A stretch of DNA of 63,630 nt, filler included, from Octopus bimaculoides (Eukaryota): NCBI RefSeq assembly GCF_001194135.2. It is 9 parts of 8 records of this genome, joined end to end, with 100 filler letters (N's around TTAATTAATTAA, not from the genome) between each part and the next. Parts side by side here need not be neighbours in the genome. Positions count along the whole stretch, not along the records: positions 29,495 to 35,022 come from NC_068996.1; positions 35,123 to 44,411 come from NC_068988.1; 7 more parts are not named here. The stretch is one strand, 5' to 3'. Numbering within the stretch: position 1 is the stretch's first letter; each line of letters starts with the position of its first letter. This document shows, in pieces, positions 1-63,630 of this stretch. The position numbers were made by a program, and so were the translations under genes. The notes beneath the pieces are model-generated. The model made no database searches. It had not been told where the DNA came from and saw only the letters and a list, made by a program, of their open reading frames with translations.

Positions 1-312
1 ACTAGGTCTCCCTCTATTCTATTTCGGTCTAACGCTAGGGCCTTACTGTACCTAACCGATTCTGACTTGATTGCTTTTTTGAGGGCATACCACCATCTGT
101 TGTTGATGATGGCACCCGTTAATGCTCTCTTAACTAAAGTGCTAATCCGGTCCCTGTAAGCCTGGCGTGCAGTGAACGACGCGTTCAGCTTCCAGTAACC
201 GGGACCCTGTCTATGTGTCTTATCTAAGTCAAGCGTACAAGTGACAAATTTGTGGTCTGTGTAGCTGACTATGTGGGATTGTGGACAACCTACTCTATCC
301 TTACCCAGATTG
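1..312 (-). mobile_element. Tx1/L1-clade LINE ORF2 fragment (end of APE endonuclease plus linker), runs off the window edge
   Basis: Minus frame GCPQSHIVSYTDHKFVTCTLDLDKTHRQGPGYWKLNASF...RWWYALKKAIK contains the APE DH motif and the GPGYWKLN linker typical of Tx1/L1. Confidence 0.85.
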
Positions 313-750
313 GTTTCGGCCATGACTAGATATGACTAGCACCACCTGGAAAAGTCTTTTAGTTAATTATTTCGGGACACCACAGACCACTCGAGTAGAG
401 AGTTGTTAAGACGTATCCAGGTTTAGGTGGTTTATCCGGTATTTCCTGGAGGAATTTGTCCAGGTACCGTTTCAAAGTTGTGGGGTCTTTTTCTACTTTA
501 ATTTCCTTTAGGATAACATTGAAAATCAATGCACTAGGACATATAGTATTCAGTTAGGACAGTAATCCACGGCATTCATAGATTAGGATCGGGCCTCTAG
601 CAATGTGGGAGGCCCTCGAGCAACTGTCCAGTGTGTTCGTGCTATAAAACGGCAATGTAAAGAATATTATTTTACTTTTCAAGTATTGTACTGAAACATT
701 TCTCACGAACTCCAAGTAGATAACCTTTGTTATAGTTGTACCGAACAATG
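313..750 (-). mobile_element. CR1-clade LINE 3' end
   Basis: Minus frame ALIFNVILKEIKVEKDPTTLKRYLDKFLQEIPDKPPKPGY is the typical CR1 ORF2 C-terminus (FKRxLDKFLxxIPDxP). It is followed by a short 3' UTR containing ggtggtgc...catggccg. Confidence 0.8.
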
Positions 751-969
751 TAGATTATAATAGATGTCATGTTGTGTAGCCCTACTCAAACAGTAATTGT
801 CGGCGATTGAAAGCAAGAAGACTTCCGTAACCCATACGCAAGTTTCTCAGTATCATTTGCTATAGAATCACTGGTGTGTTCACACATTACCAAGTCTCAC
901 ACATTTATATTCGTTACATCATTTCTGAACCATTAACAAATGAAAAAAATTCCGCTAATATTTTATAGG

Positions 970-1395
970 CGTTGGTGCGGTTGTGTGATTAAGATGCTAG
1001 CTTCCCAATCATATGGCCTTCGGCCCAGACCTACTGTGCATCACCTTAGGCGAATGTCTTCTATTACAACTCTGAGCCGACAAAGCTTTGGGTGTGGGTT
1101 TGGTAGACGGAAATTGAAAGAAGCCCATCATACATGAGTGTGTGTGTGTGTGTGTGCGTGCGCTCTGTGCGTATGCGTGTATCTTTGTGTTTGTGTTTGT
1201 CCACCGCCACTGCTTAATAACCAATACTGGTTTGTTTACGATCCTGTGACTTAGCGGTTCGGCAGTAGAATAAGTAGTAGGCTTTAAAAATAAAATAAGT
1301 ACTGGGGTCGATTTGGTCGACTAAAATCCACCAGGGTGGTGCCCCAGCATGGCCGCAATCCAATGACTGAAACAAGTAAAATATAAAAGATAAAA
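970..1395 (+). mobile_element. tRNA-derived SINE, family A
   Basis: tRNA-like head, gcacct(t)ggg caa core, gtggatttggtagacggaaactgaaagaagccc, internal (GT)n, and a tail ggtggtgccccagcatggccgca...gaaacaagtaaaa. The same sequence recurs more than 12 times in the window. Confidence 0.85.
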
Positions 1396-1807
1396 GTTTA
1401 GATTCCCCTAAATTTTAGACACCTTGGAATTTAGATAGCACCTTTGATGTCTGGTATATTAAACTATGTGATTTTTGTTGAAAATGAACGTTTGCAGATG
1501 GTTGTTTCAGTGATACTGAACTGCCTATCAGATATTCCAAAGGAGTTTTTAGGTTTGAAAGTTTTTGAGAATGATGACATCGCTTGAAGTGGGTTCCGAT
1601 ATATTTCTTGTTTCCATATTCTCTGTACTCGTTACGATTCAGTTGTTATATCCTGCCATTTTGAAGATAATGGAAAATATCTTTTGATGACATCCTCCCC
1701 CCTGAAATATATAAAACAATATGTGACGGCATGCATTGATGTATGCATACTGTATATATATAAATGCACGCGCGCATGTGTGTATCAAACGATATTCACA
1801 AAATAGT

Positions 1808-2196
1808 TTGTTGTTGTTGGCACTCCGTCGCTTACGACGTTGAAGGTTCCAGTTGATCCGATCAACGGTACAGCCTGCTCGTGAAATTAACGTGCAAGTG
1901 GCTGAGCACTCCACAGACACGTGTACCCTTAACGTAGTTCTCGGGGATATTCAGCGTGACACAGTGTGACAAGGCTGGCCCCTTTGAAATACAGGCACAA
2001 GAGAAACAGGAAGAAAGAGTGAGAGAAAGTTGTGGTGAAAGAGTACAGCAGGGTTCGCCATCATCCCCTACCGGAGCCTCGTGGGGCTTTAGGTGTTTTC
2101 GCTCAATAAACACTCACAACGCCCGGTCTGGGAATCGAAACAGGATCCTATGACCGCGAGTCCGCTGCCCTGACCACTGGGCCATTGCGCCTCCAC
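1808..2196 (-). mobile_element. tRNA-derived SINE, family B (full length)
   Basis: Head gtggaggcgcaatggcccagtggtc (A box) and gtttcgattccc (B box), with a (CAA)n tail. Near-identical to 41478-41861. Confidence 0.9.
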
Positions 2197-2245
2197 ATCA
2201 CAAAATAGTAAAAGTAGGTTTTAAAAGATGTATGAAAAGACGTCG

Positions 2246-2545
2246 ATGGCTGCCGAACAATTGAAGAAAATCTTGAAGCAGCAACAGTCCCAGTACGAAG
2301 TGGCTCAAATGCGACTGATCAAAACATTGAGTAAGCAAATAACAGCTCAGTGATCAAGTCACAGATTCAGTGTCCATCGACACAATTACAAACAGCAAGC
2401 ATCACGGAGTTCTGTTATGATCCTGATACAAGTACATTTTTCGTCTGGTGGTTCAAAGGATACGAAGGTATTTTAAAAATCTGAACTGAAGCACATAGGA
2501 GATGCATTGAAAGTAAGGTTACTCATAAAAAAAAAAACTTGACCT
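2246..2545 (+). mobile_element. Ty3/Gypsy gag N-terminal fragment (degraded)
   Basis: MAAEQLKKILKQQQSQYEVAQMRLIKTL, then across frameshifts SITEFCYDPDTSTF / WFKGYEGIF / DALKVRLL. This resembles the K02A2.6-like Gypsy gag pattern FxYDPxxGxTFxxWFxRYExxF...KVRLL. Confidence 0.7.
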
Positions 2546-2553
2546 CTAAGATA

Positions 2554-2905
2554 TTGTAACACCTCTCTGTGACATTCGTCGGTCTCGAAAGACCATGGAT
2601 CTGCTTGTAGAGAATTTTGTCAGCTGAAAGTGGCAGTGCAGCGTTCGCTGTGGCTGTACAGACCCACACAGGAATGGCAGGCTTACATGCAGTGATTGCG
2701 ACTAACACATACTCACACATACAAATACACATACAAATAAAAATACACAAGCACACACACGAAACCTGTTGTGAATACATGACAGGGTGGACGATAAAGC
2801 AAATGTTAAGCTTGCCGTGTGGGCCTAAGTGGACATGGTACGCACTTAACTAATTAAATAGAGCAGAAACGAACGATGATTAGAATAGCTGGAAGAAGAA
2901 AATAG
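2554..2905 (-). mobile_element. Probable LTR remnant
   Basis: Ends in ...gagaggtgttaCA on the minus strand and sits next to the gag fragment. Boundaries and orientation are uncertain. Confidence 0.35.
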
Positions 2906-3046
2906 GGCCGTGGGTGGGAGAGGAAATGTGTTGTTACCACATGTTCACTCTGTCTGTCTGCCCACAAACTTCTTCCCACTAACCACGATTTGCTCACTCA
3001 CACATAGACTCACTCACTCACTCCTACCATCTATTAATATCCCCTC

Positions 3047-3270
3047 ATTAAAGGCGGCGGCGGTCGGGCAGCGTTGTTATCGCGCCGAACAAAAATACTT
3101 AGCGGCATTTCTTCTGAGTTTTACATTCTGAGTTCAAATCCCGCCGAGGTCGACTTTGCCCTTTCATACCATTCGAGAGCCGATAAAAGCACTGGGATGG
3201 ATGTAATCAACAAACCCCCGCCTACCCAAAACTTCAAACTCCGTGCCTATAAGTAGCTAGAATTATTCTC
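3047..3270 (+). mobile_element. tRNA-derived SINE, family C
   Basis: ttaaaggcggc...cttagcggcatttc...ttctgagttcaaatcccgccgaggtcgactttgcc. Related copies lie at about 7030-7200(+), 7240-7440(-), 25900-26040(+), 36745-36895(-), 37440-37620(-) and 56530-56750(+). Confidence 0.8.
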
Positions 3271-3356
3271 TTACTGCACATATTCTTAATATATTATTTG
3301 CCCGCTCGTTCATCGTTTGCTCTTTCACTCATACTCATTCTTTCTGTCTCCATCGT

Positions 3357-3443
3357 CTTTTCTTCTTCTTCTTCTTCTTCTTCTTCTTCTTCTTCTTCTT
3401 CTTCTTCTTCTTCTTCTTCTTCTTCTTCTTCTTCTTCTTCTTC
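3357..3443. repeat. (TTC)n microsatellite, representative of many in the window
   Basis: Other arrays include (TATC)n 21279-21350, (GAT)n about 23417-23600, (AAT)n about 25397-25480 and 59494-59760, (AAG)n about 37170-37390, plus many (TA)n, (CA)n and (ATGT)n tracts. Confidence 0.97.
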
Positions 3444-3458
3444 CCTTCACCCTCTCCC

Positions 3459-3491
<33 letters not shown>

Positions 3492-5214
3492 GATGTTTTC
3501 ACTCTAATATTCACCCCCTCACTTATATGCTGACTCATTATCCTCACCTCTCGCTTGCTTTCACTCGTTTTCTCTTTGCTGTCTTTTCCTTCACTCACAT
3601 CCACTGTGACACTTAGTAACTTATTCCCATTCACATACAGACTTATTCACTCACAGACTATATTCGAATGGATCACTCATAATTTTCATCCTTCACTCAA
3701 CTCAACTTCATTTACTCACTTACTCACCTGCACACACACTTACTCAAACTTTACTAATATACTCCCTCTTAACTTATTCACGTTTACTCACACACATGAA
3801 TACATACATACTTACATGGATTCATACATACAAAGAGACTTACACACACACACACACATGCACGCACACACTCATGTATATACACTCATTCACGGTCATT
3901 CACACAAAAAGCACACATCCACGTTCACTTACGTGTGTGCGTATTTACACATTTACATATAATCACACACATACACACATATTCACATATATACAAACAC
4001 AAACCTATACAGAAGCGTACGCACATTTATGTCTCACTCACTCACTCACTCACTCGTTCACTCACTAACTCGCTCGCTCACTCACTCACTAGCTCGATCT
4101 CTCACTCAGTCAGTCAGCACCCCCATTTCCTCGACAGCAGTAGTAAAAATCTGAAAGTGTGTCACTAGGCCAGTTCACACGCTTCTCACTACTAGTTGCG
4201 CCGGTCTGAGGNNNNNNNNNNNNNNNNNNNNNNNNNNNNNNNNNNNNNNNNNNNNNNNNNNNNNNNNNNNNNNNNNNNNNNNNNNNNNNNNNNNNNNNNN
4301 NNNNNNNNNNNNNNNNNNNNNNNNNNNNNNNNNNNNNNNNNNNNNNNNNNNNNNNNNNNNNNNNNNNNNNNNNNNNNNNNNNNNNNNNNNNNNNNNNNNN
4401 NNNNNNNNNNNNNNNNNNNNNNNNNNNNNNNNNNNNNNNNNNNNNNNNNNNNNNNNNNNNNNNNNNNNNNNNNNNNNNNNNNNNNNNNNNNNNNNNNNNN
4501 NNNNNNNNNNNNNNNNNNNNNNNNNNNNNNNNNNNNNNNNNNNNNNNNNNNNNNNNNNNNNNNNNNNNNNNNNNNNNNNNNNNNNNNNNNNNNNNNNNNN
4601 NNNNNNNNNNNNNNNNNNNNNNNNNNNNNNNNNNNNNNNNNNNNNNNNNNNNNNNNNNNNNNNNNNNNNNNNNNNNNNNNNNNNNNNNNNNNNNNNNNNN
4701 NNNNNNNNNNNNNNNNNNNNNNNNNNNNNNNNNNNNNNNNNNNNNNNNNNNNNNNNNNNNNNNNNNNNNNNNNNNNNNNNNNNNNNNNNNNNNNNNNNNN
4801 NNNNNNNNNNNNNNNNNNNNNNNNNNNNNNNNNNNNNNNNNNNNNNNNNNNNNNNNNNNNNNNNNNNNNNNNNNNNNNNNNNNNATATATATATATATAC
4901 ATACACTCTCACAAATGGTATTATATTGTCACATGCAGAAACACGCTAATATAAAAGGCGAATGTGCAACTACAGATCGAAAGCAATTACCCACACATAC
5001 TGTCAAACGTAGCGACATATACACGGGTTCTAACCTTACCTTATATATATATTTTTTATATATAGTAATAGTAAGACAACAGGATAACACTGTTAGTAGG
5101 AATGGATTAGTAAGGTAAAGGAGGTGGGGGTGAAATACTGTAACTGAATAAATTAAGAGAAGTTAAAAGGATTTAAAAGCAAGATGTGAAAAGGTGAAAC
5201 AATTTATTTATTAC

Positions 5215-5610
5215 TCTCTTTTACTCTTTTACTTGTTTCAGTCTTTTGACTGTGGCCATGCTGGAGCACCGCCTTTAGTCGAGCAAATCGACCCCCAGGA
5301 CTTATTCTTTGGAAGCCTAGTACTTATTCTATCGGTCTCTTTTGCCGAACCGCTAAGTTACGGGGACATAAACACACCGCCATCGGTTGTCAAGCGATGT
5401 TGTCGGGACAAACACAGACACACTAACACACAAACATACATATATATACATATATACGACAGGTTTCTTTCAGTTTCCATCTACCAAATCCACTCACAAG
5501 GCTTTGGTCGGCCCGAGGCTATAGTAGAAGACACTTGCCCAAGGTGCCACGCAGTGGGACTGAACCCGGAACCATGTGGTTGGTAAGCAAGCTACTTACC
5601 ACACAGCCAC
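5215..5610 (-). mobile_element. SINE family A, full-length young copy
   Basis: Matches the family A consensus end to end and retains its CpGs. Confidence 0.9.
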
Positions 5611-5644
5611 TTTTTTTAGAAAATCTGAAAGAATCTCCAAAATT

Positions 5645-6050
5645 CGTGCGCGGATGTGGTTGTATGGCTAGGAGCTCGCTTCTCAACCACATGGGTCTGG
5701 GTTCAGTCCCACTGCGTGGCACCTTAGGCAAGTGTCTTCTACTATAGCCTCGGGCCGATCAAAGCCTTGTGAGTGGATTTGGTGGACAGAAACTGAAAGA
5801 TGTATGTGTGTGTCTTTGTGTCTGTGTTTGTACCCCACCAAAACCACCACAACCACCACCACCGTTTGACAACCGGTGCTGATGTGTTTACGTACCCGTA
5901 AGATAGCGGTTCGACAAAACAACCGTTAGAATAAGTACCAGGCCTTAAAAAACGTACTGGGGTCGATTCTTTCATCTAAAAGCCTTCAAGCCAATGTTCC
6001 AGCATGGCCGCAGTCTAATGAATGAATCAAGTAAAAGATAAAAGATAACA
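5645..6050 (+). mobile_element. SINE family A, inverted relative to 5215-5610
   Basis: Head ggttgtatggctaggagctcgcttctcaaccacatgggtctgggttcagtcccactgcg through to the tail gcatggccgcagtc...aagtaaaagataaaag. Confidence 0.85.
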
Positions 6051-6261
6051 CCCAAAAATGTCTTTTAAAGCTTAAAAACCTCACCTTCACCTTTTCACCT
6101 GTCTTGTCTTGTTCTTAATTGCTTCTAATTTCTTTTAACTTTTCTTAACTAATTCAGTTAAAGTATCTCATCTTCCTACGAACGGCGTTACCCTGTTGCC
6201 TTATACTATAACCATGTTGCCTTAGATACACCAGCACATTATATTTCATATATGTACACAC

Positions 6262-6660
6262 AGACTTAGCTGTGTGGTAAGAAGTTTGCTTCTCAGCCAC
6301 ACGTTTCCTGGTTCAGTATCAGTGCGTGGCACCAAGGGCAAGTGTACCTACGTGCGTGTGTCAGTCTGCCTGTCTATCCGTGAGTGGATTTGGTAGACGG
6401 AAACTGAAAGAAGCTCGTAGTATATATGTATATATATGTATGTATGTGTGTATGTTTGTGTGTCTGTGTTTGTCCCCCTAGCATCGCTTGACAATCGATG
6501 GTGGTGTGTTTATGTCCCAGTAACTTAACAGTTCGGTAAAAGAGACCGATAGAATAAGTACTAGGCTTCCAAAGAATAAGTCCTGGGGTCGATTTGCTCG
6601 ACTAAAAGGTGGTGCTCCAGCATGGCCGCAGTCAAATGACTGAAACAAGTAAAAGTGAGT
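6262..6660 (+). mobile_element. SINE family A copy
   Basis: Head, body and complete tail (ggtggtgctccagcatggccgcagtcaaatgactgaaacaagtaaaag). Confidence 0.85.
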
Positions 6661-7829
6661 AATATATTTATTACAACTATACGAATAAGAAATTTCTTAT
6701 ATTTCCTTTTATTGTAATTTACAAAATATTCTATTTTGAAAATTAATATTCATTTTACTAATTTGTGCATACACCATAAAATTTTAAAAAGAAACTAAAT
6801 CATAATTGTTGTACCAACGTAATAAAATAACCCGATATTACTCGAAGTGGATTGTCAATATGGCCGCAAACATTCTAGTTAATTCATGTATTTGATTTGT
6901 TCAGTCAGATTTAACGTTGCTCTTTTACTCATAAATGTGCGCGTGTCCTCGTGTTAAAAAAAAGTAGTATTGTACCGATATCTTAAATTAAATAGAGAGA
7001 GCTCACATACGTATCGCATATGAGAAATGTTGAGCGACAATTCTTGCGGCTCTTTACGTTCTGAGTTCATATTCTGCCAAGGTTGATTTTGCTTGTCTTC
7101 CTTTCAGGTCATTAAAATAAATAATCAATAAATAATATAAATCAGCTAGCCAGCCGCCTTCCGTACAAAATTTCAGGTCCTTTGCCTATACTAGCGAGGA
7201 TTAGTGCAATTATAGCGCACTGTACAGAAATATTCAGTACAGATTTCTAATACAAGTATAGGGTCACAAATTTAGGATTAGATTGGTCCTAGCACATCAC
7301 CTGCTATTTATTTTATCGATATTTGAAGATGAAAAGTAAGCATATCATTTGCAGAATTTGAACTCAGAACGTAAAGGTAGTTGCCTAAAAATTGCAAAGC
7401 ATTTTGTATAGCACTCTGCCGATTTTGCCAAATCTATAAATTACATAGGAACAGACATGTTATTACAGATGCCATATGTAGCAGCATGTTCTGTCAAACT
7501 AAACAATAGCTTATGTTCTCCCATTTTAAAAGGCAGTGCAATCATACAAGCAAATACATATATACTTATATAGAAATAAAGATATCATATGTAACGTATT
7601 ATATATAAATTCAAATGGCGTTTAAAATTTACGACTGCTGTTTCGGTAGAATTTTATTTATGTAATGCAATGACAAAAGATTACCTTACAGTATTTACTA
7701 ATACCATGAGCTGCAGGAATTCTGCCCTCTTCAGTGATAGCGACGCTTATATCACCGTCCCTAGTACTTGTAACCATAACACATGTGACTGCGGTGATGT
7801 CCTTTCCCAGTTCCATACTAATAACGATA

Positions 7830-8320
7830 ACACCTCTGGTTATATGAACCAACATAGAAAAGGGATTAATTTTAAGCCCACCGCTAGTGAGAAAACCTGT
7901 AATTGATGGGTCTCTCAACTGTCCGTTAGATGTACTTTGTTTATGCTTGAATGTCGCACATAAACGCCGGGTAATAGCCCCGCGTTCCCTCCGGGCTAGG
8001 GGCTGCATTGGCGACACAGTTAATTTCAAGCACCGCTACCGAGCCTACTTGAAATGATTCTCAAATAGAGACTCCAAAGTCTTTACTTCCCTAGCTACAT
8101 ATATACATCACATCAAGTCCCACGACATTTTCTGTACCTTATCCTGGCCCGTAGTTAGTAGGGCTTCATTGTATAAGACTAACCGTCGTGTTTGTAAGTA
8201 TTATTGCAGGGAATCGCTCGCTATTCTTCACCATCATAAAACTTCGTTACTCAATAGATTCTCTGGCATAATCTTCTCGTGTAAGCACAAATTTTCTTCC
8301 ACATTTTCTTATTACGTAAA
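7830..8320 (+). mobile_element. Penelope-like element, GIY-YIG endonuclease region (degraded)
   Basis: EKTCN / NCPLDVLCL / IGDTVNFKHRY / SLATYIHHIKSHDIFCTLSWPVVSRASLYK / ESLAILHH...LLNR...SCKHK follows the Penelope CNC...CPL...YIG...FKxRY...LSxYI...W...LLN...CRH pattern. Confidence 0.75.
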
Positions 8321-9964
8321 GTCTTTATGATTTCTCCCAATAGCGGATATAGCCCTTTATATATTTTAGCAATGTTAATACCATTTCCTTTCTCCTTTTC
8401 TCTTTGTATCATATTCTTTTTATCTAAACATACTACTTCCTCCGCTATCCCCCAGTCCTATTCCTTTCCTTCATTACTTATCTCTTTCTGTCTCTATGTC
8501 TAGTCAGCTGCTGTTTCAAACTGATTTATTGTCTGCTTAGGTAACCTACCTTAACCACCAGTGACTCATGCTTTCACCAGACTATCTTTAAATTTATCTT
8601 TTCCTCTTCTCACTGTTTCTTCTATTCTACCGTTGTTCCTTTCATCATACGTCGTAGAAATCCTCCTCCATCTCTCTGCCTTTCGTTTCTTCTATTCTAC
8701 CTCTGCTCCGTCCTTCCTATGTCGTAGAAATCATCCTCTCTCACCCTGTTTTTCATTTATATTCTTCCGGCTGTCTTCTATCAACCGTTTACATTTACTA
8801 CCACTACTATATCTACTATATGTACTGTTTTTGGCAATCTTCTCTTGCTGTGGAGAGCCGGACGTATAGTAATATTTCCATGTGACTGGTTACAGGTTGC
8901 GCACCCATGACTCTTTTGAATATTTCATCTGCAAATTATGACTATTATGATTATTACGTAACTCTGAGTTTCATAAAAGAGCTGTCGAGTTAAGAAATAC
9001 ATGGCTTCTTCATATTTTATGTATTTTTTGTGTCCCAAGCAGGTATACCTGTATATGTGTGTGCATGTATGTGTATGTGTGTGTGTGTGCGCGCGTGTAT
9101 ATGTGTGAGAATGTGTGCGTGTGCATGCGTGCGTGCGTATGTGCGTGTGTGTGTGTGTGTGATGGTGTGTGTGTGATGGTGTGTGTGTGATGGTGTGTGT
9201 GTGATGGTGTGTGTGTGATGGTGTGTGTGTTTGTATGTGGATATGTGTAGATATATGTGTATAAACATATATATGTCAAGGCTAATTGTGTTTACCTGCA
9301 TTACTACCTCTATATCTATGTGTATGTATATATATATACACATATATACATACATACATACATACATACGTACGTACATTTATGTATACGTATGTGTATG
9401 GATGGATGTGTGTATGTACGCATGTTTTATGACTGTATACATGTGTGTGTGTTTATGTTTGCATGTGAATGTCTATTTAGATATAAACATGTTTGATGTC
9501 GAAATACACACACACATACACAAACTGGTTCATACCCATTGTTGTAAAAAAGATTTTTTAAAGAAACTTTCATACAGGCATAAAAATACATTTCTATGCG
9601 TGTATGTACCTGCATGATATCTGTGATTATATACACAAACACATACTCACTCACTCTCACACACACACACTCACACATGCACACACATATATGTATGAAT
9701 GCATTATGTATGTATATGTATTTGTGCGTACATATGTATGTGCACGTATGTGTGCCTATGTGTGTACGCGTGTGCGTGTTATATTTGTGTGTGTGTGTGA
9801 GTGAGTAAGTACGACCTGCTCTTTTCAAAGGTTAAGCAGCATAAACTATAGGTCAAATATAGTTCGCTGACACAAACAAACGATATTGAAAAGCCTTATT
9901 ATTTTTTTCTTTTCATCAAAATTTTCAAAAGTCCATTGGGATACAATGATATCCCACCTTCATG

Positions 9965-10015
<51 letters not shown>

Positions 10016-10115
10016 NNNNNNNNNNNNNNNNNNNNNNNNNNNNNNNNNNNNNNNNNNNNTTAATTAATTAANNNNNNNNNNNNNNNNNNNNNNNNNNNNN
10101 NNNNNNNNNNNNNNN

Positions 10116-10150
<35 letters not shown>

Positions 10151-10443
10151 TATACATATGTATATATAACAAATGATAGAGATGGAAAATGAAACACGAG
10201 AAACTTTATTTCTCACAATGATCATCTAGATTCATCTTGCATGAATCCCTCGCGGGTCGGATACTGTAAAACTGGTTGTAGTGAATCCTTCGGTGCAGAT
10301 GCGTTTCGTCAGGTGATTTTTCAAGGGGCATCTCGTTAAATAAGCCCTATTTCACTCGGTTTTTTTTTACCCCACCTTGTTAGTGAGCATACGTTTAAGC
10401 CCACTCCCCCTCCGCCCACACGCACATTCATATATATTTGTAT

Positions 10444-10497
10444 AGAGGATACTACTCACTCAGAGGATACTACTCACTCAGAGGATACTACTCACTC
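10444..10497. repeat. Perfect 18-bp tandem repeat x3 (agaggatactactcactc)
   Basis: Read directly from the sequence. It lies just beyond the 3' end of the CR1 copy below. Confidence 0.95.
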
Positions 10498-10509
10498 AAA
10501 ACTGAGAAC

Positions 10510-11480
10510 TGTTTATCTTTTACTTACCAGCCAGGAGCTGAGCCCATGCTGACGCACCACCTTTCAGCACGATCGATTTCTTTTCTGCTCTGTTTTTGGT
10601 GAAGCAGCGAGTTGGACAGAACGGCTCTTTTTGTGGTTCTTACTACGATGTGGATTCATCAGTTATCTTGGATAAAGATTTGTCCTGACACTTTTTGAAG
10701 ACCTCCACATCTACACCTCGCGAATCTCTGAGGCTGTTTGGCAGAATGTCGAATGGTTGTTAACTCTCGAAACCCAACCTGTTACAGTAGTGGGTCCTTA
10801 TTCGAAACTGGAGAAGACGGGATCTTTGGTACTACGCAGCGCCGTGCAGTTCAGAGGTTGGTATAGTTTTTCAATTCCAAAATTTGGAGCTAGACCTTTC
10901 AGGATATTACATATGTATATCACAGCATATCTTTCACGTATTCTGTTTAGGGAGTAGAGCTTCAGTTTATTCAGTCTCTCGTAGTTGATCGTCTGTTTCA
11001 CCGAGTCAGTCTTCTTTGTGTAGTGACACTGGATGACCTCAAGATTCGCCACCAGTTTGACACTCAGCGGTGATCACAGTTATGAGCAGTGTTCCAAATG
11101 ACTGAAAGTGAAAGTTCTCCATAAGAGTAGCATTCTATCCTTTTTCCTGGTTCTGAATGATCTCAGAATCCATCCAGCTACTCGCCTTTACGGTGTTGCC
11201 ACCTTGGTGATATGCACATGGAATATTGCATCATTACTCATATGGTCACGTACCGACTCTGACTCTGGGATTGCACTACCTCCGGGTCCTGTATGTTCCG
11301 ATTGGAGTCTGTTTGTGGGCCAAAATTGGGGCACTTGAAACTTTTCATCATTGAACTGCATGTTATTTTCATCAGCCCATTTTGTATATTGCATTCAGAT
11401 CGGTTTGCAGTTTTCGTATGTCATCAAGGTCCTTAACTACCCCTGATATTTTTGTATCGGCAGCATTGATGGTGAAGCTG
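10510..11480 (-). mobile_element. CR1-clade LINE, RT C-terminal part to 3' UTR (degraded)
   Basis: AADTKISGVVKDLDDIRKLQTDLNAI-KWADENNMQFNDEKFQ; NYERLNKLKLYSLNRIRERYAVIYICNILKGLAPN; ILPNSLRDSRGVDVEVFKK; SNSLLHQ. Confidence 0.92.
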
Positions 11481-11544
11481 GATGACTAAATGGACATCTT
11501 GTAAATCAACGATTCGTAACTTGTTTCTTTTTCTTTTTTACCTC

Positions 11545-11864
11545 TAAACGGCGTTGATTACTGTTTTACTCTGGTGGATCCCCGTAGCCATTCGATGTTT
11601 AAAGTTAGTTTTATTGATAGTTCTTTCAAAATTCCTATTTTGCTTTTCACACATTCACTTGCATCGTTTGAGCTATGTAAAACGTTAAAGAAAGCAATCT
11701 TCAAGATTCTTGTAATAAATACACCAAAAACAAGACATTTCATGGACCCATAATATACAACTATACAACCATGGGTCCCCAAATTCCTATTTTGCTTGTG
11801 TCGACCCCACCAAATCTTATATGGACTGCCGGGGGTCTTATGCACCCCGATTGAGAAGCGCAGG
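11545..11864. mobile_element. hAT-like DNA transposon terminal fragment
   Basis: ggggtc...cccc gattgagaagcgcag resembles the Charlie-type end (ggggtc..gacccc..gttgagaaccactg). Degenerate. Confidence 0.35.
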
Positions 11865-11993
11865 CTGACTTAAATGTTTTATTCTAATAAAGATGTAATA
11901 AACTCCGCAGTGCGTGTGTGTGTGTATGGATATTTATTTATTCATGTGGAGGTAATTATATAAATATAATTATATATATAATTATATATATAT

Positions 11994-12047
<54 letters not shown>

Positions 12048-13196
12048 TGAGAGACGTGTGTGTGTGCGTGTGTGTATATGGAAAGAGAGAAGGGAGGGGG
12101 ATGCTGAAATTTTGTGCAACCAAATTCAGCCTACGCGTCCCATGTTTCGTGATCTCGCTGCAATGACGTAGCAAAGACTATATAGAATTTCATTGTGACA
12201 TTCTGTTTGTTTAGCTCCATTATCAGAATTCACGGAAGAATATAATAAGACTGTATAATGGAAATAATGGAAGCTGCATATTATCTTTGCTTATATTTTG
12301 TCACGTTTTCTCTGTATCGTGTGACACGTTGGCTGGTGTCAATTGGAACGTCTTACAAAGACTTCGATAATTGTCTACAGGAAATATTCATTAAAATGTG
12401 AGAAAATGAATTGCTCTCAATGTTCAAGTAGTTTTGCTTTTCAAAGTATATTAACTAATTTATTGTTGAAGAATTCGATAAATTCTAGGAAACCCATTAA
12501 GCGGTTACTTCGATGTCTTTAAGGTTTGATAAACAATAGTTTCCATCTTAAGATTTCAAGAATTAATGCAAGTAAGAATTGTAGATTTATGTTTTTAAGA
12601 GCTCTTTTCTTTATCAGATTTGTCTGCTTGACAATAATACCCTTAAAGCTTTTTAAATATTTCAATTCGAAGATTAAATTATAAAAGTTGATAAATGTTA
12701 CTTGCAATTTCCCAATAGACTGTCATAGAGCAGAAAATAGTCTGGAACAATTTCCTCTCAGTGTCTCTCTCTCTCACACACACACACACACAAATATATA
12801 CAATACTCACATCAGGTGGAAATAGAAGTAAACGATTCATTATGTACTCTCTTTCTCTCTTTCTCTCTTTATTCCTCTCTGTGTGTGTATATGCATATAT
12901 ATAATACATACACAAACACATATATGTAAGTATATATAGTTCTATATTTAAGAGATGCGGAATTATGTACATTATTTACATTTGACGGATATTTGTCCTC
13001 ATCTTGTTAACCACTACGCCATATGGCCATGGGCATATGGCTTAGTGGTTAAGAGCGCGGGCTGATGTCACATGAGTGAATTCAAGTCTTAAGAAGGGAT
13101 AAAAAATACTCTCTCTATTGGTTAAATCTTTTCAGAAAGCAAGCATGAGTTTGTAGTAAGAAGTTTGCTTTCTAACCACATGGCTACAAGCCCAGT

Positions 13197-13233
<37 letters not shown>

Positions 13234-13989
13234 GTGTGTGTCTGTGTTTGTCCTTTATCAACGTTTGACTACTTGCATTTGTGTGTTTACATACCCGTAA
13301 CATACCAATTCGGCACGTGAAACATAAAAATAGGCACCAGGCTTTAAAAAAAGTACTGGGGTGGGTTCATCAGACTAAAAATTATTTAAGGTGGTGCCCC
13401 AGTATGGCCACAATCTACAGATTGAAACAAGTCGAAGAGAAAAGATAAAATGTGTACTCTTCGGTACCGGATAACCGTATGAAATATATCAGAAAGCAAT
13501 AAAACAAAATCGTAAACTGACTAAATATGCAATTCTCATCTAAATATGTCCGACTATGAGGAAAGCTTCAGAAATCCTCTGAATAAGTAAGCGTTTGATC
13601 TCTGCTGCACAGGACAGCAAAAACACTGGCTTAACACAGCTGGAAGGCAAGCAGTAAAATATCTGCTCTCTCTCTCTGTCTTTCTCTTTCTTCACCACTC
13701 ATTCATTTCTAGTTTCCCTTTTCGAAAATAATAGAATAGAAAGAAAATAACATCACTGCTCTTTCTATGACTGAAAGCAAGCAGTGAAGAATCTGCTTCC
13801 CTTTCGCTATGTTTCTGTTGACCACTTTATGCTAAGAAATGAAGGAATGCGATATAAAAGTAAATATGACCAGAAGGAATCTAATGGAAATTATCAGCAA
13901 TCAATTATATATTACACAAAAATGATTTATCGTGGAAAAATAGAAAGGCATGCATACACCCTTCGCCCATATATCCTCTTTTCATTGAT

Positions 13990-14178
13990 TCTTTTATTTG
14001 TTTCAGTCATTTGACTGCGGCCATGCTAGAGCACCGCCTTTAGTCGAGCAAATCGACCCCACGACTCATTCTTTGTAAGTCTAGTATTTGTTCTATCGGT
14101 CTCTTTTGTAAACATACTAGCATCGATTGTCAAGCGATGGTGGGGGTACAAACACAAACACACAAAAATATACCTGTC

Positions 14179-14200
<22 letters not shown>
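13990..14200 (-). mobile_element. SINE family A, 3' half
   Basis: Tail and body match family A. A second partial plus-strand copy lies at about 13150-13450. Confidence 0.8.
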
Positions 14201-14221
<21 letters not shown>

Positions 14222-15581
14222 CATATGCACGCATGCATGTGTGTGTGTGTGTGACTGTGTGTGTATGTGTGTGTGTGAGCATATTTGTACAGTTAGACGT
14301 CCTTGAAAGCATACGTGTATTGTTTTTTGAATTTAAAGTACAAGCTGGAGTCGAGCTGAAATAAGCATTTATTTGTACGTCATTCCAAATAGACCTGATT
14401 AGAGATATCATACGGCAGGCTGACGTCTTAACACTAAGGTTTTTATCGGCAATATAGGAATTTATGATCTTAGCCTGAATACAATAAAGGAATGTTTAGT
14501 GTCACGGTATCTCAGGAATAACAGCTATAAACTGTGGGTCAATAGAATCGAGTGAGGCATTATGCTTCCTGTAGCAGAGGACTTTATATAATTGTGATGA
14601 GGAATAAATAATACGGTGTGGTACTAATCCATTTGAAATCAATTTTCTCAAATTCTTCGTCTTTTATATCCATTATCTGGTTGATGTATTACTGGAACAT
14701 TTCCTGATAACACAATCACGGTATTGCACATTTGCTATTTCTCAGACGAAAGCTCCGTAATTAACGAGAATATTCCAACAGGAGAAAATAATAACGAGAA
14801 ACACAAGAGATATAATTCTTAAAGTAGTGGAATGGTTAAAAGAAGAACCTGAAACCTGCAATAATTCTTCGTCGTTAATGCAGTAAAGTTCCACAAAGAT
14901 GAAAAACTGGTAATTGAAAGAGATCTCTTAGAACTCTGTTATTTTCACTTTCTCTGTTCCTATATATCTGGGGGTACTGCTAGATAAGTTCATTTGAAGT
15001 GACCAGACTATTAGATCATGTTACATGGTGAACATAGGTTTTTTTCAGAAGGTGAGAATTATGGACTCGTGGTGCACTTAAAGATTTCAGTGATATTGAC
15101 GGTAAAAATGGAGGGTGTGAAATTCAATGGTTAAACCAGATCGGAAGCACACGTAATCAAAAGATTATTTCACAACAACGTCGATGATGACGATGACAAC
15201 AACGACGTCTCACTCCCACTTCCTGTTCCCTTTGTGATCGGATCTCCCAACCTTGTGGGAACACGATCGAACTGCATTATAAATTTTACATTTGTGTAGT
15301 TTAGGAGTGAAAAAGATTTTCATTAATATATTTTAAAAAAAGAGTAAATCAAAAGACACGAATTACATTTCATTAGGTTCTAAATTTTGTTTGGTGGCGG
15401 TGGTGATGGTGTTGTAAATTATTTAAACGCCGGTTAGCAGTTGTCTATTAATAAACTGCACAGACCATTCCAATAAAACTCTGGAATTGTGCCATTTCAC
15501 ATTGATTTCTTCTCAAATGAAATTCTTTCAAATATTGAACTGATTAAGATATTTTTCTTGCAGAAAATTGGAAACGTCTGA

Positions 15582-15618
<37 letters not shown>

Positions 15619-16254
15619 TGTGTATGTGTGGTGTTTGTGTGTGTGTATGTAGGTGTGTATGCGCGTATATATAATGGATGTATATGTCTATGTGAATACA
15701 ATACTGTTATCAATGGGTATATATATANNNNNNNNNNNNNNNNNNNNNNNNNNNNNNNNNNNNNNNNNNNNNNNNNNNNNNNNNNNNNNNNNNNNNNNNN
15801 NNNNNNNNNNNNNNNNNNNNNNNNNNNNNNNNNNNNNNNNNNNNNNNNNNNNNNNNNNNNNNNNNNNNNNNNNNNNNNNNNNNNNNNNNNNNNNNNNNNN
15901 NNNNNNNNNNNNNNNNNNNNNNNNNNNNNNNNNNNNNNNNNNNNNNNNNNNNNNNNNNNNNNNNNNNNNNNNNNNNNNNNNNNNNNNNNNNNNNNNNNNN
16001 NATATATATATATATATATATATATAAGGATATGTGTTTATGTGCAAATATATATTACTTGTATATGAATTAATTTTAATGAAGTGCGGGGTCCTATTGT
16101 GAGGCGTGAACTGTGACAGACAGTCGTGTCAGTCTATGAAAATGTTTCCTCATGACAGTCTGTGACAGTGCACGACACGGTGCTAGAGTGCGTGTATGTG
16201 TCGGTGTATAACAGTTTGTTAGAGTGTGTGAAAGTAAGTGCCAATATGTACACA

Positions 16255-16317
<63 letters not shown>

Positions 16318-16385
16318 ATGTATATATGTATATATGTATGCATGTATGTATGTTTGTATGAATGTATATGTATGTTTTTAATTAA

Positions 16386-17150
16386 TTAAATTCTTCCTTG
16401 GAGGAAGGAGCTGGTTTCTAGCAAAATTACAAAGTTCCATCCTTGGAATGTGGATAAGGAAAACAATGACACATTTAAAAAAATAAAAAATCTCTTGAAT
16501 ATATTTACTGTTCCACTTACAGATTGTATTTGTAATGTGCGAGCCAGCTGGTTGATTTCTTTTTCTGTAAACCCAAGCTTATCCAAACTGGCAGTTTACA
16601 AATCCAGGTACTCCAGTTCTTATTGGTATAAATGTAAATTTATAATCTGGATATAAAGAAGCTGGAGGTTTCAAAGCACTTGTTCATAGTTATCTTCTTT
16701 CACTTTGATTTTCAAACAGATATTCATGTCAGCAGGATTGCTGACCTCTATGCCGGTACATACTGTTTCTTGTATGACCCGAACAACATTATCCATCCTG
16801 TTATGCTTATACTTGACAGATGTTTTGATGGAAATATTCCACCAGTATTCTTGTGCTGATATTTTTGTACGTATTCAATAACAAGGCTTTCTCTTTATTT
16901 CAGGACAGTCTTTGTTATAGAATAATATTATATACTGTTTTAGCAACAAGGTCATGTCGCTTGATGATATTTTTTGGCAGCTGCCAAATAAATCTGTGAT
17001 ATCCTCCACAGAAATATGACGTAATGTACATTTTCGGTTGCATCTTGGAACTCCAAGGGCTTCTCTGAGTCTCTTGTTGATTAGGTATTTAGTAGGAATC
17101 TCCTGTTCCTGCATTGTAGATGCATAGCCTTCGAATTGTGACGTCATGAA
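16386..17150 (-). mobile_element. R4/Dong-like (RLE-type) LINE, 3' fragment, copy 1
   Basis: FEGYASTMQEQEIPTKYL...CNRKCTL...VEDITDLFGSCQKIS (zinc knuckle region), and the C-terminal DKLGFTEKEINQLARTLQIQSVSGTVNIFKRFF. Confidence 0.75.
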
Positions 17151-17435
17151 GCAGACATAAATGTATATATGTCATTAATCAGTTTTACTTCAAGATTTCT
17201 TGCCAATAGAAACAAAAAGCCGGTTTCTAATCGAGATCCAAGGCTCCTTTATTGGAATTTCAACATCAACAACAGGGTATTTGTGTGTGTATGTATATAT
17301 ACGCGCAGATTTGTATGTTTTCTTTTATGTATGTCTTCTCATGCATATCCTTGCATATCTAGACATGTTCATATATACTTAAATCATAAACTTCCGGAAA
17401 GTTTTCAGATTTTTACAGTTTCTGGGATGGCTTAG

Positions 17436-18985
17436 GTGAGTAGTCTTCGAAGCCTAATTTCTCAAGATTGGTATTTAGACAGTGTGTTACATAACCAAGT
17501 GCCCAATAATTATAGGTATAAACCTGAACTGGATAGAGTAACTATGGATTTCTCAATAGTTCAGCGTAGATATTCTCTCTTTTCTCTGATCTTCAGCTTC
17601 ATGTTAACATCCGCTGTAAACAACTTCTCTTTTCTATCCCAAATCATTATATTGGGTCTGTTGCGCTTACATTTTATTGAGGTTTTCACTGGAACATTCT
17701 AGCAGTACTCCTTTTTGTTATGAGTGGTTATGGCTTCCATTATACTTTAGGTTCATATTTTTGTCCTCGGGGTTTTCTTTTGGACGGATCTCATTATACA
17801 GTGTCCCAGCCACAGCATCATGTCTCATCGGTAGATAATACCGTATTGACATTTTCGGATATCTGCTTATGATGTGGGTGATAACTTTGATGTTAACTCC
17901 AGTGTCTGTATCGGTAGTCGCATTTTACTGGTTTTCCTGCATTTCTGTCCCTTTTGTGCATCAGGAATTTGGTTGACATTTCCTGTTTCTGGATTGCAAG
18001 CGCATACCCTTCAAAGTGGGAGGTTGTAATCCGGCTATTTGGTCCGCGATAGACTGCTTTGATGATCGATGTTACTATTATCTCGGAGCTTTCTAACATA
18101 TCCATGCATGGTCTTCTGCTGTTGTACGCTCATCCTTTCATCTGATCATACGTTGTGGCAGAGTCGTGCGACTTGTTCGGGCATATATTTAAAGTTATCA
18201 GACAAGGAATGCTGTTCAAGGAGCTGCCTTCCAAATCTTATGATGTTATCAGCATCATGTATACCAACCTCGTCAAGGGATGGACTTCGACAATTGGTGG
18301 CTAGTAGATGTAGTCGAAGGGATATGATTCGACATTCAAGGGCAGTTTGGATCGATGTTAAGCCTTTGCCATCTTGTTTTTGAGTTAAGTAGACGCGATC
18401 TAGGTCACTGTCAATGTGGAAATTGTGTGTGCTTTTCACATCAATGGCTCAGATCTCACCAAGCGTCATTACAGCGGCCCAAATGTTGCTATGAGTACTG
18501 GTATCGCAAATGCATTTTGAGCCACGGTTTTATTGAATGCAGATACCTGCAGATACCTTTAGGTACAAGTATTATTGAATGCATGATACCTGTAACATTC
18601 TTCATCAGATATAGAGGAAGCAGTCAAATCATTGAAGAAGATGTTGCTAGTCTGGTTTACAGTTTTTCACCTTTTCACAACCATATGACAACGTTTATTC
18701 TCACCAAACTCCAACCCTACATCCTTTGAGAATGTTGTAACTAGGTTAAGGCTCTTTTTCATCTCGTGTATATTCTTTGCATATAGTTTCAAGTCATCCA
18801 CACACACACACACACACAAAAACTGTATAATTTTGATATTTCTGTTTCCTTGTGAACCAGTGAAATATCGATCAGACTTCCTTAACATGAATGACAAAGG
18901 GTTTACAGAAAGTATCAACAACGTCACAGAAAGGCCGTCCCCTTGGAATATGCCTCTGTGATACTGCAATTTCTCAGTGATAATA
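17436..18985 (-). mobile_element. R4/Dong-like (RLE-type) LINE, RT to endonuclease, copy 2 (frameshifted)
   Basis: YHRGIFQGDGLSVTLLILSVNPLSFML...VDDLKLYAKN...FSKDVGLEFG; HIDSDLDRVYLTQKQDGKGLTSIQ; FEGYALAIQKQEMSTKFL; RPNNMIWDREKK-like RLE motif. Confidence 0.88.
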
Positions 18986-19201
18986 CAGTCACTCTTTGTA
19001 TTTTATTTCACGATGGTTGTCCACGACGAAATCAGGTGAGCTATGGCTTTGGCTATGCTCACAGGAACTTAAGCGAGTCGAAGGGTTTCTAGCATCCATG
19101 AGTGGGGAACAGAATCAAAAGCTTTCCTGTAGACTAACCACATTGAAATTAGGTTCCTCCTATGCTTCTGCACCTCTGACATCGCAGTTTTGTTTATTAA
19201 C

Positions 19202-19232
<31 letters not shown>

Positions 19233-20559
19233 TGTATGTATGTATGTATGCATATTTGTCATCTCATTGTGCATGTATATGTGTGTGCATGTTGTTCCAT
19301 TATGACTAAATATATTTCCCAATTACACATTGCCTTCTGTGACTGTATATTGTTGGTGCAGTCATGTGACAACGGCCATAAGGCAAAGACATCACTTCAT
19401 TAGATAAATCTATTCATATTAAATGGAAAATTGTAGATAATCTTAATTACAGGAATAGAGCTTATACTCTTGGCGATCACGGGGATAGTCTTTCGGAATG
19501 TCATTTCAGACCTGTATGAGATTAACCGATTAGAAGATCATTCCTGAGAATCGAAGCTGATTGCAATAATCGATTAATCAAAATCTAATTTCCACCTCAC
19601 TGTATCTGTCAGCTATAATAAAACGTGGTCATTATTGTTGCTGCTGTTAAACCGCTGGTTAACTCTGATCAAACAAATCTTTGATTCAATGCCAATCTAG
19701 CCGTGACCATTGCATCTTTTTAGTTTTCAAATACAGTGTTTGTTTTATCGCATCGTTATTAGTGAGGTTCTTTTAGACAGTAGGTGTGATTTGAAGGACA
19801 TATTGCTACTGTTTCTAGCCGATCGCGCAACTGCTTAGAACTGTTCGACCTTTTAAGTGGGAATATTGATGTATTGAGTATTGAGTATTTAATGGAGATG
19901 TACTTAGGTTGGTGTCTAAACGAAAGTGTGTTCATGTGAGTGAAGACATGTAAGTGCGTAGGTGTAAATGTGTGTTTAGGTGGGTTTCTAAAGAGAAGTG
20001 AGGACAGATTTGTGTGAAGGACTATTTAGGCTGATGTGTTTAATTTCATGTTTTAGACTCAAAGTAGTGCCCGTGACATTTTACAACGTCTCCAATATTT
20101 TCTAGAAGGAGAGAGAAAGATATCCTCACATCTAAAACCTCGTCCGGATGCTTGATACATTGTCGTCTCTTAAAGACAGTGAAACTGCCAAGTGGTGGAG
20201 TGGAAACGGTTGCTGATTTTAGTCTCTCAGCTTAGGTGTGTAAAGGCGGATGTGTGAAACAAAGAGTGATGCGGTAGCAATGTGTATGCAGGGGCTGTAT
20301 GTTTTGAAAGTTGTTATTCAGATATCTTTTGATATGTATGTGAGATTTGGCTGTTATTTCTAGAAAGTCAAGTGACTACGTATTCGTATGAGAATCATTC
20401 AACCTACGAATGTTGCTGTGTACTTCTGATTAACACTCAAGGGACATAATCACTGGTCATTATACCCCTCTCCTCCCTGAACTGTCAAAATACTAATTGG
20501 TGGTTGGAACCAATATACTAACACTGGAATTTGTAAAAAAGAAAGAAAAAAAATACAGA

Positions 20560-21277
20560 TAGATGCGGTCAGAGCGACGGAACCGTTCTGCACGCACTCG
20601 TGCAATGTCCGGATATTTCAGAGCTGTGGACCTTCGTCGAACGGCTGTTGTCGCGTGTAGGACGAGTCCGCTTATCAGCCGAGTCTATCGTGAATATAGT
20701 TCCGTACCTTCCTTTAAACGGGAAGGAAAAACAGTTTTCGTAACACTGATAGCTCTGGCGAAAGAATGCGTGTGGTGGACGCGTTTGAAAGGTTTACAAA
20801 CAAACACTTTTCTCTCTGGTCAGTTTCTCGTCAACTTTTTCAAGTACCACTTTAAAAGGAGGATGAGGATAGAGAGGAAAGTGCTATCGAATGAATGTTT
20901 CAATAAAAAATGGGTAAACGTGGCAAGAATGGTAAGTACGAAAGACGACACAAGTTTAAGAATGAACATGTAAGAAACAGAGACAAAGAGAGAAAAGGTA
21001 CTTAAATGTACCTTTAAAAAAAAAAAAGCCTGAGGTGACCGTGGTCTTTTCTGTAGGCTTTTCTCTCCACGGATAAACCTAATCTGTTCCCCCCTTTTAC
21101 ATTGACTGTGATACACGATCCCTATTGACCGGCTTTCCCCATATTTTTTTTCTTTTACGATCCCTTTTGATCGAAATTCTACCCCCACTTCCGTTTTTTT
21201 TGTCCCCCCAAAGAAAGGCTCTACATTGTATTTTGTCCACTTTCTGTATTTAGCCCTGTGTGGCCATAATAAAAAGA

Positions 21278-21280
<3 letters not shown>
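20560..21280 (+). mobile_element. Tx1/L1-clade LINE 3' end (CCHC knuckle, ORF2 C-terminus, 3' UTR)
   Basis: RCGQSDGTVLHALVQCPDISELWTFVERLL, then TVFVTLIALAKECVWWTRLKGL...FNKKWVNVARM. The 3' UTR ends aataaaaag directly on (TATC)n. Confidence 0.85.
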
Positions 21281-21350
<70 letters not shown>

Positions 21351-21450
21351 NNNNNNNNNNNNNNNNNNNNNNNNNNNNNNNNNNNNNNNNNNNNTTAATT
21401 AATTAANNNNNNNNNNNNNNNNNNNNNNNNNNNNNNNNNNNNNNNNNNNN

Positions 21451-21880
21451 TTTGTCTGATCTTTTATAATAATATCTGGTTTATTAGCTTTTATAGTTTT
21501 GTCGGTATGTACGGGGAAGTCTCAGAGAATCGATACATTTTCTCCCTCAGTCACAGCTTCAGGATGGTGTTTATACCATTTGTCAGCGGTTTTGATTTTA
21601 TAATGCGGACATATTGTCCAGTGTAAATACTGTCGACTCTGTCATGTCTTGCTTTATATTCTACAGGTGCTAAGACTCTACACCCTGAGATTAGGTGGTC
21701 TATAGTTTCAATCTCATCGTTACAGAATCGGCATTTTGGGTCAGCTCCATTGTTTTATCACATTGGCTTGGTAGTTCCGGGTTAATAAGTTTTGGTCTTG
21801 AGCAGCTAATATGAAACCTTCACTCTCTGCTTTTAGTCCTCAGCTTCGTAACCATTGATGCAGCTAAGCATTTTATCCGG
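21451..21880 (-). mobile_element. R4/Dong-like LINE fragment of a different subfamily (zinc knuckle to RLE)
   Basis: GLKAESEGFILAAQDQNLLTRNYQANV...DPKCRFCNDEIETIDHLISGCRVLAPVEYKARHD...DFPVHTDKTIKANKPDIIIKD. Confidence 0.9.
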
Positions 21881-22065
21881 CATGTTAGCGGATCTAACAC
21901 CACTTTAGTCAAAATTAGAATAAAATCAGTTTTGACTTGGACATTTAAGTTTCGCTTTACGGTCTGTTTCGCTTTACCGTCTGTTTAACAAGTCAGCTGG
22001 TTGTCGAAGCCACTAAACGAAATGTAAAGCATGCGCACACGTGCACACAAACACACACACTCACT

Positions 22066-22105
<40 letters not shown>

Positions 22106-22206
22106 TACATACACATACATACACGCGCGCATACACACATTCACACGTACCAACAGCTGTGTAAAGAAAAACTAAAAGAAAAACAGAAAAGAAAAAGAGA
22201 GAGAAA

Positions 22207-22238
<32 letters not shown>

Positions 22239-22499
22239 GGATGGTGTGTGCCTAGGGTAAATAACATTTGCAAAATCGACGACAACTGCTGCTGCTGCTA
22301 CTACTACTAGCAACAACAACAACAACAACAACAAAAGTAGCAAAAACAACAACGAGTATCACAAGAACATCAACAATACCAGCTCTTTATTATTTTTGCA
22401 ACTCTGAAGACAGTCTAATACAGACGCTGCTAGTTAATAAATTTGGTGAAGCATTGGAGTGGAAGGAGGAGGAGAGAGGGGAAGAGAGGGAGGGAGAGA

Positions 22500-22768
22500 G
22501 AGAGAGGGGAAGAGAGGGGGGTTAAGCAAGTGAAGGAATGAGAGAGAGATAGAGAGAGAGAGGAAGAGAGAGGGGTTAAGCAAGTGAAGGAATGAGAGAG
22601 AGATAGAGAGATTGATAGAGAGAGAGAGAGAGAGAGACTGATAGAGAGAGAGAGAGAGAGAGAGAGGAAGAGAGAGGGGTTAAGTAAGTGAGGGAATGAG
22701 AGAGAGATAGAGAGAGAGAGGAAGAGAGAGGGGTTAAGCAAGTGAAGGAATGAGAGAGAGATAGAGAG

Positions 22769-22806
<38 letters not shown>

Positions 22807-23071
22807 ATAGAGAGAGAGAGAGAGGGGAAGAGAGAGGGGTTAAGTAAGTGAGGGAATGAGAGAGAGATAGAGAGATTGATAGAGAGAGAGAGAGAGACNN
22901 NNNNNNNNNNNNNNNNNNNNNNNNNNNNNNNNNNNNNNNNNNNNNNNNNNNNNNNNNNNNNNNNNNNNNNNNNNNNNNNNNNNNNNNNNNNNNNNNNNNN
23001 NNNNNNNNNNNNNAGTAAGTGAGGGAATGAGAGAGAGATAGAGAGATTGATAGAGAGAGAGAGAGAGAGAC

Positions 23072-23107
<36 letters not shown>

Positions 23108-23260
23108 ATAGAGAGAGAGAGAGAGGGGAAGAGAGAGGGGTTAAGTAAGTGAGGGAATGAGAGAGAGATAGAGAGATTGATAGAGAGAGAGAGAGAGACT
23201 GATAGATAGAGAGAGAGAGAGAGACTGATAGTGAGAGAGAGATTAAAAAGAGAGAGAAAC
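22500..23260. repeat. GA-rich compound minisatellite
   Basis: The anchor ggggttaag(c/t)aagtga(a/g)ggaatga recurs about 7 times, separated by (GA)n/gata/gact blocks. The array is interrupted by a gap. Confidence 0.9.
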
Positions 23261-23552
23261 AGACAGACAGAGAGAGGGGGACAAACAGTAGAAAGAGAAG
23301 AGAAAGGAGGAAGAGGAGGAGGCGGAGGAGGGGGAGTAAAGGGAGAAAAAATGACGCGTGAAACGCTTTGCTAAGCATTTCAATTCCTATTGTCCCACTA
23401 CAGGTTTCATTTGAGGATGATGATGATGATGATGATGATGGAGATGGTGGTGGTGTGGTGGTGGTGGTGGTGAGAGCTGAGGTCGGTAGTGGTGCTGGAG
23501 ATGACAGTGACGGTGATGTTAGTGGTGGTAGTAATGGTGATGGTGAGGATGG

Positions 23553-23598
<46 letters not shown>

Positions 23599-23749
23599 AA
23601 TGACTTCCTGTTTAGTTTTATTTTGCGTTGTATGGTGAAGTGCATTGCAATTATTACATGGTGAGCCGGCGGGAGAATGTCATACTTGACTGATCACTAT
23701 ATCAGTTGATATAGACACGACTACACTCTATAGTATTCTCCCTCCACCA

Positions 23750-23783
<34 letters not shown>

Positions 23784-25395
23784 GTTCAAATTCTGGCACA
23801 AGGCCAGCAATTTCGTGGGGGGTGGATGAGTCTATTACATCGACCGGATCTAGTTGGTTTGGCTGCCAGCATTTCAAATATTTAAAGTTTATCAAAATTT
23901 TTTTAATTTGGCACAATAATATACTTTTCCAAGCTGAATTGCTGGCGTTATTTCTCTTTTTTCTAGAAAAAATGTTTTAAAAAAGTTATAGAGGTTAAAA
24001 GTTTGATCATTTTCACCCAGTCAGGAAACAGGATGTTCATGACTGTCATTTGTGCTGTCATTTGGAAGCTGTCATTTTGTGCGTGACTGCGCATATTGTC
24101 GTCAGCATCCTAGAAACAGCACGTGTTGTCAATATTTGTAAATACCACGTGTTTTGTAGTTCGGAACATTCAATATGCATTCAATGCAATAGGACGAACT
24201 TAAAAGATTTATCAAAAAATAAAAATGTTATTTAGCTGTTATTTTTAGCACACCTCACAACCACCTCAATGACAAAAAAAAAAATGAGTAAACAAGTAGT
24301 TATGAGCATTCAATATGCATTTAATGCAAATGCGATGAACAACATGTTACAAATTAAATATTTTTAAAAACAAATATTTGTTGATCAGTTCATAAATACA
24401 CATGCCCAGTTGTCAACAGATTGCTAAAACAAGTGGTTTCCGTATATTTGTCAACACGTGCTTTCTCGCAGACAAAGGAGTTCTCATGTTCCGCTTGTTA
24501 CTATGAAAACAGGCATGAATGTCTCTGTGGCTTACGATTGGCTAAAATNNNNNNNNNNNNNNNNNNNNNNNNNNNNNNNNNNNNNNNNNNNNNNNNNNNN
24601 NNNNNNNNNNNNNNNNNNNNNNNNNNNNNNNNNNNNNNNNNNNNNNNNNNNNNNNNNNNNNNNNNNNNNNNNNNNNNNNNNNNNNNNNNNNNNNNNNNNN
24701 NNNNNNNNNNNNNNNNNNNNNNNNNNNNNNNNNNNNNNNNNNNNNNNNNNNNNNNNNNNNNNNNNNNNNNNNNNNNNNNNNNNNNNNNNNNNNNNNNNNN
24801 NNNNNNNNNNNNNNNNNNNNNNNNNNNNNNNNNNNNNNNNNNNNNNNNNNNNNNNNNNNNNNNNNNNNNNNNNNNNNNNNNNNNNNNNNNNNNNNNNNNN
24901 NNNNNNNNNNNNNNNNNNNNNNNNNNNNNNNNNNNNNNNNNNNNNNNNNNNNNNNNNNNNNNNNNNNNNNNNNNNNNNNNNNNNNNNNNNNNNNNNNNNN
25001 NNNNNNNNNNNNNNNNNNNNNNNNNNNNNNNNNNNNNNNNNNNNNNNNNNNNNNNNNNNNNNNNNNNNNNNNNNNNNNNNNNNNNNNNNNNNNNNNNNNN
25101 NNNNNNNNNNNNNNNNNNNNNNNNNNNNNNNNNNNNNNNNNNNNNNNNNNNNNNNNNNNNNNNNNNNNNNNNNNNNNNNNNNNNNNNNNNNNNNNNNNNN
25201 NNNNNNNNNNNNNNNNNNNNNNNNNNNNNNNNNNNNNNNNNNNNNNNNNNNNNNNNNNNNNNNNNNNNGGATAAGCTACCCCTATTTTGCAGAGAAAAGT
25301 GTACTGCAAAATAGGGGTAGTTTATCCTGTTCAGGCTATATTATTAGCATTATTCTGTGATTGAGAATTTAAAATCACTTCTTTAACTTTCTAAC

Positions 25396-25442
<47 letters not shown>

Positions 25443-25625
25443 CATAATAATAATAATAATAATCATAATAATAATAATAATCTTTTCTACTATAGGCACA
25501 AGGCCTGAAATTTGGAAGGGAGATGGCCCTTTCCATTTATATCTTTATCGTGCACGTGGATTCTCAAAATGAAGTCAAAGAATAGAAACCGTGTGGCTAG
25601 TAAAAATAATCAGTATTTAGTTATG

Positions 25626-25724
25626 GCGAATACTCAATTAGCGAATACTCCATTTGCGAATGCTCAATTAGCGAATACTCAATTAGCGAACGTTCAATTA
25701 GTGAATACTTAATTAGCGAATACT
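25626..25724. repeat. 15-bp tandem repeat x6.6 (gcgaatactcaatta)
   Basis: Units start at 25626, 25641, 25656, 25671, 25686, 25701 and 25716. Confidence 0.95.
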
Positions 25725-26079
25725 AGGTGGAATCATGACAACCAAACATAGTTAAAAATAATCGTCTGCTATCTGTCACCCTAATATTTAAAGAATAAGG
25801 AGCGTCACTGTATGCTTATGCATTCGCTGATAGCGTTTCTACTATTAAATAGTATTGGTAGATTCGTTAACGCGACCGACGAACATGAATTGGAGAATTT
25901 GTTTCGGTATTTTGCGTTCCGGTCTCGAATCTCACCGAGGTCAGCTGTCATTGTTTCATGGATTGATAAAATTAAGTATTAGAATAGTCAGGCACTGTTT
26001 GAACGCGGTCGATGTAATTGCCTAACACTTTGAGTTCCAAATCGTTGGTTTCGTGTCGAAATGGGAACTCGGTCACTTT

Positions 26080-26480
26080 ACTCTTTTTTACTTGTTTCAG
26101 TCATTTGACTGCGGCCATGCTGGAGCACCGCTTTTTAGTCGAGCAAATCGACCCCAGGTCTTATTCTTTGGAAGCCTAGTACTTATTCTATCGGTTTCTT
26201 TTTGCCAAACCGCTAAGTTACGGGACGTAAACACACCACCATCGGTTGCCATCGGTGGTGGTGGTGGGGGGACAAACACAAACACACTAACATATACACA
26301 CACATACATACATATATATACTTATATACGACGGGCTTCTTTCAGTTTCCGTCCACCAAATCCACTCACAAGACTTTGGTCGGCCCGAAGACACTTGCCT
26401 AAGGTGCCATGCAGTGGGAATGAACCCGGAACCTTGTGGTTGGTAAGCAAGCTACTTACCACACAGCCACTCCTGCGCCT
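26080..26480 (-). mobile_element. SINE family A, full-length young copy (a diverged copy follows at about 26560-26950)
   Basis: Matches the family A consensus. Confidence 0.88.
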
Positions 26481-27339
26481 GTTTAATTTCCTTTTATAAT
26501 TTCATTGATTTTTATGCGCAACTGACCTCTCAGAAAATTCTTCATCTGTCTTTTACCATTTATCTTTTACTTGTTTCAAATATTGGACTGCGGCCATGGT
26601 GAGGCACCATCTTGAAGACTATTTGTCAAATCGACACCAGCACTTCTTAGTTTATCTATTTAGTAATCCTGGTACTTTTATCGGTCTCTTTGACTGAGCT
26701 TCAGATTTATAGGAACGTAAACAAACACTTGTTATCAAGTGATGTGTGGAGGCGAGCAAATAGAATCCCAAAGACACACACACATACCACAGGATTCCAC
26801 ACATTCCCCGTCTACGAAATTCAGCCACAGCGCACTGGTCGGCTCGGGATTGTAAAGTAGAAACCACTTGTTCACAGTGCCGCACGGTGGTACAGGACCC
26901 AAAACTACGAGGGCGCAAAGAGAGCTCCTTAACTACCCAACCATGACTGAACCGAAAGATAAAAATCAAACCGGATGATCCTGTCTACTGTTCCTTTCTG
27001 TTAGAGGTCTGCGCATTTCTGACTAACCTGGTGTTACAATAAAATCAACAAAAACAACCGTAATTAGAGGAAAGGTTTAAAAACGAGAAATTATTACGCG
27101 AAAAATAAATAGGATCAGCTTGAGAGTGTTGTAACTATTATTATAATTAAGCGCATTAATTGATATAAAACACAGGATGAGCTAAAATAATTACATTCTC
27201 TGCATTACTATTTTTATTGTCCAATCAGAAATCTTATATGCTTTATGCTTCCGGTTTTCTCACCCGTCCAAAAAACGAGGGGCCTTCATAGAAATTCGGA
27301 CCCCATATATACATACCTATGTAGATACTACAGATAGAT

Positions 27340-27386
<47 letters not shown>

Positions 27387-28499
27387 TGATAGATAGATGG
27401 TGGGAGGGGGTAGAGAGTGACGTGTGCACATGTATGTATGTATGTATGGATGGATGGATGGATGGATGGATGGATGGATGGACGGAGGTAACATAATTAC
27501 TACAGGTAACATAATCCCGTACGACGATTCCATAGTCAGGTCGTTGGTGACTAAGCCGGTACGTACCTACAAGTGTAATCAAGTGAGGAGCGATGCTAGA
27601 CACCCAGCATAGAGCGAAAGACCATTTAGTGAAGGAATACGAAAAACGCAGAAGGTTTTGAGTCGGTGAGCAAGTGATCTTTAATCCCATTTTGCAGTTG
27701 GTTGACATTCTGGTTATTTTCAAAAAAATGTTTGATACCAAACTTGAAATTTGTTCAATTTCTTCTCTTTCCAATGACTTTGAGTCGCCGACAGAGAAAT
27801 TGTCCTGTCAGAAGATTGAGGACAATTCAGCTCATGTTTCGATTTCACGTATTGGAATGTTTTGAACCAGAAACAGATAATGGGCCTTTCAAAAGTGGTT
27901 GTTGTTGTTGTTGTTGTAGCAATCGGGGTATCGCGAGCTTGAGCAATGCGAAAATAACACCACTTCTAAATATGTATAGTACACGCTGTACATGAAAATT
28001 CAAATATTTAATCATACTTCCGACTAATACACAATATGTAAAATTATTCTGATCATTTTAGAAAAGTGTCGATATTCTGTGTTCGCGGCCGCCTAAACAA
28101 CCCAGTTTCATTCTCATTATTTTCTTTTTAAAATTTTTACTCTGCTTTAGGTCGGTTACCTGGTTTTCAAGGCAAATAAGTGATCAAAATCTTAACATCA
28201 CCTCTGAGCGGAAACTTACCACGTCATTGTTCAGTTTCATTTCAAGATTTCTTGTCAATAGGGAATGAGCCGGTTTCTAACCTAGATTCAAGGTTCCTTA
28301 TTTGGAATTCCAACATCATCAACAGAGTATTTTTGTTTGTTTGTATGTATGTGTGCATAAGTAAAAGTATGAGACTGTCGGTGTGTTGGCAAGGGTGGGG
28401 AGGAAAATTATATTTTTGTTGTGCAACATATTGGTGCGAGAAGAAGTCATCGATGAGATAAGTCTGAAACTGGGAAGTAAGGACTGGGGTCCATACGAA

Positions 28500-28523
28500 T
28501 GAATGAGATGAAGAAAGAGAGCG

Positions 28524-28554
<31 letters not shown>

Positions 28555-28667
28555 GAAAGAGAAAGGTAGGAAAAAAGAGAGAAAGAAAGAAAGAAAGAAA
28601 GAGAGAAAGAGAAAGAGAAAGGTAGGAAGAAAGAGAGAAAGGAAGGGAGAAAGAAAGAAAGAAAGAG

Positions 28668-28698
<31 letters not shown>

Positions 28699-28753
28699 GA
28701 AAGAGAAAGGTAGGAAGAAAGAGAGAAAGGAAGGGAGAAAGAAAGAAAGAGAG

Positions 28754-28788
<35 letters not shown>

Positions 28789-29110
28789 AAGGAAGGGAGA
28801 AAGGGAGAAAGAAAGAAAAAAGGAGCAACTGAGAGAAAAAGGACAGTAAGAAAGGAGAGAAGGGAGAAAGAAAGAACGAAAGAAAAAGAAAGAGCAGCTA
28901 AGAGAAAAAAGAGAGAAGGAAGGAGGAAAGAAAGAAAGAAAAAGATTGAAAGAAAGAAAGGAACAGCAAGTGAGAGAAAAAGAGAGAACATGAAAGAAAG
29001 AATGAATGAATGAATGAATGAAGAAAGGGAGGCAGGAAGGGAAGATGGAAAGAAAGAATGAATGAATGAATGAACGACAGACAGAAAGAAAAACAGAAAG
29101 GAATGAATAA
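28500..29110. repeat. Polypurine (AAAG/GGAA/GAAT) compound microsatellite tract
   Basis: About 600 bp almost free of pyrimidines on the plus strand, with internal duplications of aaaggtaggaagaaagagagaaaggaagggag. Confidence 0.9.
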
Positions 29111-29251
29111 AAAGATCGACGGAAAGGAATAATTAGAAGAACGAGAAATAGCACGCTCGGAGCACGGACACACAGACACACGCAGCAGGTTGTTACCGTT
29201 CAGTAATGCGCGTGAGCGTGCGTATATGTATAAGATACGCGCGCGCGCACA

Positions 29252-29311
<60 letters not shown>

Positions 29312-29495
29312 CAGCATGTAGGTATGTATATAGAACTTTATATATATATATGTATATATAAGTATATACATATATATATGTATATACATACATANNNNNN
29401 NNNNNNNNNNNNNNNNNNNNNNNNNNNNNNNNNNNNNNTTAATTAATTAANNNNNNNNNNNNNNNNNNNNNNNNNNNNNNNNNNNNNNNNNNNNA

Positions 29496-29725
29496 ACGTG
29501 GCCGTTGCCAGTATCGCCTGACTGGCCTTCGTGCAGGTGACACGTAAAAGCACCTACTACACTCTCTGAGTGGTTGGCGTTAGGAAGGGCATCCAGCTGT
29601 AGAAACTCTGCCAAATTTAGATTGGAGCCTGGTGTTGCCATCCGGTTTAACCAGTCCTCAGTCAAGTCATCCAACCCATGCTAGCATGGAAAGCGGACGT
29701 TAAACGATGATGATGATGATGATGA
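29496..29725 (+). mobile_element. RTE-clade LINE 3' UTR/tail
   Basis: ggcgttaggaagggcatccagctgtagaaactctgcc...ggacgttaaac(gat)n. Minus-strand copies lie at about 30005-30460, 35995-36230, 49355-49620, 50665-50925, 54970-55260 and 55685-55870. Confidence 0.8.
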
Positions 29726-30807
29726 TTGTTTCATTATTTCTGTCCCATGAGGAATATGTCATTAACTGTCACATCCAAATTTAGTGCCAATCCAACATGG
29801 AATCTTTGGTCATCAGACATTGTAATACTCTGAGGAATATGACATTTAGTTATTACACTAACAGACTTTTATCTCTTAATGTCAAATTCTGAAACTCATT
29901 TTCATTTTAGATTTATACATATATGCATGTATGTGAATATAAGAGCATGTGTGTATGCACATACATACAAACATGTATACACACATGCACACACACACAC
30001 TTATATATATATCATCATCATCATCGTCGTAGTCGTTTAACATCCGCTTTCCATGCTAGCATGGGTTGGACGATTTGACTGAGGACTGGTGAAACCAGAT
30101 GGCTACACCAGGCTCCAATCTGATTTGGCAGAGTTTCTACAGCTGGATGCCCTTTTTACTGCCAACCACTCAGAGAGTGTAGTGGGTGCTATTACTTGCC
30201 ACCTGCACGAAGGCCAGTCAGGAGGTACTGGCAACGGCCACGCTCAAAATGCTGTATTTTATGTGCCACCCGCACAAGAGCCAGAAAGTCCTTACACATG
30301 CCACAGGCACAAGTGCCAGAAAGGCGACGCTGGGCACAGGTGCCATCACGATTTCGCTTTCGCTTGCCCCAATAAGTCATCGCAAGCTGAGTTTCGTGTC
30401 CAATGAAGGAGACGACGTTGGCATGGGTGCCAGTCATCGAATTTAACTCGATTTCGATTTAAAATAGAGAAACCATTTAACACATCTTTAATGATAAATT
30501 ACAATTGTTTCTGTACCAACTCTGCTTACAACACCAGTTTCTGCAATATTCGAAGTGAAAATTTATGTAATATTTGACATTACGTGATATTAGACATTAG
30601 AGTGGCACTTCATCAGACTTGCATCAAAGGTGCACCAAAATGGAGACGAACACCTTCATATGATGAACTTGAAAAATTGTTAAGATGTTAAGATATTTTT
30701 CTTAGCATGAAACTAATGGTAGCCTTAATACATAAAGAAATTTGATCCACCAATGCAGTGTTGAGCACTCATTCTTGCCATTTGACATTCACATGTATAT
30801 ATATATA

Positions 30808-31095
30808 TAGGTGCAGGAGTGGCTGTGTGGTAAGTAGCTTGCTTACCAACCACAAGGCTCCGGGTTCAGTCCCACTGCATGGCACCTTGGGCAAGTGTCT
30901 TCTACTAGAGCCTCAAGCTGACCAAAGCCTTGTGAGTGGATTTAGTAGATGGATTTGGTAGATGGAAACTGAAAGAAGCTCATCGTACATGTGTGTGTGT
31001 GTGTGTGTGTGTATAAGTGCGTGTGTGTATGTATGTGTTTGTCCCCCCACCGTCACTTGACAACCGATGTTGGTGTGTTTATGTCCCCGCAATGT
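30808..31095 (+). mobile_element. SINE family A (3' truncated)
   Basis: gcaggagtggctgtgtggtaagtagcttgcttaccaaccac head and body. Confidence 0.85.
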
Positions 31096-31109
31096 AACAC
31101 AGTTCAAAG

Positions 31110-31457
31110 ACATCATTCAGGATGAATAGCAGTCAATTTCATCAGTTATATGCAAAAGTTTGGTTGACTCTATGCCCAGAAGACTTGATGCAGTGATTTA
31201 AGCAAGGGCAGTCACAAGAAATATTGATTATAGCAAATAATCCTACAGAGTCTATATATTTTTGTATTGCTTGAAAATTAATATTTCGTTCATATCTTTG
31301 AAAATGTTTATTGTTTTTTTTGTTCCGAATTTTATGTTTGCATGCATAATGTATCTTATTCAATATAAATTTTGTTTGAATTCCTTCGATATTATCAGAG
31401 TAATGGCAATTTTACTGAATTTTTTTAGGGGTGTACATACTTTTGTAAGATAGTGTA
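31110..31457 (+). mobile_element. Tc1-like transposon 3' end with TIR
   Basis: ISSVICKSLVDSMPRRLDAVI is the Tc1 C-terminal SMPRRLxAVI motif. The right end ...catacttttgtaagatagtg-TA is a Tc1-type TIR. Confidence 0.8.
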
Positions 31458-31520
31458 TATATATATATAAATTGACAGAATGAGATAAAAAATCCAAGAC
31501 TGAATAATTAATAAAGAAAA

Positions 31521-31570
31521 GGTCTTACAGCTGTTTCTGGGATATTTTATATATCCCTTCATCAGAGAGG
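31521..31570 (-). ncRNA. Minimal type I hammerhead ribozyme motif (Penelope/retrozyme-like)
   Basis: Minus strand reads tct CTGATGA a gggatat ataaa atatccc a GAAAC agct GTA aga. Intact core, 7-bp stem II with an A.A closing mismatch, palindromic ACAGCUGU stem III, 3-bp stem I. Predicted cleavage is after GUA (31526). Confidence 0.75.
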
Positions 31571-31615
31571 GTACGAGAAAATGTTTCAGTATTAATTATT
31601 GTAGAGATACCTACA

Positions 31616-31646
<31 letters not shown>

Positions 31647-31724
31647 GCATGCACGTGTGTGTGTATGTATATATGTATGTATATATACATAGATACATAT
31701 ATACATATATGCATATAAGAACAA

Positions 31725-32056
31725 CTTCTGCCATATTCCAGGGAGAAAATCTAGAAGTAGTTGATAGCTTCCGCTATCTAGGTGACCAAGTTAGTAATGG
31801 GGGAGGATGTGCTGAAAGTGTAGCTGCTAGAATAAGAATAGCCTGGGCAAAGTTCAGAGAGCTCTTACCTCTGCTGGTGACAAGGGGCCTCTCACTCAGA
31901 GTAAAAGGCAGACTGTATGACACATGTGTACGAACAGCCATGCTTCATGGCAGTGAAATATGGGCTGTGACGGCTGAGGACATGCGTAGGCTTGCAAGGA
32001 ATGAAGCCAGTATGCTCCGATGGATGTGTAATGTCAGTGTGCATACTAGACAGAGT
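31725..32056 (+). mobile_element. RTE-clade LINE RT C-terminal fragment
   Basis: GENLEVVDSFRYLGDQVSNGGGCAESVAARIRIAWAKFRELLPLL...LYDTCVRTAMLHGSEIW...MLRWMCNVSV. Confidence 0.92.
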
Positions 32057-32059
32057 ATT

Positions 32060-32914
32060 AGTACCATGCTCACTCACATACTCGCCAAAAACTATACATA
32101 TATGTACATATGCATATATATATATACACGCATACACAGCCACACTAACACACATGCAACAAACCCGCACCCATACACACGCACGGAAAAAATAATTTTT
32201 TTATAGGGCTAAAAGTGAAAAACGGTGTGGGAAAGCTATAAGGTTAAAATGTGTCTAAACTGCGCATATTTTTGCATGCATGCACATATATCTATATACG
32301 CACGTACCCACACACACTCACAAGCGCACACATAAGGTTCCATGTACGTGTCTATAGACGCACAGGAAAAAAACAGGGTACAGGGGAGGAAACAGAAAAA
32401 TATGTGTAGAAAAAATACAAAACATTAATTCTATAATTATGTAAAATATATAAAAAAAAATTTTAATTTTAAAAATACATAAAAAAATATAAAATCCAAG
32501 TAAAAAGTATAGAAGGGTAAAAAGCTTATACATAGACACAATATAGAAAGCAAATCTTATCAGTACAGTCCTATCAGTAAAAATATTTTAAAAATATATA
32601 AGAAATCTAAGTAAGAAGTATAGAGAGATTAAAAGCTTATACATAGACACAAAATAGAAAGGAAGTCCTATCAGTAAACTCAGGGGGACCGAAAACGTAG
32701 CAAATATTTGGCCACATCTGGACATGATCCGAAAAGTTCAGTCCTTGAATTTAGACACATGGCGAGGTCTAAGCTGCCTTTCCAGATGAGCCATCTTTCC
32801 GTGTGCATGGGTGCGGGTTTGTTGTGTGTGTGTGAGTGTGGGTGTGAATGTGTGTATATATATATGCATATGTATATATATGTATAGTTTTTGGCGAGTA
32901 TGTGGGTGAGCATG
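32060..32914. mobile_element. Long-TIR (foldback/MITE-like) element
   Basis: About 120-bp arms: atgctcactcacatactcgccaaaaactataca...caaacccgcacccat (32065-32175) and its reverse complement (32805-32912). The AT-rich core carries an internal duplication (aagcttatacatagacaca..atagaaag). Confidence 0.75.
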
Positions 32915-33128
32915 TGTGTGTGTTTAAAGCGAGGGTGGTTTAGTATATAAATATAGGCAAATGTACGGATTGGTGCGCTTACGTGAACCTATAGACTTCT
33001 CTCATCCCTTACTTTTACCCCTTCTCCTTACTTAACGGTCTATTAGCTCTTTTGTCTTAATGATGGGCAACCACACAGTAATTTTCCTTTGTTTAACGGT
33101 CATTTTTCACAGGAATTTTCAATGACCG

Positions 33129-33189
33129 GATAACTGAAGAGATGTTGACGTGGGCTCTCACCCCAGCATCCGAAACTCGGAGTTTTATC
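33129..33189 (+). ncRNA. Type I hammerhead ribozyme motif
   Basis: gataa CTGAAGA gatgttg(acgtgggctctcaccc)cagcatc c GAAAC tcgga GTT ttatc. Perfect 5-bp stem I (gataa/ttatc), 7-bp stem II with one extra C before GAAA, and a 2-bp stem III. Predicted cleavage is after GUU (33184). Confidence 0.72.
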
Positions 33190-33224
33190 ATGGCTACCGA
33201 ATAAGTGTCACATATTTTTACAGA

Positions 33225-33267
<43 letters not shown>

Positions 33268-33695
33268 GAAGTATAAGAAAAGAAAAATACTGTAAGTGTA
33301 GATGAACTTTAATTCAATTCAAATCCAAGTTGGTACATCCTTTGCTTGCCTACAATACACCCTGTATTGTAGGCAAGCAAAAGAAAAAAATGAATCACCA
33401 AGGTTGGTTAACTCCGTACCCAATCAAGTTTCAAGCTTAAAGTAAAATTAAAATATTTATTTATTGCAATAGGTAAATATTTCAATTTTACTTTAAGCTC
33501 GAAATTTGATCAGGTATGGAAGGGGTTTTAGCATCTATTTCTTGCAGTGTGTGGTGAGGCGTAAAGCCGATCCTTTGTTATAATTATGTATATAATTATA
33601 ACAAGTTGTAAAATTTACCTATGAGGTTTTTATTTCCATACTGACCACCTAGTAAGATTATTATTGATTTTATCCTTTATTATAATTACATATAA

Positions 33696-33730
<35 letters not shown>

Positions 33731-34058
33731 GCTCAAAAGAACAAACAGAAAATAAATTGCTGATATTTCAGACACTTCATTACATGCTTTTAAATAAACT
33801 ATAATCAGTAATTAAGTTTNNNNNNNNNNNNNNNNNNNNNNNNNNNNNNNNNNNNNNNNNNNNNNNNNNNNNNNNNNNNNNNNNNNNNNNNNNNNNNNNN
33901 NNNNNNNNNNNNNNNNNNNNNNNNNNNNNNNNNNNNNNNNNNNNNNNNNNNNNNNNNNNNNNNNNNNNNNNNNNNNNNNNNNNNNNNNNNNNNNNNNNNN
34001 NNNNNNNNNNNNNNNNNNNNNNNNNNNNNNNNNNNNNNNNNNNNCAAATGCACACATT

Positions 34059-34100
<42 letters not shown>

Positions 34101-34975
34101 CATATACAAATTATGATAGAAAAATATGTCAGAAGAGTGAAGTCTCTTATTTATTTATTTATATACATATATGAAAAAATCTAAATTTTCCTAAGTAATT
34201 GATAGACTTCTGCTTATATATTATATATTGTGTTTTTATATTTGGGTGTTTGGAGCTGGAAAGTAATCATTGTAATTGTTATTGTAAGTGTTGTTGCTGT
34301 TTAGCTCCCATGCCTGACTTCATCCACACAAATATTGATTCTCCAAAGCCAGAAGCAATTTTTAAAAAAACATACAGGAAAATACAAACAAAGTTAAGGG
34401 CAGAGAAAGACAAAGAGAGACAAAGAGGTAAAAGAAAGGGAAAGAAAAAAGACAAAGTAGAGAATAAAGAGAGAAAAACAAGATTGTTTCCGAAGAAAAC
34501 AATCCCTTCATTAGTAAAACCCAGACATTTAATATCTCTATATAAATATATAAACAAAGGAGAGATATTGCCATCATTTTCTGGCTTTTTCTATGTCGTT
34601 ATTAATATATTTCATCTTTCATCTTTTCAGAGTCAATAAAATAGGAACAAGTTGAACACTGGGGCTGATGTAATTGACTTACTCCCAACCCCAAAATTGC
34701 TGGCTTTGTGCCAAAATTTGAAATTTTTAATAATATACACTTCCAAGAACTCTTATTCATATTCTCTTTTACTTGTTTTCAGTCATTTGACTGCGGCCAT
34801 ACTGGAGCACCGCCTTTTAGTCGAGCTAATCGACCCCAGTACTTATTCTTTGTAAGCCTAGTACTTATTCTAATTGTCTCTTTTGCCAAACCGCTAAGTT
34901 ACGGGGACGTAAGCACACCAGCATCGGTTGTCAAGCAATGTTGGGGTGGGGACAAACACAGACACACAAACATAT

Positions 34976-35022
<47 letters not shown>

Positions 35023-35122
35023 NNNNNNNNNNNNNNNNNNNNNNNNNNNNNNNNNNNNNNNNNNNNTTAATTAATTAANNNNNNNNNNNNNNNNNNNNNN
35101 NNNNNNNNNNNNNNNNNNNNNN

Positions 35123-35173
<51 letters not shown>

Positions 35174-35438
35174 CATATACACAATCATGTTCATATTGGA
35201 ACTGGTGACATCTATTTCGCTCAACATGGATTATAATCAAACCATTCTCTCTTTCTTGATTCCACTAATAGACATTACCGGTTTCCTTCATTTGCTCATA
35301 GATCTACCTAATGAACACCTATTTTAATTGAAGTTTTAACTGAATTTCTTCTCCCTTTCTTGAGAAAATGAATATGAACTACAATAATTATCACTGATGA
35401 GTAATATTCCTTCACTGTCACATCTGTTTAACCTCTCC

Positions 35439-35525
35439 TTCTCTGATGATAGAATAATCAGCTATGGAATCCTCACTTGACACGATGTTCCAATAGCTTG
35501 GATATTCTAGAAACAGCTGTTAGAG
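35439..35525 (+). ncRNA. Minimal type I hammerhead ribozyme motif with elongated stem II
   Basis: ttct CTGATGA tagaata...tattcta GAAAC agct GTT agag. Perfect 7-bp stem II, extended by agctat-ggaa/ttcc-aatagct. Same ACAGCUGU stem III as the 31.5 kb motif, and a 4-bp stem I. Predicted cleavage is after 35521. Confidence 0.72.
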
Positions 35526-37133
35526 ACTATGTATACCTTTTTATTATATATCTAAATTAAATGCCTTTGTCAAGTTTGGCCAAATGGTTTGCATTTTCAT
35601 TTCTGGTTTAATCTATATATATATACAACTATATTCATACATATATACACGTGTGAGTGATATTTGTATACATATGTGCATGCAAATATTTGTGCATTTG
35701 TGTCAGCATGTGTGCATGTAGCATGCACGATTTCTCTTTTCACTCATTTCTAGTGGAACACACACAAGTGAAGGTCTGTACTGGAATGTAATAAGACAAC
35801 ATTATAGATCTTTTTTGTTTCTGTTCTTAAAGATATTTAAAGTGAATCTGTTACTAATTTAAGTTATATGTATACAGTAATCCCTCACCATATTGTAGTT
35901 CTTCTATTGTAGTTTATTACTTAAGCTTATGTCAATTCCTCCGTGGTGTTGCTTTGCATTTAGAATAAGATAAATATATACAAATTATGAAAATCATCAT
36001 CACCATCATCGTTTAACGTCCTCTTTCCATGCTAGCATGGGTTGGACGATTTGACTGAGGACTGGCAAGCCAGAAGGCTACACCAGGCTCCAATCTGATC
36101 TGGCAGAGTTTCTACAGCTGGATACCCTTCCTAACACCAACCACTCCAAGAGTGTAGTGGGTGCTTTTACGTGCCACCAGCATGAGGGCCAGTCAGGCGG
36201 TACTGGCAACGGCCACATTCAAAAATGGCCAGGACAGTGTTTTCCCTTCGTGAATTTTCACCTATCACAGGGGTTTTGGAATGTAACGCCTGCAATAGTC
36301 AAGGGATTACTGTACTATAAAATCTTCTGATTGATATAGTACTTGTTAGAAATTAGTGGGGTTATCTCTTAATGCCTGTTACTTATTCTTATGGTCATTT
36401 TGTCAAACTACTAAGTGAAGGGGACATAAGCAAACCAAGACTGGTTGTCAGGTGATAGGCGAGGATAAACACACAAACACATACATACATACAAGCATAC
36501 ATACACACGCACTCACACACTCACACACACACACACACACACACACTCACAAACATGCACAAATCTACTGTTGATATTGTTGAAATTCCAGAGCCTTAGC
36601 TCTGATGATGCATCCTTCCAGCTTGGGCCAATTGAAGTACTGGTCCAAGACCCAACTCACCAGTTAGAGGGAAACTTAGTTAGAAACTTAAGAGAGGCAC
36701 TTAGAAAAGTTTTTGCTCTCTACTGCTACAAATAACTTGTTGCGTTATGTAGGTTGATCAGGTACTTATTTCATCAAACCAGAAAGAATGAAAGGCAAAG
36801 TCAATCATGGCAGAATTTGAACTCAGAATGTAAAGACAGATGAAATATCACTAATGATTTTGTCCAGCATGCAAATGATTCTGCCAGCTCACTTAATGAT
36901 AATGATGGACTCACCCATTGATGACAATGTATGAGTGTTCAGCTTTAGCTAAACAACCTGCACAAAGGATTTGTTATCAAATCGACATTACCTGAACAGG
37001 TGCACAGTGTGTCACCCATCAGATGTTGAAGTGATTGCAGAGCACTATGAGATGAAGTGTTTTGTTCAAGAAACCATGATCTCGTGGTTTCAATGGATGC
37101 AATGCCCAAACCACTTGGTCATACATCTTCACT

Positions 37134-37198
<65 letters not shown>

Positions 37199-37667
37199 AA
37201 GAAGAAAAGAAGAAGAAGGAAAGAAGAAGNNNNNNNNNNNNNNNNNNNNNNNNNNNNNNNNNNNNNNNNNNNNNNNNNNNNNNAAGAAGAAGAAGAAGAA
37301 GAAGAAGAAGGAAAGAAGAAGAAGAAGAAGAAGAAGAAGAAGAAGGAAAGAAGAAGAAGAAGAAGAAGAAGAAGAAGAAGAAGAAGAACAACAACAACAA
37401 CAACAACAACAATCATTTATACTATAAACACATAGCCTGAATGTGGGGAGGGTACTAGTTGATTACATCCACCCCAGTCACTGGTACTTAATTTATCAAC
37501 TCGAAAGGATAAAAGGAATGTCGACCTATGTGGACTTTGAACTCAGAACATAGCAACAGACAAAATACTGCTAAGCATTTTATCCAGTGAGCTAGCGGTT
37601 CTGTCAGCTCCCCACCTTTAACAACAACAATAATAAAAATACACAATCTTAAAAACCTGATTAGGCA

Positions 37668-38070
37668 CTGGAGTGGCTGTGTGGTAAGAAGTTTGCTTCC
37701 CAACCACATGGGTACAGGTTCAGTCCCACTGTGTGACATCTTGAGCAAGTGTCTCCTGCTATAGCCAGGGGCTGACCAAAGACTTGTGAGTGGATATGGT
37801 AGACAGAAACTGAAAGAAGTCTGTCGTATAAATATATATATGTATATATATATATATGTATATGTGTGTCTGTGCTTGTCCCCCCACCATCGCTTGGCAA
37901 CCAATGTTGGTGTGTTTACGTACCCGTAACTTAGTGGTTCAGCAAAAAAGACCAGTCGAATAAGTACTAGGCTTACTAAAAATAAGTCCTGGGGTTGAGT
38001 TGTTTGACTAAATGTGGTGCTCCAGCATGGCTGTTGTCTAATGAGTGAAACAAGTAAAAGAATAAAAGAA
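37668..38070 (+). mobile_element. SINE family A, full length, CpG-decayed
   Basis: Same architecture as the other family A copies, with many CpG to TpG/CpA changes. A 3'-half minus copy lies at about 34765-34985. Confidence 0.85.
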
Positions 38071-39829
38071 TAAACGAATACAGCTATGTAATTTTCCTTT
38101 TATTTTGACTGGTATTTTTCTAGCTTAAATCATTCAACAAATGGTTCTTTTTAATGGTTTGGTCTGAAGGATGAGACTATGTCTATGAGTTTTACAGATT
38201 CTCCAAGATCAACAGGGTTGGTGTTGTTTTATTGTTGAACAAATGAATGTTTACAACTACAGAGGATGAAAAAAATGCATTCCTGGAGAGAAAACCTGCT
38301 GTACTACATTGTGAGGAACAATGATTGAGTTAGTGTTTGGTGTGTGAACAACAGTGGTTTTCTTTGATTTTTTTTTACACATTCTTATTATTTACACTGT
38401 TTTTTTTCTTGTTTTGTTAGTTCTTTGTTAATAGCAAATATGTCAGCCATTAAATTACATTTTTGTGAATTCTGTTGTCGTTTTCTTCCTTGATAATTCA
38501 AGCACACAAAGATTTGGCTAGAGAGAAACGACAATTTATTGAAATCAAATGTTATCAAAAAAAAAAAAGAAGCTTCTATTGGAGCCAGACAACGAGAGTA
38601 CAGGTAATATCACAATAAAAGAACTGTAAATAGATTGCTACAAGAATGTTTCAGGAAATGAGTAAATGATGTATAATATGAAGAAGAAGTAACAGAGAAA
38701 GAACAGCCACAATTACAGAAAGAAGAAATAAATGAGTAGTGTCCTCATCACTACAGAGAGTGTCATGCCACAACAGTTGTTATTAGAGCAGGGGTAACAA
38801 GAGAAAACACAACTTCTGTGATTTTGAATTTCTTTAACATGTCATATCAATATATGATACTGGTGGAGATATTCTTTTTATGCTTCAGCTAGATATTGAA
38901 TTGTTGCACAAAGTAATGAATAACATCTTTGGTGTTGAGTGATGAAAGACACAAATGACTGAGCAGGAATTCCAAATGTACATTAGTAAATAGAGGCCAA
39001 GAAGGTAGTTTAGAAATGAGACAATGCTAAATGAAAGACATATAGTACACTGTTAGTGCTTGTATTAAAGAGTAAGCAAGAGATTGACAGTACTGAAGTG
39101 CTCATAATCAATAACGAAAATTTTCTGAGATGACCATAAAGATATCTGAAAGCCAGAATGATGTTCTATAGAATTCCTTAATTTCTTTGTAGGATGATTT
39201 GCATTTCAAAAGATTTCAAAGTTGGCTGACAAACAGTCTGTCTGTTCAGCCTAAACTCTATAATAGATATTCTTGATAAAATCTTGATGTTTCAAATACT
39301 ATGTTCTTCAGGTGAGAAAATGATAAAATTTGAAAGAGCTAGTCAGTTTTAAAGATGTTTATGTTTGAACAATGGCAAATTCGTAATTAGGATATCTGGT
39401 AGTGTTGTTGTTATAGAATTATTGACTTTCTGTCTGTTCTCCTTCTGTTTCCAATGTGTTAGGATTTTCCTCTTAGCGTTACCCATACTTCTGTTTTTGT
39501 CTAGCTCTAAAGCTATGTTCTGTTTATCTTTTTTATTTCATTCTTGTCCCTTTATTTCATTCTTGTCCCTAACGATCTTGTCTTGAATTACATTTATTCA
39601 TATTCGTATATCCACTTCTGTATTGCTTGTTTATCCATTTATTGTTTGTCCTTTCTCATTCTGTTATGTTTCAGTCCCATATCCAGTCGCCACCAGAAGG
39701 GAATCAATATTATTATTAAAGAGGCAAAATTACATTTGACCCTCTGGCTGATAACTGATGAGGAGTTGGCAACCTCCTGTGTCTGTTTTCCATTCAACTG
39801 TGCATTTACAATATGATTTTCAACTTATT

Positions 39830-39868
<39 letters not shown>

Positions 39869-41477
39869 CAGACATGTATGTGTGTGTGTGTATTATTAAA
39901 AGTATTCCCATTCTTAAAAGTGATACACTATGGCCTGATGTGTTGTAGGAGGGACTAAAACAGGTTTCCAAACTACACCTTGAAAAATCTTCAGTCAACT
40001 AAGGATAGTACCATTGTTATCACTAAACCACACATATAACTTTAGGTTATTTTTGTATATTGGTTAAATTTGTTATGTTAGGGTATTTAGATTTACATTC
40101 CTATAGTGGCAGTCATATTGAGCTGGTGTCATTGCTAAAGTTACTGAGCGGGTTATCAAAATTTGTGACTCTTTGATTTTTAAACTTTCCATGGATAGCC
40201 TTAGTGAAAGAAGAATCATGTAAGTTAGGAAAGGTTGAATATGGTGCAAGAAAGAAAACTATATAGCTCTATGGAAGGAAATTTCCATATTTGATTGATA
40301 ACTGTACTGGAAATTTAGAATTGAAGAAACAGTACATATAATGTTTGATGGTGAGTCAATCGATAAAACAGCCATAGAAGCACCTTCATTTAGCTGTAAT
40401 TGCTGAAAGGTAAATTTAAATAATCTATAATTGAAACAATAACTGCACACAGATAGGAACATTCAGTGAAGGAAACATAGTAAGTATTATTATCATTCAT
40501 GCTAAGGATGAAATTAATTCTCTGGAAAATTATAAGCTTATTAACAACACATGTTAGACATTTAATTAAGAATTTTTGGTAATGAATAAACCTTTGAATT
40601 TAGGACTTAATGTTCAATGTCGAACTAATGTAACAAGTGTTCCAGAATTTAAAATTGACATCTTAGCAATACTGCAAATTTCAGCTATCTGAAATTATGA
40701 ATACTTAAACACAAAAATAACAGAGTTGAATGAATTAATTATCACTGCCTCCATTTCCAGTCAAGAATTATGTAGCCATGCAAATAGGTGGATATAATTT
40801 ATTAGACGAAGCTTATTTAATGTGTAGTAAACAGATGACTTGGTAGTGATGAACAAAAGTGCTCCTATTATACTTTTATGGAAATTCATCATTGCAAGAC
40901 TATGTAATGCTACAAGGATCACTCTGAGAATGTTAGAACTATGTGAGATGGAATACACAATTATTTTCAGCAATTTTCAAGGAAAAGATTTATCATCCCA
41001 AGAATTCCTTTCAACCCAGTAGGCCTTTCATGAAAAGAGGAGATTACAGTTTTCTATAAGTCTATTAATGCTGTTGATTTCAAGCTTCCAAGACTCTTTT
41101 CCTGTTAGTCCTAACTGGTTATCAGCTGGTCAAGCAAAGAAAGTGAAAATAAACGGAAAATATTCACTATTACTATATTTCCAGGATTTCTTTTTCATGA
41201 AGGAGAGCAATGCCCATCATCTTTCATGTAAAGATTCTGAGACTATGATGAAAAGAAAGTTGAGTTAAATATATCTTTTAACCATGGGATTCATTTGACT
41301 CCTGCATTACTTTAATTTTTTGTGGACATAAATATGTATATCTATGAAACTTTAAAGTTAGTGGTATTAAGTCAAAATGTTAATACACACACAATGTGCA
41401 TGTGTGTGTGTGTGTTCACGTGCACATGCACACGTGTGTGTGTAAGGGAGTATTAATACTGGGATATTCTTGCTGCA

Positions 41478-41861
41478 GTGGAGGCGCAATGGCCCAGTGG
41501 TTAGAGCAGTGGACTCGTGATCATAGGATCACGGTTTCGATTCCCAGACCGGGTGTTGTGAGTGTTTATTGAGCCAAAACACCTAAAGCTCCACGAGGCT
41601 CCAGCAGGGGATGGTGGCAAACCCTGCTGTACTCTTTCACTACAACTTTCTCTCACTCTTACGTCCTGTTTCTGTTGTGCCTGTAATTAAAAAGGACCAG
41701 CCTTGTCACACTGTGTCACGCTGAATGTCCCCGAGAACTACGTTAAGGGTACACGTGTCTGTGGAGTGCTCAGCCACTTGCACGTTAATTTCACGAGTAG
41801 GCTGTTCCATTGCTCAAATCAACTGGAACCCCCGTTGTCGTAAGCAACGGAGTGCCAACAA
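41478..41861 (+). mobile_element. tRNA-derived SINE, family B (full length)
   Basis: A box tggcccagtgg and B box ggtttcgattccc. Colinear with 1808-2196. Confidence 0.9.
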
Positions 41862-42757
41862 AGATTTTTGCTGCAATCACCCACTGCTCTGTGTTCCTCT
41901 CCAGCTTTTTTCTTATCTCACTCTCCCCTTACTACAACTCTCCCACATGGGATTCTCTCTCTGCATTGATACTTTTCCTTACCACTTCTATAGTACCCTC
42001 CAGCCTCCCTATTTCTCATCGCATTCATCCACTGCTCTTTCCCCCTCTGTTTCTCTTTCTTTCACCAACTTAGCACCTTCTCTTCTCTCCTCCTCCTCTA
42101 GTCTACCACCATGACCTCTCTTCCACACTTACTGTTTCCTTCAGTGACCATCCACCACCCACATCTATTTCACCACCCCACCCACATCTATTTCAAAATC
42201 TCTCCCCTTACATCTTCCATTCATATTCACCCTTATAATGTATGATAGCACTGGATCTCCCTGACCACAACCCATCCATCACTGTCTCTTTCTTTCTCAC
42301 TAACTCTTAATCCTTTCTTCTATACCTTGTCTCTGCCTACACACCCTCTCATAACACTGTCTAGTCTTTTCCTCTCATTACAACCGCCCTCTCACGAGCA
42401 TAAATCATCACCTCTCATCATACTATACTAATACTCTCTTTCTCTCCCTCTCTCTCTCTCTCACCACTTGGTCTTCAAGCACTACACTCTCTCCGTTATT
42501 CAGTTTTTAGTCATGAGACTCCTTTAGACTCTTGTGACTTACAAGCTGCAAGGCAAAACGTACCCACTTACAGAATATACTGGGGAACTTTTTGTCTAGA
42601 TGTAAGGACATAGGAGCCTAACATTGCAAAGTTTCAGCAGTTCCTTGATTCAACAGGTTCTGTCAGGCCAACAAACCCAAGCCAATAAGGGAAGCAAGCA
42701 TAAAAAAAGATCATAATAATGATGTTGGTGATGATGATGATGATGATGATGATGATT

Positions 42758-42789
<32 letters not shown>

Positions 42790-43139
42790 GGAGAACAAGA
42801 AAAAGCTGTGGTGGTAGCAGCGGCAGCAACAGCAGCAGCAGTAGCAGCAGCAGCAGCAGTAGTCGTGGTGTTGGTGGTGTTGGTGGGGGTGCTGATGGTG
42901 AAGGTTGCAAGTAACGCTAAGGTGAGCTGAATAGCAGAAAGTCCCTTGAGAAGAAACTACCCATACCACATACACAAAGTTACACAAGTGATTTGGTCCT
43001 TATTCTTTGTGTGCATTAGTTAGTCTAAATTAAACTTAATTTATATATTTGTATCTGTTTTGCAAGAGTTTTCATGTAAAATCATGTGCTTAAACAGTAC
43101 AACACATACATACACACATATATAAAGATAAATATATAA

Positions 43140-43170
<31 letters not shown>

Positions 43171-43476
43171 CACAAACACACACACACACACACATATATA
43201 CACACACAAATATATATATACACATTTATATAAGTATAGATATATATACGTATATATATATATGCATATACATACATACATATNNNNNNNNNNNNNNNNN
43301 NNNNNNNNNNNNNNNNNNNNNNNNNNNNNNNNNNNNNNNNNNNNNNNNNNNNNNNNNNNNNNNNNNNNNNNNNNNNNNNNNNNNNNNNNNNNNNNNNNNN
43401 NNNNNNNNNNNNNNNNNNNNNNNNNNNNNNNNNNNNNNNNNNNNNNNNNNNNNNNNNNNNNNNNNNNNNNNNNNNN

Positions 43477-43516
<40 letters not shown>

Positions 43517-43689
43517 TGTATGTATGTATGTATGTATGTATGTATGTATATATCCACAATGACTACGGGCCAAGGCACTTGTATAGGTTTGTATATATAG
43601 CATGGGTGTTTTTTTACTCTGGAGACCTTCTGCTATTCAGCTCACCCTACAGATTCTGGAAAATTTTACATCTTTTTCGTCTTCTTCAC

Positions 43690-43989
43690 CATCATCATCA
43701 TCATCATCTACATACTGCATTAATATTCCTTGCACTCTCCATTGTGTTGTTACCTTTATTGTACTCATAAAGCAAAATACACCAAATATGTTCCTTTGTC
43801 ACTTCCATTATAGCTTTGACAAAATAATTGTTAAAATCGAACTGCACTCTTCAAAACTTGCATTAAAAATAAGTACAAGGTAAAATTACTACATGCTTTT
43901 ATAGCAATTTGATGCAGGTAGTTTATCCCATCCCCTTCTGACTTTTAGTTCAGGTAACTGCAAAAACACATTATTTATGGGATGGCCCG

Positions 43990-43992
<3 letters not shown>
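43690..43992 (-). mobile_element. mariner transposon 5' fragment
   Basis: MEVTKEHIWCILLYEYNKGNNTMESARNINAV is a mariner N-terminal HTH. The left end reads TA-tcgggccatcccataaataatg. Confidence 0.75.
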
Positions 43993-44020
<28 letters not shown>

Positions 44021-44346
44021 TGTATGCATGCATGTATGTATATATGTATGTATATGTGTATGTATGTATGTATGTATGTATATGTATACAAGACAATTCA
44101 AATAAACAAGGAGAATATTACATCAATACAATTTTTATTATTACAGCGTATTTAATCTAATTTTCTGCCCATTTCAATCTGACATATATTTCTGCTGCCT
44201 GGACATCTCACAGTGTAGTTTACACATGCATCCAATTTTTTCATCAGTTTAAGAACATATCTATGCACCTTTATTCAAGGTGTTGCCAGTATTAATGTTT
44301 GAAGTGAACTGAAGCAACCCTGCAAACCAACTCTCCTGTATATATG

Positions 44347-44380
<34 letters not shown>

Positions 44381-44536
44381 TGTATGTATGTGTGTGTGTG
44401 TGTGTGTGTGTNNNNNNNNNNNNNNNNNNNNNNNNNNNNNNNNNNNNNNNNNNNNTTAATTAATTAANNNNNNNNNNNNNNNNNNNNNNNNNNNNNNNNN
44501 NNNNNNNNNNNTACATACATACAGAGAGAGAGAAAG

Positions 44537-44587
<51 letters not shown>

Positions 44588-45182
44588 CAGACATTCTGAG
44601 GTAAGTGCAATTTTGTAGAGAGTTATTAATAATAGAGATCGTTAAAATTGAAATAATAGGACGCGTTACGAGAATGTGTTATATTCACTACTCCAAATCA
44701 CCATGCATTTCACAAAAACTGTATATTTTTCCCAAGTGTCTTTCTAATTATTTCCGATCTTATGCACTCAAAACTCCTTATTCTTCAAAGGTTGGTTGTA
44801 AGATCAGGCACTTGAAAGCTAAGCGATTATTTTCCATTTTCTTTGAATTTTAATTACTGTTTTGTAAAATGCAAAACTCTGCCAAGTCTAGTATCATTCT
44901 CTATATACATGCAATAAGTATTATATTGATCTTATATCACGAAGGACCTCTGCCTTTCATCGTCTTCTTTTGCTTCAAAATGTTCAGATTGGTGAACAAC
45001 TGGAAATCTTATCTGTATTATAATTTTCCACTGTATTAAAGTGTTTCATATCATAAAGCAAGCATCAGTCTTTTGTATTGAAACGAAACGAAACTCCCCG
45101 TTTTTATATTTTGCTTGCAAAATTCGTGGTGTGGATTGGTGTGTTGAAACAAATTTTGTTGCTTTGGGAGTGTCATTCTTCC

Positions 45183-45214
<32 letters not shown>

Positions 45215-45949
45215 CGCCGCTCACTGGTTCAATATCACTTCCTTAATGTTAAGTATCTAACCATCAAACTTAACGATTCTTTCTTTAATAACCGATTGAT
45301 TGTTTAACCAACACATTAAACAAATGGTCGATTTGTTTGAAGGTGAGATATTTAACCAACTGAGGAACAAGAAGGAAACGATATTGAACCAGGGCGTGTT
45401 TTATATTTTTGTTGGCGTACTGACCTTCCCAAGACGAAAGGAAATTCATTTACGTAAAATGTGGAATATACTGTTGTTGCTTTAAATATTTTCTTTAAGC
45501 CCGTAAAAACCTTTCTTTGAAACCACAGAAAAGTAACTGAAAATCTAATGAGAGGTAACTGTGGTTCCTAAACTATGTCATGCATCGACAAAAACTGATA
45601 CCGTTGCTTTTATTTAACTTCAAGTCAGCCATTTGAAACATATTTCGGATAAAGAGCACTGTGGTTATGACCATCCTATGTTTTCGTTTACTTACGACTA
45701 TCTTGTCCAATGTGTCCTTTATATTTTTAAAATTACAGCATGGATTTCAACGGAGGTATGGGTGCTATGTCTAGCATGTGTGACCATCACGTAGAGGCAT
45801 AAACGTCAATCTTTATGTGGCAAGAATTTTCATCTGTTCAATTAATTTTGAAAGATTTCTCAAAAGAGTCCGATATGTGACACGCTACCTCCCTTCACAG
45901 GTCACTGGTCGCTTATCTCGGTTTCAGAAATGATAATAATGCGAAAACT

Positions 45950-47848
45950 TACCCCAATCGTAAATTTAAAGTAGCTATTTAAAGTTTGGGTTTCCTTGGA
46001 ATGGCAACGAGGTTCAACCTCTTCCGCTGTGTGTTGTTTGTGATGAAAAAATGTCCAGCGAAGGCATATTGCCCAGCAAGTTGAAAAGACATTTTACAAC
46101 TAAACACTCACATCTTCACTGTAAAGATCTGAATTATTTCCTAAAAAACGGCTACAACAGCAATATAAACGAAAGAAAAAAGGATGAATGTTCTGAAAAG
46201 ACTCAAGTCTAGTCTATTGAGATAACCGAAATGATTGCGCTATAAACGAAATCGCATACTTTAGCCACCTCGATTAGCTTACCCGCTTGTAGAATGATTG
46301 TTAAAACCATGTTAGGTGATGAAGCCGAGCAAGAAATGAGCAAGATTCCGCTCTCAAATAATACAGTCCAGAGGAGAATTATGGATTTATCTGCTGATAT
46401 AGGGGAAGACGTTCAGAACTCAGAATTTGGTCTGCAGTTTGATGAGTCAACTGACATTAGCAACAGAGAACAATTACTTACATTTATTCGCTTTATTGAT
46501 GGTAACCAAATCATAAATCAGTTCTTTTGTCTCAAAGAAATGCCACTGACTACAAGAGGTCAGGATATTTCTGACATCTTATCTGTCTACCTCAAAAAAT
46601 GGAATTTATCCTGGATTTCATGTGTTGGAATATATACCTATGGGTCACTATATATGGTAGGCTCATACAACAGCAAAATTCTAATGTTATACGTAGTCAT
46701 TGATTCCTACATAGGGAGGGACTGGTTTCAAAAACAATACCAGTTGAGTTAAAGCAAGTATTAAACCAAACTGAAATGGATAATTATATTAAAAGTAGGC
46801 CGTTGAAGTGTCGCTTATTTGAATAAATTTCTGTTGATATGTATTCCCAGCACAAGCGCTTACTTTTACACACAAAAGTCAGAAGGCTCTCAAAAGGTGA
46901 GGTGCTACGTCGCATACATGAACTCTACTAGGATTTGCATGCATTTTCTTTTAAGAAGAAAAACATGAAGGCTACTTGGAATATCTACAATGTGAATTTA
47001 GGGTTTCCAAGCTGGAATATTTAACAGAGATATTTGCACAACTTAATAGCGTCAACACAAGTGTGCGAGGTAGAAATGAAAACATTTCCACTTCGATAGC
47101 TGGTTTCGTTTAAGAAGAAAGTTGTAATTCGGTAAAATAGAGCTGAAGATGGTAACTTCGAAATGTTTCCCTTAATACGTAAAAGCTGCATAAAAGAAAT
47201 GACTCCTATTGTATTTGATAAATCTGTAAGAAAAAATAAACTTTATTTTCCGTCGTTGAACACAGAAGTGTATGATTAGGTTCGAAATCCTTTCATAAAG
47301 ATTCCATCTAATATTGGTCTGAAAATATGTGAAGAAGAATTGGCATCTATATCCAATGATTGCGGACTGGAAACCAAGTATGCCGAGTTAGCTATTGATA
47401 CACTTTGGATTGCTATTATAGGAGAATAGCCCTCAGTAGCAAAAAAAAGCTTTATCCTTTTTGATGCAGTTTTCCAGATCGTATTTATGTGAGATCTGAT
47501 TTTCAACCCTCAATAACATCAAATCCATTAAAAGAGAGAAGCTCTGTTGCATCGAAGAAAAATTGAGGGTTTGTCTTTCTCAAATACGTCTCAATATTGT
47601 AAACGTTTCCAAAAAACATGAAGAGCATGTTTTTCATTGATAACTTTGCTTCATATATTGAACGAAAAGTAAATACATGCAATTTTCTGTATTGTTAATT
47701 ATCTATTTATTGTTTTATAGTTTATGCTATATTAATATGTATAAAACCCCTCTTCTATAGATTTAACAATTTATGTACAAAGAACGCCAAACTATTTTGG
47801 TTTCTTATAAGGTGCCCCGTGGGTTAAGAAACAGTTTGGGAACCATTG
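45950..47848 (+). mobile_element. hAT (Buster/Charlie-type) DNA transposon, decayed near-complete transposase plus right TIR
   Basis: YLKFGF...LCVVCDEKMSSEGILPSKLKRHFTTKH (BED-like); IPLSNNTVQRRI...GLQFDESTDISNREQLLTFIRF; SYLCE.FS...LRVCLSQI. The right TIR tttgggaaccattg (reverse complement caatggttcccaaa) ends at 47848. Multiple stops and frameshifts. Confidence 0.92.
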
Positions 47849-48792
47849 GGGTGTGTGATGTGTGATATATATGGGTGGCTGATGAGTGTGTGAGTGTGTG
47901 TTATTGTGTGTATGTATGTGTACACGCGCGCGTGCGTGCATCTGTGCTCCTCTATTAAGTTGAATGTAGATATTTTTTTCTTTTTGCAAATTGAAATTTC
48001 TCTTTTCAAAGACATCAGAACTGAAGCAGATGTTTCCACTTTTAACTGTTGCGTCATAAACGCATATGACGTAATTGTGCCCGTGTGTGCTCTTGTTTGA
48101 CTGTCGATGTGTGCGTCGGTGTGTGTGTGAGTGAGTGTGTATGTATGTGTACAAGTGTGTGTGTGTGTGAGCGCGTGTAAAAGTAAGTTAGTGTGATTAT
48201 GTATTTCATGAGAGCCGATTTACTTTTCTTCAGATTTGAAATTTTCGTCAAATGAGTTTAGAAATATTTCAACAGAAAATCGACATTTCACTGCGCAGAA
48301 CGGGAGGACACCAGAATTAAAGCGAGATTTGTTTTTAGATTTTATTCTTAGACCATAATCATCCGTGACCTAATTCTTATATCTATCTATCCATCTATGT
48401 ATCTATCTATAATCTATCTATCTATCTATCTGATCTGGACGGATGCTAGTCGCATCGGCTCGCAAGTAAGTCGGCCTTTTATATGTCAAAAATTTTGCAG
48501 TTTTAAAATATTGTTTGTGGAAGAGGTGTATAAGTCTATACACTTCGACCCTATTGGGTTTTTGTAATAAGAAGTAGCTCCTTCTGGAGTTTATTTCCAA
48601 AAGTTTTTGATTTTTCTCCGGCTTATTTGCCATATTTCGTAAAAGAAATATGGCTAGGCCTTCACACGTGGTCGATTTGCCTCTAACAGCAGGCAAGGAG
48701 ACTGACCAACAAGTCGTTCCGCATGAACGAACACAAGACGTAGAGACCAGGAATGCTGCGTTTACTACTACTGCCTTCACCACCTCCACTAC

Positions 48793-48892
48793 NNNNNNNN
48801 NNNNNNNNNNNNNNNNNNNNNNNNNNNNNNNNNNNNTTAATTAATTAANNNNNNNNNNNNNNNNNNNNNNNNNNNNNNNNNNNNNNNNNNNN
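48793..48892. other. Artificial 100-bp gap spacer (44 N + ttaattaattaa + 44 N)
   Basis: The identical construct occurs with its core at 10060, 21395, 29439, 35067, 44456, 48837, 58820 and 60887. This is an assembly placeholder for a gap of unknown size. Confidence 0.95.
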
Positions 48893-48925
<33 letters not shown>

Positions 48926-49111
48926 TATGTATACATATATATACAGCTATCTACTTGTTTTGCAAAATTCTTGATGTAAAATCCCGTGGTGAAACAGATA
49001 TTCTTATATTTGGAGATGTTTATTGTCAATAAACACTTGCACTATATATTTGATCTTACATTAAAATTTACTATAACATTTTAAATAATACATTAATATT
49101 CTTGTAATTAC

Positions 49112-49251
49112 CTCTTGCTTCAGTTCTTCATACTTTTTTGCTAAACATCTTGATTTTGTTTTCTCAACCTCCAGATCTGCCACTGCTTTGCGCAGTTTCT
49201 TGGAGAGTTCAACAATTTTCATAGCTGCAGTATCATTTGTAATCTCTGGCA
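49112..49251 (-). CDS. CCDC13: CCDC13-like coiled-coil protein, internal exon (140 bp, phase 1 to 0)
   Basis: ttttacttgtag|TG CCA GAG...CAA GAG|gtaatt. Encodes [46 protein letters not shown], which matches the human CCDC13 segment as I recall it ([44 protein letters not shown]). Confidence 0.88.
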
Positions 49252-49619
49252 CTACAAGTAAAATATTCTCTTGTAAATATAATATAATTATAAGATTACT
49301 GCATCAATAAAAAGAAGTCTTGTCAAAGTAGAATAGTAAGTCAGTAAATCATCGTCATCATCATCATCATCATCATCATCAATATTATCATCATTTTTAA
49401 TGTCCGTTTTTTCCATGCTTGCACATGTCAATGGAATTTGTTGGGACAGAGTTTCTACAGCTGGATGCCCTTCCTGTTGTCAACCCTCATCTGTTTCTAG
49501 GTAAGTAAGGTACTACTTGTGACTAGACATGTTTCCACAGAATACTGGAAATGAAAGATACCACTTGCATGACAGTGACACCCATTTACAACTATCACAC
49601 AATGTCAAGGAAATGAGAC

Positions 49620-49661
<42 letters not shown>

Positions 49662-50071
49662 ACACACACATGCACACATGCACCTACACATGCACACACA
49701 CATACACACATACATACACATTTTAGTTTTACTACTAAAATTGCAGCTTGAACTACAACTGAAAGTATGGTATTGAAACTGCCTGACATAGAAGGCTAGA
49801 AGCGGTTTTTCCTTGAGCAAGTAAATGTAGATTAAAGTAAAAATAAAAAGCAAAACGTTTGGCATCGCTTGAAAAGGACATTTAATTTAAATAGAGTATA
49901 TAGACATACAGAGTCTCTTACAGCTGTTTCTGGAATAGTGGTTTCTTACAGCTGCTTGGCTATTTTAGAAACAGCTGTAAGAGACCTTGTATGCTTATAT
50001 TCTCTGTCTAAATGAAATTTTCTTTTCAAATGATGCAACGATTTTACTTTTTCCTTTTACCTTACTCTATA

Positions 50072-50290
50072 TACAAGGGGCTGCTTATAAAGTTCCTGAT
50101 TTTAAAGGTACTGCAAAAGGCCTGGTTGGAGGCCCAAACTTCCAAGTTCTTTTACAGGGCTCAGAAAAACTGAAGGATCACAGCAATCAGTGTGTGAATC
50201 TGAGAGGGAAATATATTGACTAAAATCATAATTAACTGATCATTCTCTATTTTCTTTTACCTAAAACAAGGAACTTTTCAGCACCCCACT
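50072..50290. mobile_element. mariner-derived MITE
   Basis: TA-caaggggctgcttataaagttcc at the left end and ggaacttttcagcacccc at the right end form imperfect TIRs. Confidence 0.55.
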
Positions 50291-50940
50291 TTTATATGCT
50301 TATGCACACAATAGGCTACTTTTAGTTCCTGTCTACCAAATCCACTCAGAAAACACTTGCCCAAGGCACCACATAGTGGGACTGAACCCACAAGCATGTA
50401 AATCTTAAATATGAAGCAGTTCGTTTTGAGTTGTAGGTAACATGATATATATTTTTTACTGCTACAAATTGCACAAACCCAAAGAGTTTAGGATGTGAAA
50501 TTGTTTGGGGACTTTTCTCTCCTCATAATAATAAATAAATAAAGCTGAGGCACAGGTTCAGTCTCACTACATGGCACCTTGAGCTAGTAAATAACTTCTG
50601 CTACAGCGCTGGGCTGAACAAAGCCTTGCATGGTGGGTTTGGTAGATGGAAATCAAAAGAAGCCTATCATCATTATCATCACCATCAATATTTTGACCTC
50701 CACTTTTCTATGCTTCTATGGGTCCCCCAGAGTTTATTGAAGCAGATTATTCTACAGCTGGATGCCCTTCCTGTTACCAACTCTCAACTGTTTTCAAGCA
50801 AGATAATATTTCTCTATAGCGAGACATGTTTTTGCAGATTATTGGAAATGAATGACACTGCACGTATGACAGTGATGCTCATTTACAACTCTTTTGTGAT
50901 GCCAAGACAAGGTGACACAAATACATGCACACACACGCAT

Positions 50941-50982
<42 letters not shown>

Positions 50983-51170
50983 CCATACACATAAAATAAA
51001 ACAGGCTTCTTTCTGTTTCCATCAACTAACTCTACTCAAAGGCTTTGGTCGGCATAGGGCTATAGTAGAAGACTATTAGCCAAGGAATCATGCAGTGGGA
51101 CTGAACCCAACACCATGTGGCTTGGAATGAAACACACACACACACACACACACACACATATCTATATACA

Positions 51171-51764
51171 TACACTAATACCTCACTTTACAAGGACCCA
51201 CTTTACGAGACCCTGGGTTTATGAGTTTTATTTTTCAAGCACAAGATCCAAATTTTGAACAAAGTGCAAAAGTTTCTACTGCTATAACAAATGCCTCTGC
51301 ATGTTACTGAGAAATTTATAGAGATCAAAAGAAAGCTTCTTCTAAGCAAACAATTCTAGATATGTTTTTTAAAAAGAAATCTACAAGTCCATCAACAAGT
51401 GCTTGTGAATCGGCAAGCACATCTACAAGTGATGGTGTGCACGAGTCTTGTGCAAGTGAAAGTAATTCAGAAAATGATTATAATAACATTTTTTATTAGA
51501 AATATGTTTTTACTATAAATATTTTTTATTATAAATGATCTTAACATTTTCTTTACATTACATAAAATATTCTTTACATTCTACTATTGTTTTATTACCA
51601 TTTATTTACAAGTATTATAAATTTGATAGATAAAATATTTTTCTGGAAACGAAATACAATTTATAACATTACTACTATTGGAAATTATTGTTTTGCTTTA
51701 CGAGTTTTCACTTTGTGAGCAGTCTCTGGGAACAAATTAACTTGTATATTGAGGCATTATTGTA
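51171..51764 (+). mobile_element. Tigger/pogo-like internally deleted transposon
   Basis: TIRs TAcactaatacctcactttacaag and cttgtatattgaggcattattgTA. Internal KKASSKQTILDMFF-like pogo C-terminus. Confidence 0.7.
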
Positions 51765-51826
51765 TATATGTGTGTGTGTTTGTGTGTGTATACACTAGAA
51801 AGAAAGATAGTCCTCAGGCACCACTT

Positions 51827-52093
51827 CTACAGGGTTCTACCAAAAGCAGCCATCATTACACTTTCTGGCCAGGTTCTCAAGTATATCCGACTGAGACTAT
51901 GGATGTTATCCAACCAACTCATTCTTGCTCTACTCCAATGTCTTCTGCCATTTGGCTCAGCTTCAAGAATCTGTCTTGTGATTCTTTCCTGTGACATTCT
52001 AATCACATGTCTGTAGAACTGGAACTGTGACTTCTCAATGCAGAGAAGTAGTGACTTGACTCTGAGGGGCTCCCTGATCTGCAAGCTATGCAT
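51827..52093 (-). mobile_element. RTE-clade LINE ORF C-terminal fragment
   Basis: IEKSQFQFYRHVIRMSQERITRQILEAEPNGRRHWSRARMSWLDNI follows the RW-GHV-RM...GRRPRGRP..RW pattern. Confidence 0.8.
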
Positions 52094-52503
52094 ACTGTCA
52101 AGTAACTTTTCTTCAGAGATCCCTCAGAGAAACCCCATTTTGGAAACTTAGATTTTATTTATTTATCTATCCCCTTATAAATCAAATGTACAGTTTCAAG
52201 CAAATCAGATTCTAATAAAAGCAATGACTCGAAAATTGTGCTTTGGATGAATGTGTTCTGAAATTGGATGCCTTTTTGTTCACTAGACTATTTCCTGAAT
52301 CTCTCAATTGTTGCTCTTCACAAATCATCAAAGATTTGATTTAGTTGCAATCCTGCATTCAACCCTCAAATATTATTTGTTCAGCAGTATTTTGCATTAG
52401 AAAAGTAAACTGTACAGCTGTTCCAACAAACAGTGTGTGTTTTATACTGCATATTGACGCATGCTCATGTACATACATACATACAGATACATTCACAAAC
52501 ATG

Positions 52504-52845
52504 TACCGTATTTGATGGCCTATAAGATGCATGAGTGCATAGGATGCATCCCTAGCCTAGGCTATACTTTTGTAAAATAAATTACCACTAAAATAATGAT
52601 TTAATTCCTCCACTTACCTGTATATCTTTGTTATTACCAGTAATTATAAGCAATTTATTGCATCCACATTCGATATAAACATACTGTAGGTGATTATTCA
52701 CCAATAGATGGCAGCACATGTTTTGTAAACATACATACCGTTTTGAGCAAGTTTTGAGCCTACATTGAGTGCATTGGACACAGGGAGATTTTTAAAGCCA
52801 TTTTGAGGTAAAAAAGGTACATCTTATAGGCCATGAAATATGGTG
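52504..52845. mobile_element. Tc/mariner-superfamily MITE
   Basis: Left TIR taccgtatttgatggcctataagatgca. The right end, reverse-complemented, reads caccatatttcatggcctataagatgta. Confidence 0.75.
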
Positions 52846-52899
52846 CATACATATAATATAAATATCTGTAGATAAAAAGTATCTCAATATTTTCTATTT

Positions 52900-53178
52900 T
52901 TTACTTGTTTCAGTCTTTGGACTGCAGTGATGCTGGGACACTGCCTTGAAGGGCTTTTAATCAAATAAGTCAATCCTAGTGCTCATTTTTTTTTTTTTTT
53001 TACATCTGGTACTTATTCTATCAGTCACTTTTGCTGAACTGCTAAGTTATGGGGGACCTAAACAAACTAACACTGATTGTCAAGCAGTGATGTGGGGACA
53101 GATACAAACAAAAAGACACACACACACGCACACACACACACACACACACAAAGATATATATATGTTTTCTTTATTTTC

Positions 53179-53214
<36 letters not shown>

Positions 53215-53795
53215 TGAGGAGGGTATTGGATTTAACCAAACTCAAANNNNNNNNNNNNNNNNNNNNNNNNNNNNNNNNNNNNNNNNNNNNNNNNNNNNNN
53301 NNNNNNNNNNNNNNNNNNNNNNNNNNNNNNNNNNNNNNNNNNNNNNNNNNNNNNNNNNNNNNNNNNNNNNNNNNNNNNNNNNNNNNNNNNNNNNNNNNNN
53401 NNNNNNNNNNNNNNNNNNNNNNNNNNNNNNNNNNNNNNNNNNNNNNNNNNNNNNNNNNNNNNNNNNNNNNNNNNNNNNNNNNNNNNNNNNNNNNNNNNNN
53501 NNNNNNNNNNNNNNNNNNNNNNNNNNNNNNNNNNNNNNNNNNNNNNNNNNNNNNNNNNNNNNNNNNNNNNNNNNNNNNNNNNNNNNNNNNNNNNNNNNNN
53601 NNNNNNNNNNNNNNNNNNNNNNNNNNNNNNNNNNNNNNNNNNNNNNNNNNATATATATAATGGGCTCCTTTCAGATTCTGTCTTCCAAATCTACTCACAA
53701 AGCTTTGGTAGAAGATTCTAGCTCAAGATGCCATGCAGTGGGACTGAACCTGAGACCATGTGGTTTGGAAGTAAACTTCTTACCACACAGCCATT
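52900..53795 (-). mobile_element. SINE family A split by an assembly gap (3' half 52900-53110, 5' half 53665-53795)
   Basis: The two colinear halves flank microsatellite and N-run sequence. Confidence 0.65.
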
Positions 53796-53844
53796 TTCTT
53801 TTGCTTTGTTTATTATAAAAGTGTAAACTAATAAATCAACTTAC

Positions 53845-53950
53845 ATTTTATGTTATCATTCTGTGTTGAAAGTCCTTTCTGAAGTTGTCGTATTTCAAAT
53901 TCTTTTTCCCTTAGCAATTGACTGAGCCTCCCATTTTCATCTTTCAAACC
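53845..53950 (-). CDS. CCDC13: CCDC13-like, internal exon (106 bp, phase 0 to 1)
   Basis: attcttag|GGT TTG AAA GAT GAA AAT GGG AGG...ATA AAA T|gtaagt. Encodes GLKDENGRLSQLLREKEFEIRQLQKGLSTQNDNIK, matching the CCDC13 motif DENGRLYKLLKERDFEIKHL. The end phase fits the 49251 exon (T+TG = Leu). Confidence 0.88.
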
Positions 53951-54235
53951 CTAAGAATAAAGATAAAGATAAATAAATGCATATGCATTCATTTAAGTTT
54001 TTTTTTAAACTTTATAATCTGAGGCATATTTGTGGAAGGAGGGCCTTGAACCTCATGGCAAGGGTGACAAAGGACTAGAGTGCCTTACTGTAAATTAAAA
54101 ATTCTTGGTAACATCTATCCATTATCATTCCTACCTGAAGCAAATTCTATTCTCTTACAGCACTATGTCTCCCTCTCACTCCAAGATATCTGAAGTTTAT
54201 CACCACTGTAACAAATTATATATGTAACTACTTAC

Positions 54236-54307
54236 TCGTATTTGATCCTTGTTGACTGAAGGTGAGTCAATATCTTTCGGTATACTGGAATTAGTCAAAT
54301 CAAGCAC
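54236..54307 (-). CDS. CCDC13: CCDC13-like, internal exon (72 bp, phase 0 to 0)
   Basis: attattttaaag|GTG CTT GAT...ATA CGA|gtaagt. Open frame VLDLTNSSIPKDIDSPSVNKDQIR. Canonical splice sites, and the phase fits both neighbours. Sequence similarity itself is weak. Confidence 0.65.
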
Positions 54308-55263
54308 CTTTAAAATAATTATATATATAGCATATTGAACAAATGATAAAGCAAGACATTATGGCAAAAATACATATATATATATTCAGATGCACACACA
54401 CACACACATATACCTAAATGTGTACAAATATGCATAAGTACATACATACATACGTACATGCATACATACATACATACATACATACATACATACATACATT
54501 CATACATACATACATACATACATACATACATACATACATACATACATACATACATACATGCATACATACATGTATTAAAACACTATTAACATAGAAATTA
54601 AAATAGCTTGTAACTATACTCAAAAACTTTGCCCTTTTACAAACCAATGAGAAAGCCTCTGTTTGGTAGCCCCTGCCTTAAATATCAGCCAAATCTCTTT
54701 TTGCTGTTTTAAGAATAGGAAAGACACATTGCATAAAGTTATCTCTAAATATGCTGTCTGAAACGAATGACAGTATAATCATATCTGAGGTACTTCTCAT
54801 CATAGGTCAGACTGTTATATCAAGAATGATCTGGGGCTAAACAACAACGAAAACAAGTATGTTCCTTATTTCAAGGCCAATCCATTTACACAGACCGGAT
54901 CCCTGTTATTCACTAAACAACAAACTAACTGTGTAATTCCTTTTGATAGTTTAGAGGATATTTCACGATCATCATCATCATCATTATCATCATCATTTCA
55001 CATTTTTTTTCCATGCTGGCATGGGTTGGATGGTTTGACTAGAACTGGTACGTCAGAGAGATGCACCAGACTCTAATCTGTTTTGGCTTGGTTTCTAGGG
55101 CTGGATGCCCTTCCTAATGCCAAGCACTCTACAGAGTGTACAGGTTGTCTTTTACATGTCACTGGCATGGGTGCCTTTTACATGTCACCAGCACTGACCA
55201 TAACCACAATTTCACTTAGCTTGACATATCTTCTCAAGCACAACAAATCACCATAAGTTTCAG

Positions 55264-55470
55264 TCACTTGTCATTGCATCCCTGAGACTCAACAACCCAA
55301 AGATCATATTTCACCACCTTGTCCAACATCTTCCTGAGTCTACCTCGTCCACAGGTTCTCTCCACAATAAGTGATTGGCACTTCTTTATACAGCTGTCCT
55401 CATCCATATGCAACACATAACCACACCAGCACAGTCCTCTCTCTTGCACATCACATCTGATGTGTATCAT
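55264..55470 (-). mobile_element. RTE-clade LINE ORF C-terminus, contiguous with its 3' UTR at about 54970-55260
   Basis: VQERGLCWCGYVLHMDEDSCIKKCQSLIVERTCGRGRLRKMLDKVVKYDL. Confidence 0.85.
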
Positions 55471-56309
55471 AATTTGTTACTTACATGATTTCAGCTCTGA
55501 TTTATTCATCAGGTATTTAAATATGGAGAGAAGTTATTCTAAACATGAATGGATTTTAGGTTGTAAAATTACCTAATTAAAATTTATTCCCATTCTTCAA
55601 CTTAATATCTAAAATTATAGCACTACTATTACTATCACCACCACCACCACTGCTACTATAGATATTGTTGCTATTCTACTATTCATCATTATCATCATCA
55701 TTTAATGTTCTCCTTCCATGTTGGCATGAGTTGGATGGTTTAACAGGAGATGGCAAGTCAAAAGACTGCACCAAGCTCTGCTGTCTGCTTTGGTATGGTG
55801 CTTATGGCTGGACACCCTTCCTAATTCCAACCACTTTACAAAGTGTACTAGGTGCTTTTCACGTGGTAGGTACCAAGTAACTTACAAGACAAAACCCTTC
55901 AAATGAGGGCTGTAGTATTGAGGGAGATGGCTTTGTGCCAGAGGATGAGAGGTTAAAGCATAGATAGAACAGAAATAGGTGTTTTCCAGGAGATATGTGG
56001 CTATGTTCATTAGAAACAGAAAGAAGAGAGAGGGAAAGAGGAGAGAGAGAAGAGAGGGAGAGGTGGGAAAGGAGAGAGACTAAAGAGGGAATGGAGAGTG
56101 AGAAGGGTGAGAGGAGACAGTAAAGAGGACGAAGATGTGGTAGTGGGTACACAGAAGTTACAAGGAGAAAATATTTGTAAATGAATTATATAAACATGTT
56201 ACTTTTTAGGGTTAAAAAGAAAAGAAAGGATTAATTGATCAAAATACACACATACAGATGTTTGTGCTTTTCAAAGATGTTCTTACAGCAAAGTAAACAC
56301 AACAAATAC

Positions 56310-56411
56310 CTCTAAGTTTAGGTTATCATCAACCCCAAAAGTGTTTGCAAGTTCCATTTTTCTTAAATTCTCCTTTTCTTTTTTCAGCAAATCGTTATGG
56401 TTGACTACTTC
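56310..56411 (-). CDS. CCDC13: CCDC13-like, internal exon (102 bp, phase 0 to 0)
   Basis: ttcttattttag|GAA GTA GTC...TTA GAG|gtattt. Encodes EVVNHNDLLKKEKENLRKMELANTFGVDDNLNLE. TFGVDDNLNL is positionally similar to human PLEVSDGLSL. Confidence 0.65.
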
Positions 56412-58498
56412 CTAAAATAAGAACGCGAGATATACAGATTATTTTAACCACCATCTTTCTGTGTTGGTATGGATTAAGTACACTTGTTGTAAAAACATAT
56501 TAATATAGTGCTTAATTTGGAAACAGTGACCTGGCAGAATCATTAGCATACCAGACAAAATGTTTAGTGGTGTTTCATCCATCTTGACACTCTGAGTTCA
56601 AATTCTACTGAGGTCAACTTTGCCTTTCATCCTTTTGGTGGTCTATAAAATAAGAACCATAAAATAAGAACCAGGTGAGTACTGTGGTCAATCTAATCAA
56701 CTTATCCTCTTCCCCAAAACTGCTGGTCTAGTGCCAAAATTTGAAACCAATATAGTTCTTAATCTGGTGACATCTTATGTATGAGGTTGTAGTGAATGTA
56801 TCACAGGATGCCAGAGACATGAATGTAAATCAACAGGTGTGCAGCCAGAGTTTGACAGCCAAGTATCCCATCGGATCAGCTAGCAACAATGCTGTCCTAT
56901 ATCATCATGTGCTGGACCAAACACTGATGCACCTAATCTTTTAACAAGAAGAAGCAGCAGCAACTCATATAGTCATTTCTTTTTTTTTTTTTAACCCATA
57001 TAATTGTATATCAATTTTTTCATATACTCAGATAAACTGGCATCTATGGCTGAACTTACATCATTACTTTTCTATTAATACAACATCAGATTCATGCTGT
57101 ATTAATGAGCAATGCAGTTGCAGTTAAGAAGAGCTAGATAGAGGTTACCAGTTGGGCATTGGTGACAGTGTTTGTCACTCATGCCACCCAACCCAGAGTG
57201 ACAGGGCCTGTCAACACAGCACCAAGATCAACAGAATCAAAAGGCTTTCATGAGCCATAAGCTCATAAGGCTGGTTTCGCACATTTTAAATTGTATATAT
57301 TCCCACTGGACAGGAGGCTAGTCATGAGTGCAACACCCTATTCGCTAAGTGATGCATCTCCACAAAAAAGGATCAAAGATTCTCCTTTTGTTGGGTTTTA
57401 AAAATTGAAATATGTCACATATAAATAACATTTTTCTTTTCAATGGATAGCAAGATATCACAAAAAGATTACACAGTTAACTCAAACAAGTAGTTTTGGG
57501 CAACCAGTGAAGTTCAGTGTGGAAGAGCAAGTGATGAAATTCTTCATTGTTTTTGTTGGCACAAGTGACCAAATAATTTGTCAAGGGAATTGTTTCTGAT
57601 TTTGTTAATTGCTGTACAATCAAGTTAAAATGTGTAATGCAAACAACAATTAAGGTTGCTTACAGCTTATGTTATTGATGAATCATACAATGCATATCTA
57701 ACATATTTGGTATTGCCCTTTTCTAAATGTGCCATGAATCCATGGTAGTAGCCCATCAACAGAGCTCCTCCAGTTGCAGCTATCATCATATTTGTAAGAG
57801 AAATCGCTTTTTCTTCATAAATAACTCTTTCATAAGAAATAGCAACTCCCCTCTAGTGTCTCGCCTCAAATGTCTGGCAAATAATAACTATTGAGTTGGC
57901 TTCATTCTTCCAGTTGTATAAAAAGTTACATATTGTTTCTTCTTCCCCCTTGCTCTTTTTGTCGATTCATTATAGTATTGTATTATTTCTCAAAGGTATC
58001 TTATATCAGTTGCTGGTTTAAGCAACACAGTATGTAAAAAATCACTAACAGACACTTGGATCAATACTTCTCCAAGAAAAACACTTTTCTGAATTTGGCA
58101 ATCAGCAGCAAAATTTTACTTTATAAGAAGCCAATAGTATAAATGAAAATATATATGACAACAATAGGCTGTTGGCAAAATTAGTCTTGAAGTGCTTTAA
58201 AATAGCATAAATCTTTAGTTGATTTGCCAGCATGAATTTTTTCATAGTTTCAGAGATTTCTTAACAAACACCTCTGGATAAATCAGGCACACTAGTCATA
58301 ATAGTCAAAAGCTTGTTTGTTAATGATGGAATAGACCCATATCTTAAATATTTGATACTGTACTGCTAAGATTTCTCTTTTGGTTTTACAATGTTATATC
58401 TATAAAATACGACAGTGAGTCAGAATGTAATGCAATTTTTATTTGCATTACATTTTGACTCACCTTCGTATTTATGACAGTTAGTCAAAAACTAATGC

Positions 58499-58536
<38 letters not shown>

Positions 58537-59074
58537 ATATTAGGGACAAAATCCAAAATTACAGGTAAAAAACTCAATTAAAATCAATTTATAAAAAATT
58601 AAAATTAAATTGAGCCTTATAGATAAAGTATATATAAAATATATAGTTTTAGGGAAAATAACCAATTTTCAAGAACTCATCGATGAAAATCCACTATCAC
58701 ATATAGAAAAATTAATAATTAAAAGCACAATAAATGAGTATAATATAAAGTAAAGTAAATATCATAAGATAAATANNNNNNNNNNNNNNNNNNNNNNNNN
58801 NNNNNNNNNNNNNNNNNNNTTAATTAATTAANNNNNNNNNNNNNNNNNNNNNNNNNNNNNNNNNNNNNNNNNNNNCTAAATACAGCAATTATTTTTCTTT
58901 CTTTTTCTGTCTAGACTTGTTAATTCATTCAGCCTCCAGGAGAGAATATTACAGCTATACATTATTAGTGTTGCACATTGCCTTATTTTTCTTTGCATCC
59001 TGTCCTCTTTTACGTGTTAATCTAATGCGCTTGTAATATAATTTCCTACATATTATTTGGTTTGGGATTAGTAC

Positions 59075-59137
59075 TCTTTCTGAACATGTCTGTATTTCTT
59101 GTATTTCTCTTATTTCAGTTTCTCGATTTAGCGTCAT
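59075..59137 (-). CDS. CCDC13: Tentative first coding exon of the CCDC13-like gene
   Basis: ATG...MTLNRETEIREIQEIQTCSER|gtacta. The phase-0 donor is compatible with the 56411 exon, and IQEIQ resembles human MQEMQ at a similar distance from DENGRL. The donor is weak. Confidence 0.35.
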
Positions 59138-59492
59138 ATTAGTGTTGAGATTAATTTTTTTGCTTTATTGTTTTCAAATCTTCACAATTTATCAATTCTA
59201 AGAAATCCGTACACAATCTACAACAATATTTTAGTTGTTTATCATAGGAAGCGCGAATTTGCCTGTACACAAATGATAGTTGATCACCGTCGCCACAGCA
59301 TTTGTATCTGAGTCATTTCTTATTTTTATGTATCAAATTCAAAATACTTTAGATTGAACGATCATTTCTTAATATATCTTTTAAACGTTGTCATATTTTC
59401 CGGATGGGATCTGTCTGGTATTGATACGAAGCGTGATCCGATAGTTTCGGAAGTGCTATCAAATCGTCGACCAACCTGAACACATCTAAGAG

Positions 59493-59556
<64 letters not shown>

Positions 59557-59687
59557 TAATAACAACAACAACAACAGCAACAACAACAACAACAACAATA
59601 ATAATAATTATAATAATAATAATGATANNNNNNNNNNTAATGATAGTAATAGCAACAACAACAACAACAGCAACAACAATAATAATA

Positions 59688-59762
<75 letters not shown>

Positions 59763-59831
59763 GACAATACGAAGAGCGCGATGTGATTGCAATACATATT
59801 TTATTGTTTGAACGATATTTCGACAGCTTAC

Positions 59832-59960
59832 CTGTCTTTGTCGAGTTCAAAATGAAAAGTGATGCATAGAAATTCAAAATTGTAGAAATTCAAATTCAAT
59901 GATTAAAACGAGGGCAACCAGCGTTCCCACGTTGATGTAATTACATCATCAGTCTTCAAT
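59832..59960 (-). promoter_or_regulatory. Possible 5' non-coding exon / promoter-proximal region of the CCDC13-like gene
   Basis: Strong minus-strand donor caaagacag|gtaagc at 59832/59831, in a relatively CpG-retaining stretch upstream of the coding exons. The upstream boundary is arbitrary. Confidence 0.3.
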
Positions 59961-60169
59961 TTTCAAGTTTACAACTGGCAAAAAGAAAAAAAGGAAAAAG
60001 ATAAGAAAAAGAAAAGAAAAAGAAAAGGAAAAAGGAGAAGATCTATTCAAACAGTTTTGTGTAGATGTGATGAAATTCTCCTGTCATTTTGTTCAACCCT
60101 CCAGCGCGTGATGTTAATAACTCACAAACATATTTCTCTTCACGCATTTTGAGGACTGAAAGTGTAGCA

Positions 60170-60835
60170 GATTCACAATATTTTCTGAGAATATGCACTT
60201 TCAAGTCTTTTTTCAAAATTGCAGCCGTTTGATGTAAAACGTTCAGCTAGTTCTGTTGAACTACCGTTATTATGCCTGACATCATAGCTGTGCCCATTGA
60301 ATCTTTTGTTTAATTGTTCTGTTGTACAACCAACATAAATCAAGTTCAGTTGGTTGCATTTTATTGCGTACATCAAATGGGAATCTTTACACGTCCCACC
60401 TTTCGTGTAAATCACAACAGTTCTGATGGAATTGACTTGACACATGTTATCGCACAATGAACACGATTTACCTGTCTTGCGGCTGTTTTTCAAGGTACAG
60501 CGTGCAGAAATTCCATTGTTGATTTTCTTGAAGTCGGAAGTAGAGGTTAATATTTCTGATATTTTGATGCCGTCTAAAGGCTACAATAGGCGTCTGAGAA
60601 AATATTTGTTTCAAACGAGAATATTTTTTCCGCAACATGCTGGTAACTTTCGTATAACACTTTTGAAATGCCAGCAAACTTGTGTAATTTCCACATTTGT
60701 TGTCTTGGCGTTTTCATGCTTATAAAATCATTCCTAAGAGACCTATTGCTATAGGGATTTTTTTCAGACTGTACATAAAGAGTATCTCTGTTGCCAGATC
60801 TTTATTATTGGACATCCCTTCCTTTTCTTTTAGAA
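60170..60835 (-). mobile_element. Penelope-like element, RT-distal to GIY-YIG fragment
   Basis: LKQIFSQTPIVAFRRHQNIRNI; CSLC...LMYAIKCNQLNLIYVGCTTEQLNKRFNGHSYDVR (GIY-YIG with YVGxT...RFNGH). Confidence 0.88.
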
Positions 60836-61499
60836 ATTCACTNNNNNNNNNNNNNNNNNNNNNNNNNNNNNNNNNNNNNNNNNNNNTTAATTAATTAANN
60901 NNNNNNNNNNNNNNNNNNNNNNNNNNNNNNNNNNNNNNNNNNTTTTGTATTGTCGCTATTGTGTTTGTTGGCTGGTCTGAGGTGATGAGTGGTTGAGTTG
61001 AGAAACGAAAACTTGTTCTTTGGACAGCTTGAAGTAGCAAACTCACAACACTTATGAACAATCAACAGAAGATTCTATTGTTGCACATCGGCTGAAGCTG
61101 TGTTGGTCTTTTGCAAATAACAACAGCAATAATTATTGAGAGAGACTGCTTGGAGTTCACGGCAAGCAACATTTGGCTGACCCAACATCAGTGAAAACAA
61201 TTGTGCTATATTCGTGGTGACGGAAATTCCTATCATCTATCTTCTCTCTGTCTTAACTGTTTTCCTGGGTCATCTGGCTGTGGCAAGAATGGAGACACAT
61301 ATTGCTCAGTTGCCTCAACATTCTGAAATTACAGCCAAAAGCAACCTTTTTATAGAATACAGGGAGAAGATTGAACCACGCGATGGTTTACACTGGTTGG
61401 TTACTTAATAGACCGATCATGTGAAACTACTGTGTCTCAGTCGTGACGCATGACAGATTACCTCGCGGTTCGGCTTCGAATTACCGCTACAATACCATA

Positions 61500-61730
61500 A
61501 AATATGGTATCTTTCATATTTTCTTTATTACCCACAAAAACTCGAAAATACATAAAAATACAATGCTTTGGAAATGGTTTTCACGCTTCAAGGAGGGGAA
61601 ACTCAACTTCATAAACCCTCCGCGTCCCGGCTGACTTGTTCAGTTAAATGAGGATCAACTGAACGATCTAATCCACAAGGATTCATACCATTCTGCAAAA
61701 GAATTGGGCCCTGTAGATGAGATGTTCTCA
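61500..61730 (+). mobile_element. mariner transposase N-terminal relic
   Basis: KWFSRFKEGKLNFINPPRPG*LVQLNEDQLNDLIH matches the mariner WFxRFKxG...PRxGRP motif. Confidence 0.7.
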
Positions 61731-63184
61731 TGATACCGCAGCCTGTTAACATTACTCGATGGATAACGTTCAGACGACCCGACCGATGACACAGCGGGCT
61801 TCTTCAACACGACGTTAATTTCTTGAAAATGGGGTCATAAACCCGAAATATTGAATGCGAGGTAACTCTACATTAATCCATATATTTGTTCTCTTGTGAT
61901 TTGCTTTGCATTTACTTCGCATTGTTCCGGCCTTATNNNNNNNNNNNNNNNNNNNNNNNNNNNNNNNNNNNNNNNNNNNNNNNNNNNNNNNNNNNNNNNN
62001 NNNNNNNNNNNNNNNNNNNNNNNNNNNNNNNNNNNNNNNNNNNNNNNNNNNNNNNNNNNNNNNNNNNNNNNNNNNNNNNNNNNNNNNNNNNNNNNNNNNN
62101 NNNNNNNNNNNNNNNNNNNNNNNNNNNNNNNNNNNNNNNNNNNNNNNNNNNNNNNNNNNNNNNNNNNNNNNNNNNNNNNNNNNNNNNNNNNNNNNNNNNN
62201 NNNNNNNNNNNNNNNNNNNNNNNNNNNNNNNNNNNNNNNNNNNNNNNNNNNNNNNNNNNNNNNNNNNNNNNNNNNNNNNNNNNNNNNNNNNNNNNNNNNN
62301 NNNNNNNNNNNNNNNNNNNNNNNNNNNNNNNNNNNNNNNNNNNNNNNNNNNNNNNNNNNNNNNNNNNNNNNNNNNNNNNNNNNNNNNNNNNNNNNNNNNN
62401 NNNNNNNNNNNNNNNNNNNNNNNNNNNNNNNNNNNNNNNNNNNNNNNNNNNNNNNNNNNNNNNNNNNNNNNNNNNNNNNNNNNNNNNNNNNNNNNNNNNN
62501 NNNNNNNNNNNNNNNNNNNNNNNNNNNNNNNNNNNNNNNNNNNNNNNNNNNNNNNNNNNNNNNNNNNNNNNNNNNNNNNNNNNNNNNNNNNNNNNNNNNN
62601 NNNNNNNNNNNNNNNNNNNNNNNNNNNNNNNNNNNNNNNNNNNNNNNNNNNNNNNNNNNNNNNNNNNNNNNNNNNNNNNNNNNNNNNNNNNNNNNNNNNN
62701 NNNNNNNNNNNNNNNNNNNNNNNNNNNNNNNNNNNNNNNNNNNNNNNNNNNNNNNNNNNNNNNNNNNNNNNNNNNNNNNNNNNNNNNNNNNNNNNNNNNN
62801 NNNNNNNNNNNNNNNNNNNNNNNNNNNNNNNNNNNNNNNNNNNNNNNNNNNNNNNNNNNNNNNNNNNNNNNNNNNNNNNNNNNNNNNNNNNNNNNNNNNN
62901 NNNNNNNNNNNNNNNNNNNNNNNNNNNNCAGACATGTAAACAAATCGTTTGCATAATTACACACACACACACACACATTTATATATACACACACGGACAC
63001 ATACATACGTATGTGTACACCTACACATACATACATATATATATATATACATACATAAACATATATACATTCACACATACATGCATGCAATGCATACATA
63101 CACAAGCATACAGACATATATAATACACATATATGTGTGTGTGTATATATATATATATATAATACACCCATATGAAGAGAGAGA

Positions 63185-63222
<38 letters not shown>

Positions 63223-63630
63223 AAGAAAGAGAGAAAGAAAGAAAGAAAGAGCAATAAGTAAAATGTCAAAACGAGTTTTCTTTCTTATTTCTGATTTTTA
63301 ATCTTGGAACTATCCATGGAATCACGAGCAACATTATCGTCATTAAAACAGTAATATTAGCTGAATGATGACCACAACATCATCGCTAACATCACCCACC
63401 ACCACCACCACCACCACCACCACTAATACAATCACCATTACTAACAATAGCGGTACGACAGGGTAGTCGTAGCTGGAAAGCCTGCCATCGTATACTTGCT
63501 CAATCATGACATTACTAGAATGAGACAACTATGGCCTCTGCCGAGTGGTTTGAACAGGGATTATTATAGATACTAGCTGTAGACTAAATTCGAACCCGTG
63601 AACACTTCGTATCGCGTTTAACTGTAGCTT

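What the first reader, a model, noticed from the sequence alone, without database searches (positions are those of the whole stretch)
31521..35525. Three core-intact minimal hammerhead ribozymes within 4 kb: a possible octopus retrozyme / Penelope-derived self-cleaving RNA system
Seen in sequence: three independent CUGANGA-stem II-GAAAC-loop-GUH-stem I folds at 31521-31570(-), 33129-33189(+) and 35439-35525(+). Their stem II sequences differ yet each pairs with itself, which argues against chance or simple copying. None sits beside protein-coding Penelope sequence, although Penelope GIY-YIG relics occur at 7.8 and 60.2 kb. Established: Penelope-like elements and metazoan non-LTR retrozymes carry minimal type I hammerheads with a very short, palindrome-capped helix III that can cleave as dimers and yield small linear or circular RNAs. 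Inference: these are members of short non-autonomous ribozyme-bearing families in this genome, some possibly still active when transcribed.
Basis: partly seen in the sequence, partly recalled or inferred. Interest (0 to 1): 0.75.

Follow-up and report, generated by a model that had tools for sequence, protein, structure and literature searches.

The report
Hydra-type Penelope retrotransposon hammerhead stumps
The three hammerhead-ribozyme motifs are real, each sits at the broken-off tail end of a different, very common Penelope-type jumping gene of an already described group, and they would likely cut RNA only in pairs; one of the three lies on another chromosome, so this is an ordinary finding and not a cluster.

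Summary
The motifs are real: 4 descriptor hits in the window against 0.027 per shuffle. 'Three within 4 kb' is a packing artefact: two lie 1.6 kb apart on G000:C16, the third on C8. Each belongs to a different dispersed family with a fixed 3' end at (TA)n and a ragged 5' end. [quoted passage not shown] The window itself holds 42 endonuclease codons 330 nt from motif 2. Protein motifs, target and ribozyme layout match the Hydra clade of Penelope-like elements, for which an octopus family with a hammerhead is published (PMC8557442). They are not retrozymes: 0 of 200 listed motifs has a same-strand neighbour within 1 kb. Within families pairs break and almost never covary. RNA reads show no end at the cut site. 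Cleavage is untested. The scan noted such stumps before on other pieces of this genome. Verdict: three new families of a known kind; low interest.

The parts
31457..31607 (-). Family A copy: about 150-nt 3' stump of a Hydra-type Penelope-like element; 3' end runs into (TA)n, 5' end into a (CA)n tract; 13-nt deletion 3' of the ribozyme
   Evidence: blastn to longer copies L004, L014, L016 at 84-86%; alignment of 30 copies
31523..31568 (-). Hammerhead 1: helix I 3 bp (family mode 4), CUGAUGA, A.A opposition, helix II 7 bp + 5-nt loop, GAAA, palindrome ACAGCUGU, cut 3' of 31526 (GUA)
32065..32800 (-). Inverted upstream part of the family B copy: end of the ORF and 5' part of the 3' UTR, joined head-to-head to the ribozyme-bearing part
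   Evidence: 87% over 751 nt to L092
32674..32799 (-). C-terminal 42 codons of the GIY-YIG endonuclease, up to its stop
   Evidence: tblastn 81% identity, E=1.6e-17
32802..33233 (+). Family B copy: 3' end of the 3' UTR, running into (TA)n
   Evidence: 83% over 476 nt to L092; 90-95% to the top genome copies
33129..33189 (+). Hammerhead 2: helix I 5 bp, CUGAAGA, helix II 7 bp + 2x2 loop + 4 bp, one extra C, GAAA, palindrome ACUC-G-GAGU, cut 3' of 33184 (GUU)
33225..33264 (.). (TA)n target microsatellite at the 3' end of the family B copy
   Evidence: sequence; (TA)n at the 3' end of 25 of 29 family B loci
35023..35122 (.). Pack joint, not genomic: C16 to the left, C8 to the right
35195..35617 (+). 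Family C copy: about 420-nt 3' stump between TA-rich tracts
   Evidence: 80% over 433 nt to L063; no Penelope protein match in the 9.9 kb fetched around and upstream of it (L104)
35439..35525 (+). Hammerhead 3: helix I 4 bp, CUGAUGA, 60-nt interrupted helix II, GAAA, palindrome ACAGCUGU, cut 3' of 35521 (GUU); as a monomer predicted to slip into an inactive rod

Best explanation
Each motif lies in the 3' end of a 5'-truncated copy of a different reverse-transcriptase/GIY-YIG retrotransposon family that matches the Hydra clade of Penelope-like elements, and in the parent elements it likely cut the RNA as a dimer, while these solitary copies are likely silent leftovers. Steps: (shown) parent layout RT - CxCX5C linker - GIY-YIG - 0.9 to 1.4 kb 3' UTR - hammerhead - 3' end at (TA)n. 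(Inferred from established PLE biology) the endonuclease nicks a (TA)n tract, reverse transcription starts at the RNA 3' end and usually stops early, sometimes restarting in inverted direction, so the ribozyme-bearing end is the part that piles up in thousands of copies. (Inferred; shown in vitro at low rate for other PLE hammerheads) two hammerheads pair their palindromes into an 8-bp helix III and cleave after GUH to release the element from a longer transcript. (Shown) after insertion the stems decay without compensation.
For: Sharp 3' edge and ragged 5' edge in all three families, 30 loci each. (TA)n right after the 3' end in 28 of 30 A, 25 of 29 B, 9 of 28 C loci (many C copies run on into a tail). 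RT + endonuclease + hammerhead on one strand: B in L092, with a second inverted hammerhead upstream; A in L101 and L223; C in L230. Of 30 loci found with a family C endonuclease/UTR query, 7 hold both an endonuclease match and the family C hammerhead region downstream. Endonuclease codons in the window's own copy. Inverted second hammerhead in 12 of 90 loci (two are one place), same-strand in 2. Hydra motifs: DKT in L092, CxCX5C in B and A, CxxC..E and N..CxH; among 48 homologues of 680 aa or more, RW[KR] 43, DK[TS] 48, CxCX5C 34. Published Hydra hammerheads have the same 4-bp palindromic helix III (actc-g-gagt in 2 families) and often a 1x1 mismatch at the base of helix II (File S2). Genome counts: 1681 and 870 core-intact motifs, controls 3 and 0. 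Palindromes form duplexes of -11.1 and -9.7 kcal/mol and no hairpin.
Against: No intact ORF of families A, B or C was found among the loci fetched; L101 and L223 have assembly gaps between endonuclease and hammerhead. No tree with named clade references was built, so clade placement rests on motifs and a by-eye comparison. Family C has Tyr or Phe in place of the second linker Cys in 3 of 3 copies seen. The core is a little better kept than the flanks in A (5/319 vs 44/1072, p=0.036) and B (2/290 vs 20/812, p=0.084), not in C (p=0.56); the copies were picked by likeness to a query holding the motif, so this is weak, but it does not favour purely neutral decay. Family B sequences are read in RNA, so 'silent' is not shown. 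No cleavage was measured.
Confidence: 0.88

Rival explanations
1. They are monomers of short non-autonomous non-LTR retrozymes that multiply through 170-400-nt linear and circular RNAs cut from tandem repeats.
For: Most copies are short and non-coding; family B RNA exists; retrozymes are reported to derive from PLE ends and to leave monomers (bioRxiv 10.64898/2026.07.22.740005); earlier unchecked notes report about 340-nt retrozyme units elsewhere in this genome.
Against: No fixed 5' end or unit length; continuity with RT/endonuclease; 0 of 200 listed motifs with a same-strand neighbour within 1 kb against 7 opposite-strand pairs (counted by eye); one possible 580-nt direct repeat (L019) and one partial piece (L038) in 90 loci; no joint closing a circle and no pile of ends in 930 reads.
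Confidence: 0.05
2. Some copies, these included, cleave host transcripts that run through them, alone or by pairing in trans with other copies that share the palindrome.
For: Core intact in 26 of 30 A and 26 of 30 B copies; at least 1681 motifs share one palindrome; family B is read in RNA from many different copies.
Against: No compensatory change within families: 0 in A, 0 in B, 2 of 210 helix II cells in C against 40 broken; 0 of 14 pairs changed on both sides in 15 sequences. Motif 1 has lost a helix I pair and motif 3 is predicted to misfold (helix I probability 0.2 and 0.01). Published minimal PLE hammerheads showed no monomer cleavage and low dimer cleavage (PMC4209133). No dip or end pile-up at 33184/33185.
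Confidence: 0.06
3. Chance matches in AT-rich repetitive DNA.
For: No Rfam hammerhead match to E=1.
Against: 4 hits against 0.027 per shuffle; genome controls 3 and 0; helix II, not asked for by the pattern, has at least 6 of 7 pairs in 22 of 30 matches against 0.78 expected.
Confidence: 0.01

Closest known systems
Hydra clade of Penelope-like elements, e.g. Hydra-1_Obim, Hydra-2_Amil, Penelope-13_HM, Penelope-16_HM (Craig et al. 2021, PMC8557442; seen: passages, section 11, supplement parts 1-2 and search passages)
   Same: C-terminal GIY-YIG, DKT, CxCX5C linker, CxxC and CxH around E and N, (TA)n target, inverted 5'-truncated partner, hammerhead near the 3' end with a 4-bp palindromic helix III and often a 1x1 mismatch under helix II. 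Family B RT matches Hydra-1_Obim at 33 of 48 residues in one stretch (by eye).
   Different: None of the three hammerheads is among the 26 Hydra rows of File S2; Hydra-1_Obim has another helix II and palindrome. 3' UTRs here are 0.9-1.4 kb, so full elements would exceed the usual 3 kb; optional 3' tails are about 60-150 nt rather than 30-40; family C lacks the second linker Cys.
Minimal hammerheads of metazoan PLEs (Cervera and de la Pena 2014, PMC4209133; seen: parts 1-2 of 4 of the text)
   Same: Long helix II (7-8 bp), short helix I (4-5 bp), palindromic 15.2-16.2 region, many sequence families per genome, mostly single motifs or opposite-strand pairs 100-700 bp apart.
   Different: That paper stresses one extra base between 9 and 10.1 and G10.1-C11.1 next to GAAA; here an extra base also (A) or only (B) stands 5' of GAAA, and family C has U-A or C.A there. 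Helix III is 8-9 nt rather than nearly absent.
Metazoan non-LTR retrozymes (Cervera and de la Pena 2020, PMC7229834; seen: passages; Li et al. bioRxiv 10.64898/2026.07.22.740005; seen: part 1 of 5 and passages)
   Same: Type I hammerhead in low-GC, non-coding, dispersed repeats; likely PLE-related.
   Different: Retrozymes are 150-450-bp head-to-tail units with canonical hammerheads and abundant circular RNA; these families have no unit length, almost no tandem copies and coding upstream parts.

Membership tests
Hydra-clade PLE | [quoted passage not shown] | tested here: met
   L092 (B), L101 and L223 (A), L230 (C); Pfam RVT_1 and GIY-YIG only below cut-off, E 0.055, 0.065, 0.0006
Hydra-clade PLE | DKG changed to DKT | tested here: met
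   DKT in L092, family B; region not present in the A and C copies fetched; DK[TS] in 48 of 48 homologues of 680 aa or more
Hydra-clade PLE | RWK motif at the N-terminus | tested here: inconclusive
   All fetched A, B, C copies are cut before it; RW[KR] in 43 of 48 long homologues
Hydra-clade PLE | CxCX5C linker | tested here: met
   Met in B (L092) and A (L101, L223); family C has CxY/FX5C in L093, L227, L231
Hydra-clade PLE | CxxC and CxH flanking the conserved E and N | tested here: met
   L092, L091, L101, L226-L231 translations
Hydra-clade PLE | CCHH motif absent from the endonuclease | tested here: inconclusive
   L092 endonuclease is collinear by eye with Hydra-1_Obim; no alignment to Neptune or Penelope references was made
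Hydra-clade PLE | Insertion into (TA)n | tested here: met
   28 of 30 A, 25 of 29 B, 9 of 28 C loci (no background control; many C copies extend past the stretch scored)
Hydra-clade PLE | Hammerhead near the 3' end | tested here: met
Hydra-clade PLE | Generally under 3 kb, single ORF | tested here: inconclusive
   No full-length copy found; L092 spans about 2.85 kb from just before DKT to the 3' end and lacks the N-terminus, so the whole would be a little over 3 kb
Hydra-clade PLE | Falls in the Hydra clade of an RT tree | not tested
   No named reference sequences were available to the tools
PLE (general) | 5' truncation, inverted partner copies, optional tail | tested here: met
Non-LTR retrozyme | Head-to-tail 150-450-bp repeats with a hammerhead in each unit | tested here: not met
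   0 of 200 listed motifs with a same-strand neighbour within 1 kb; 2 of 90 loci; a short-read assembly can collapse arrays
Non-LTR retrozyme | Non-coding element of fixed length | tested here: not met
   Ragged 5' ends continuous with RT/endonuclease
Non-LTR retrozyme | Abundant unit-length linear and circular RNA | tested here: inconclusive
   No end pile-up or circle-closing joint in three ordinary cDNA runs of one study, about 6% of each read; such libraries can miss these RNAs
Type I hammerhead ribozyme | Conserved core CUGANGA / GAAA / UH with helices I-III | tested here: met
   helix III only as an intermolecular duplex
Type I hammerhead ribozyme | Self-cleavage | not testable with these tools
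   Needs an in vitro assay

The most novel reading that the evidence does not exclude
Because several unrelated Hydra families keep the identical dimerisation palindrome ACAGCUGU (at least 1681 core-intact copies), hammerheads of different families could pair in trans and switch each other on, so that solitary stumps inside host transcripts are cut only when another palindrome-matched RNA is present: a genome-wide, code-matched network of conditional ribozymes.
Probability: 0.06. Interest if true: 0.65.

Novelty: new member of a known kind. Interest (0 to 1): 0.2.

Why it matters
Mainly for annotation: three Hydra-type families absent from the published list, which with their sister subfamilies give more than 2,500 core-intact hammerhead motifs in this genome, and a warning that scans of this genome will keep finding such motifs side by side (5 of 90 three-kb loci hold a motif of a second family). 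The role of PLE hammerheads is still open (PMC8557442); families that share or differ in the palindrome offer a simple matched/mismatched dimer test.

Tried and rejected
Rfam scan: no hammerhead family to E=1. A direct 168-nt tandem suspected at L020 proved an inverted pair. 'Open frames' of 1,100-2,300 aa in the RT search are runs of N read through: no intact element among the 20 stretches fetched. Three same-strand motif pairs 3.6 kb apart were fetched as possible pLTR-ORF-pLTR units: L221 has RT on the other strand, L222 is mostly gap, L263 has RT-endonuclease between two hammerheads but of different subfamilies, so none is a clean unit. Idea that motif 3's U4 arose by CpG decay from a C4 master (CG 11, TG 12, CA 5 of 30): rejected, a genome-wide pattern gave TG 33, CG 3, CA 2, TA 1 of 39. 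Sequencing-run search: no holder on record as RNA was listed; not evidence. Expression of a near-full family B copy and of families A and C remains untested. Pfam on three long homologues gave nothing relevant. Lunse et al. on PLE hammerhead dimers could not be read; it is cited only through passages of PMC6765202 and may describe the same junction variants. The palindrome list required palindromes and is not used as evidence. Literature searches for octopus hammerheads returned only PMC8557442 as relevant; PMC6962438 was seen as a listing only.
Full report
Observation. The three motifs are at the stated places. A descriptor asking for CUGANGA, helix II of 5 bp or more, GAAA, one closing pair, UH and helix I of 3 bp or more gave 4 hits in the window: the three named and a weak one at 30616-30500. 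In 300 local dinucleotide shuffles the mean was 0.027 and the maximum 1. All three have a palindromic helix III, which was not asked for. Rfam listed no hammerhead family to E=1. The clustering claim fails: a pack joint lies at 35023-35122; motifs 1 and 2 map 1.6 kb apart on G000:C16 and motif 3 maps to C8. Two motifs of different families within 3 kb are not rare here: 5 of 90 loci, one of them the window's own pair.

Each motif is one copy of a dispersed family. The searches gave 1536, 2518 and 354 first-look candidates for motifs 1, 2 and 3 (families A, B, C); 40 of each were scored and 30 kept as loci. All-against-all coverage shows a sharp edge shortly 3' of the ribozyme and a ragged edge 5' of it. 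(TA)n follows the 3' end in 28 of 30, 25 of 29 and 9 of 28 loci (no background control); some copies carry an optional tail first. A second, inverted hammerhead stands in 12 of 90 loci (two of these are one place), a same-strand one in 2. Exact patterns counted 1681 short-helix motifs with ACAGCUGU and 870 of the family B type, with reversed controls of 3 and 0. Among the first 100 listed of each, no motif has a same-strand neighbour within 1 kb and 7 opposite-strand pairs do (by eye). Helix II, not part of the first pattern, has at least 6 of 7 pairs in 22 of 30 matches against 0.78 expected, and helix I has 3 bp or more in 23 of 30.

The families are ends of coding elements. L092 (family B) reads RT (5894-6718, DKT just upstream), CxCX5C linker, GIY-YIG to 7409, 860 nt of UTR, hammerhead at 8270, with an inverted hammerhead-bearing end at 5176. 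L101 and L223 show the same order for A, with assembly gaps between endonuclease and ribozyme; L230 shows it for C. Of 30 loci found with a family C endonuclease/UTR query, 7 hold an endonuclease match with the family C hammerhead region downstream on the same strand. In the window, motif 2's copy is a 5'-inverted insertion: 32802-33233(+) joined head-to-head to 32800-32065(-), the latter opening with the last 42 endonuclease codons (81% identity, E=1.6e-17). Motifs 1 and 3 sit in stumps of about 150 and 420 nt. No intact ORF was found; the long frames listed are gaps.

Which kind. Craig et al. 2021 (PMC8557442, section 11) define Hydra by a C-terminal GIY-YIG, RWK, DKT, a CxCX5C linker, CxxC and CxH around E and N, no CCHH, (TA)n targets and canonical hammerheads. 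DKT is seen in B, the linker in A and B (C has Tyr or Phe for the second Cys), CxxC and CxH in all three; RWK lies in the part that the fetched copies lack. Of 99 homologues of the L092 RT, the 48 of 680 aa or more have RW[KR] in 43, DK[TS] in 48, CxCX5C in 34. Their File S1 lists Hydra-1_Obim from an octopus, and File S2 gives its hammerhead and those of other Hydra families, with the same 4-bp palindromic helix III and often a mismatch between core and helix II. None of the three motifs is in that table, so these are further families. No tree was built.

How it works. Shown: the layout, the target, truncation and inversion. Inferred from established PLE biology: reverse transcription primed at a nicked (TA)n copies the 3' end first and usually aborts, which explains why the ribozyme end is so abundant. 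Inferred for the ribozyme: the palindromes cannot form a hairpin but form duplexes of -11.1 and -9.7 kcal/mol, so cleavage would need two hammerheads. Cervera and de la Pena (PMC4209133) saw no monomer and low dimer activity for such motifs, and described single motifs and opposite-strand pairs 100-700 bp apart as here. An inverted partner lies on the other strand and cannot be the dimer partner in one transcript.

Selection. Within families, pairs mostly break: both-side changes were 0 in A, 0 in B and 2 of 210 helix II cells in C (40 broken), and 0 of 14 pairs in 15 A-type sequences. Between B subfamilies the distal helix II changes from GUGG/CCAC to GCAG/CUGC in 3 of 100 listed motifs (by eye). 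This fits selection on the fold during transposition and decay afterwards. Against pure neutrality, the core is slightly better kept than the flanks in A (p=0.036) and B (p=0.084), not C (p=0.56); cores are intact in 26, 26 and 7 of 30; the samples were chosen by likeness to motif-bearing queries. Motif 1 has lost one helix I pair; motif 3 is predicted to slip into a rod.

RNA. On window 32895-33215, three cDNA runs of one study (about 6% of each read) gave 334, 382 and 214 reads, of which 3, 1 and 2 were 99% alike or more; both orientations were about equal, depth does not dip at the cut site and no place had many ends. The family is transcribed from many copies; this copy's expression and any cleavage are not shown. 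The runs may be of a related species and their strandedness is not given. Families A and C were not tested.

Verdict. Real ribozyme motifs in decayed 3' ends of three Hydra-type Penelope-like families: new members of a known kind, not a retrozyme system and not a cluster. Earlier notes of this scan reached the same reading on other pieces of this genome; I had that reading before the look-up and do not count them as support. Interest 0.2.

Noticed in passing
window 49736-50030: A head-to-head junction of two ends related to family C; each keeps the GAAA-palindrome half of the hammerhead and has lost the CUGANGA half.
   Followed up: partly
window 7917-8294 (+): Decayed Hydra-type GIY-YIG end with CxxC..E and CxH; in another piece of the pack and not linked to the three motifs.
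   Followed up: partly
window about 60150-60480 (-): GIY-YIG remnant with a CxxC-type finger ahead of it, more like Naiad or Neptune than Hydra (translation; judged by eye).
   Followed up: no
L062, L069, L078-L080, L086-L089 and others (family C); L205, L212 (A-type): A minority lineage carries C at core position 4: CG 11 and CA 5 of 30 top copies, but CG 3 and CA 2 of 39 pattern matches. U4C lowers activity in vitro yet allowed viroid infectivity (PMC3088659 passage).
   Followed up: partly
3' ends of L003, L004, L011, L012 (A); L056, L057, L060 (B); L062, L063, L065, L066 (C): Optional 3' tails of about 60-150 nt; tail-less copies stop at an internal TATA or GATA that merges with the (TA)n target, which suggests priming by microhomology inside the RNA.
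   Followed up: partly
L037, L069, L083, L102, L108, L111, L162, L176, L183, L186: At least eight further hammerhead types with other helix III palindromes, several near Hydra-type RT (the scan required palindromes).
   Followed up: no
L110:7700-9480 (-): A decayed element reaching its N-terminus whose RT reads much like the published Hydra-1_Obim (by eye).
   Followed up: partly
window 33327-33380: Near-perfect inverted repeat of about 25 bp per arm, 140 nt right of the family B copy; probably a small non-autonomous DNA element.
   Followed up: no
window 31721-32060 (+): About 110 open codons resembling the C-terminal part of a LINE reverse transcriptase (label recalled, no family search), between motifs 1 and 2.
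   Followed up: no
window 30500-30616 (-): Fourth descriptor hit with palindrome ACAAUUGU and a 98-nt inner part; family not searched, may be chance.
   Followed up: no
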